Source: a bacterium (GTDB lineage Bacteria; Methylomirabilota; Methylomirabilia; CAVQYV01). From it: a DNA stretch of 34,770 nucleotides. A program made the position numbers and the translations under genes. The DNA is taken from assembly GCA_043800755.1 (NCBI GenBank), contig JAZDMQ010000082.1:1-34770 (forward strand), written 5' to 3'. A model generated the notes under the pieces. That model did not search any database and was not told where the DNA came from. It saw only the letters and a list, made by a program, of their open reading frames with translations. Below are positions 1 to 34,770 of the stretch, piece after piece (the first letter of the stretch is position 1; each line of letters begins with the position of its first letter).

Positions 1-99
1 AAGTATGCCCGCATCTGGGGCCCGGGAAAATACGATGGACAGCGGGTGGAGCGCGATTATGTGGTGCAGGATGGGGATGTCATCGAGCTACATGCCTGA
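1..99 (+). CDS. 3' end of a TGS-domain GTPase (DRG/OBG-like), partial
   Basis: Frame +1 reads KYARIWGPGKYDGQRVERDYVVQDGDVIELHA*, matching the C-terminal TGS motif of DRG-type GTPases (YARIWG..K..GQRV..D..L.DGD.IELH). Not in the ORF track because it is 5'-truncated. Confidence 0.8.
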   Translation, partial: KYARIWGPGKYDGQRVERDYVVQDGDVIELHA

Positions 100-116
100 G
101 GTCTAAGGGATGGGTC

Positions 117-602
117 ATGCGGTTTGTGGTGCATGAACACCAATCCAGCCACCATCACTTCGACTTTCGCCTGGAGATGAGTGGGGTCCTCAAATCCTGG
201 GCCGTCCCCAAGGGCCCATCCCTCAATCCGGCGGAGAGGCGCTTGGTCATCCAAGTCCCCGATCACTCCCTAAAATACGGGAGATGGGAGGGGATCATTC
301 CGGAAGGGGAGTATGGGGCAGGGGCAGTGGCCATCTGGGATGAAGGGGAATACCGAATGCTACAGGGCAAAGATACTCAGGAGCAATGGGAGAAGGGAAA
401 CCTCTCTTTTATGCTGTGGGGGAAAATATTGAAGGGCGGCTTTTCCCTGCTGAAGATGAAAGGCCGCGGGGCCGCAAAGGAGTGGCTTCTAATCAAAAAG
501 AAGGACAGCTACGCGCATGGTGGCTGGAAGATAAAGACCGCCTTGACCCCGGAGAAGCTCTCCCATCTGAAGGTAGAAAGGCCTCCCTGTCAGATGGAGT
601 AG
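117..602 (+). CDS. LigD-type DNA 3'-phosphoesterase domain protein (stand-alone PE)
   Basis: Motifs RFVVHEH..SHHHFDFRLE..GVLKSWAVPKGP, DH...Y..WEG.IPEGEYGAG.V.IWD.G and WLLIKKKD are diagnostic of LigD_N. Confidence 0.92.
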   Translation: MRFVVHEHQSSHHHFDFRLEMSGVLKSWAVPKGPSLNPAERRLVIQVPDHSLKYGRWEGIIPEGEYGAGAVAIWDEGEYRMLQGKDTQEQWEKGNLSFMLWGKILKGGFSLLKMKGRGAAKEWLLIKKKDSYAHGGWKIKTALTPEKLSHLKVERPPCQME

Positions 603-636
603 CTGGCAAGGGAGGAAAATCCCCTCCACTCCTGAT

Positions 637-678
637 CCTCAAGGCCGACACCCGGGTTCGATTCCCGCTGGGGCACCA
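637..678 (+). pseudogene. 3' half of a tRNA (probably Glu-CUC); att-site remnant
   Basis: CTCAAGGCCGACACCCGGGTTCGATTCCCGCTGGGGCACCA contains an anticodon-loop remnant, a T-arm (CGGG-TTCGATT-CCCG), an acceptor 3' strand and CCA. No complementary 5' acceptor strand or D-arm lies about 75 nt upstream. Confidence 0.75.
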
Positions 679-685
679 AAAAATG

Positions 686-719
686 AGGAGTGGCATAGAA
701 TGCCACTCCTTTCTCTTTT
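686..719 (+). terminator. Intrinsic terminator after the tRNA fragment
   Basis: AGGAGTGGCA-TAGAA-TGCCACTCCT, a perfect 10-bp stem, followed by TTCTCTTTT. Confidence 0.75.
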
Positions 720-857
720 CACACCGACATCGAGCCGAAACTCTTCTGCCTGCGTTAAGCGCCTTGCCGTCAACCTGGAAACACAAGAGCTTTGGAATTC
801 AAGAATAAAGATTTGATAACCCTCGCCACTCCTTATGGAGGCTCCATCTATCCTGCC

Positions 858-1178
858 TCATCTACCCTCTTTGATCTGGCCCCTTCGCCTCCACTCCCGA
901 TCGTAGATCTTCCCATCCCTGATGTATCCCTCGGGCTCCCCGTGTCGATCGTAGATCCGCTGCCCCTCGATCCGGTACCGGAGGCGCCAGTCCTCATCAT
1001 AGGCTCGATCCCCCCTTATATGGCCCTGGGGCTGCCAGTTCTGGTCATAGATCCGGCCATCCTTCACATAGCCCTGGAGATCCCAGTCCCGGTCGTAGGT
1101 CCGTAGATCCTCGGCCGCGCAGGATAGGGCGCACCAGAGAACGGCAAGCAAGATGGAAAGAAGGATTGCTCTTTTCAT
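858..1178 (-). CDS. Small secreted protein of five 16-aa repeats (5-fold beta-flower-like)
   Basis: Signal peptide MKRAILLSILLAVLWCALSCAA, then 5 repeats of xYDxxWxxxGxIxxxR. Confidence 0.75.
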   Translation of the reverse strand: MKRAILLSILLAVLWCALSCAAEDLRTYDRDWDLQGYVKDGRIYDQNWQPQGHIRGDRAYDEDWRLRYRIEGQRIYDRHGEPEGYIRDGKIYDREWRRRGQIKEGR

Positions 1179-1216
1179 GCCAGGATCATCGCTCTTTGAG
1201 CAGGCTACGTACTGGA

Positions 1217-4200
1217 TCAGGCGCTTGACTTGCCGGTTCGCCTGGAGCGGCTCGTTGGTCGTTCAGGTTGGATTTCATCTTGTATGCAGATCGTCGTCGC
1301 CTCCGCGGTCGAATAGATCGCATCGATTTCCCCCTGAATGGCAATGGTCCGCTGGAGCGCTGTGACGATGCGGCAGTAAGTGCGAATGTCGTCCAGCTCC
1401 AGCCGCCGCTCCCTGCGATCCTTGAGCCACTTCTTGCAGACTTGGTATCCGCCCACTTGGTATTCCCATACTGCGGCAGGCACAGGCGCGAAATACTGGG
1501 TTTGGTTGATATAGACCCGCTGCACTTCGGCGTCATAGCGGAGGCCCTGGCTCTTGGACTTCGCCACGCGACCATCGCCCTGGCCTTCGAAGCGTGCGGC
1601 CGGTGGGTCGAGGTCGGGAGATTTCAGCAGGTGCAATGTCACCAGCCGCGCGCCCAGTGCAGCCAGCTTTTCAAAGACTTTGTGGTTAGCACTGAACGGG
1701 ATCCGCGGAAAGTCCAGGCGTAGGGATCCAGCGTATCGCTCGCGGTAAGTGGGCGCATAGAGCACCGCGTAAACATAGTGGAAGATTTCCTCCGGCGTCG
1801 GCCCTGCCTGCGCCGTGCCCGGCACGGCAGACAGGTCACGGCCATATGCCTCCGCCAGCGCCGACACTACCTTCGGATTCAGGTTCGGCCGCCGCTCGGT
1901 CGGCCCATGCCGGGAGAACAGCTCGCTACGGTCCGTGTCAGGGTAGAGGTAGAGGGGGAAAAGGTAACCACGTTCCCGTGTGCGGTTAGAGACCATGCAA
2001 TCATTTGTAATCCAGTTACTGACCATTGCATGAACCCATGGCTGCCCTGCCAGTTGTCGGCAGGTCATCAGGGCCACGTTCTCCCCCGCCAGCATGTGGC
2101 GCATGACTTTTAACAGAGGTCTGGCGTGAAAACCGTTTGACTGTCCCGTGTAGTAGGTGTGGCGGACATCGAACGGTCGGTACAGAATGGGCAGGACTCT
2201 GTCCCGATTGGGGCCTGAATCACGTATGTCTTTCTGTGCCCAGGCAACCTTCCAGGATTGTACGTCCTTGCCTAATTTGAAGGCCTCTCGGGCAAGCTCC
2301 GGGTCCATTCGGGAGAAGACCGTTACCCTCTGCCACACCTCCTCCGGCGACCCGTGGATCGTCAGGCTATCGCGAGCGGTCACGATTCCCACACTGTTGA
2401 TGGGAAAGACCTCAGTAACAGGAATGAAGCCATTGTAGGAAGCGACCAGAGCTTCGTCCTGCGGCACAAAGAGAAAGAACGGTGACTTGGGCTGCACCTC
2501 CTGCCAATCCGTGTTGGCGATGTCATGTTCTCCGAGCCAGGCGTATTTTGATTTCCGCGTGCCCCAAACTTCGGCACGGCGAACAGTGCGGCAACCCTGT
2601 GCTTCACCGCGCCTGATGAAGAAGGCGATGGCGACGCCTTGGCGGATGTCGAAGACGTTCTCGTCCTTGCTACCGTCAGGGCAGGTCTCCCGTTTGAGAG
2701 AATTGCCGTGGAGGTCCAGGACATGGATCACGTCGAAAGTCTCCATGAGGCTGTGGCGCATGCCGCGAAAGGTGGGATTGTCGAGGTACCCGTGGTTGGT
2801 GATCATCCCGATGACGCCGCAGCCGGCCTGCTCGATCTTCCACTGGGCGAAGCGCAGGAACTTGACGTAGTCGTCCTGGAGCCAGTGTTTCTTTTCGCCA
2901 AAGTGCTTTCCGTCAATGTACTTGTAATCCTCAATCAAGCCCGTAATCCATTCGCCCATGTTGGACGAGATGCCTGAGTACGGCGGATTGCCGAGGATGA
3001 CGAGGATGGGCGTCTGCTTCTTGACCTCGCCGGCGAGATGCGATTCTTCGGCAAGGGAGGAGAAACCCGGAAGGCGGCTCTGGTCCAGCTCTTTCATGTC
3101 GAGGGTGTTGGTGAGGTAAAAGCGGACCCGCTCATCGTTGGCCAGGCGGTGGCCGAGTTCCTCCAGAAAGAAACCCATCTTGAGGTGACCGACCGCATAG
3201 GGGGCCATCATCAGCTCGAACGCATAGAAGTTCTTCAGGATGTGCCGCCGGATGAAGTCCTCCCGCGCGCCGGAGCCGTACTTGGCCTCGAACTCGCGGA
3301 CGGCTTCCTGCGCGGCGCGGGCGACGAAGGTCATGGTGCCGGCGGCGGGGTCAAGGAGCGTCACGCCCTCCGAGGCCAGGCCGTCCGGCTTGCCGAACTC
3401 GGTCTTGAGGAGGTTGTGCAGGGACCGGACGATGTACGAGACGACGGGCTCCGGAGTGTAATAGACGCCGCGGCGCTCGCGCTCCTCCGGGTCATACTGG
3501 GCCAAGAAGGTCTCGTAGAAATGGACAATGGGGTCGCTGCCCTTGCCCTGCTTGTAGTAGGTGTCGAGGATTCCCGGCGCGTCCGCCACGGCCAGGACCT
3601 CGGAGATGTCGTCTACGGTCCATTCCAGTTGGGCGGGCAGATCTTCCAGGGAGATGAAGCGGAAGAGGTCGCGCAGCACGCCGATGGTGTGGGGGATGCT
3701 GTCGAAAGCGGCGCGGCGGTTGAAGCCATCGCCGGTGCGCACCCGTGCGGCAAATAGGCCGTAGGCGATGGTTTGGGCGTAGAGGTCGGCGAAGTCCTCC
3801 GGCATAAGATCACCGATGAGGTATTGCCGGAAGGCCTCGTAGAAGCCGGTGAGGGGGCCGGGGACGTCGCGCTCCTCGGCAAGCTGTTGGGCCACGATGT
3901 TACGGAGGAAGCGGGTGCGCTTGGCCAGCTCGACGGCCAGGGTCTGCGCCGTGAAAGTCTTGGGAAGGGAAAAACCGAGAAAGCGGTCGAGCAAAGCCCA
4001 GAGTTCAGCCGGTTTCTCGATGGGCGGAGCAGTCTGGAGGCGGTTCAGCGTAAACGGGCGCGCCGCCAGAACCGATTCGGTCCTCTCGCCGTTGAGATAG
4101 AGACGAAACTCCAAGAAGTTAGTCAGAATGAGGTTGGGAAACGTCGAACGGTAGCGCCGCAGTTGCTCGGAGTCCTCGATCTGATCCAGTCGCTCTTCCG

Positions 4201-4447
4201 TGGGCGGCTTGGCCTCGATGTAGCCAATGATGCGATCCGTTCCGTTCCACACGCGGAAATCGGGATTCCCGGCCTCGGTGCTCTTGGGAAGCGTGGTCAC
4301 GTGGACCTTGCTCCTGCCGGTCGCCTGCGCCACCTCTCCGAGGAGCCCGCTCAGGGTGGAGTAGAAGCTCTCTTCCCGCGCATCCCCTCTCAGGGCCACG
4401 ACCGCAATCGCTTGGAGGTAGTTTTTGAAAAGGGTCTTAGGATTCAT
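1217..4447 (-). CDS. Type IIG / type ISP-like restriction-modification enzyme (nuclease + N6-adenine MTase + TRD, no helicase)
   Basis: N-terminal NPDF...GYIEAK (PD-ExK); GVYYTP; motif I LLDPAAGT; motif IV GNPPY; LQDDYVKF; C-terminal YRPFD and GGYQV..KWL of the LlaBIII-like specificity domain. Confidence 0.9.
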   Translation of the reverse strand: MNPKTLFKNYLQAIAVVALRGDAREESFYSTLSGLLGEVAQATGRSKVHVTTLPKSTEAGNPDFRVWNGTDRIIGYIEAKPPTEERLDQIEDSEQLRRYRSTFPNLILTNFLEFRLYLNGERTESVLAARPFTLNRLQTAPPIEKPAELWALLDRFLGFSLPKTFTAQTLAVELAKRTRFLRNIVAQQLAEERDVPGPLTGFYEAFRQYLIGDLMPEDFADLYAQTIAYGLFAARVRTGDGFNRRAAFDSIPHTIGVLRDLFRFISLEDLPAQLEWTVDDISEVLAVADAPGILDTYYKQGKGSDPIVHFYETFLAQYDPEERERRGVYYTPEPVVSYIVRSLHNLLKTEFGKPDGLASEGVTLLDPAAGTMTFVARAAQEAVREFEAKYGSGAREDFIRRHILKNFYAFELMMAPYAVGHLKMGFFLEELGHRLANDERVRFYLTNTLDMKELDQSRLPGFSSLAEESHLAGEVKKQTPILVILGNPPYSGISSNMGEWITGLIEDYKYIDGKHFGEKKHWLQDDYVKFLRFAQWKIEQAGCGVIGMITNHGYLDNPTFRGMRHSLMETFDVIHVLDLHGNSLKRETCPDGSKDENVFDIRQGVAIAFFIRRGEAQGCRTVRRAEVWGTRKSKYAWLGEHDIANTDWQEVQPKSPFFLFVPQDEALVASYNGFIPVTEVFPINSVGIVTARDSLTIHGSPEEVWQRVTVFSRMDPELAREAFKLGKDVQSWKVAWAQKDIRDSGPNRDRVLPILYRPFDVRHTYYTGQSNGFHARPLLKVMRHMLAGENVALMTCRQLAGQPWVHAMVSNWITNDCMVSNRTRERGYLFPLYLYPDTDRSELFSRHGPTERRPNLNPKVVSALAEAYGRDLSAVPGTAQAGPTPEEIFHYVYAVLYAPTYRERYAGSLRLDFPRIPFSANHKVFEKLAALGARLVTLHLLKSPDLDPPAARFEGQGDGRVAKSKSQGLRYDAEVQRVYINQTQYFAPVPAAVWEYQVGGYQVCKKWLKDRRERRLELDDIRTYCRIVTALQRTIAIQGEIDAIYSTAEATTICIQDEIQPERPTSRSRRTGKSSA
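1803..1835. repeat. 33-bp palindromic element inside the R-M CDS
   Basis: CCTGCCTGC-GCCGTGCC-C-GGCACGGC-AGACAGG, an imperfect hairpin of exactly 11 codons. Confidence 0.65.
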
Positions 4448-4465
4448 TCCCGTTGCCTTGTAGCT

Positions 4466-4528
4466 ACCAAATGTCGGGCTTAACTGAGGCGCATTTCTCA
4501 GCGCATTCAGTTCAAGCCGTTGTTAGCG
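4466..4528 (-). other. Integron attC-like site (63 bp, degenerate R')
   Basis: The - strand reads CGCTAAC (R'', containing the TAA stop of the upstream gene), AAC, GGCTTGAACTGA...TCAGTTAAGCC (L''/L' arms with one extrahelical G), then ATTTGGT where GTTRRRY is expected. Confidence 0.7.
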
Positions 4529-5644
4529 GTTGGTCTCGACCTTGATGCCTCCGAGGATATTTGAACTATCGAAAACCATCATTTCAGGAGCGACAGGAGA
4601 TCTTGCTGCTATCTCGCCGGCCAAGTTTGCGAGTTTGCCCAGCACCGCAGTTGCGTAATCCATGCCCTCTACCACTGAGATGTCTCCAGTGGCTGCCTTT
4701 ACAAACGAGTTAAACTGATTCTCAAAATCGCTGAAGTGATCGCAAGTAGAACGCGCTGACCGGATTTTGGCCGGGCTTTCAGGAATGGGGCAACGGAGGA
4801 TTGGCACATGAGCGCCTTCAGCGATGCTCAGTTGATCGCACAAGGAGAATAGTTCCGCCTTGGCCAGGGCCAAAGGTGCTGAATGGACTACCAGGTCTCT
4901 GTAGTTCCCTAGAAGCGTTAGCCAACCGTTGTCACTTGCTGCCACCTGCAATTCTACGGTCAGGTCGTCGGGGTCCAAAATCTTGTTTAGGACTTTCTTT
5001 TTTAGCGCTCCCATAGCCGTAATTCTCAGATTTCCCAAACTGACCATGGGCTTATATATATACTCCGCCGCAAACTCGGCTAAGTAGTCCCGCAGAATGC
5101 AGGCGTCAACCAAGAACGATTGCAGAGACAGGTACGTTAACCGGGTGAAGCCGTCTTCGAACCTGGTGCCTATTTTGAAATCGTTACGCTTAAGCTTTGC
5201 CAGAAGCTGAGTGGTGTATGCTTCTGATACTTCTCTCAGCCTCCAGTCGCACACTCTAAGTTGGTGCCCAATTCGGCTTGCTGTGTCCCACAGCAAGCCG
5301 TCTTTTCTCTTGAAACCTGCGTTGCCTATATTCCTCCATTTTCGGGCAGTCTCCTCAGTAGGCCAAGAGGTATTTCTTGTACGACAATAGGATCGCCAAT
5401 TTGGAGGCACGGTGCCCTCGACCTCAAGGGCGTGCGAATAGAAATCAACCCCAATGATCCGAAAGCCGAGAGACTCAAGGATGCCGTAAATTGCCCCATA
5501 AGCACTTGTTTCAATCTGCCATGGTATCCCTTCTATGGTGTTGGGGAGAAAACGAACGACCGGGTCATGATCGTTAATTGCTCGACATCCTCCCCCCAGA
5601 TGAAGGATACGACCGGCTGGCCATTTGTTGTCTATTTGTTTCAT
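4523..5644 (-). CDS. Hypothetical protein with HEPN RxxxxH motif (Cthe_2314-like); putative gene cassette
   Basis: 373-aa ORF with an RDLVVH motif after a predicted helical region, AT-richer composition, flanked by attC core sites. Confidence 0.65.
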   Translation of the reverse strand: MKQIDNKWPAGRILHLGGGCRAINDHDPVVRFLPNTIEGIPWQIETSAYGAIYGILESLGFRIIGVDFYSHALEVEGTVPPNWRSYCRTRNTSWPTEETARKWRNIGNAGFKRKDGLLWDTASRIGHQLRVCDWRLREVSEAYTTQLLAKLKRNDFKIGTRFEDGFTRLTYLSLQSFLVDACILRDYLAEFAAEYIYKPMVSLGNLRITAMGALKKKVLNKILDPDDLTVELQVAASDNGWLTLLGNYRDLVVHSAPLALAKAELFSLCDQLSIAEGAHVPILRCPIPESPAKIRSARSTCDHFSDFENQFNSFVKAATGDISVVEGMDYATAVLGKLANLAGEIAARSPVAPEMMVFDSSNILGGIKVETNR

Positions 5645-5655
5645 CTCTCTTCAAA

Positions 5656-5863
5656 GGCTAACGGAGCGCGATCTATCCGCACCCCGCGCGTAGCGGCCGA
5701 GCCGAAGGCTCGCAAGGGGCGCAACCGTGGAGTGTGCACGCCATCGGCATGGCTTAGCGGCAGCGGCGTGATGGCAAGACTCCTTCGCCATTGCTCAACT
5801 CGGCTGGCTCGCGGCGCATAGCCTCAGCGGCAAACCCGCTGTCCGCTACAGCCGTTGTTAGGC
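5656..5863 (-). other. Composite attC region (one complete attC with degenerate R' plus a second partial attC)
   Basis: The - strand reads GCCTAAC-AAC-GGCTGTAGCGG...CCGCTAAGCC-ATGCC-GATGGCG (about 125 bp; L arms with a bulged G). A second GC-rich half follows and ends CGCTCC-GTTAGCC 11 nt before the next ATG. Confidence 0.7.
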
Positions 5864-5871
5864 GCACGCTG

Positions 5872-6723
5872 TCAAATGCTCGAAAACCAATTTTTGTCAA
5901 CCGTGACCTTTTCAACTTCAACTTTGTCTGTCTTTACACCGAGCGATAACTCTTTGAGTTTTTGAACCAATTGGTCACCATCAACAAGGTCAATAGCGGG
6001 CGCGCCATCTCGAATCGCTTCTCTTGCGGCATCTTTGGTGAAAGTGCCCGTGGTGACAAATAATCCTTTATCTGCGCGGCCAACCATCGCGCCGCGAAAG
6101 TCGCGGATTTGGCTTGCACCAACTGCGCCTTGCCATTTTTTACACTGAAAGATAACGTGAAAACTGAGTAATCCACCAAGTCGCATGATTCCCCGCCCGT
6201 CAATTCCTCCATCTCCACTTCTACCTGTAATTTCGACTTGGATAAAGCCGGACTCGCGGAGAAACCGTTGAATCAACCGTTCAAAACCAGAAGCCTCCAT
6301 TTTGACTAAAGTGTCAAGAAGTTCCTCTTGCCATGTTGTTATTGTCTCTGCCTCTCCGAGTCCACTTTCAACTTCGAGCCGTTCTTTCTTCAATTGGTCG
6401 CGAACGACCCTTACCACTTCTCTTTCATCAATTTGACTGATAGAACGGCCATTGGGAGTGAGCGCCCATACGCCTCTGCCTGAATTCTCTAACAAGCCAT
6501 AGCGCTTCAAATATGTTCGTGTCCATGCTATCCGATACTCGAATTCCGTTTGGCCGCCTCGAGAGGAATCATGTATGACTTCCAGGTGTTCATCGGAAAG
6601 CCCCATAATCTCTGTAACCTTGCTGTTGATCTCCTCGATTGTGCCTGACCCTCCCAAGTCCTTCATTACATCGAGGACGGGATTCATGATCGCGTCATAG
6701 GTTGGAATGTTGGCTTTGTTCAT
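5872..6723 (-). CDS. mrr: Mrr-family (type IV) restriction endonuclease
   Basis: Mrr_N (PTYD.IMNPVL...EFEYRIAWTRTYLK..GLLENS.RGVW) plus Mrr_cat (FE.L...L...GF, SGDGGIDG, FQCKKW, IDLVDG). Start moved to the ATG at 6723, which has GGGAGA upstream. Confidence 0.92.
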   Translation of the reverse strand: MNKANIPTYDAIMNPVLDVMKDLGGSGTIEEINSKVTEIMGLSDEHLEVIHDSSRGGQTEFEYRIAWTRTYLKRYGLLENSGRGVWALTPNGRSISQIDEREVVRVVRDQLKKERLEVESGLGEAETITTWQEELLDTLVKMEASGFERLIQRFLRESGFIQVEITGRSGDGGIDGRGIMRLGGLLSFHVIFQCKKWQGAVGASQIRDFRGAMVGRADKGLFVTTGTFTKDAAREAIRDGAPAIDLVDGDQLVQKLKELSLGVKTDKVEVEKVTVDKNWFSSI

Positions 6724-6775
6724 TGTTCTCCCCATCAAGAGAAGCCACAATTTTTGAGATGTGCGCCAACGTCCG

Positions 6776-7324
6776 TCACGTCGGGCGGACGCAGTTGTGG
6801 TAGTCAGTGTTTGCCACAGAGTTCCGAATGCGCCACGTTCGCCAAAGTCCTTTCGGTCCACGCCGAGAGCTCCACTGCACACCTACCTGCTGAATGGCGT
6901 CGAACTCCGAAACGGAGCTTGGGATACGCTTGGGGACCTCGATGCCAACGAAGTCAAACGACTTATACTGACCGTACTCCACGATTAGAGCGAAGGTGTA
7001 CAGGCCCTCAGGACAGATGTAAGGGAACAGATGAATACTCGTTCCTACGACGGCTGCATTCGTGACATCGAGTTCCGCCCAACAAAACCGCCTCTCGTTA
7101 AATTCAAGGGTCGCTGATGTGAGCTGACGGTTCCGGAAGTCATAGTCGTCGTTGGCGGGCGACCAGAACACTCCTCGTCCACTCGAAAACTCACAAAGGC
7201 TGGGGTCGAAGATCGTCCAGTACCCCTGGCAGTCCGACGCGGTTATTCGTCCGTAGTTCAGCACGCTCGTACGGAACACCAGGCGCCTTTCCTGGACATC
7301 GGGGCGAAAGGACAGAATTTTCAC
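6776..7324 (-). CDS. Hypothetical protein (possibly frameshifted at its 5' end)
   Basis: 182-aa ORF co-oriented with the island cargo, GTG start, no recognisable motif. Confidence 0.55.
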   Translation of the reverse strand: MKILSFRPDVQERRLVFRTSVLNYGRITASDCQGYWTIFDPSLCEFSSGRGVFWSPANDDYDFRNRQLTSATLEFNERRFCWAELDVTNAAVVGTSIHLFPYICPEGLYTFALIVEYGQYKSFDFVGIEVPKRIPSSVSEFDAIQQVGVQWSSRRGPKGLWRTWRIRNSVANTDYHNCVRPT

Positions 7325-7687
7325 ACCTAGCCTCGGTCGGAGCGACTACCGAGGATCTTGCCTGTGAGATCGGTCAGGAAAGTAACAGGTCCGAGAACAT
7401 CCATGATGGTTGTCTTGCGATAGTGTTCCTTGAGGCCACATCGCGCCCGATGGCGTGGAGCGTCCGCGCCATCTATGGATTATATGATTTCCGTACAAGA
7501 ACCCTCAACTGGAGTATTGTCGGCATAAGACGCCAGGGATGTTTTCGGGTAGCCGCAGGTTTGACGCAACTCCGGGCCTCTCAAACGGACGTGCTGAGGT
7601 CTTATATGGCTTCCTGATAAGGTCCAGTTCTCTCCTGTTGTAACGCAGGGAAAGGGTAGAAGGGTAAAATTAAGCAACTACGATGGG

Positions 7688-7716
7688 TTTATACGCCCAC
7701 GAGTTGGGCAAGTCAA
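7688..7716 (-). promoter_or_regulatory. Sigma70-type promoter facing the island cargo
   Basis: - strand TTGACT-N17-TATAAA. The spacer contains an inverted repeat GCCCA-ACTCG-TGGGC. Confidence 0.55.
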
Positions 7717-7945
7717 GCGATGAATTCGCATCAGGTCTTAGGCCAGGGATCCCCCTGGACAGAGGATTCAAACCGTGACCAAAACTTGACCGAAAATATC
7801 CGAAGAAACTGGAAAGGATAGGAAGATACCGGAAAGAATAGAACGAGGTATTGTCCTGAGAATAAAGGGGGATGTCTGTAATTGCAAGCAGTAGGCCGAT
7901 TAGACGAAAATCACCAATTTGACACTCTCAAGGCCCCATCGATCC

Positions 7946-9775
7946 CTATTCGACGGTCACACTTTTCGCCAGGTTTCGCGGCTGGTCCACATCGCAGCCT
8001 TTCCGCACCGCGATGTAATAGGCCAAGAGCTGAAGCGGAATGGTCAGCACCACCGGCGTAAGCAGGGGGACAGTGCAGGGAATGGTAAATAGATGATCGA
8101 CCTTCCTCCGGAGATCCTCGTCCCCTTCATTGCCGAAGGCAATGACGATGCCATCCCTGGTTTTTACCTCTTCGATATTCCCCAAGATCTTCTCGTAGAC
8201 TCCATCCCGGGGGGCCAGTACCACCACGGGCATCTCCTCGTCAATCAGGGCAATGGGGCCGTGTTTCATCTCTCCGGCAGGATAGCCCTCGGCGTGGATA
8301 TAAGAGATCTCCTTCAGCTTGAGCGCCCCCTCCAGGGCGACGGGATAGTTGATCCCCCTGCCCAGATAGAGGAAGTGATTCCTGGTGTAGAATTGATGGC
8401 TCAGTCTTTCCAGCTCCTCGCCCTCGCGCAGCAACGACTCCAAGAGCTGTGGCAGCTTGATCAGGTCGCCGAGCATGACCTTGGCTCGATCTTCGTCGAT
8501 GACCTTTCGCTGGCGGCCCAAGTAAAGGGCCAGCAGATAGAGAACCGCGAGCTGGGAGGTGAAGGCCTTGGTGGAAGCGACCCCGATCTCCGGGCCGGCA
8601 TGGGTGAAGATGGAACAATGGCTTTCGCGGGGGATGGAGGCGCCCACCACATTGCATATGGAGATGATCGAGGCCTTTGCCCGTTTGGCTTCCTTGAGGG
8701 AGGCTAAGGTGTCCATGGTCTCGCCCGATTGGCTAATTGCGACCACCAAACTCCCCTCATCGAGGATGGGATTTCGATAGCGGAACTCGGAGCCGTAATC
8801 CACCTCCACCGGGATACGAGAGCAGGCCTCAATCATGAATTTCCCCACCAGGGCCGCATGCCAGGAGGTGCCGCAGGCGACCAGGTGCACCTTCCTTGCC
8901 TTGCGGGTGAGCTCGGAGATGGTTTCCATCTCCTCGAAGAAGATCTCCCCCGTCTCCTGGGAGAAGCGCCCCCGGATGGTGTCCCGGAAGGATCGGGGCT
9001 GCTCGTAGATCTCCTTGAGCATATAGTGCTTGTACCCCCCTTTTTCCGCCATGACCGGATCCCAGAGGATCTTCTGCACGCTCGGGGAGACCTCCTCCCC
9101 ACTGAGGTTGGTGACGTTCACCCCTTCCTGGCTGAGCACGGCCATCTCCTCGTCCTCGAGGAACAGGACATTCCGGGTATGGCTGAGGACGGCAGGGATG
9201 TCGGAGGCCAGGAAAAACTCCCCCTCCCCCAACCCGACGATGAGAGGGCTGCCACAGCGGGCTCCCACGATGCGGCTCGGGTCTTTTCTCCAGAGCACCC
9301 CAATCGCATAAGCCCCTCTGATTTTTTGAAGGGCCATGCGGACCGCACTCTCCAGATCACCATCCAGGTAGCTCTCGATCAGGTGAGCGATCACCTCGGT
9401 ATCGGTCTCGGATTTGAAACGGTGTCCTTGGGCCTGGAGTTCTTTCTTGATGGGGAGGTAATTTTCGATGATCCCATTATGGACCACGACGATCTCTCCG
9501 CTGCAGTCGGTGTGGGGATGGGCATTCTCCTCGCTCGGTCGGCCGTGGGTGGCCCAACGGGTATGCCCGACCCCGATGTGTCCGTCGAGGTTCTTTCCCC
9601 AGAGTGCCTTTTCCAGTTCCTTGACCTTCCCCACGCACCGGTAGATCACCATCTTCCCGTCCTGGATCACCGCCACCCCGGCGGAATCGTATCCCCGATA
9701 CTCCATACGCTTTAACCCATCCAGAAGGATGGGAAGGACCTTCTGCTGTCCGATGTAGCCCACAATCCCACACAT
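7946..9775 (-). CDS. glmS: Glutamine-fructose-6-phosphate transaminase
   Basis: MCGIVG start, GHTRWATHG, AGPEIGVASTKAF, and C-terminal DQPRNLAKSVTVE. Confidence 0.99.
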   Translation of the reverse strand: MCGIVGYIGQQKVLPILLDGLKRMEYRGYDSAGVAVIQDGKMVIYRCVGKVKELEKALWGKNLDGHIGVGHTRWATHGRPSEENAHPHTDCSGEIVVVHNGIIENYLPIKKELQAQGHRFKSETDTEVIAHLIESYLDGDLESAVRMALQKIRGAYAIGVLWRKDPSRIVGARCGSPLIVGLGEGEFFLASDIPAVLSHTRNVLFLEDEEMAVLSQEGVNVTNLSGEEVSPSVQKILWDPVMAEKGGYKHYMLKEIYEQPRSFRDTIRGRFSQETGEIFFEEMETISELTRKARKVHLVACGTSWHAALVGKFMIEACSRIPVEVDYGSEFRYRNPILDEGSLVVAISQSGETMDTLASLKEAKRAKASIISICNVVGASIPRESHCSIFTHAGPEIGVASTKAFTSQLAVLYLLALYLGRQRKVIDEDRAKVMLGDLIKLPQLLESLLREGEELERLSHQFYTRNHFLYLGRGINYPVALEGALKLKEISYIHAEGYPAGEMKHGPIALIDEEMPVVVLAPRDGVYEKILGNIEEVKTRDGIVIAFGNEGDEDLRRKVDHLFTIPCTVPLLTPVVLTIPLQLLAYYIAVRKGCDVDQPRNLAKSVTVE

Positions 9776-9844
9776 AGTTTGCCTCCAAATCTGGCCTGTC
9801 CGGCTCTTGTGGCCATCAAGCCGGCCCAGCAGGTCCCTCGACTC

Positions 9845-11254
9845 TCATTGCCCTTGGGGCTTCGGCTTGGCCCTGGCCTTTCTTTTGTGCCATCCTTGGG
9901 CCCAGCCCTCCTTGTTCGTCTGGAGGGACCGCGCCACTGCCAGGGAGTGAGGGGGGACATCCTCGGTGATGACGGAGCCAGCGGCGATGATAGCCCCTTC
10001 GCCTACCTGGACTGGGGCAACAAACAGGCTGTTGGAGCCGGCAAAGACCCCATCCTCAATCCGGGTCCGGTGCTTTTCGTACCCGTCGTAGTTGCAGGTA
10101 ATGCTCCCCGCTCCGATATTCACCCGCTCCCCAATGGTTGCGTCCCCAATATAGGAAAGATGGGGGATCTTGGAGCCGTCCCCGATCTCTGATTTCTTGA
10201 TTTCCACGAAGTTCCCTATCCGTGCCCCTTTTCCGATTTGGCTCTGGGGCCGCAGGTGGGCGAAGGGGCCGACCTTCGATCCATCTGCCACCTCGCTCTG
10301 CAAGATGAGGCAGTGATCTAAAACGACCACCCCATCCCCGATCTTCGATCCCACAATGCGGCTCCCGGGATAGAGGATACAATCCTCGCCGATGACCGTC
10401 TCACCCTCGATATAGCTATTAGGATAAATGACTGTGTCGCGGCCGATCCGGGCCGGGATATCGATGAAGGTGCTCGCTGGATCGAGGATGGTCACCCCTC
10501 CTCTCATCAGCTCGGTTAGCTTTCCCCTCTTCAAGGCCAGCAGGGCCTGGGCCAAGTCCTCTCTTGAATTGATGCCCATGACCTTTTCCGAATCGGCGGT
10601 GTAGCAGATCTTTACCCTCCCCCCCTTTTTCTGCAAGAGGGGAAAGGCGTCCGGCAGATAATACTCCCCCTGCCGATTCGAGGATCCGACCTCTTCGAGG
10701 GCCTCGAAAAGGCTGGATGCGGCAAAGCAGTAGATCCCGGTATTCACCTCCTGGATGGATTGCTGTCGGGCATTGGCATCGGCCTCTTCCACGATGCGTC
10801 TCAGGCCGCCCTGCTTCTCCCTGATGACCCGGCCATACCCGGTCGGATCCTCCAGATGGGTGGTGAGGAGGGTGGCCGCCGCCCTGGCGGCCCGATGGGC
10901 AGCCAGCAGGCCGCGCAGGATCTCCTCCGCAATCAAGGGGACATCCCCGCAGATCACCAGGAGATCTCCGGAGAATCCCTTCAGGTGGGGCCTGACCTGC
11001 ATGAGGGCGTGTCCGGTCCCCCTTTGCTGCCTCTGCAAGACAAAGCAGGGGCTGCGGTGGGCCAGGGCTTCTTTCACCCGTTGGGCTTGATGGCCGATGA
11101 CCAGAAAGGTCTTGGTGAGCTCCATCCTCTGGCATACATCCAGCACATATTCCACCATCGGCTTACCCCAAAGGGAATGGAGCACCTTGGGATGCTTGGA
11201 CCGCATCCTCTTTCCCTCACCCGCCGCCAGAATGACCCCGTATGTCTCCCTCAT
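9845..11254 (-). CDS. glmU: Bifunctional UDP-GlcNAc pyrophosphorylase / GlcN-1-P acetyltransferase
   Basis: ILAAGEGKRMRS..PKVLH, GPFAHLRP, GNFVEIK, HLSYIGD, TCNYDG. Start moved to the ATG at 11254, which follows AGGAG. Confidence 0.97.
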   Translation of the reverse strand: MRETYGVILAAGEGKRMRSKHPKVLHSLWGKPMVEYVLDVCQRMELTKTFLVIGHQAQRVKEALAHRSPCFVLQRQQRGTGHALMQVRPHLKGFSGDLLVICGDVPLIAEEILRGLLAAHRAARAAATLLTTHLEDPTGYGRVIREKQGGLRRIVEEADANARQQSIQEVNTGIYCFAASSLFEALEEVGSSNRQGEYYLPDAFPLLQKKGGRVKICYTADSEKVMGINSREDLAQALLALKRGKLTELMRGGVTILDPASTFIDIPARIGRDTVIYPNSYIEGETVIGEDCILYPGSRIVGSKIGDGVVVLDHCLILQSEVADGSKVGPFAHLRPQSQIGKGARIGNFVEIKKSEIGDGSKIPHLSYIGDATIGERVNIGAGSITCNYDGYEKHRTRIEDGVFAGSNSLFVAPVQVGEGAIIAAGSVITEDVPPHSLAVARSLQTNKEGWAQGWHKRKARAKPKPQGQ

Positions 11255-11367
11255 ATTCTCTCCTGCGAAAAAATAACACATCCAGGCAGAAGTTGCCAAG
11301 GAAAATTGAGGAGGGCGGATGATCAGGCGTAGAGAAGAAAAAGGCCTTCTCTGGAGTGGTTGCGACC

Positions 11368-12699
11368 CTAAAGGACCTTCACCTGCAAGGTTCGCAGGGC
11401 CTCTGCCGCGGTGAAGATGGAGCCGGCGATCAGAATGAGATCTTCCGCCTGGGCCATGGACTTGGCCAGGGAAATGGCCTCTCCGATCTCCTCCTGCACG
11501 GTTACCCTCTCGAATCTCTTCCCCAGCTCCTCCTTTACCCAATGAGGATCTGCCGCCCTCTGGCTGGGGGGCTTGGTGAGGATAAGCTCGGTGGCTAGGG
11601 GGCCGAGCACCTCCAGCATCCTGCTCCAGTCCTTGTCCCTCAGCACCCCAAAGACCAGGTATAGCCGCCGATAGCGATCCAAGTCCAACAGCGCCCGGGA
11701 GAGGATCTGGGCGCCGGCCGGGTTGTGGGCAGAATCGATCAGGATGAATGGCCGACGGCTAACCAGTTGCATCCTTCCCGGCCAGTGGGCCTTGGCCAGG
11801 CCATGGGCGATGTCCTCTTCCTTGATGTGGAGACCTTGGCCCTTCAGGATCTCCGCTGCGGCTACCGCCGCGGCCGCATTCGCGGCCTGATGCCTGCCCA
11901 GCAACCCAATCTCCATCTGGGGGTAAAAGGCACCCCTCCCTTGGATAGAGATGCGCTGCCCCTCCCAGGTGGATCGGTGGATCTGCCAGGTGACCTCTTC
12001 CCCCAGGCGGCAGACCCTCGCTCCTCTCTCCGCAGCGGTGCGCTGGATCACCTCTGCGGCCTCGGGATGGGATGCCCCGGAGATGATCCATCCCCCCTCC
12101 TTGATGATCCCGGCCTTCTCCAGGGCGATCTGGGAAAGGCTTTTTCCCAGATATTCCTGATGGTCCAACTCCACATTGGTAATGACGGAGAGGAGGGGAG
12201 GGAGGATATTGGTGGCATCATACCTCCCCCCCATCCCCACCTCGACCACCGCCATCTCCACCTCCCTGGCGGCAAAGCAATCGAAGGCCAGGGCCGTGGT
12301 CACCTCGAAAAAGGTGGGATGGAAGGCAAGTCGGAGGGGAGGAGAAGAGTCCTGGTCCATCAGGGAGGAGATGAGAGAGCGGAGGCGAACTGTTCCCTCC
12401 ACGAGCTCATTTTCGGTGATAATGCCTCCGTTGAGGCGGATTCGTTCCCGAAAATCTAGGAGGTGGGGAGAGGTATAGAGGCCGACACGATAGCCGGATT
12501 CCCTCAGGATGGAGTCCAGGAAGGCGGCAGTGGATCCCTTTCCATTGGTCCCTCCGATCAGGACCGAGGGAAATCGGAGGTGAGGATTGCCGAGTGCACC
12601 CATCAGCGCCTCCATATTGGTGAGCCCCAATTTGACGCCAAATTTCTGCAGGGAGAATAGATAGGAGAGGCTCTGATGATATGCGGGATGGGAACTCAC
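11368..12699 (-). CDS. folC: Folylpolyglutamate synthase / dihydrofolate synthase
   Basis: [35 protein letters not shown]. Overlaps the accD stop. Confidence 0.97.
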
Positions 12700-13556
12700 G
12701 ACTCTTTTTTGGGCTGGGGGCGAAAGAAATCAAGAAGCTTGATGAGGAGATCGCGCACGCTCTTGCGGTCGACGATGAGATCGATCATGCCATGTTCCAA
12801 GAGGAATTCTGACCGCTGAAACCCGGGGGGGAGCTCCTGGCGAATCGTCTGTTCGATGACCCGGGGGCCGGCAAAGCCGATCAGGGCCTTGGGTTCGGCG
12901 ATGATGATATCCCCCAGCATGGCGAAGCTGGCGGTGACTCCCCCAGTGGTGGGATCCGTGAGGATGGAGATGAAGGGCTGCCCTGCCTTGCCCAGCTTGG
13001 CCAGGGCGGCAGAGGTCTTCGCCATTTGCATGAGGGAGAAAACTCCCTCCTGCATCCTTGCCCCCCCGGAGCAAGAGATGATGATCAGAGGAGACCGCTC
13101 CTTCACGGCCCGCTCGATGGCCCGGGTGATCTTCTCTCCCACCACCGAGGCCATGCTCCCCCCCAGGAAGGAGAATTCAAAAGCACAGATCGAGACGGGC
13201 AATCCCCCGATCTTGGCCATCCCGCAGAGGACCGCCTCATTCATCCCGGTGGCCTTCTTCGCTTCCCGCACCCTCTCCCGATAGGATTTCAGATCTCTGA
13301 AATTCAAGGGGTCAATGGGGTGGAGGCGCGCGTCATATTCTTTGAAGCTCCCCTCGTCGATGATCAGGGCGAGGCGCTCTTTGGCTCCAATGCGGAAGTG
13401 ATAATTGCATTTGGGGCAGACCTTGAGGTTGCGCTCCACCTCGAGCTTGTAAATGATCTCCTTGCAGTTGTCGCACTTGACCCAGAGGCCGTCCGGGACC
13501 TTGAGCTTGCTCTCCTTGATGGATACCGTCTCCGGTTTCTTCTTGAACCAGATCAT
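12696..13556 (-). CDS. accD: Acetyl-CoA carboxylase carboxyltransferase beta subunit
   Basis: Zinc ribbon LWVKC..C...[35 protein letters not shown]. Start taken at MIWFKK. Confidence 0.97.
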
Positions 13557-13635
13557 TCCTCGTCCCCTCTCCAAGCCAGCCGTTGGGTCCATCTAATATA
13601 ATAGTCTCCTTGCCCTGTCAAGCCGGCAACGCAGG

Positions 13636-13664
13636 TTGCAAATAGGGGGGGCCCGTGGTAGCAT
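13636..13664 (+). promoter_or_regulatory. Putative sigma70 promoter for nitroreductase-lysE
   Basis: TTGCAA-N17-TAGCAT with a TG extension. Confidence 0.4.
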
Positions 13665-13704
13665 GGCCCCTGACTTCGAACTGAACTGGAGGAGGAAAGG
13701 CGAA

Positions 13705-14238
13705 ATGGAATCTAACGCTGTTCTGGAGGCTATTCTTAGGCGTCGCACCATCCGCCATTACACCTCGCGGGAGGTCGGAGAGGGGCCACTGCTCTCGATT
13801 TTAGAGGCGGGGAGGTGGGCCCCCTCCGGGAAGAATGGCCAACCCTGGCGCTTTATCGTGGTCAGAGAGGAAAAGACCAAGGAGGCCCTCTCCCGGCTCA
13901 CCCGCTATGGCTCCATTATCGCCCAGGCCTCGGTGGTCATTACCGTGTTCCTCGATGCTGGGGCCAGCTACGATCGAGCTAAGGATCTGCAGGCCATCGG
14001 TGCCTGTATGGAGAATATGCTCCTGGCCGGTCACTCCCTGGGCCTGGGGGCCTCCTGGCAGGGGGAGATCCTGAATCAGGCGGAGGAGGTAGAAAAGTTG
14101 CTCGGGGTCCCCGCCGCTTTTGAGTTAATGACGGTCCTCACCCTGGGATATCCGGCACGAACCGATCAGACCTCCTCCCGAAGGGAGCTCCAGGAGCTGG
14201 TCTGGCTCGATCGCTACGGCAATCCCTTATCAGAATAG
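13705..14238 (+). CDS. Nitroreductase family protein
   Basis: RRTIRHY, AGRWAPSGKNGQPWRF, ENMLLA.HSLGLG.SW, LGYP. Start at MESNAV. Confidence 0.92.
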   Translation: MESNAVLEAILRRRTIRHYTSREVGEGPLLSILEAGRWAPSGKNGQPWRFIVVREEKTKEALSRLTRYGSIIAQASVVITVFLDAGASYDRAKDLQAIGACMENMLLAGHSLGLGASWQGEILNQAEEVEKLLGVPAAFELMTVLTLGYPARTDQTSSRRELQELVWLDRYGNPLSE

Positions 14239-14245
14239 GGGAACC

Positions 14246-14887
14246 ATGGACAGCTTGGCGGGGATCTTCTTCACCTCCTTTCTGATCGGCCTCTCCGGGG
14301 CGCTGATGCCCGGCCCGGTGCTGACCGTGACCATCAGCCAGGTGGCGTCCCGGGGATTCTGGGCAGGGCCGCTGATCGTGCTGGGCCACGGGATCTTAGA
14401 GCTTTCCCTGGTAGCTGCGGTGGCCTTCGGCCTGGGCCGCTTCCTCACCCTGGGCCCGGTCATCGGCACCATCGCCATCGTGGGCGGGATCTTTCTCGTC
14501 TATCTGGGATACGATCTCTTGCGCAGCCTCAAGGGGCTCTCTTTATCCCTTCAGGCGAGGGCAGGGGGGCGCAAGATCGTGGATCATCCCGTAATGGCGG
14601 GCATCCTCACCAGCCTCTCCAATCCCTACTGGACGATCTGGTGGGCGACCATCGGGCTGGGCTATATCGCCCTCTCCCGCCAACTGGGCCGGATCGGCCT
14701 GGCCTCCTTCTTCACCGGACACATCCTGTCTGACCTGCTCTGGTACAGTTTTGTGGCGCTGGCCTTGACGCTGGGCCGAAAGGTGATCACTGACCGTCTC
14801 TACCGGGGGGTGGTCGGACTCTGCGGCCTTTTTTTAGTTGGATTCGGCCTTTATTTTGGCTACTCCGGCTTCAAGATGCTTCCCTGA
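14246..14887 (+). CDS. LysE-family translocator
   Basis: GLSGALMPGP, GH...E, SNPYW.IWWAT; multiple TM segments. Confidence 0.9.
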   Translation: MDSLAGIFFTSFLIGLSGALMPGPVLTVTISQVASRGFWAGPLIVLGHGILELSLVAAVAFGLGRFLTLGPVIGTIAIVGGIFLVYLGYDLLRSLKGLSLSLQARAGGRKIVDHPVMAGILTSLSNPYWTIWWATIGLGYIALSRQLGRIGLASFFTGHILSDLLWYSFVALALTLGRKVITDRLYRGVVGLCGLFLVGFGLYFGYSGFKMLP

Positions 14888-14948
14888 GGGATGCCCCGCC
14901 CCAAAAGAGATGAGCCTTCGGAGCAAATATTCAGAGCAAATTTTTGTC

Positions 14949-14977
14949 TTGACAAAGCGGGCACCGGCGAATAGATT
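14949..14977 (+). promoter_or_regulatory. Sigma70 promoter upstream of the tandem cyclase gene
   Basis: TTGACA-N17-TAGATT. Confidence 0.6.
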
Positions 14978-15150
14978 GTGGGTGCATTCCAAATCTTCCC
15001 ACCTTCATTTGTTGTCCCACCTTTAAAACCTGGAAAGGGGGGATGGCTATCGAGTAAAACCTCGCAGTGAACGGTTTGCCATCGAGATACGACCCCCTTG
15101 GGGGTCCTCAACGATGCGATGAATTTGGCGCTCAATTAGGGAGGAAACGC

Positions 15151-16890
15151 ATGCGTAAGAGCTTGATTTTTGCAATGGCTGCTATCCTCGTCCTGGCCTT
15201 CTCCGTCGCCAGCTTCGCCGCCTTCAACACCCCGGTGAAGAAGGGCGAGGTCGTGGACCTCTCCCTGACGATTTCCATGGACCTGCCCGGCTGGTGGCCT
15301 TTTGTGGTGGTTCCCTATGTAGTAGCTGACTATAACAAACATGATGGCTGGCGCGGGCCGTACTGGACCCGGACCCACATCATCGATTCCCACACTGCAA
15401 CCCACTATGATTCTCCCCAGCACTTCATCCCGCCTCCAGGCTTCGATAACGACACCTATACCCCCTTCGCCAAAGACATGTTGGCGCAGTACGAGGCCAA
15501 GTATGGGCCCCGGGCGACTACTCCGATCTGCAACGATAAGGTCCCCGTGACCCAGATGGTCGGCCCTCTGCGGGTGGTGGATGTGACCCATACCATGGGC
15601 AAGATTCCGAAATCCGAATGGCCCGCGGGACCCAACATCGAGGTGGCGGATATCCAGATGCACGAGGCCAAGTATGGCCCCATCAAGGCCGGGGATGTGG
15701 TCGCCTTCATGTCCAAGTGGGACAAGAAGTATGTGAAGTTCCCCGCGGGGAACGGCTACGCCTACGATGCCCTGGTCGGCAAGGCTGAAGGTTGGCCCAC
15801 CCCCAGCCCGGAGTGCGTGATCTACCTCTACGACAAGGGCGTGAGGATGCTGGCGACCGATGGGGCCAGCATGGGCGATGTGACCGGCAAGAAGGCCATC
15901 TTCACCCACTGGGCCGGCTTGGGCCGGGAGATGATCTATGTGGAGTGCGCCGCCAACCTGGACAAGGTCCCGGCCGATGGGAGCGCCTTCTTCTGCTTCC
16001 TGCCCCTGAAGACCGAGGGTGCCAGCGGTGACATCGGCCGCGCCATCGCCATCGTCGGCCCCCAGGCCAAGGCCCTCAACGCCTCCGCCCTGGCGGGCAA
16101 GGTCATCGACATGACCACCCTCTTGTCCCCCAATTGGCCCTGTGTGTGGCCGGGCCATTTCCCGCTCAACATCGTAGTAGAGAACATCTGGGGCCCCGGT
16201 GGTCCCTGGAAGTCCGAGTTCAAGACCCTGGATGAGCATCCGGGCACCCACTATGATGCCCCGACGCACTTCGTCCCGCCCCCAGGATTCAAGATCAGCC
16301 AGTACCAGGGCAAGGGAATGCAGGAGCGGGCAGCGAATTATGAGAAGAAGTGGGGTAAGCTCCCCCACAGCACCGTGACCAACGACAAGGTCCCCATCGA
16401 GCAATTCTGCGGTCCCATGAAGGTGGTGGATGTGGGGCTGATGGAAGGGACGGCCGGACCCGGCAAGCGACCGGCCATCGGTGCAGATGTAGTGAAGGCC
16501 TTCGAGGCCAAGTATGGACCGCTGCAGAAGGGCGATGTGGTGCTGCTGCGCACCGGGTATGACGACAAGTACTACCTGCCGTTCCCGGAGGGCAACCGCT
16601 GCGTGGCCGATGTCCTGGGCGGCAAGGCCGAGGGCTGGCCCTCTCCGTCTGCAGAGCTGGTTGATTACTTGTCGAAGAAGGGCGTGATGAACATGGTGGC
16701 CGACATCCCCTCCATGGGGGGTGAGGACTGGTATGAGGCCCATGTGTTGGGATTGGGCAGGGGGATGATCTATGTCGAGATGGTGATGAACACCGCCGAT
16801 CTCCCCAACACTGGCGGGTTCTTCATCTATCTGTCCCCCAAGACCATCGGATCGGGCCAGGCTGGCCGAGCCATCGCCATCCTGCCCTGA
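15151..16890 (+). CDS. Secreted tandem cyclase-family (kynurenine formamidase-like) metallohydrolase
   Basis: Signal peptide ending ASFA. Two HxxTHxDxPxH motifs (HTATHYDSPQH, HPGTHYDAPTH) in duplicated halves. ATG at 15151 follows GGGAGG. Confidence 0.88.
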   Translation: MRKSLIFAMAAILVLAFSVASFAAFNTPVKKGEVVDLSLTISMDLPGWWPFVVVPYVVADYNKHDGWRGPYWTRTHIIDSHTATHYDSPQHFIPPPGFDNDTYTPFAKDMLAQYEAKYGPRATTPICNDKVPVTQMVGPLRVVDVTHTMGKIPKSEWPAGPNIEVADIQMHEAKYGPIKAGDVVAFMSKWDKKYVKFPAGNGYAYDALVGKAEGWPTPSPECVIYLYDKGVRMLATDGASMGDVTGKKAIFTHWAGLGREMIYVECAANLDKVPADGSAFFCFLPLKTEGASGDIGRAIAIVGPQAKALNASALAGKVIDMTTLLSPNWPCVWPGHFPLNIVVENIWGPGGPWKSEFKTLDEHPGTHYDAPTHFVPPPGFKISQYQGKGMQERAANYEKKWGKLPHSTVTNDKVPIEQFCGPMKVVDVGLMEGTAGPGKRPAIGADVVKAFEAKYGPLQKGDVVLLRTGYDDKYYLPFPEGNRCVADVLGGKAEGWPSPSAELVDYLSKKGVMNMVADIPSMGGEDWYEAHVLGLGRGMIYVEMVMNTADLPNTGGFFIYLSPKTIGSGQAGRAIAILP

Positions 16891-16961
16891 ACGATCGGAA
16901 TGAGGTAGGGGCACCCTGAAGCTGGGGCAGCGTCTTTACCTTGATCAGTGAATGGGAAATG

Positions 16962-17000
16962 AAAGAGGCGGGGATGAGTCATCATCCCCGCCTCTTTTTT
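16962..17000. terminator. Intrinsic terminator between convergent genes
   Basis: AAAGAGGCGGGGATGA-GTCA-TCATCCCCGCCTCTTT followed by a T run. Confidence 0.85.
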
Positions 17001-17064
17001 ATCCTGATGAATGGAAGGGCCCGGTCAGCGCATTCCGACCGGGAGAATCGGCTCGATCAACGGC

Positions 17065-17523
17065 TCAGGCCTTACGATGCTCCTCCAGGGCCTCCCCCAC
17101 CCACTTTACCATCCCCTGCACGAACTTGCTGCAAAGGTTTTTGTGCAGGTTTGCTTCCTTGAACTTCTTCTGCCCCTCCGGGGTGCTCAGGTCGCACTGG
17201 GTGAGGTTGAAGCAGAGGACCGTGCCGAACTCCCGTTCGAATCTCTCGTAGAGCTCTCGGGCTAGAACATAGATCTGGTCGCGGGCGGCCGTATCCTTCG
17301 GGTCCATCCGCCCCATGGCCAGCCCCAGGGCCAGGATCCCCCCGGTCAGGGCCCCGCAGACCGATCCCTTGCGTCCGATCCCACCCCCAAAACCGGTGGC
17401 CACCTTGGGGACCACCTCTGCCCCGGGCAGCCCATAAAGCTCCTGACAGGACTTCAACACTGACTCGGCACAGTTGTAACCACTATCGTAGATCTGTTGG
17501 GTTCTCTCCTCTCGCTCGCTCAA
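17065..17523 (-). CDS. C_GCAxxG_C_C family putative redox protein
   Basis: GYNCAESV, GFGGG.G..G.VCGALTG, G...C, and a final C. Confidence 0.88.
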   Translation of the reverse strand: MSEREERTQQIYDSGYNCAESVLKSCQELYGLPGAEVVPKVATGFGGGIGRKGSVCGALTGGILALGLAMGRMDPKDTAARDQIYVLARELYERFEREFGTVLCFNLTQCDLSTPEGQKKFKEANLHKNLCSKFVQGMVKWVGEALEEHRKA

Positions 17524-17544
17524 CTTAATCGGCTCCTCCCATTA

Positions 17545-19599
<2,055 letters not shown>

Positions 19600-19685
19600 T
19601 CAAATGATCCCGCCGGCTTCATCCCCGGCCTATAGCCCGATAGACCATTATAGCGAAACATGGCCCGCCAAAAAAGAAAAATGTG

Positions 19686-19714
19686 TTGACAGGCGGAGTG
19701 CAGAAGCTTAAAAT
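19686..19714 (+). promoter_or_regulatory. Sigma70 promoter of the thi operon
   Basis: TTGACA-N17-TAAAAT immediately before the riboswitch. Confidence 0.75.
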
Positions 19715-19733
19715 AAAAAATAGAAGAAAGCAT

Positions 19734-19824
19734 GCCGCTAGGGGCGCTCCTTGGCTGAGAAGGTGGCCATCCGGCCACCGACCCTTAGCACCTGACCTGG
19801 GTAATGCCAGCGTAGGGAAGCGGC
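19734..19824 (+). ncRNA. TPP riboswitch aptamer
   Basis: AGGGGcGC...GCTGAGA...ACCC...ACCTGA.C.GG.TAAT.CC.GCGTAGGGAA consensus; P1 GCCGCT/AGCGGC; upstream of thiE and thiC. Confidence 0.95.
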
Positions 19825-19844
19825 TTTGGGATTTCCTAAGATCG

Positions 19845-19880
19845 AAAGCCGCAAGGGATATGTGAATCTGCGGCTTTTTT
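19845..19880 (+). terminator. Riboswitch-controlled terminator
   Basis: AAAGCCGCA...TGCGGCTTTTTT. Its 5' arm can instead pair with GCGGCTTT at the aptamer 3' end (antiterminator). Confidence 0.8.
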
Positions 19881-19903
19881 GTTTCTCGAAAGGGGACTTC
19901 TCG

Positions 19904-20365
19904 ATGGAGCGGGAATTTGCCGGCCATCCCCTGGTGGGTGTTGGCGGGATTGTCCTCAAGGGAGGCAAGGTCCTCCTGGTAAGAAGGGGCAAGCAGCCGG
20001 GGTTTGGGAAATGGAGCATCCCAGGGGGCATGGTGGAGTTGGGGGAGACCCTGCAGGAGGCCATCCAGCGCGAGGTTCGAGAGGAGTGCGGCATCGAGAT
20101 CGAATTGGCGGATGTGGTGGCGGTCCTGGAGCGGATCATCCCCCAGGAAGATCATCGGGTTCGTTATCATTATGTGTTGATTGATTTCTTGGGCTATTGG
20201 AGGAGTGGAGAGATTCAGCCCGCCTCCGATATCAGTGAGGCGCGTTGGGCCGATCCTTCCGAGATGGAGGCCCTGGAGATGACGGAGCGGACCCAGCAGG
20301 TCGTCTTCGAGGCCCTCGGACTGGCAGAACGACAAGGGATCTACTACGGAGGGGCAAAGGGTTGA
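19904..20365 (+). CDS. Nudix hydrolase
   Basis: Nudix box GGMVELGETLQEAIQREVREECG. Start at the ATG after AAGGGG. Confidence 0.92.
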   Translation: MEREFAGHPLVGVGGIVLKGGKVLLVRRGKQPGFGKWSIPGGMVELGETLQEAIQREVREECGIEIELADVVAVLERIIPQEDHRVRYHYVLIDFLGYWRSGEIQPASDISEARWADPSEMEALEMTERTQQVVFEALGLAERQGIYYGGAKG

Positions 20366-21009
20366 GCAGCCCGGACTATTCCCTTTATCTGATCCTCGAT
20401 CCCCAGTTAACCCCAAACCGTCCTCTGGCAGAGTTGGCCAAAGAGGCGATTAAGGGAGGGGTAACCATGCTCCAGCTCCGCTGCAAGGAGGCGAAGCCCC
20501 GCGAGTTTTTGGAGCTCGCCCAAGAGATCAAGGAGATCAGCGCGCCTTCGGGAGTGCCTTTGATCATCAACGACCGCCTGGATATTGCCTTGGCCGCGGA
20601 GGCAGAGGGGGTGCACTTGGGGCAGGAAGATCTCCCTGCCCGTGAGGCCCGTCGGATTCTGGGGCCAGACAGGATTCTGGGGATTTCGGCGGGATGCCTG
20701 AAGGAGGCCCGGGAGGCAGAGAGGATCGGGGCATCCTATGTGGGCCTGGGGAGTATTTTCCCGACCGGCAGCAAGGCGGACGCGGGCCAGCCCATCGGGC
20801 TTGAGGCGATCGCCCAAGTGAGCCAGTCCCTCCGGATCCCGGTCGTGGCCATCGGTGGCATCCACCTCGGCAATGTGGAGGAGGTCATCAGGAAAGGGGC
20901 TTCAGGGGTGGCGGTTATCTCCGCCCTCCTGCAAGCAGAGGACTTAAGAGAGGCTGCCCAACAAATGAAAAAGGCGATCGCACGGGGAAAGACTATAGCA
21001 TTAGCATAG
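20362..21009 (+). CDS. thiE: Thiamine-phosphate synthase
   Basis: [37 protein letters not shown] start overlaps the Nudix stop. Confidence 0.95.
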
Positions 21010-21040
21010 GGGACGAGTCCCCTCAGCAGGAGGAAGTGCC

Positions 21041-22318
21041 ATGACGCAGATGCAACAGGCCCTGCAGGGAAGAATCACGCCGGAAATGGAGGAAGTGGCC
21101 AAGGAGGAGGGAATCGATCCCGATATTCTTTGCCAGCGCATCGCAGAGGGTGCGGTCATTATTCCGGCCAATCGCCACCATCGCGGCCTGCGCCCGATGG
21201 GGATTGGCTACGGTCTTCGCACCAAGGTCAATGCCAATGTGGGCACCTCCTTGGATTATCCCGACATGGAGAAGGAGGTGGAGAAAGCCAAGGAGGCGGC
21301 CAAGGCAGGGGCGGACACGATCATGGACCTCTCCACCGGGGGAGACACCGACAAGACGCGTGCCGCCATCCTCAACGCCACCCCACTGCCGCTGGGGACC
21401 GTTCCCATCTACCAGGCGGCCATAGAGGCGATGGAGCACCACGGCGGCATCACCGAGATGCAAGAGGATGAGCTCTTCGAGGTGATCGAGCGACAGGCGA
21501 AAGGAGGCGTCGATTTTATCACCGTCCATTGCGGGGTTACCCTGGAGACCATCAACCGCCTCAAAGAGCAGGGTCGGGTTACGGGCATCGTGAGCCGGGG
21601 CGGCGCATTCCTCAACTGTTGGATGGTGCGTAACAACCGGGAAAACCCACTTTACTTGAATTATGACCGTCTTCTGAGGATCGCGTCCGAGCACGATGTG
21701 ACCCTGAGCCTGGGGGATGGGTTGAGGCCCGGGTGTCTGGCGGATGCCACCGACCGTGCCCAGATCCAAGAGCTGATCATCCTGGGGGAGTTGGTAGACA
21801 GGGCCTGGGCGGCCGGGGTTCAGGTGATGGTAGAGGGCCCAGGTCATGTCCCTCTGGACCAGATCGAGGCCAATATCAAGCTTCAAAAGCGGCTCTGCCG
21901 GGGCGCCCCCTTCTATGTCCTGGGACCCTTGGTGACCGATATCGCCCCGGGATATGATCACATCACCGCAGCCATCGGGGGGGCCTTGGCCGCCGCCGCC
22001 GGGGCAGATTACATTTGCTATGTGACCCCCTCCGAGCACCTGGGGCTTCCAACTGTAGAGGAGGTCAGGGAAGGGGTGATCGCTGCCCGTATTGCCGGCC
22101 ATGCGGCCGACCTGGTCAAGGGGATACCGGGCGCCTGGGCCTGGGATCAGGAGATGGCCAAGGAAAGGAAGGCCTTACATTGGGAAAGGCAGATCGAACT
22201 CTCCATCGATCCTGAGAAGGCGGGAAGATATCGGAAGGAGAGAAGATCGTCAGGAGAGGACACCTGCACCATGTGCGGCGAGTTCTGCGCCATGAAGCTG
22301 ACCTCCCAGATCCGGTGA
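21041..22318 (+). CDS. thiC: Phosphomethylpyrimidine synthase
   Basis: [51 protein letters not shown]-riboswitch context. Confidence 0.95.
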
Positions 22319-22389
22319 AGGACTGCGAGCAAGGAGGGCCTCTTCCGCCACGGACGATACCTCAAGATTGCACCGCAGAGGGCAGTGCC

Positions 22390-22896
22390 ATGCGAGTCAT
22401 CGTGGATGGTTACAACCTGATTCGCCAATCCCCCGATCTGAGCCAGCTCGAACGGCAAGGCCTGGAGGCGGGCCGCAGAGAGTTGGTGAGGAGGCTTTCT
22501 GAGTACCAGCGGAGGAAAAGACATCAGATTCAGGTGGTCTTTGACGCCGGATCAGGGGGCGACTCCTCGCAGAGGCAGGAGTGGTCCCAAGGCGTCTCCA
22601 TCGTCTATTCCCGCAGAGGGGAGACGGCGGACGAGGTGATCAAACGCCTGGCGGCGGCCGGTCGGGAGGGCGTGGTGATCGTGACCTCTGACCGGGCGCT
22701 TGCCTCCTTTGCCGAGCGGCAGGGCGCGACCGCAATCGGGGCCGAGGATTTTGAGCAGAGGATCATGGCCCGTGATTTACCCTCTGCCAAGAAGGACCAA
22801 GAAGAAGAGGAGGACCGTCCTCACAAAAAGAAAGGCATGGCAAGAAGGCTCCCGAAGGCAGCTCGCCGCCGGCAGGCCAAGCTGCTTCATCTCTAA
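22390..22896 (+). CDS. NYN/YacP-like PIN-fold RNase
   Basis: VIVDGYNLI, VVFD, ETADEVI, VTSD motifs. Confidence 0.88.
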   Translation: MRVIVDGYNLIRQSPDLSQLERQGLEAGRRELVRRLSEYQRRKRHQIQVVFDAGSGGDSSQRQEWSQGVSIVYSRRGETADEVIKRLAAAGREGVVIVTSDRALASFAERQGATAIGAEDFEQRIMARDLPSAKKDQEEEEDRPHKKKGMARRLPKAARRRQAKLLHL

Positions 22897-22922
22897 ACTC
22901 CCCTTTCATCCCCAAGTCCCTT

Positions 22923-24062
22923 ATGTCCCCTTCCATCTCTTTAATCCATCAACCAGACTACGATGACCGCGCCGTCTACCGGGCAATGCGGAGGGCGGTC
23001 GATCTCCTGGGAGGTATCGACCACTTCGTTCGCCCGGGCGAACGCATCCTGCTGAAGCCCAACCTGCTCTCCCCGGCCCCCCCGGAGAAGGCGATCACCA
23101 CCCATCCGGCGGTGGTCAGGGCGGCCATCGAGCTGGTGAGAGAGGCAGGAGGATACCCGCTCATCGGGGATAGCCCGGGCATGGCCAGCCTGGCCAAGGC
23201 AGCAGAGAGGGCGGGCATCCAGGAGGTGGCAGAGCGGGCTGGGGTGGAGCTCATTGACTTCGACCAGCCGCGGGAGGTTAAGGTGTTGCCCGATTCACGC
23301 TTTAAGAGGATCGAGGTGGCCCAGGCCGCCCTGGAGGCCGATGGCATCATCAATCTGCCGAAGCTCTAGACCCACAGCCAGATGACCCTTACCCTCAGCG
23401 TAAAGAACATGTTCGGCTGCATCCCGGGGAAGAGGAAGGCCCAGTGGCATCTTCAGGCGGGCGTGGACCGCGCCCTATTTGCCCAGATGCTGGTGGAGCT
23501 TTTTCTGGTGATGAAACCCCGCCTCAACATCCTGGATGGGATCTTAGGAATGGAGGGGGATGGGCCAGGCAATGGAGGGAGCCCCCGCTGGATCCATCTT
23601 CTGGCGGCCAGCGAGGATGGAGTGGGCTTGGACAGGGCCGTTACCGAGCTGCTTTCGATCCCCTTGCCCTCCTTTCCTGTCCTGCAGGCTGCCCAGCGAA
23701 GAGGACTCTTGCCCCAGGATTTCGGCCAGTTTCAGATCGTAGGTGAATCGTTGGAGGACCTGCGCCCCTCCGCCTTTCTGCCTCCCCGCTCCCTGGACCT
23801 GAGCTGGGGGATCCCCCCCCTCCTCCGCCGGGCCCTGCGGGGTGCCCTCACCGCCCGCCCGCGGATCGATGCGGCCCAGTGCGCCCTTTGCTATATTTGC
23901 AGCCAGGCCTGTTCCTCTCAAGCGATTCGGGAAGATAAGGGGAAATTGGTGATTGAAGAGCGAAGGTGCATCCGCTGCTTCTGCTGCCAGGAACTCTGTC
24001 CCGAGGGGGCGGTGAAGACAAGAGAGGGCTGGGCCACCGGTTGGTTGGGGATCAAGAGGTAA
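22923..24062 (+). pseudogene. DUF362 + 4Fe-4S dicluster protein interrupted by an in-frame TAG (nonsense mutation or amber readthrough)
   Basis: ORFs 22923-23369 and 23382-24062 are in one frame and read INLPKL*THSQMTLTLSVKNMFG, where the family motif is PKLKTH. Also LLKPNLL and two CxxCxxCxxxC(P) motifs. Confidence 0.85.
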
Positions 24063-24104
24063 GCTTGGGCCTGGGGCGGCTTCTCTGGCAAGTAAAGATA
24101 GTAA

Positions 24105-24139
24105 ATAAAGCCCCCTCGGCAGACCCGAGGGGGCTTTAT
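24105..24139. terminator. Bidirectional terminator hairpin
   Basis: ATAAAGCCCCCTCGG-CAGAC-CCGAGGGGGCTTTAT, a perfect 15-bp stem between convergent genes. Confidence 0.85.
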
Positions 24140-24242
24140 GGGGGGGTTACGGATAAGCTCACTGCATTTAGTTCTCAGGGCTGAAATGGCATGTTAGAAG
24201 CACATACCGCAAAGGGTCCTGCAAATATCCTTCCTTCTTCAA

Positions 24243-25220
24243 TCAGTTTACTGCAATGGGACGGATCATGGAGCCAGTGCAGCCCTTGTTCTTCAGGGGG
24301 AGCGCTACAAACATAAACTCGTAGACCTTATCCTTGGCCAGGTCCTCGAGATAGGTGAACTCCATGATGTGGACCCCGTTGTCGATCAGCATATACTGAT
24401 GCACCGGATGAGGATTGGTCTTATCCGGTGAGTCGCACTCGAAGGCGGCCTGATCGACGCCGAAGAGGATCCCCTTATTGTTTTCCATCAACCATTTCAT
24501 CGCCTCGATTCCCAACCCCGCGCCGCCGCCCTTGGCCATCTCGGCCTTGTCAGCCCAGGCCGCCATCTGACCCGTCCGGACCAGCACGGTGTCTCCGGGC
24601 TTGAGGGCCGGACCGCCCTGTTTGGCCAGGGCACCCTTCAGGTCGGCCACGGTGATGCAATAGCCGGCTGGGAGCATCTTCACGCCCTTGTACCCCGCCA
24701 CATCGATCATGACGCCTCGCGTGACTACGGGGGGGGTGGTGGAGATGTCGGACTTCAAGGGACCCCAGTCACCCAGGTCGGGATCTTGTTTGCCATTATA
24801 CCAGTGGTGATCCTGGCCCACGGTGATGTGTGCCAGGCTGTCCATGTGGCAGCCGGTGTGCATGGTGCCGATCATGACCTCGCTGATGAAACCGATGTGG
24901 ACATCGTTGTTTGTCTGCAGCCAGCCCTGGTCCTTCTGATTGTCGAGTCCCATGGGGGTCCGGAAGGTGATCACCTCATAGGGGGGATGGCCGGGCCACA
25001 GGGGCATCCCGCGGAAGCGGCCGGCATCCAGATCGTAGATCTTGCCCTTTTTCACCAGATTCGCCGCCGCCGCCACCGAGGCCGGGGTCATCTCGTTGAG
25101 AGATCCCACCTGATCGTTGGGTCCATAATTATAGGCGGTCCCGGCGAAGGCGGTGCCGGTTAAAAGGCCAATCGTCAGGCTGAGGACCAATATGCCTAAT
25201 AGTCTGCTCGTTTTTACCAT
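24243..25220 (-). CDS. Secreted cyclase-family protein (single domain)
   Basis: Signal peptide ending TAFA, YG..DQ.G.LN, HTGCHMDSLAH, PGD.VLVRTG, G.TGS.IRP.A. Confidence 0.88.
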   Translation of the reverse strand: MVKTSRLLGILVLSLTIGLLTGTAFAGTAYNYGPNDQVGSLNEMTPASVAAAANLVKKGKIYDLDAGRFRGMPLWPGHPPYEVITFRTPMGLDNQKDQGWLQTNNDVHIGFISEVMIGTMHTGCHMDSLAHITVGQDHHWYNGKQDPDLGDWGPLKSDISTTPPVVTRGVMIDVAGYKGVKMLPAGYCITVADLKGALAKQGGPALKPGDTVLVRTGQMAAWADKAEMAKGGGAGLGIEAMKWLMENNKGILFGVDQAAFECDSPDKTNPHPVHQYMLIDNGVHIMEFTYLEDLAKDKVYEFMFVALPLKNKGCTGSMIRPIAVN

Positions 25221-25483
25221 GGTTCCTCGTTCCTCCTATCCAGTCCAGCCCTGAGTGCACTCCATCTCCGTTCCCCCGCAATCCTTCTCTCGGTCGAACT
25301 GATCTCGCTGAGCTATCACCGCCTTTCTTGTTTTAGTCACCAGACGAATCACATAAAGAGAAATGTGCTCGGTTGTTCATTCAAAGGGTGCTTTGGTGCA
25401 AGGAAGGTTTCGTGAAAAGCCTTTGACACCTAACTCCTATAGCACGTCTCCATTTCTTCCGCAAGGGGAAAATGAATCCCCTC

Positions 25484-26827
25484 CTACCTCTCCTGATCTT
25501 CCTTCCTCCTTCGCCGCCTCTCTAAAACCTCCTTGATTTTTCCTTCGTGGCCCCGATCCGAGGGGTGGTAGTAGATCCTTCCCCGCAGGTTCTCCGGCAG
25601 ATGTTCCTGCTCCACATGGGCCTCGGGGAAGTGGTGGGCGTACTGGTAACCCTTGGCATAGCCCAATTGGGCCATGAGGGAGGTGGGCGCATTGCGCAGG
25701 TGGAGGGGAACGGGCAAGGCCGGCTGTCCCTGGATATCCTTTTGTACCTCTTGGAAGGCAGCGTAGATGGCATTGCTCTTGGGGGCGGTGGCCAGATAGA
25801 CCGCACACTGGGCCAAGGCCAATTCGCCCTCCGGGGATCCCAAGAAGTGATAGGCCTCTTTGGCCGCCACGGCTATCTGCAGGGCGGCGGGATCGGCATT
25901 GCCAATGTCCTCAGAGGCGAATCGCACCATGCGCCGGGCGAGATAGAGGGGATCCTCTCCCGCCTCCAGCATCCTCCCCAGCCAGTAGAGGGCCGCATCC
26001 GGATCGCTGTCCCGCAGGCTCTTATGGAGGGCGGAGATCAGGTTGTAGTGCTCCTCGCCGGCTCGATCATAGAGGAGTGCCTTCCGCTGGCCAGCCTCTT
26101 CTGCCACGGCCAGACTGATGTGGCGCACCCCCTCCGGGTCGGGTCGGGTGGTCGATACTGCCATCTCCAGGGTGTTGAGGGACCGCCGGGCATCCCCATC
26201 GGCAAGGGCCGCCATATAGCGCAGGGCCTCCTCCGTGACTTCCGTCTTCATCCCGCCCAGACCTCGCTCTGCATCGGCCAAGGCCCGTTTCAGGATGGTG
26301 ACCAGATCCTCCTCTGATAAGGGATTCAGGGCGAAGACCTTGGTGCGGGAGAGGAGGGGGGCGATGACCTCGAAGGAGGGATTCTCGGTGGTGGCGCCGA
26401 TGAGGATAATGGTCCCCTTCTCTACATGGGGCAAGAAGGCATCTTGCTGCGCCTTGTTGAAGCGGTGGATCTCATCGATGAAGAGGATGGTGCGCTTACT
26501 CGCGTACCGCTGCTCCTCCTCGGCGGCCTTGATGACCTCCCTGATCTCCTTGATCCCGGAGGTGACGGCAGAAAAGGGGATGAAATGGGATCCGGTCATG
26601 GCCGCGATGATCTGGGCCAAGGTGGTCTTTCCCGAGCCGGGCGGCCCCCAGAGGATGAGGGAGGAGAGCTCATCCTGGAGGATGGCCTGCCGCAATGGCT
26701 TTCCTTCTCCCAAGATGTGTCCCTGTCCCATGAATTCCCCCAGATCCTTTGGCCTCATGCGGTCGGCCAGGGGCGCAAACCGGGAGGAAGAAGGGACGGG
26801 CTTTTCCGGGAAGAGGTCCATCCTCAT
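25484..26827 (-). CDS. rarA: Replication-associated recombination protein A
   Basis: PLADRMRP, WGPPGSGKTT, FIDEIHRFNKAQQD, GATTENP, ISALHKS.R.SD, VP.HLRNAPT. Start overlaps the pyrE stop (ATGA). Confidence 0.96.
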   Translation of the reverse strand: MRMDLFPEKPVPSSSRFAPLADRMRPKDLGEFMGQGHILGEGKPLRQAILQDELSSLILWGPPGSGKTTLAQIIAAMTGSHFIPFSAVTSGIKEIREVIKAAEEEQRYASKRTILFIDEIHRFNKAQQDAFLPHVEKGTIILIGATTENPSFEVIAPLLSRTKVFALNPLSEEDLVTILKRALADAERGLGGMKTEVTEEALRYMAALADGDARRSLNTLEMAVSTTRPDPEGVRHISLAVAEEAGQRKALLYDRAGEEHYNLISALHKSLRDSDPDAALYWLGRMLEAGEDPLYLARRMVRFASEDIGNADPAALQIAVAAKEAYHFLGSPEGELALAQCAVYLATAPKSNAIYAAFQEVQKDIQGQPALPVPLHLRNAPTSLMAQLGYAKGYQYAHHFPEAHVEQEHLPENLRGRIYYHPSDRGHEGKIKEVLERRRRRKEDQER

Positions 26828-27423
26828 TGCCCACTCGGCCTGGCCTGGCGGCTGCCCGGCTTCACCAGGGGCTTTCTCTGCTGACACAGGGGACAGGCCT
26901 CGGAGAGGTAATTGGGGATTTTTAGCTGAAGCAGGGCATGCCGCTTGACCTCGAAATGAACCCCAACGCTTCGGTCCACCAGGCATCCCACCCCGACCAC
27001 TATCCCCTCCTGTTCCTCCACCACGCCCACGACCTCGCGGGTGGAGACTCCGGTAGTCACCACATCCTCCACCACCAAGGTACGCTCTCCCGGCGAGATC
27101 TGAAAGCCGCGCCTCAACGCCATATGTCCCTCGACTCGCTCGGTGAAGACGGATCGAGCCCCGAGGGCGCGCGCCACCTCGTGGGCCACGATGATTCCTC
27201 CCAGGGCCGGGGCGGCGACCACCTCGATTCCCTCTCCCTGAAAGGGCCGAGATAAGAGGCTGCAAAGCGTCTCAGCATGAGGCGGATATTGCAGGACCAG
27301 GGCGCATTGCAGGTACTGGGAGCTGTGCAGGCCGGAGCTCAAGAGGAAATGTCCCTCCAACAAGGCTCCACAATCCTTGAAGATCTTCAGGATCTCCTTG
27401 GGGCTGATCGCACGATCCATCAC
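26824..27423 (-). CDS. pyrE: Orotate phosphoribosyltransferase
   Basis: LEGHFLLSSGLHS..Y.Q, PRPP loop VVEDVVTTG, C-terminal CPLC...KPGSR. Confidence 0.93.
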   Translation of the reverse strand: MMDRAISPKEILKIFKDCGALLEGHFLLSSGLHSSQYLQCALVLQYPPHAETLCSLLSRPFQGEGIEVVAAPALGGIIVAHEVARALGARSVFTERVEGHMALRRGFQISPGERTLVVEDVVTTGVSTREVVGVVEEQEGIVVGVGCLVDRSVGVHFEVKRHALLQLKIPNYLSEACPLCQQRKPLVKPGSRQARPSGQ

Positions 27424-27497
27424 TTCCCTTCCTTTCTCGTAGAATGTGCCCTCCCTCTGTCCGCTTGCCGTTGCGATCCTTCCCGCGTGCTCAGTGC

Positions 27498-27767
27498 TTA
27501 TAGGGGGATCTTTTGCTGCCGGCAGTAATTGGAAAGCATGAGCAGGGCCTGGTTGATCCGTTGAATGCGCAAATTCTTCTTCTTGATGGCCATCAGGTCC
27601 TCAGGCGGGATGACCTCCCCCCTGACCTCTCGGAGCACCAGATTCAGATTGCTGTGGATCGTCTTGAGGTCGGAGGGACTGTATCTTTTGAGCCCGGATG
27701 GGCTCAGTGCGACGAAGCCATCGGCGATATCCATGGCCAGGGACTTAGGATTGCCAGCGATTCCCAT
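27498..27767 (-). CDS. Hypothetical helical protein
   Basis: 89-aa ORF with a GGGGG RBS, co-oriented within the pyrF-pyrE run. Confidence 0.75.
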   Translation of the reverse strand: MGIAGNPKSLAMDIADGFVALSPSGLKRYSPSDLKTIHSNLNLVLREVRGEVIPPEDLMAIKKKNLRIQRINQALLMLSNYCRQQKIPL

Positions 27768-27832
27768 GACGTTCCCCCTTCTCAGGTAATTCCACTTGCC
27801 TTGCTCCAGGCAATTTCCCTCTCAGGCCTTCT

Positions 27833-28004
27833 CTATTGGGGCCCTGCCTCCAGGGACTTGACCTCGAATCTCTCCACTGTCTCCCAGTTCAAGGAAACCC
27901 CAAGCCCTGGCCCTTGATCCCCTCGATGCCGGCGTCGGTCTGGATCCTCACTACCCGGTCGTCCTGGGTGCCGTCTGCAACGGCCTGGATCTGGGCAAGG
28001 CGCA
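27833..28004 (-). pseudogene. Internally deleted mandelate racemase/muconate lactonizing enzyme remnant
   Basis: The - strand reads (L)RLAQIQAV...VVRIQTDAGIEGI and then, in another frame, GPGLGVSLNWETVERFEV*. These resemble the N- and C-terminal signatures of the family. Confidence 0.55.
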
Positions 28005-28021
28005 GACGGATTGCCTCTTTG

Positions 28022-28735
28022 TTAGTGGCCTGCGAGGAGGATCTCCTCGATGATCTTTTCTGCCGCGGCCGCCGGGTCCGGGGCCGCGAGGATGGGGCGC
28101 CCGATCACAATATAATCGGCACCGGCCTCAATGGCTTCTTTCGGGGTCATGATGCGCTTCTGATCCCCAGCCGCAGCCCATGTCGGCCGCACCCCGGGGG
28201 TGACGATCAGGAAGCCCGGCCCAGTTGCGGCTCTGATCTCGCGGATCTCCTGCGGAGAGGCGACCACCCCGTCCAGCCCGGCTCTCTTCGCCATCTGCGC
28301 CAGATGCACCACTTGCTGGCCCAGTGGCCTTTCAATGGCCAGCTCTTGCCGCAGGGCCGTCTCGTTCAGGCTGGTGAGCACCGTGACCGCCAAGAGGATT
28401 GGCCGGGGTCGGCCAGGGCAGGCCATCTTGTGGGCGGCAGCCACGGCGGCCTCCATCATCTCCGATCCCCCGGAGGCGTGGAGGGTGAGCATAAAGACCC
28501 CTAACCTGCAGGCCTCAGTGACCGCACCGGCTACGGTGTTGGGGATGTCATGGAACTTCAGGTCCAGGAAGACCTTTTCGCCCTGGCCGTGGATCATTTC
28601 CACCACCGCCGGCCCATTCGCGGTGAAAAGCTGAGATCCGACCTTGAAAGCGCCCACCTTTCCCTTCAATAGATCGGCGAACCTTGCCGCCTCTTCGGCG
28701 GTCTCTACATCCAGGGCCAGGATCAATTTCTCCAT
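28022..28735 (-). CDS. pyrF: Orotidine-5'-phosphate decarboxylase
   Basis: LILALD, KVG..LF, FLDLKFHDIPNTV, VTVLTS, VTPGVRP, VIGRPI. Confidence 0.98.
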   Translation of the reverse strand: MEKLILALDVETAEEAARFADLLKGKVGAFKVGSQLFTANGPAVVEMIHGQGEKVFLDLKFHDIPNTVAGAVTEACRLGVFMLTLHASGGSEMMEAAVAAAHKMACPGRPRPILLAVTVLTSLNETALRQELAIERPLGQQVVHLAQMAKRAGLDGVVASPQEIREIRAATGPGFLIVTPGVRPTWAAAGDQKRIMTPKEAIEAGADYIVIGRPILAAPDPAAAAEKIIEEILLAGH

Positions 28736-28791
28736 AGGCTATCCCTTCGCATGGCCTCTCAGCCGTTCTGCGGTCCCCTCCCATGGTTGGG

Positions 28792-29454
28792 CTAATCCTT
28801 CAAGTAAGGGTGGAAGCCCGCCTTTTGGGCTCCTTCCTCGCTGTCGAAATAGATGCGATCCCGAAGGTCGACTTTATCATAATAGTGCTGGCCGGGCCGA
28901 TAATAGTATCGGCTCTTCTTGCTGGCGATGATCTTTTTCTTCTCCGGGGCTGGAGTATTCCCCGCGGCTGAGGCCGAAGAAAGGCCCCAGACCCCCCGCT
29001 GGTTCTCCCTGGCCTCCTTTTGCAGATCTTGAAAGAATTGGTAATGCTTGAGGGTGAGGAGGGCAGAGGAGGCTCGGGCATAGCCATTTCTCAGCATCCA
29101 ACCGTTCAAGGTGATCTGCCCCACCTGAACATAGGCGAGGAGTCTTCCCTGGGCATCCTCCGTGGGTCCATCAAATTCCAGCCTGATCCTCTTTCCCTCC
29201 ACCAGGGAGGCCAGGCCCTTCTGTATCTTCGCCTCCAGCTCCGTTCTTTCCTTTCCCTCGAGAGACTGGACTCCCAGGAGTCCGATCTCTCCGAAGTCGG
29301 GAGAATGGAGGGTCCACCCATCCACGACTCGATCGCAAGAGGTCTCCAGGGATGCCTGCTGCGCCCCTGCAGGAAGTAGGAACGAAAGGTAGGCTGAAAC
29401 CAGGGCCCAGGATGCGATCGAGAGGGATCTTTTTCGTCGACTCGGCCTATACAT
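28792..29454 (-). CDS. Exported thermonuclease (SNase)-like protein with a C-terminal Ada-like domain; catalytic residues degenerate
   Basis: Signal peptide, RVVDG.T, GRLLAYV, N..ML..GYA, EAR...RGVW, C-terminal YF.SEE.A.KAGF.P. Confidence 0.8.
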   Translation of the reverse strand: MYRPSRRKRSLSIASWALVSAYLSFLLPAGAQQASLETSCDRVVDGWTLHSPDFGEIGLLGVQSLEGKERTELEAKIQKGLASLVEGKRIRLEFDGPTEDAQGRLLAYVQVGQITLNGWMLRNGYARASSALLTLKHYQFFQDLQKEARENQRGVWGLSSASAAGNTPAPEKKKIIASKKSRYYYRPGQHYYDKVDLRDRIYFDSEEGAQKAGFHPYLKD

Positions 29455-29463
29455 CGGCTGACC

Positions 29464-30042
29464 CTATAACCCCAATATCTCGCTGATTTCCTGCATGGCC
29501 CTCAGGCTGATCTCCACGAACTCCTCCAGGGACAATCCGAGCTTCTCACCTTCCCGGATCGCCTCGCGGTTGACATTCTTGGCAAAGGCCTTCTCCTTCA
29601 TGCGCTTGATGACCGAGGAGGCCTTGACATTCTTCAGCTTCTTGTCGGGATAGACCAGGGCAGTCGCTACAATGAGGCCGGTGAGGTTTTCGGCGGCGGC
29701 CAGGGCAAAGTCGAGGGGTTGCGCCTTGTGGATGCCCAGGGCCTCTGCATTGTGGGCCTTGATGGCCTGGATGATGACGGGGTTTACTCCCTTGTCGCTC
29801 AGAATCTGGGAGGACCTCAGGGCGTGAGAGGCCGGATCCTCCTTGGTCTCCTCAAAGTCCAGGTCGTGGAGGAGTCCCGCGGTCCCCCAAAGGGACTCAT
29901 CCGCTTCCAACCTTCTGGCCAAAGCCCTCATGATGGCCTCGCTGGCGAGGCAGTGCTTTGTTAGGTTCTCCGCCTTTACATACTGTTGAAAGATCTCCTT
30001 CGCCTCTCCGGGGGAGATCCCCAGGTCTGCTTTTTCGGTCAT
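29464..30042 (-). CDS. HD/HDIG-domain metal-dependent phosphohydrolase
   Basis: KHC, GLLHDLD, H.....IL, AI.AH, K.FA..VNRE.I. Start moved to the ATG at 30042. Confidence 0.9.
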   Translation of the reverse strand: MTEKADLGISPGEAKEIFQQYVKAENLTKHCLASEAIMRALARRLEADESLWGTAGLLHDLDFEETKEDPASHALRSSQILSDKGVNPVIIQAIKAHNAEALGIHKAQPLDFALAAAENLTGLIVATALVYPDKKLKNVKASSVIKRMKEKAFAKNVNREAIREGEKLGLSLEEFVEISLRAMQEISEILGL

Positions 30043-30412
30043 CCTCGTTGCCTCCGATGTCTCAAGTGGGAGCCCAGGCGGCCCAAGATATCTTACCTTT
30101 GCCTGCCGCATCTGGCAAGGAATTTATTCCCTCAAGAGAGGAAATCCCCGGTTCCTGACGGCATCGGGCGCGACATCAGTCTCGGTCAGGGGGGAAGGCT
30201 ATCCCCTTCCCTCCTCAGCCATCCGCCCACTCTTTTCTTGACGGATGAAGGCAAGATGAATATGATTTTACAGACGGGGAGGCCCTGGAATTCGAAAGGC
30301 CATGGCGAGTGCATTCCTGGCGGCCCTCGCCCGGGTAGCTTCCAAGCCGGCATCCCGGCGTAAGGGGCAGAGGTGTTTTCCATTTGACCCAATCTCTCCA
30401 GGAGGTGAAGCG

Positions 30413-32851
30413 ATGCACCCAGAGGTTCCGGCAGAAAGGCTCCGGAGGATCTGCGATCCGTCCTCTCTCGGATTCCGCACCACAGAAGGACTAAAGCCGG
30501 TGGAAGGCATCATCGGTCAGGCCCGTGCGATCAGGGCCCTGCAATTTGGACTGGCCATTCAGGAGCATGGTTTCAATATCTATGTGGCCGGCCTGCCAGG
30601 CACCGGAAGGACGACTGCGGTGAAGGCCTTTTTGGAGGAACTCGCTCGCCAAAAGGAGGTCCCCACCGATTGGTGTTATGTCCATCATTTCAAGGACCCC
30701 TATTTTCCCAAGGCCATGAAATTGCCTCCTGGCAAGGGGAAGGTCCTGCAGGAGGATATGCGCAAACTGGTGGAGGAGGCCCGCCGCGAGATCCCGAGAG
30801 TCTTCGAGAAGGAAGACTATACGATGAGGAGGGAGCGAATCGGGGACGGGCTGCGCAAAAAGAGAGAGGCGCTGTTCACCCGCCTGGGGGAGAGGGCACA
30901 GGAGAAGGGGTTTCAGATCCAGTCCTCCCAGGTTGGTCTGCTGATCATCCCGGTGGTGGATGGGAATCCCATGAGCGATCAGGACTTCATGGCCTTGCCC
31001 CCGGAGAGGAAAGAGGAGATCCTCAAAAGACGCAGCGTGGTGGAAGAGGAGCTCAAGACCGCCACGAAGGAGCTCAAGGCCGCGGAGAAGGAGACCAATG
31101 AGGAACTGCAGAATTTGGATCGAGAGGTAGCCCTCTTCGCGGTGGGGTATCTCCTGAACGATCTGAAAGAGAGATATGAAGATCTCCCCCAGGTTCTGAA
31201 TTACCTGAAAGAGGTCCAAGAGGACATCCTGGAGAACATCGGCCAATTTCGAGGGGGGGGCGAGGGGTCCAGCGAGATGCTTCTCCCCATGGCCAGATTG
31301 AGGGAGCTTGCCTTCCGGAAATATCAGGTGAATGTGGTGGTGGATAATTCGGGGATGACCGGGGCCCCGGTGGTCATGGAGTTCAATCCTACCAACAATA
31401 ATCTCTTCGGCCGTATCGAAAAGGAATCAGAGTTTGGAGCCCTGGTAACGGATTTCACCATGATTCGCGCCGGATCCCTCCACCGGGCCAATGGGGGTTA
31501 TCTGGTGGTGCAAGTGGAGGAGTTGTTGCGCAATATCTTCTCCTGGGATGGGTTGAAGAGATCCATCCGCAATCGGGAGATCGCCATTGAGGAGGCGGGC
31601 GAAAGGCTCGGTTTCATTGCCACCAAGAGCCTGAGCCCGGAACCCATCCCCCTGGAGACCAAGGTCATCCTCATAGGCAACCCGGCTTTATATCACTTCC
31701 TCTTCGCCTATGACGAGGATTTCAACGAGCTGTTCAAGGTAAAGGCCGACTTTGATACCCGCATGGATTGGACAGAGGAGAATATTAAGACCTATGCGGC
31801 CTCTCTCTGGTCCCTCTGCTGCAGGGAACGCCTGAGGCATATGGATGCAGGGGCGGTGGCCAAGGTCATTGAGCACAGCTCGCGGCTGGCCGAGGACCAG
31901 GAGAAGCTCTCAACGCGTTTCATTGAGATTTCCGATATCATGCGGGAGGCCAATCATTATGCCTCGTCAGCGGGATCATCGCTGGTTACGCGGGGCGAGG
32001 TGGAAAAGGCGATCGAGGAGAGGATCTATCGCTCCAACCTGATCCAGGAGAGGATCAACGATCTGATTGCCAAGGGGGTCCTCTGCATCGATACCGAAGG
32101 GGAGGTGGTGGGGCAGGTGAACGGCCTGGCAGTCATCAGCCTGGGAGATTTCGCCTTCGGCCGGCCCAATCGCATCACCGTAAGCGTTGGCCTGGGGCGA
32201 GAGGGGATCATCGATATCGAAAGGGAGTCCAAACTGGGCGGCCGCATTCACACCAAAGGGGTCATGATCCTCGGAGGCTTCCTCGCAGATCGCTATGCCC
32301 AGGATAAACCCCTGGCCCTCTCGGCTCGGCTGGTCTTCGAGCAGAGCTATGAGGAGGTGGAGGGGGATTCTGCCTCCAGCACCGAGCTCTATGCCCTGCT
32401 CTCTGCCCTCTCGGGCCTCCCCATCCGCCAAGGAATCGCGGTGACCGGATCGGTCAACCAAAAGGGTCAGGTGCAGGCGATTGGGGGGGTCAACCAGAAG
32501 GTTGAGGGATTCTTTCAGATCTGTCAGGCCAAGGGCCTCACTGGAGCCCAGGGGGTAATCATTCCCGAATCCAACCTCTCCAACCTGATGTTGAAGGAGG
32601 AGGTAGTGCAGGCGGCGCGGGAAGGGAAATTCCATATCTGGCCGGTCAAGACCATCGACGAGGGGATTGAGATCCTGACTGGGCAGCAGGCAGGACAGAA
32701 GAGGGCGGACCTGACCTTCGAACCGGATACGGTGAACGATCGAGTCAATAGAAGGCTCCAGGAATTGGCCCGACAGCTGCGGGATTTCATGAAAGAAGAG
32801 GGGAGGGAAAAAGGAGAGACCGCGGATTCAAGCCAAGGGAAGAGCGGATGA
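30413..32851 (+). CDS. Lon-like (LonC-type) S16 protease
   Basis: IIGQ.RA, atypical Walker A GLPGTGRT, GSLHRANGG, GQVNGL, FEQSY..VEGDSAS (Ser), IGGVNQK (Lys). ATG at 30413 follows AGGAGG. Confidence 0.92.
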   Translation: MHPEVPAERLRRICDPSSLGFRTTEGLKPVEGIIGQARAIRALQFGLAIQEHGFNIYVAGLPGTGRTTAVKAFLEELARQKEVPTDWCYVHHFKDPYFPKAMKLPPGKGKVLQEDMRKLVEEARREIPRVFEKEDYTMRRERIGDGLRKKREALFTRLGERAQEKGFQIQSSQVGLLIIPVVDGNPMSDQDFMALPPERKEEILKRRSVVEEELKTATKELKAAEKETNEELQNLDREVALFAVGYLLNDLKERYEDLPQVLNYLKEVQEDILENIGQFRGGGEGSSEMLLPMARLRELAFRKYQVNVVVDNSGMTGAPVVMEFNPTNNNLFGRIEKESEFGALVTDFTMIRAGSLHRANGGYLVVQVEELLRNIFSWDGLKRSIRNREIAIEEAGERLGFIATKSLSPEPIPLETKVILIGNPALYHFLFAYDEDFNELFKVKADFDTRMDWTEENIKTYAASLWSLCCRERLRHMDAGAVAKVIEHSSRLAEDQEKLSTRFIEISDIMREANHYASSAGSSLVTRGEVEKAIEERIYRSNLIQERINDLIAKGVLCIDTEGEVVGQVNGLAVISLGDFAFGRPNRITVSVGLGREGIIDIERESKLGGRIHTKGVMILGGFLADRYAQDKPLALSARLVFEQSYEEVEGDSASSTELYALLSALSGLPIRQGIAVTGSVNQKGQVQAIGGVNQKVEGFFQICQAKGLTGAQGVIIPESNLSNLMLKEEVVQAAREGKFHIWPVKTIDEGIEILTGQQAGQKRADLTFEPDTVNDRVNRRLQELARQLRDFMKEEGREKGETADSSQGKSG

Positions 32852-32918
32852 TGTGCATCATCGGTGAGATCAGGGGGATCCCCTGACGGAGGATCCGGAT
32901 CTAAAGGGGTGAAGAGGG

Positions 32919-34199
32919 ATGATTTCCGGGGTGGAGAGAAAGGACGTGGTCAAAGCGTTGTGTGTCTTCCTTTTTCTGTTGATGGTCTCTTGCCTTTGGC
33001 CCCCGCAAGTTGGCCTGACCGCAAAGGATAGCTGCGAGACCTGCCATACCGACAAGTCCCTCCTTAAGATCTTTCTCTCCCCCCTTCCTGCGCCGAGTCC
33101 GGCGGAAGAGGAGGAGAGCTGAGCGGGGACTCTTCCCCCGGTGGGGGATCGGACGGAGCTCTACTGGGTGGACCCCGCCTTTGTGGCCTCCAGGCATGGC
33201 GCCTTGGGCTGTCCCGCTTGCCATGGGGGAGAACCGGCTGCCCCTGAAAAGGCTCAAGCCCACCGGGACCTGATTAGGGATCCCTCCGCCAATGCCAACC
33301 AGGTCTGCGCCCCTTGTCACGCTCAGATTGCCGAGAGATACCAAACCTCCATTCATGCCACGGTCAAGGGATACGAGACCGTGCTCAAGATCCGGGCGGG
33401 CTCTCGCTGGAACGATCTGGAGCCGATCTACCAGTCAAATTGCGTCGGATGCCACGCGACCTGCGGCCACTGCCACATCAGCCGGCATCCCTCAGGAGGC
33501 GGCGGGCTGCTCGCCGGACATCAATTCTTCAAGAGGCCACCTCCTGATAAGACTTGCGGGAGTTGCCATGGAGGGCGCGTCTCGCCGGAGTTCTATGGGA
33601 GGCACGAGGGACAACCTCCGGATGTCCATTTTGCGAAGGCAAAAATGGACTGCTTCGACTGCCACAACCCTCAGGAATTTCACGGGACCGAGACCCCTTA
33701 TCAGGATCGATATCCCTTGATCTCCAAGGTCTCCTGCCTCAGCTGCCACCAGGACCAATTCCAGGGTCCCTCGGCGATCGGAGCCCACAATGTCCACGGA
33801 AGGGATTTCCAGTGTCAAGTCTGCCACGCCGTCCTTTACAAAGGTTGCTACGAATGCCACATCGGAAAGGGATCCAGGTCCCAGCTGCAGTTCAAAATAG
33901 GAAAAAGCCTCAGGCCGGACAGGCCTTACCGCTATACCCTATTGCGGCATAACCCGATCGTCCGCGATACCTTTGCGGCGAGGCTAAAAGACGCGCTTCC
34001 CGATTACGATCTGATCCCAAACTGGAAGGACACCTCCCCCCATAATATTCAGAGGGTGACCTATCGGAGCCGGACCTGCAATGGCTGCCACGGCAATTCC
34101 CGCATTTTCCTGCGAAGTGAGGATCTGAAGCCTGGGGATCCCCGGGCTAACGAGCAGGTGATCGTGCCCAATATACCGCTCAAGATAGAAGCGAAGTAA
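32919..34199 (+). CDS. Periplasmic multiheme (11 CxxCH) cytochrome c with probable selenocysteine (UGA at 33120-33122)
   Basis: ORFs 32919-33122 (signal peptide + CETCH) and 33141-34199 (10 CxxCH, no signal peptide) are in frame across one TGA: PAEEEES-U-AGTLPP. A SECIS-like hairpin follows. The start could alternatively be the GTG at 32946. Confidence 0.8.
33120..33148 (+). promoter_or_regulatory. Putative bacterial SECIS element
   Basis: TGA-GCGGGGACTCT-TCCCCC-GGT-GGGGGA: a 6-bp GC-rich stem with a GGU apical loop 17 nt after the UGA. Confidence 0.7.
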
Positions 34200-34327
34200 T
34201 AGGGGTCCTCTGGCGTCTTGGGGGATCTGGGGCAATCGCCCGAATCCGTTGAAGTGAAGAGCGGACATGATCGCCCCGACCTGCGGCAGAGGGGAAGGGC
34301 TTCAAAACCTTATGCAAAGGGGGAGCT

Positions 34328-34770
34328 ATGTATCAGAAGATTCTGGTCCCATTGGACGGCTCAGAGCTGGCAGAGTGCGTACTTCCTCATGTGGAGGCGA
34401 TCAGCCAGGGCTGCAAGGTGAGGGATGTCCATTTAGTGCGTGCGGTGGAGCCACTGGTGCTGTTGCCCGATACCTGGATAGCTTTCACTCAGGATGAACT
34501 CGATCGGCTCGAATCGGGGCGGAGGTCCGAAGCGGAGAAATACCTCCAGCAGCGGGCGCAGCAATTGCGGGATTCTGGCATCAGCGTGAAATCGGAGGTC
34601 CTCTTGGGGAAAGGGGCTGAGGCCATTGCCGAGTACGCCAAGAAGAATGAGGTGGACCTGATTGTGATTGGCACCCATGGGCGTTCCGGGGTCAGCCGCT
34701 GGTACTGGGGGAGCGTTGCCGACCGAATCCTCCGTTCCGCCTGTGTCCCGGTCTTGATGGTACGGGCCCC
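34328..34770 (+). CDS. Universal stress protein (runs off the window end)
   Basis: MYQKILVPLDGSELAE...DLIVIGTHGRSGVSRWYWGSVADRILR...PVLMVR, open to the end of the window; GGGGAG RBS. Confidence 0.93.
   Translation, partial: MYQKILVPLDGSELAECVLPHVEAISQGCKVRDVHLVRAVEPLVLLPDTWIAFTQDELDRLESGRRSEAEKYLQQRAQQLRDSGISVKSEVLLGKGAEAIAEYAKKNEVDLIVIGTHGRSGVSRWYWGSVADRILRSACVPVLMVRA

Follow-up and report, generated by a model that had tools for sequence, protein, structure and literature searches.

Results

A 7.3-kb island between ligD and glmS

The window studied here (the whole stretch of 34,770 nt that was analysed) carries a 7.3-kb insertion between ligD and glmS, in which an mrr gene lies next to a gene for a 373-residue protein (373-aa gene). 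In the nearest relative (genome G001), ligD is adjacent to glmS and the insertion is absent. The features of the locus are the following, with coordinates as positions in the window.

638-682, + strand: slightly decayed 3′ half of a tRNA-Glu(CTC) gene, from alignment to the tRNA-Glu of G001; left island end
685-711, no strand assigned: bidirectional terminator-like hairpin, downstream end of the minus-strand gene row
1217-4447, - strand: type IIG / type ISP restriction-modification (R-M) enzyme (Type_ISP_C, N6_Mtase, Eco57I; PADLOC REase_MTase_IIG, 6e-256)
4466-4528, - strand: predicted degenerate attC site of the 373-aa cassette (full-length covariance-model match and DNA fold)
4523-5644, - strand: 373-aa protein of an uncharacterised family, with a beta-rich N-terminal part and a helical HEPN-like domain
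5656-5662, - strand: intact core site GTTAGCC, where the 373-aa cassette is predicted to begin, 11 nt upstream of the ATG (5644)
5663-5738, - strand: 76 unexplained nt that separate the mrr attC-like site from the GTTAGCC core
5739-5863, - strand: predicted degenerate attC site of the mrr cassette (full-length match with models R1 and R2)
5872-6723, - strand: Mrr-type type IV restriction endonuclease, 283 aa from ATG 6723 (Mrr_N, Mrr_cat, PADLOC)
6761-6770, - strand: GTTGGCGCAC, core-like 5′ boundary of the mrr unit, 37 nt upstream of the mrr ATG (6723)
6776-7324, - strand: orphan ORF182, 182 aa, upstream of the mrr unit; putative gene (ORF only)
7927-7935, + strand: second copy of CTCAAGGCC, right island end

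The insertion is flanked by 9-bp direct repeats CTCAAGGCC and carries the tRNA-Glu 3′ half, which opens with the left repeat (638-646) and is 93% identical to the native gene on another contig (C49) of the same genome, where a type I R-M island lies downstream. The right repeat follows a 270-nt arm (7669-7926), which elsewhere adjoins tRNA-like 3′ halves. In the window itself, neither tRNA nor tmRNA genes were called. Among the island genes, the mrr product displays the Mrr_N (PF14338, 7.7e-23) and Mrr_cat (PF04471, 2.7e-29) domains and is assigned to mREase_IV by PADLOC (5e-32). The type IIG gene starts 18 nt past the end of the 373-aa attC-like site and has no attC of its own, since no covariance-model match was found 3′ of it. 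ORF182, likewise devoid of an attC, matches no family, and none of the 250 other genomes of the class contains a homologue. A promoter-like site at 7508-7479 was discarded as evidence (2 such sites found vs 2.9 expected).

The 373-aa protein matches nothing in Pfam, NCBIfam or PADLOC. It has 145 homologues, which are widely scattered and often found beside known defence genes. Both residues of an Rx4H motif (R249 and H254) are conserved without exception in 32 sequences, and the conserved Rx4-6H of HEPN proteins is thereby present. With the AF2 model (pLDDT 87), HEPN chains reach Z scores of 7.2-7.9 (2hsb_A, 7.9 with an rmsd of 2.9 over 126 aligned residues; 6tug_A, 7.9; 1wol_A, 7.7; 3o10_A, 7.5). 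These are weak matches; unrelated helical bundles score 8.0-8.6. Foldseek against the PDB returned nothing at an E-value of 0.001 or better, and a profile search of PDB sequences gave nothing usable. Weak profile matches to HEPN_Apea (E 0.059) and HEPN_Cthe2314 (E 0.064) were each seen in 1 of 32 members, and an Atlas neighbour of the protein is named 'Apea-like HEPN' (score 0.95). We regard the protein as a putative HEPN-type RNase. A preliminary description of the locus had spoken of anti-phage genes: this stands by family for Mrr and for the type IIG enzyme, while for the 373-aa gene we only infer such a role from the Rx4H motif, the weak HEPN-like fold match and the defence-rich neighbourhoods of its homologues.

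Both genes occupy cassette-like units

All the motifs of the preliminary description are present where it had placed them, when read on the minus strand. The 373-aa unit does start with GTTAGCC (5662-5656) and end with CGCTAAC (4528-4522), and the TAA stop codon (4525-4523) lies, as it had been reported, inside this R′′ element. The latter matches YTAAC only and falls outside the strict RYYYAAC consensus. The arms of the 63-nt site, L′′ GGCTT-G-AACTGA (4518-4507) and L′ TCAGTTAAGCC (4487-4477), leave G4513 unpaired. At the R′ position, the model alignment places ATTTGGT, where the conserved G is gone and GTT has become ATT.

The mrr unit begins with GTTGGCGCAC (6770-6761), which opens with a GTTGGCG core (6770-6764) and is complementary to GTGCGCCTAAC (5867-5857) save one unpaired T, confirming that the two ends of this unit are one base short of a perfect match. 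GTGCGCCTAAC contains the R′′ element GCCTAAC (5863-5857), which satisfies the strict RYYYAAC and is located 8 nt past the mrr stop codon (TGA, 5874-5872). In the 125-nt site (5863-5739), the arms L′′ GGCT-G-TAGCGG-A-CAG and L′ CTGCCGCTAAGCC (5763-5751) leave G5849 and, six pairs away, A5842 unpaired; the single extrahelical G per L arm that had been claimed is thus correct for the 373-aa site and not for the mrr site. The R′ position reads GATGGCG in the model alignment, GTT being changed to GAT. No attC match was found upstream of GTTGGCGCAC in the R2 search of the window.

The two attC-like sites are 1.27 kb apart, both on the minus strand and each 3′ of a gene. The usual length of attC sites is about 57-141 nt, and both sites (63 and 125 nt) are within this range. 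Intact GTTAGCC (5662-5656) and GTTGGCG (6770-6764) occur only as the 5′ starts of both units, and the layout of unpaired bases on the L′′ arms is also found in canonical sites of the model seeds, such as that of locus L125. In addition, the 12-mer CTAACAACGGCT has exactly two copies in the 2.43-Mb genome, both at these sites. It occurs 9 times, without clustering, in the 250 other genomes of the class, and its interpretation as a repeat family of the class was rejected.

Folding of the bottom strands, which had been proposed as a check, gave a divided outcome. The hairpin 3′ of the 373-aa gene is more stable than expected from shuffling (z -2.9; equalled by 3 of 200 shuffles), but the first 76 nt 3′ of mrr show no such excess (z -0.4), and the same holds for the entire 231-nt spacer (z -1.15). 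A 206-nt attC extending from GCCTAAC to GTTAGCC is unsupported by folding or covariance models. As for the 76-nt spacer at 5663-5738, no covariance-model match, significant fold or repeat family was found in it, and a duplication of the mrr leader as the source of the segment following the mrr attC was rejected, 50 of 500 shuffles scoring equally.

Covariance models match at both stop codons

Two home-made covariance models (R1 and R2) were seeded with attC sites from outside this genome, and Mrr homologues were left out of model building. RNAalifold predicted no structure on the MAFFT alignment of the seeds; the consensus structure was written by hand on 14 attC-like sites from other loci and then tested. 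It covaries, with 66% of cells pairing vs 55% in shuffles (0 of 500 reaching this value), and only 26-50% of cells pair when partner columns are slid. All 14 seeds have the G and the second T of the R′ GTT, and 12 of them have the first T.

With filters off, on both strands and up to an E-value of 10, R1 retrieved only 4466-4528 and 5739-5863 in the window. The 373-aa site scores 21.6 bits with R1 and 22.8 bits with R2 (E 0.003-0.004) and the mrr site 17.0 and 18.0 bits (E 0.05), these E-values being scaled to the window and the calibration rough. A lack of any attC covariance-model match had been named in advance as counter-evidence; the R2 matches stand at 22.8 bits (E 0.004) and 18.0 bits (E 0.05). 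In the 34.8-kb window, R2 gives the same two sites at 18 bits or more, followed by matches of 11.6 and 9.0 bits. All 24 R1 and all 33 R2 matches in 620 kb of homologue loci are on the strand of the gene, although matches in these loci are partly circular since seed sites were chosen by motif and fold near homologues. In 88 kb of control DNA, a single match of at least 18 bits was found, ∼0.6 kb from an integron integrase gene. By our own scaling, genome-wide E-values are marginal, at about 0.3 for 4466-4528 and 3.5 for 5739-5863, and both sites are absent among the matches listed in a whole-genome search (150 candidates scored). Strict motif-plus-fold scanners for canonical attC returned nothing in the window, as expected because R′ is degenerate. 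When both 3′ regions were searched by blastn in 72,556 plasmids, one had no match and the other chance-level matches only, and Rfam gave a single, irrelevant sub-threshold match to a ribozyme.

Homologues in integron cassettes and search for an integrase

An attC starts at the stop codon in 10 of the 84 testable loci of 373-aa homologues and ends at most 60 nt before the start codon in 7 of the 84, while 80 of 99 loci have no attC. Of 83 distinct flanks, 22 have YTAAC at the stop codon (vs 4.4% of random windows), as do 8 of 11 homologues of at least 55% identity. GTTAR lies at most 50 nt upstream in 10 of 13 homologues above the same threshold. Strict consensus motifs are rare in this set: 3 of 83 flanks have RYYYAAC at the stop codon and 7 of 86 have GTTRRRY upstream. 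The register that places TAA inside R′′ is common to the window gene and the homologues L014, L015, L050 and L072 (the latter with 81% identity), and GTTAGCC or GTTAGCG precedes the ATG by 10-25 nt in cassette-borne homologues (L011, L050, L051, L016, L054, L014, L059 and L071). Concerning Mrr, 6 of 17 loci in the class have a co-oriented attC (20-45 bits) that starts -5 to +7 nt from the stop, and 23 of the 24 matches in these loci are co-oriented; the mrr copy of genome G170 adjoins a frameshifted intI. Homologues of both genes are found in arrays of co-oriented attC sites, and one such array adjoins an integron integrase; the preliminary description had proposed this check. No homologues of Mrr, ORF182 or the type IIG enzyme were found in 106 loci of the 373-aa family.

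The integrase-less character attributed to the array was corroborated by a profile search, which detected no intI above the family cut-off in any contig of the genome; the best match to TIGR02249 reaches 91 bits vs a cut-off of 265 and is on other contigs. As the assembly consists of 166 contigs, an intI could possibly reside on unassembled DNA. Across the class, intI is found above cut-off in 83 of 251 genomes. Better-scoring attC arrays are located on other contigs of the same genome, among them a four-site array on contig C76 whose sites score 28-38 bits vs 18-23 bits for the window sites (both with R2).

Discussion

Taken together, the data lead us to propose, with a probability of about 0.8, that the mrr and 373-aa genes form a decayed integron array of two cassettes, integrase-less, CALIN-like and probably frozen, within an inserted island. 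The integron origin of both genes is very probable. The two former cassettes would lie head to tail on the minus strand, each keeping a core-like GTT site upstream of its start codon and an attC that begins at or next to its stop codon. Both attC sites would retain R′′, the L′′/L′ stem and the unpaired L′′ bases, with the R′ GTT gone. This conserved GTT is the point at which the integron integrase cleaves, and both sites are probably dead for recombination. Its loss in both sites, combined with an assembly in which no integrase was found, makes a frozen array most likely. Decay of R′ may have followed capture; alternatively, the 3′ junction may have lacked a canonical form from the outset. The cassette pair would now belong to the 7.3-kb island together with the type IIG enzyme, in what would be a small stack of independent nucleic-acid-targeting defences, with modified DNA as the target of Mrr, unmodified DNA as that of the type IIG enzyme and the 373-aa protein as a putative HEPN-type RNase. 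The island genes would form one co-transcribed minus-strand unit, and the transfer would have proceeded from integron to island. The preliminary scenario of cassettes captured and then fixed next to an R-M gene as their R′ sites decayed agrees with the degeneration of both R′; nevertheless, the pair was not simply fixed there, as it lies inside an island with tRNA-Glu-type ends.

Other readings of the two hairpins have to be considered. That they are ordinary terminators or chance palindromes, with coincidental TAAC and GTT motifs, could be argued from the modest E-values of the covariance models and from the mrr 3′ region folding no better than shuffles. However, neither hairpin is followed by a T-run or called by a terminator scan, the 12-mer CTAACAACGGCT is unique to these two sites in the genome, the only two model matches of the window fall exactly at both stop codons on the right strand, and homologues have canonical attC in the same register. 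This explanation is largely refuted and we regard it as very improbable. A further alternative is that the genes are native to defence islands, with attC-like hairpins as precursors that would need a few more mutations to become working attC sites and are on course for integrons. The 80 of 99 loci without attC would fit, and a defence-island pseudo-attC is read as island-to-integron recruitment by Kieffer et al. (bioRxiv 10.1101/2024.07.02.601719). Yet two adjacent and co-oriented units, each with an upstream core and a downstream attC, have the structure of an array, and canonical cassettes at 60-81% identity have both the stop-in-R′′ register and the GTTAGCC-N11-ATG leader in common with the 373-aa unit. 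Since an independent de novo origin of two neighbouring sites also seems unlikely, we hold this opposite course to be improbable.

The remaining alternatives accept cassettes and differ on how they came or whether they can leave. An integrase acting in trans may have inserted a two-cassette unit at a non-canonical site of the attG type, so that the 3′ R′ was never canonical. The class is rich in intI, cassettes at attG sites are mentioned by Kieffer et al. (bioRxiv 10.1101/2024.07.02.601719), and the 5′ GTTGGCG pairs with the R′′ CGCTAAC of the last attC through six Watson-Crick pairs and one G-T, as expected from closure of a two-cassette circle. Against this, the crossover G should remain with the cassette, yet an A is found at 4472, and a model of the terminal junction does not account for the GAT that also replaces GTT at R′ of the internal mrr site. 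Such an insertion is rather unlikely, though conceivable. Whether an integrase in trans could still excise or shuffle both cassettes is a separate matter: both sites keep R′′, the L stems and the unpaired bases intact, both GTTAGCC and GTTGGCG cores are present and the genome has other attC arrays, but the R′ triplet is broken in each site (ATT and GAT) vs a near-invariant GTT in the 14 seeds, and the assembly has no intI. We find continued mobility quite improbable, slightly more so than a precursor state.

The decayed array described here is a clean sequence-level example of an integron origin that remains legible for two defence genes after decay of their recombination sites, in a little-studied bacterial class rich in integrons. 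It bears on the open question of whether defence genes pass from islands to integrons or the reverse. The 373-aa family, with its invariant Rx4H, frequent cassette location and defence neighbours, is a candidate for a cheap phage-defence screen. More tentatively, it could be an as yet unnamed HEPN-type effector against phages, encoded by a single gene and carried from host to host chiefly in integron cassettes. The present locus would then illustrate how cassettes are passed on to a tRNA-Glu-type integrative defence island, and integrons would feed defence islands and not only draw from them; this broader view is possible rather than probable.

CALINs are called where two or more attC sites share a strand within 4 kb and no intI is nearby. 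The window locus resembles them by its two co-oriented attC-like sites 1.27 kb apart and by a contig without intI (and none over cut-off elsewhere), and departs from them by the degenerate R′ of both sites, which score 18-23 bits vs 28-38 bits for the C76 array of the same genome. A definition of CALINs is given by Darracq et al. (bioRxiv 10.1101/2024.07.02.601686). A close parallel, again from Kieffer et al. (bioRxiv 10.1101/2024.07.02.601719), is a Tragantia homologue in a small defence island of Marinobacter, whose pseudo-attC is mismatched at the crossover: in both cases, a defence gene is outside an integron, in an island, with a crossover-mismatched and probably non-recombinogenic attC-like site. 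Unlike in Marinobacter, two adjacent units with both boundaries kept are found here, in a different phylum-level group, and we favour a flow from integron to island where Kieffer et al. read the Marinobacter case the opposite way.

The integron route for defence genes is already described, and the locus is not a new kind of system. Anti-phage cassettes are reported in sedentary chromosomal and mobile integrons by Darracq et al. (bioRxiv 10.1101/2024.07.02.601686) and, as BRiCs, by Kieffer et al. (bioRxiv 10.1101/2024.07.02.601719). There too, small single-gene defences travel as cassettes, among them Mrr_cat nucleases, type IV restriction enzymes and HEPN-like proteins. The likeness to the window is one of gene type, and the 373-aa family differs in that it was linked to no named system. 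Finally, the 9-bp direct repeat matches the anticodon-loop region of tRNA-Glu(CTC) and the tRNA 3′ half is carried along, as in tRNA-targeted islands. In contrast to these, the island has no integrase gene and occupies the ligD-glmS position instead of a tRNA gene, and its arms have the layout expected when a circle integrates at a secondary site.

Layout of the locus

Contig C45 of a 2.43-Mb assembly in 166 contigs (genome G000) begins with the window. Between ligD and glmS the window carries a row of minus-strand genes that includes mrr and an uncharacterised 373-aa ORF with a HEPN motif.

Features of the locus, following the minus strand
accD, folC, glmU, glmS (glmS at 7946-9775), minus strand: first in the minus-strand gene order
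620 nt between glmS and ORF182: gene-free stretch
6776-7324, minus strand: ORF182
5872-6723, minus strand: mrr
227 nt between mrr and the 373-aa ORF: spacer
4523-5644, minus strand: 373-aa ORF
75 nt from the 373-aa ORF to the type IIG/ISP gene: gap
1217-4447, minus strand: type IIG/ISP restriction-modification gene
858-1178, minus strand: small secreted-repeat ORF, last of the row
638-646 and 7927-7935: CTCAAGGCC direct repeats, bounding an insertion
638-682, plus strand: tRNA 3' fragment
3-602, plus strand: end portion of the ligD phosphoesterase gene

The ORF at 858-1178 (minus strand) encodes a small secreted protein with YD..W-type repeats throughout; a paralogue with 66% amino acid identity lies on contig C42, and further copies adjoin tRNA-Glu in the sister genome G001. 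Positions 1-141 are identical to the terminus of contig C16 (24480-24620), an assembly-graph overlap from which it follows that the ligD gene runs on into C16.

attC-like sites behind the two genes

The preliminary description had proposed mrr and the 373-aa gene as integron cassettes, and reading the minus strand confirmed all of its motif positions. The entire G000 genome has two copies of the 12-mer CTAACAACGGCT, both at this locus, immediately 3' of a gene and on that gene's strand; the 250 other class genomes have nine in all, nowhere clustered. The hairpin 3' of the 373-aa gene folds more stably than its shuffles (z −2.9); neither the first 76 nt 3' of mrr (z −0.4) nor the whole mrr/373-aa spacer does.

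Two home-made attC covariance models (R1 and R2) were derived from homologues of the 373-aa protein, of which 145 were found, taxonomically scattered and bearing no family name; DNA was retrieved around 26 genomic and 80 metagenomic ones. At many of these loci the stop codon lies within or beside GCTAAC, with a GTTAG core 55-135 nt beyond, and at many GTTAGCC or GTTAGCG stands 10-25 nt upstream of the ATG. Fourteen such sites, none from G000, made up the seed alignment, on which the R-box and L-box structure was drawn by hand. This structure covaries (66% of cells paired vs 55% in shuffles), its pairing and covariation score were each reached by 0 of 500 shuffles, and pairing drops to 26-50% when partner columns are slid. 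In 620 kb of homologue loci, R1 matched 24 sites at E ≤0.05 and R2, rebuilt from these, 33 at E ≤2; every one of them has the orientation of the gene.

Searched with filters off, on both strands and up to E 10, the window gave exactly two R1 matches, at 4466-4528 (minus strand; 21.6 bits, E 0.0033) and 5739-5863 (minus strand; 17.0 bits, E 0.055). Both are full-length, start at the R'' boxes proposed earlier and were recovered by R2 (22.8 and 18.0 bits), which added two weak matches elsewhere in the window (11.6 and 9.0 bits). In 88 kb of control DNA, a single match reached ≥18 bits, and it has the integron integrase gene of genome G255 about 0.6 kb away. The window sites are weak matches and the E-value calibration of the models is rough; matches listed from whole-genome scans of G000 (150 candidates scored) include better sites and not these two.

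The model alignment gives the mrr site a length of 125 nt and pairs GGCT-G-TAGCGG-A-CAG, its L'' arm, with CTGCCGCTAAGCC (5763-5751). Where one extrahelical G per L arm had been described, this site has two unpaired bases separated by six pairs, the layout of canonical seed sites. Decay of R', as claimed, is supported by comparison with the seeds: in the R' GTT all 14 have the G and the second T, and 12 have the first T as well, where the window sites read ATT and GAT. Cores are intact solely where each unit begins on its 5' side (GTTGGCG, 6770-6764; GTTAGCC, 5662-5656). The 76 nt separating the mrr site from GTTAGCC are unexplained by folding, models or repeat comparison.

Homologues in cassette arrays

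Both gene families are associated with attC matches elsewhere. Of 99 loci of the 373-aa family, 19 carry one match or more and 80 carry none; a site begins −12 to +45 nt from the stop in 10 of 84 testable 3' flanks and ends ≤60 nt before the start in 7 of 84 testable 5' flanks. YTAAC at the stop (22/83 distinct flanks vs 4.4% of random windows) and GTTAR upstream (22/86 vs 5.8%) reach 8/11 and 10/13 once homologues are limited to ≥55% identity; few flanks fit the strict consensus (3/83 and 7/86, respectively). The TAA-inside-R'' register of the window gene is common to four homologue loci (L014, L015, L050 and, at 81% identity, L072). Seventeen Mrr loci from 16 other genomes of the class, not used in model building, contain 24 matches at E ≤5, of which 23 are co-oriented; in six, a site of 20-45 bits begins −5 to +7 nt from the stop, and the copy in genome G170 lies immediately downstream of a frameshifted intI.

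In Pseudomonas orientalis (L032:4951-5670), a 373-aa homologue adjoins UzuA and the Mrr-like PADLOC candidate PDC-S02, a group also matched by the window's Mrr. From this locus, the Mrr-like/373-aa pairing may recur outside integrons.

Integrase and other attC sites

The stated absence of an integrase holds across the G000 contigs, where the best match to the intI model TIGR02249 scores 91 bits (cut-off 265), in two XerC/D-sized genes on contigs other than C45. The model exceeds its cut-off in 83 of 251 class genomes. Unpublished genomes (G030, G087, G220) are counted in these tallies and contribute to locus L150; no claim solely depends on them. The sister genome has only a partial integron-integrase match (C4:112825-113403; 207 bits, model positions 1-189), probably a truncated intI.

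Related features elsewhere in G000
C76:17055-20170 (L129:7056-10171), minus strand: canonical attC array, four co-oriented sites, R1 22.7-31 bits
C6:487-570, C68:17407-17470, C134:26551-26619, C1:21191-21248, C156:20073-20133: single attC sites, 22-34 bits, within ~1 kb of contig ends
C49:4769-10358 (L163): native tRNA-Gln/tRNA-Glu(CTC) pair and type I R-M island

The C76 sites, three of which score 28-38 bits under R2, surround small genes (one MGS-like, an orphan ORF and an SDR) and an IS630-type transposase, and no integrase lies close by; this array is a better CALIN than that of the window. Single sites so close to contig ends point to assembly breaks caused by cassette arrays and to a possibly larger array, split into fragments, in this genome.

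The 373-aa protein

AlphaFold modelled this protein with confidence (pLDDT 87, pTM 0.88). Foldseek returned no match at E ≤0.001, and a wide structural search placed HEPN chains (Z 7.2-7.9, low rmsd) amid unrelated helical bundles (Z 8.0-8.6). The family has an invariant Rx4H (R249 and H254), and profile and language-model leads, both weak, point to an ApeA-like HEPN. PADLOC models match 13 of the 111 ORFs that neighbour the gene at 14 longer homologue loci (E ≤1e-8; a count without baseline); the matches fall in nine of these loci and include Thoeris ThsB, NsnA, UzuA, SIR2 and an Mrr-like candidate family. Because of the Rx4H motif, the HEPN leads and these neighbours, a putative defence role is plausible.

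A defence island between ligD and glmS

In the sister genome, ligD and glmS are convergent neighbours and window positions ~603-7945 have no counterpart; the entire gene row is a 7.3-kb insertion. The CTCAAGGCC repeats at its ends (three copies in the window vs 0.75 expected) are not significant on their own. The left copy forms the start of a tRNA-Glu(CTC) 3' half that has decayed slightly, and the sequence after this half resembles the native downstream flank in the sister genome; the right copy closes a conserved 270-nt arm. On G000:C85 and G001:C3 this arm adjoins tRNA-like 3' halves. The island carries no integrase gene. As read from the sequence, these ends would fit a circle (arm-core-tRNA half) integrating at a secondary site. 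After the native tRNA pair on C49, the type I R-M island comprises HsdR, a Schlafen/AlbA_2 protein, HsdS and an HTH-M78 pair, and in the sister genome tRNA-Glu is repeated in the same region, its copies separated by caspase, CHAT and patatin genes. The tRNA-Glu region looks like a hotspot for defence islands.

Comparison with known systems

With the attC models, the homologue arrays and the intI search, the reading of mrr and the 373-aa gene as a decayed, integrase-less two-cassette array is essentially right. What changes is its setting: the decayed cassettes, described as fixed beside a type IIG gene, sit today in a small defence island that was itself integrated. Defence genes carried as integron cassettes are already known from two preprints (Darracq et al., bioRxiv 10.1101/2024.07.02.601686, which also gives the CALIN definition; Kieffer et al., bioRxiv 10.1101/2024.07.02.601719), and the window array is a further instance. 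The latter also reports cassettes at attG sites and a small island with a pseudo-attC, mismatched at the crossover point, next to a defence gene; the window sites are likewise altered at the R' GTT.

Follow-up and report, generated by a model that had tools for sequence, protein, structure and literature searches.

A probable selenocysteine-containing undecahaem cytochrome c, encoded as two open reading frames on either side of an in-frame UGA

Introduction

Multihaem cytochromes that contain selenocysteine (Sec) have been an experimentally established enzyme class only since 2026, with the description of MccSep (ExtKL, GSU2937-2936), a Sec-containing multihaem polysulfide reductase of Geobacter sulfurreducens (PMC13510729). 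Members of the octahaem tetrathionate reductase (OTR) family that contain Sec are listed as "GenBank annotated" (PMC13188914 Table 1). According to the MccSep authors, OTR also reduces nitrite and hydroxylamine, and His/Cys-ligated catalytic haems occur in the sulfur-metabolising cytochromes TsdA and SoxAX (PMC13510729). The same paper draws a parallel between MccSep and the arm of thioredoxin reductase (PMC13510729).

Here, we describe a locus in a DNA stretch of 34,770 nucleotides, referred to as the window, in which an initial annotation had proposed that two apparent open reading frames (ORFs) form a single gene for a selenoprotein.

Gene structure and the in-frame TGA

The upstream ORF starts with ATG 32919 and runs for 67 codons (MISGVERKDVVKALCVFLFLLMVSC..CETCH..PAEEEES) up to the TGA at 33120-33122. 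Past this codon, the identical frame remains open until the TAA at 34197-34199. The read-through product, with the sequence IFLSPLPAPSPAEEEES-U-AGTLPPVGDR spanning the TGA, comprises 426 residues and 11 CxxCH motifs in the order CETCH, CPACH, CAPCH, CVGCH, CGHCH, CGSCH, CFDCH, CLSCH, CQVCH, CYECH, and CNGCH. The downstream ORF has GTG 33141 as its sole table-11 start, a codon that falls within the loop and the 3' arm of a hairpin with the stem TCCCCC (33134-33139) and GGGGGA (33143-33148). This arrangement agrees with the initial annotation, which had described a 67-residue ORF ending at the TGA, a frame continuing through 10 further CxxCH motifs without another stop, a downstream ORF devoid of a signal peptide whose GTG start is buried in a hairpin, and a TCCCCC-GGT-GGGGGA hairpin with a loop starting 17 nt past the TGA. 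The coordinates of all features are collected in Table 1.

Table 1. Positions in the window of the features of the predicted selenoprotein gene
Feature	Coordinates	Strand	Remarks
Whole predicted selenoprotein gene	32919..34199	+	426 codons plus TAA in a single frame, with TGA 33120 read as Sec
Putative export signal	32919..33032	+	basic n-region, hydrophobic core, lipobox-like M-V-S-C25; by eye from the translation
Haem 1 motif C39-E-T-C-H43	33033..33047	+	5' of the TGA; invariant in 83/83 Sec-type sequences
In-frame TGA, probable Sec68	33120..33122	+	..EEEES-U-AG..; family consensus G-E-G-U-[G/A/S]-G
SECIS-like hairpin core	33134..33148	+	UCCCCC/GGGGGA stem, GGU loop 33140-33142, 11 nt past the TGA
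Coding remainder	33123..34196	+	haems 2-11, 10 conserved non-motif His, beta-rich C-terminal part

Cys-25 (codon 32991-32993) lies in a M-V-S-C context that we take to be lipobox-like, and homologues align a Cys there in L-V-A-C, A-I-G-C, or L-T-A-C contexts. Two multihaem families scored over their cut-offs with the window protein, PF14522 (40.9 bits) and PF14537 (27.1 bits). Judged by the repeated CxxCH motifs, the export signal seen by eye, and these generic family matches, the window protein is a predicted c-type multihaem cytochrome. The invariance of CETCH upstream of the TGA indicates that the upstream ORF belongs to the cytochrome; on sequence grounds, the two apparent ORFs are a single gene for an undecahaem cytochrome c.

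DNA contigs from two runs agree on the TGA. Metatranscriptome contigs from two runs of one study (at least 99% identity) flank the TGA; none of them spans 33111-33122, and they may stem from carried-over DNA.

Conservation of the UGA codon and of the hairpin

We compared the codon aligned with TGA 33120 across homologues. It is TGA in 7 of 7 genome loci (the window, G001 with 75% and G016 with 42% identity, L020, L021, L023, and L024; L022 and L016 encode an identical protein and were counted once), in each of the 78 metagenome loci, out of the best 80, whose sequence reaches this column (L101 and L114 begin 3' of it and were left out), and in all 12 carriers that turned up in 201 genomes of the window's class. 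Neither TAA nor TAG was found at the Sec column across 7 + 78 + 9 further sequences, whereas the true gene ends, which served as a control, use TAG in 26, TGA in 24, and TAA in 19 of 69 cases within contigs; 7 further gene ends fell at contig ends. Full-length homologues keep the frame across the TGA and are conserved on both sides of it: 83/83 sequences have haem 1 before the TGA and haems 2-11 after it.

Cys occupies the Sec column in 15 cluster representatives (e.g. GEGCGG in P0051 and GGGCGG in P0057), and these Cys-form relatives are uninterrupted full-length proteins. Other residues found there are His in P0027 (GEGHSD), Met in P0014 and P0112, and Tyr in P0061. A vicinal Cys-Sec pair is present in L173 (GECUAG) and a Cys-Cys pair in P0048 and P0050 (GECCGG). 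Five divergent relatives have only 33-35 residues between haem motifs 1 and 2, compared with a median of 54, and lack the Sec loop altogether, indicating that the loop is dispensable for the fold. Thus, the comparison of homologues that the initial annotation had suggested returned TGA, or Cys in distant relatives, at this column, in the same frame and with conservation on both flanks.

The hairpin 3' of the TGA had likewise been put forward for covariation analysis, and covariation was found. In an ungapped alignment of 83 homologous sequences, its covariation score was 0.343 versus 0.156 for shuffles (0/500 equalled it), and controls slid along the alignment scored 0.05-0.14. Eight of the nine pairs of the helix show changes on both sides: pair 16-28 is CG in 62 and GC in 14 sequences, pair 18-26 is UA in 50 and CG in 25, and pair 15-29 is GC in 41, UA in 10, and AU in 6. 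Among 80 distinct sequences, the apical loop is GUU in 38 and GGU in 13, at a fixed position, and the hairpin lies 8-12 nt 3' of the TGA in 65. For comparison, the UGA-SECIS distance of Escherichia coli fdhF follows an 11-nt spacing rule. The starts of the downstream ORFs are GTG or TTG and fall inside the hairpin. Single-sequence folding of the 75 nt at 33111-33185 gave a z-score of −0.94, with 29 of 200 shuffles folding equally well, and an Rfam scan at E ≤ 10 returned no SECIS family, just chance miRNA-like matches. Taken from the alignment, the element is a predicted stem-loop with a G/U apical loop at the proper distance 3' of the UGA.

Selenocysteine machinery and probable decoding of UGA 33120

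The machinery that the initial annotation had named as a further check is encoded in the window genome: selA (470 bits), selB (371 bits, above cut-off), selD (394 bits; Sec-type, with a TGA of its own in GAG-U-ACK), and a tRNA-Sec at C60:330-427. selA was also found in 5/5 other carrier genomes tested. Two of the 12 carriers of the class had no detected selA, and these genomes are 70% and 76% complete. The co-occurrence test with selA says little, because 178 of the 201 genomes of the class carry the gene.

The TGA is conserved, the hairpin covaries, the genome encodes the Sec machinery, and Cys forms exist; together, these findings strongly support the original proposal of a 426-residue selenoprotein with Sec68, and UGA 33120 is very probably decoded as selenocysteine. 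SelB and tRNA-Sec, directed by the hairpin 11 nt downstream, would insert Sec at this codon. The product would be a 426-residue cytochrome c with 11 covalent haems and Sec68, exported and probably lipid-anchored. We hold with good confidence that the locus as a whole is best explained in this way, as one gene for such a protein.

The competing reading takes the TGA as a true stop, so that the gene is broken by a nonsense mutation or a sequencing error, or else two separate genes are present, one for a 67-residue monohaem lipoprotein and one for a 352-residue decahaem protein. Against this reading, the downstream ORF is devoid of an export signal, and the TGA reads identically in DNA contigs of two runs and is fixed at one column and in one frame in the 7 + 78 + 9 sequences, while true gene ends use all three stops. 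It is true that table 11 yields two ORFs and that, for 41 of 43 close relatives, the protein listed in public databases is the downstream piece. Yet the hairpin covaries across homologues, and the Cys forms are single full-length proteins. The RNA-library contigs, which flank the TGA with none across it, would fit a stop and were weighed overall as neutral. We consider termination at this codon extremely improbable.

Comparison with MccSep and octahaem tetrathionate reductase

The architecture predicted for the window family resembles that of MccSep in several respects. As described for MccSep, it combines a periplasmic multihaem cytochrome c with one Sec at an in-frame UGA and a SECIS-like hairpin 3' of it; MccSep, too, was for long annotated as two ORFs and has Cys-type homologues (PMC13510729). 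The Sec of MccSep is placed on a small Gly-containing loop, D-G-U-P (PMC13510729), and that of the window family on a Gly-flanked loop. In contrast, MccSep has 5 haems, with Sec325 near the C-terminus in an Ig-like domain (PMC13510729), whereas the window family has 11 and the Sec of the window protein is residue 68 in an N-terminal insert. Finally, MccSep is described as having a strictly conserved haem-ligating Cys, Cys239 (PMC13510729), whereas the window family has no conserved free Cys.

The window protein gave no match to NF040886 at E ≤ 1, and a window-family profile aligned with the MccSep chains 9wt8/9wt9 over 26 residues only at E 0.06 (15 bits). Membership in the MccSep/ExtKL family was rejected on the missing NF040886 match, the 11 CxxCH motifs, the position of Sec68, and the lack of a conserved free Cys. 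The initial annotation had rightly pointed to ExtKL as a known Sec multihaem cytochrome, though the window protein lies outside that family.

A profile-profile comparison by hhalign with an OTR-family alignment gave 98.5% and E 2e-15 over residues 115-308 (193 columns), which include seven haem motifs. In this alignment, the haem bound at C175xxCH is the counterpart of the active haem of OTR. In a structural comparison (VIA), model residues 90-426 matched 1sp3_A, the OTR of Shewanella, with Z 9.7 and an rmsd of 4.2 over 256 residues, the next hit having Z 4.9. Foldseek of the model against the PDB found nothing at E ≤ 1e-3, with octahaem tetrathionate reductase at E 5e-3, and a single-protein sequence search of the PDB found just cytochrome c7 (E 0.045). 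Profile and model comparisons thus identify the window family as a remote homologue of OTR at the superfamily level.

Membership in the OTR family proper (TIGR04315) was rejected, as the match, confined to residues 232-304, scored 17.2 bits (E 0.0021) where the curated cut-off is 375. OTR K53 and C61 occur without exception in the 4 OTR-family proteins compared; neither residue of this Lys/Cys site (GK..NN[YF]C, before haem 2) is present in the aligned segment 147-174 of the window family. Compared with the 8 haems of OTR, the 11 of the window family include two extra N-terminal ones and one extra in the C-terminal half, and OTR has 7 conserved non-motif His plus the invariant K53 for its 8 haems, whereas the window family has 10 for 11. 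Of 121 genomes searched, 5 also contained OTR-family genes whose GK..ALNNY[C/U] motif has a TGA where the invariant Cys is otherwise encoded. The Sec of the window family lies in another segment and has another SECIS than that of these Sec-type OTRs. One MAG, G206, carries both a true OTR (L182) and a window-family member (L024).

Structural model and a possible role of Sec68 at a haem

We modeled the window protein with AlphaFold2 in the absence of haems, at a pLDDT of 91.4. Residues 61-70 have a mean pLDDT of 72 and include a short helix at 61-65. The initial annotation had placed Sec68 in EEEES-U-AG on a flexible acidic linker; the position held, whereas the segment is not simply flexible. 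Across the 83 sequences, 10 non-motif His are conserved for the 11 CxxCH motifs, Met243 is conserved in 72, and no free Cys is conserved. Because of the 10 conserved His, ten haems would be bis-His electron-transfer haems; the eleventh would be special and catalytic, as in OTR. Sec, carried by the Gly-flanked loop that forms an insert between haems 1 and 2, would work at this eleventh haem and act as a chalcogen nucleophile attacking S-S or S-Se bonds, possibly also as a sixth haem ligand. Such a site would parallel MccSep, with its Cys-ligated haem and Sec, and Sec-type OTR, in which Sec replaces the active-site Cys.

The dihaem proteins TsdA and SoxAX likewise act on S-S bonds by means of a chalcogen side chain placed at a special haem, which in their case is Cys and not Sec. 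These proteins have no detectable relation to the window family; tetrathionate/thiosulfate chemistry is what they have in common with OTR. Thioredoxin reductase is a flavin-dependent enzyme with a mobile C-terminal arm that ends in Gly-Cys-Sec-Gly, so that its Sec, like that of the window family, has Gly nearby on both sides. The Cys-Sec of L173 and the Cys-Cys of P0048 and P0050 resemble the pairs of Sec- and Cys-type thioredoxin reductases, whereas the protein is unrelated and most window-family members have no neighbouring Cys.

A tentative extension of this scheme makes Sec68 the sixth (distal) ligand of the haem that lacks a conserved His, in a His/selenolate haem whose ligand leaves to react. 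Such a haem would match, with selenium in the place of sulfur, the His/Cys haems found in TsdA, SoxAX, and haem 2 of MccSep. The shortage of one conserved non-motif His (10 versus 11 CxxCH) leaves room for such a ligand, no other free Cys is conserved in the family, relatives that retain the loop have Cys, His, Met, or Tyr in place of Sec, all of them known haem-iron ligands, and residues 61-70 are modeled at moderate confidence rather than as disordered. Met243 could, however, supply the missing ligand, the loop is wholly absent in five relatives, and the Cys-Sec and Cys-Cys forms look more like a redox-active pair than a ligand. To our knowledge, a selenolate axial haem ligand is known only from engineered P450s. 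Ligation of the iron of the His-short haem by Sec68 would therefore be the first natural case, with a leaving, substrate-attacking ligand in a respiratory enzyme, a conjecture that we rate as rather unlikely to hold as a whole.

Gene neighbourhood and function

A rhodanese gene lies at most two ORFs away in 36 of 63 metagenome loci (26/47 + 10/16) and at 4 of the 6 genome loci other than the window, and in two proteins, P0061 and P0047, a rhodanese is fused to the cytochrome. MccSep is linked to a rhodanese-like gene as well (the extH cluster), a further likeness to the window family. Other neighbours include TusA, YeeE-like Sulf_transp, DsrE-like, CsoR/CstR-like, Fer4_11, NrfD, and cytochrome b. 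The window and its closest relative G001 have a LonB-like protease and a universal stress protein as neighbours and no rhodanese, and the functional inference therefore rests on other lineages. The rhodanese adjacency and fusions make redox chemistry of sulfur compounds the likeliest role, and we somewhat favour a sulfur or chalcogen redox function. Likely substrates would be polysulfide, tetrathionate/thiosulfate, or a rhodanese-bound persulfide, and a quinol-oxidising module in the membrane would supply the electrons by way of the haem chain.

Two other roles were weighed against this one, and each appears improbable to us. The protein might be an electron-transfer wire between a membrane quinol dehydrogenase and another terminal enzyme or extracellular acceptor, with Sec serving a secondary purpose, for example in redox sensing, in protection, or in docking a partner. 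We estimate about 4 kDa of peptide per haem, a low ratio that falls within the range given for pure electron carriers and not for enzymes (PMC7096707); other multihaem cytochrome genes lie nearby at loci L133, L140, L148, L168, L171, L175, and L178, and the divergent relative P0138 carries a fused cell-wall-binding domain. A mere wire would not readily account for the retention of a costly Sec by all close relatives alongside Cys forms in others, a pattern typical of catalytic residues. The remote homology to an enzyme, OTR, with both families one His short of full bis-His ligation, also speaks against it, and the rhodanese linkage suggests a substrate-handling step. Alternatively, an enzyme could act on a non-sulfur substrate, namely nitrite, hydroxylamine, or selenite/tellurite. 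The neighbourhood, made up mostly of rhodanese, TusA, YeeE-like, DsrE-like, and CstR-like genes, disfavours this, and no nitrogen-cycle genes were seen beside the cytochrome at the loci examined. In its favour, enzymes of the OTR family and multihaem enzymes related to them are described as promiscuous, and MccSep is reported to reduce selenite too (PMC13510729). The best NCBIfam match, though weak (32.7 bits versus a cut-off of 800), is to ExtM, which comes from a selenite/tellurite operon.

Extent and annotation of the family

The window family would represent a second Sec multihaem architecture, unrelated to MccSep, with eleven haems and an N-terminal Gly-flanked Sec loop. Together with MccSep and Sec-type OTR, it suggests a general design in which Cys or Sec is placed at a non-bis-His haem for S-S chemistry. 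It also provides a concrete candidate for a Se-Fe haem in nature and, if the selenolate reading were true, the family would be a respiratory enzyme, widespread among bacteria of sediment and groundwater and hitherto without annotation.

Searches returned 1855 cluster representatives at E ≤ 1e-3 and 208 at E ≤ 1e-30, and metagenome relatives were found in at least 584 of 598 stretches scanned. By record titles, the members belong to Bacillota, Chloroflexota/Dehalococcoidia, Rokuibacteriota, and the window's own class. No description of the family was found in family models, source names, or the literature searched on Sec multihaem and undecahaem cytochromes, on CXXCH selenoproteins, and on rhodanese with multihaem cytochromes and in-frame codons, in which MccSep was the one relevant system.

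Gene callers stop at the TGA. The signal peptide, one haem, and the Sec are therefore lost to surveys of haem-protein content, extracellular electron transfer, and sulfur cycling. The suspicion that the family is routinely misannotated was borne out, as the database entries of 41 of 43 close relatives consist of the downstream piece alone. Some of these pieces are labeled "sulfurtransferase" by JGI.

A single reading frame interrupted by TGA

The frame that starts at an ATG encodes a basic and hydrophobic N-terminus up to M-V-S-C25, the first haem motif (C39ETCH43), and next a segment rich in Pro and Glu before it meets a TGA; the next stop is only a TAA, with ten CxxCH motifs in between. The read-through product has 426 residues, with Sec68 placed within EEEES-U-AG. 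The sole table-11 start for the downstream ORF, a GTG, lies inside a hairpin. The initial annotation had described the split ORFs, the TGA, the CxxCH series, and the buried GTG as they stand in the sequence, and we judge its reading of the feature as one gene for a selenocysteine cytochrome to be correct.

Features of the cytochrome gene, of the rest of the window, and of one gene elsewhere in the genome
Feature	Position	Strand	Remark
Cytochrome gene	32919-34199	+	ATG at 32919
In-frame TGA	33120-33122		Sec68
Hairpin UCCCCC-GGU-GGGGGA	33134-33148	+	starts 11 nt past TGA
GTG of downstream ORF	33141		inside hairpin
TAA	34197-34199		end of frame
DUF362 (PF04015) gene	22923-24059	+	in-frame TAG 23367-23369 (..NLPKL*THSQM..)
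C_GCAxxG_C_C family protein (PF09719)	17068-17523	-	frame without internal stop
Type ISP restriction-modification enzyme (Type_ISP_C, N6_Mtase)	1220-4447	-	
Mrr-type restriction endonuclease	5875-6882	-	
Rhodanese-domain match	C19:3032-3319	-	single in-frame TGA

The TGA is identical in DNA contigs of two runs covering 32850-33586, one of which may be the source of the window. RNA-library contigs fall on each half of the gene, and none bridges the TGA. Folded alone, the hairpin stretch did not exceed its shuffles in stability (z -0.94); therefore, the single window sequence proves nothing, and the evidence comes from its relatives.

Conservation of the TGA

G001 (75% identity) and G016 (42%), two genomes belonging to the same class, contain full-length homologues, and four further ones came from MAG records named Syntrophomonadaceae, Bacillota, Dehalococcoidia, and Chloroflexi; the identical proteins of loci L016 and L022 were counted once. 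The aligned codon is TGA in 7/7 genome loci, its frame is shared throughout, and it has haem 1 on the 5' side and the remaining haems on the 3' side. A metagenome scan returned at least 584 relatives among 598 stretches. Among the best 80 metagenome loci, TGA occupies this column in all 78 that cover it; L101 and L114 start downstream and were not counted. For comparison, the codons that actually terminate these metagenome genes were TAG in 26, TGA in 24, and TAA in 19, and 7 genes ran to a contig end. Searching 201 genomes of the class with a profile revealed 12 carriers spread over 5 of 60 genera, each with one in-frame TGA, the gene of G044 being split in two pieces.

We compared a seven-sequence profile with 1.84 billion cluster representatives, which yielded 1855 matches at E ≤ 1e-3 and 208 at E ≤ 1e-30. 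Many of them begin near profile position 72, corresponding to ORFs called right after the TGA. Cysteine stands at the column in 15 full-length representatives, in forms that include GEGCGG, GGGCGG, vicinal GECCGG, and CxxC. TGA or Cys with conservation on both sides is what the initial annotation had proposed to look for. Other residues were His (P0027, GEGHSD), Met (P0014 and P0112), Tyr (P0061), and Trp (P0011, P0015, and P0041), the last of which may be TGA rendered as Trp by the gene caller. One metagenome member, L173, has a vicinal Cys-Sec pair (SGEC-U-AG), and two Cys-type representatives have Cys-Cys (GECCGG); both arrangements resemble the redox tail of thioredoxin reductase. The Sec-bearing loop is absent from five divergent relatives, in which 33-35 residues separate haem motifs 1 and 2 compared with a median of 54.

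In the locus of G001, the closest relative, haem 1 is preceded by a single ATG/GTG/TTG start, a GTG that gives a very short signal peptide. The open frame extends upstream of this GTG (..RFPRPWLWPLSS-VAFACF..), and an unusual start codon may be in use.

A covarying hairpin and the Sec machinery

Counted from the TGA, 48 nt of 83 sequences, 80 of them distinct, could be aligned without a gap. The stem has 5-9 bp, and the apical loop at columns 21-23 is GUU in 38 and GGU in 13. Of the cells in the named helix, 78.8% are paired (68.9% in shuffles). The covariation score, a check put forward in the initial annotation, was 0.343 versus 0.156 in shuffles, 0/500 of which attained the observed score; sliding the 3' arm by 1-3 columns lowered it to 0.05-0.14. 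Pairs 16-28 (CG 62, GC 14) and 18-26 (UA 50, CG 25) are compensatory. The stem-encoded peptide alternates between A-P-L-E-P and P-P-L-E-A in step with the pair switch, an alternation that only RNA pairing explains. No Rfam family fits the hairpin. Its 11-nt spacing in the window agrees with that of the minimal Escherichia coli fdhF SECIS element.

The window corresponds to contig C45 of the genome G000 (100% complete), which contains selA, selB, and tRNA-Sec; the selD of this genome itself bears an in-frame TGA in the classical GAG-U-ACK; all four components (tRNA-Sec for selC) are present, as the proposed decoding demands. selA was found in 178/201 genomes of the class; it gave no match in two carriers, which are MAGs 70% and 76% complete. 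The tallies over 201 genomes, including that for selA, contain the unpublished genomes G133 and G092, which enter no other claim.

Relation to known selenocysteine cytochromes

According to PMC13510729, MccSep (ExtKL) is a five-haem homotetramer in which Cys239 ligates haem 2 and Sec325 lies in an Ig-like domain at the C-terminus, on a loop reading D-G-U-P, and it reduces polysulfide and selenite. Membership of the window cytochrome in this family is ruled out because the profile of the cytochrome's own family reached only E 0.06 against MccSep PDB chains and the NF040886 model did not match the protein. It probably works in a similar manner.

Pfam and NCBIfam gave only generic multihaem matches. 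The AlphaFold2 model (97-sequence alignment) has a mean pLDDT of 91.4 and pTM of 0.85, with residues 61-70 averaging 72. Its top solved match is the Shewanella octahaem tetrathionate reductase (OTR) 1sp3, which covers model residues 90-426 (VIA Z 9.7, rmsd 4.2 Å, 256 residues aligned; runner-up Z 4.9); Foldseek gave a weaker match (E 5e-3). Four true OTR-family proteins, all scoring over the TIGR04315 cut-off of 375 bits, were aligned, and hhalign matched this alignment to the cytochrome family at 98.5% (E 2e-15), with seven haem motifs paired. The invariant Lys and Cys of OTR, K53 and C61 in this alignment, we take to be Lys56 (haem-ligating) and Cys64 (active-site) of Mowat et al. 2004; the cytochrome family has neither at the corresponding position.

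OTR-family genes of 5/121 genomes searched contain an in-frame TGA, and in the three that were read it stands exactly at the invariant Cys. These three, L186 (G297), L187 (G253), and L188 (G247), have fused extra haems (13 CxxCH) and TGA in place of the Cys of GK..ALNNY-C. In Table 1 of PMC13188914, the Sec-type OTR family is listed only as "GenBank annotated."

Conserved among the 83 Sec-type members are 11 His within the haem motifs and 10 outside them (H93, H115, H146, H201, H237, H255, H290, H293, H344, and H375). OTR has 8 motif His and 7 non-motif His plus Lys. Met243 is conserved in 72/83. With 11 motif His against 10 others, one haem would therefore not be bis-His. That haem would be the catalytic one, with Sec68 acting there as ligand, free nucleophile, or both, a role that we infer, as we do the substrate assignment.

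Table 1 of PMC13188914 (2026; 119 prokaryotic selenoprotein families) has as relevant entries only ExtKL, the GSU2204 family, and the OTR family, and the available text of PMC1914089 describes the Geobacter five-haem candidate alone. Our literature search found no description of the cytochrome family, which subscription papers and supplements could hold. No source name of a relative says selenoprotein; the names are "hypothetical protein," "cytochrome c3 family protein," and, in JGI, "thiosulfate/3-mercaptopyruvate sulfurtransferase" (9/43 relative rows). Judged by sequence, these cytochromes form a predicted new family of selenoproteins, part of the Sec multihaem cytochrome class now emerging. 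It is widespread and held as truncated ORFs in the databases searched, which confirms the earlier suspicion of misannotation.

Gene neighbourhood and other features

A rhodanese-domain gene lies at most two ORFs from the cytochrome in 26/47 metagenome loci and in 10/16 further loci, counts that omit L164 (identical to L163) and loci with <900 nt on both sides. It adjoins the cytochrome in four of six other genome loci (L016, L021, L023, and L024), and the rhodanese of G016 bears its own signal peptide. In P0061 and P0047, the cytochrome is fused to two rhodanese domains. Further neighbours are TusA with a YeeE-like transporter (L020 and L021), a DsrE-like gene (L138), CsoR/CstR-like repressors (L125 and L128), PF03601 genes, NrfC-like Fer4_11 proteins immediately 3' in roughly ten of the loci, NrfD (L140), and cytochrome b (L126). 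This neighbourhood suggests a reductase or oxidase of sulfur compounds that works outside the cytoplasm and is supplied by the quinone pool. The cytochrome gene of the window, like that of G001, has a LonB-like protease and a universal stress protein as its neighbours.

G000 has five rhodanese-domain genes elsewhere, none adjoining the cytochrome; the one with a TGA, on contig C19, is probably a Sec-type rhodanese. Sec forms of the PF09719 family exist in other organisms. The halves of the DUF362 gene match neighbouring segments of the Pfam profile, 1-108 and 114-199 respectively, and its TAG may have arisen by nonsense mutation, through an assembly error, or in some other way.
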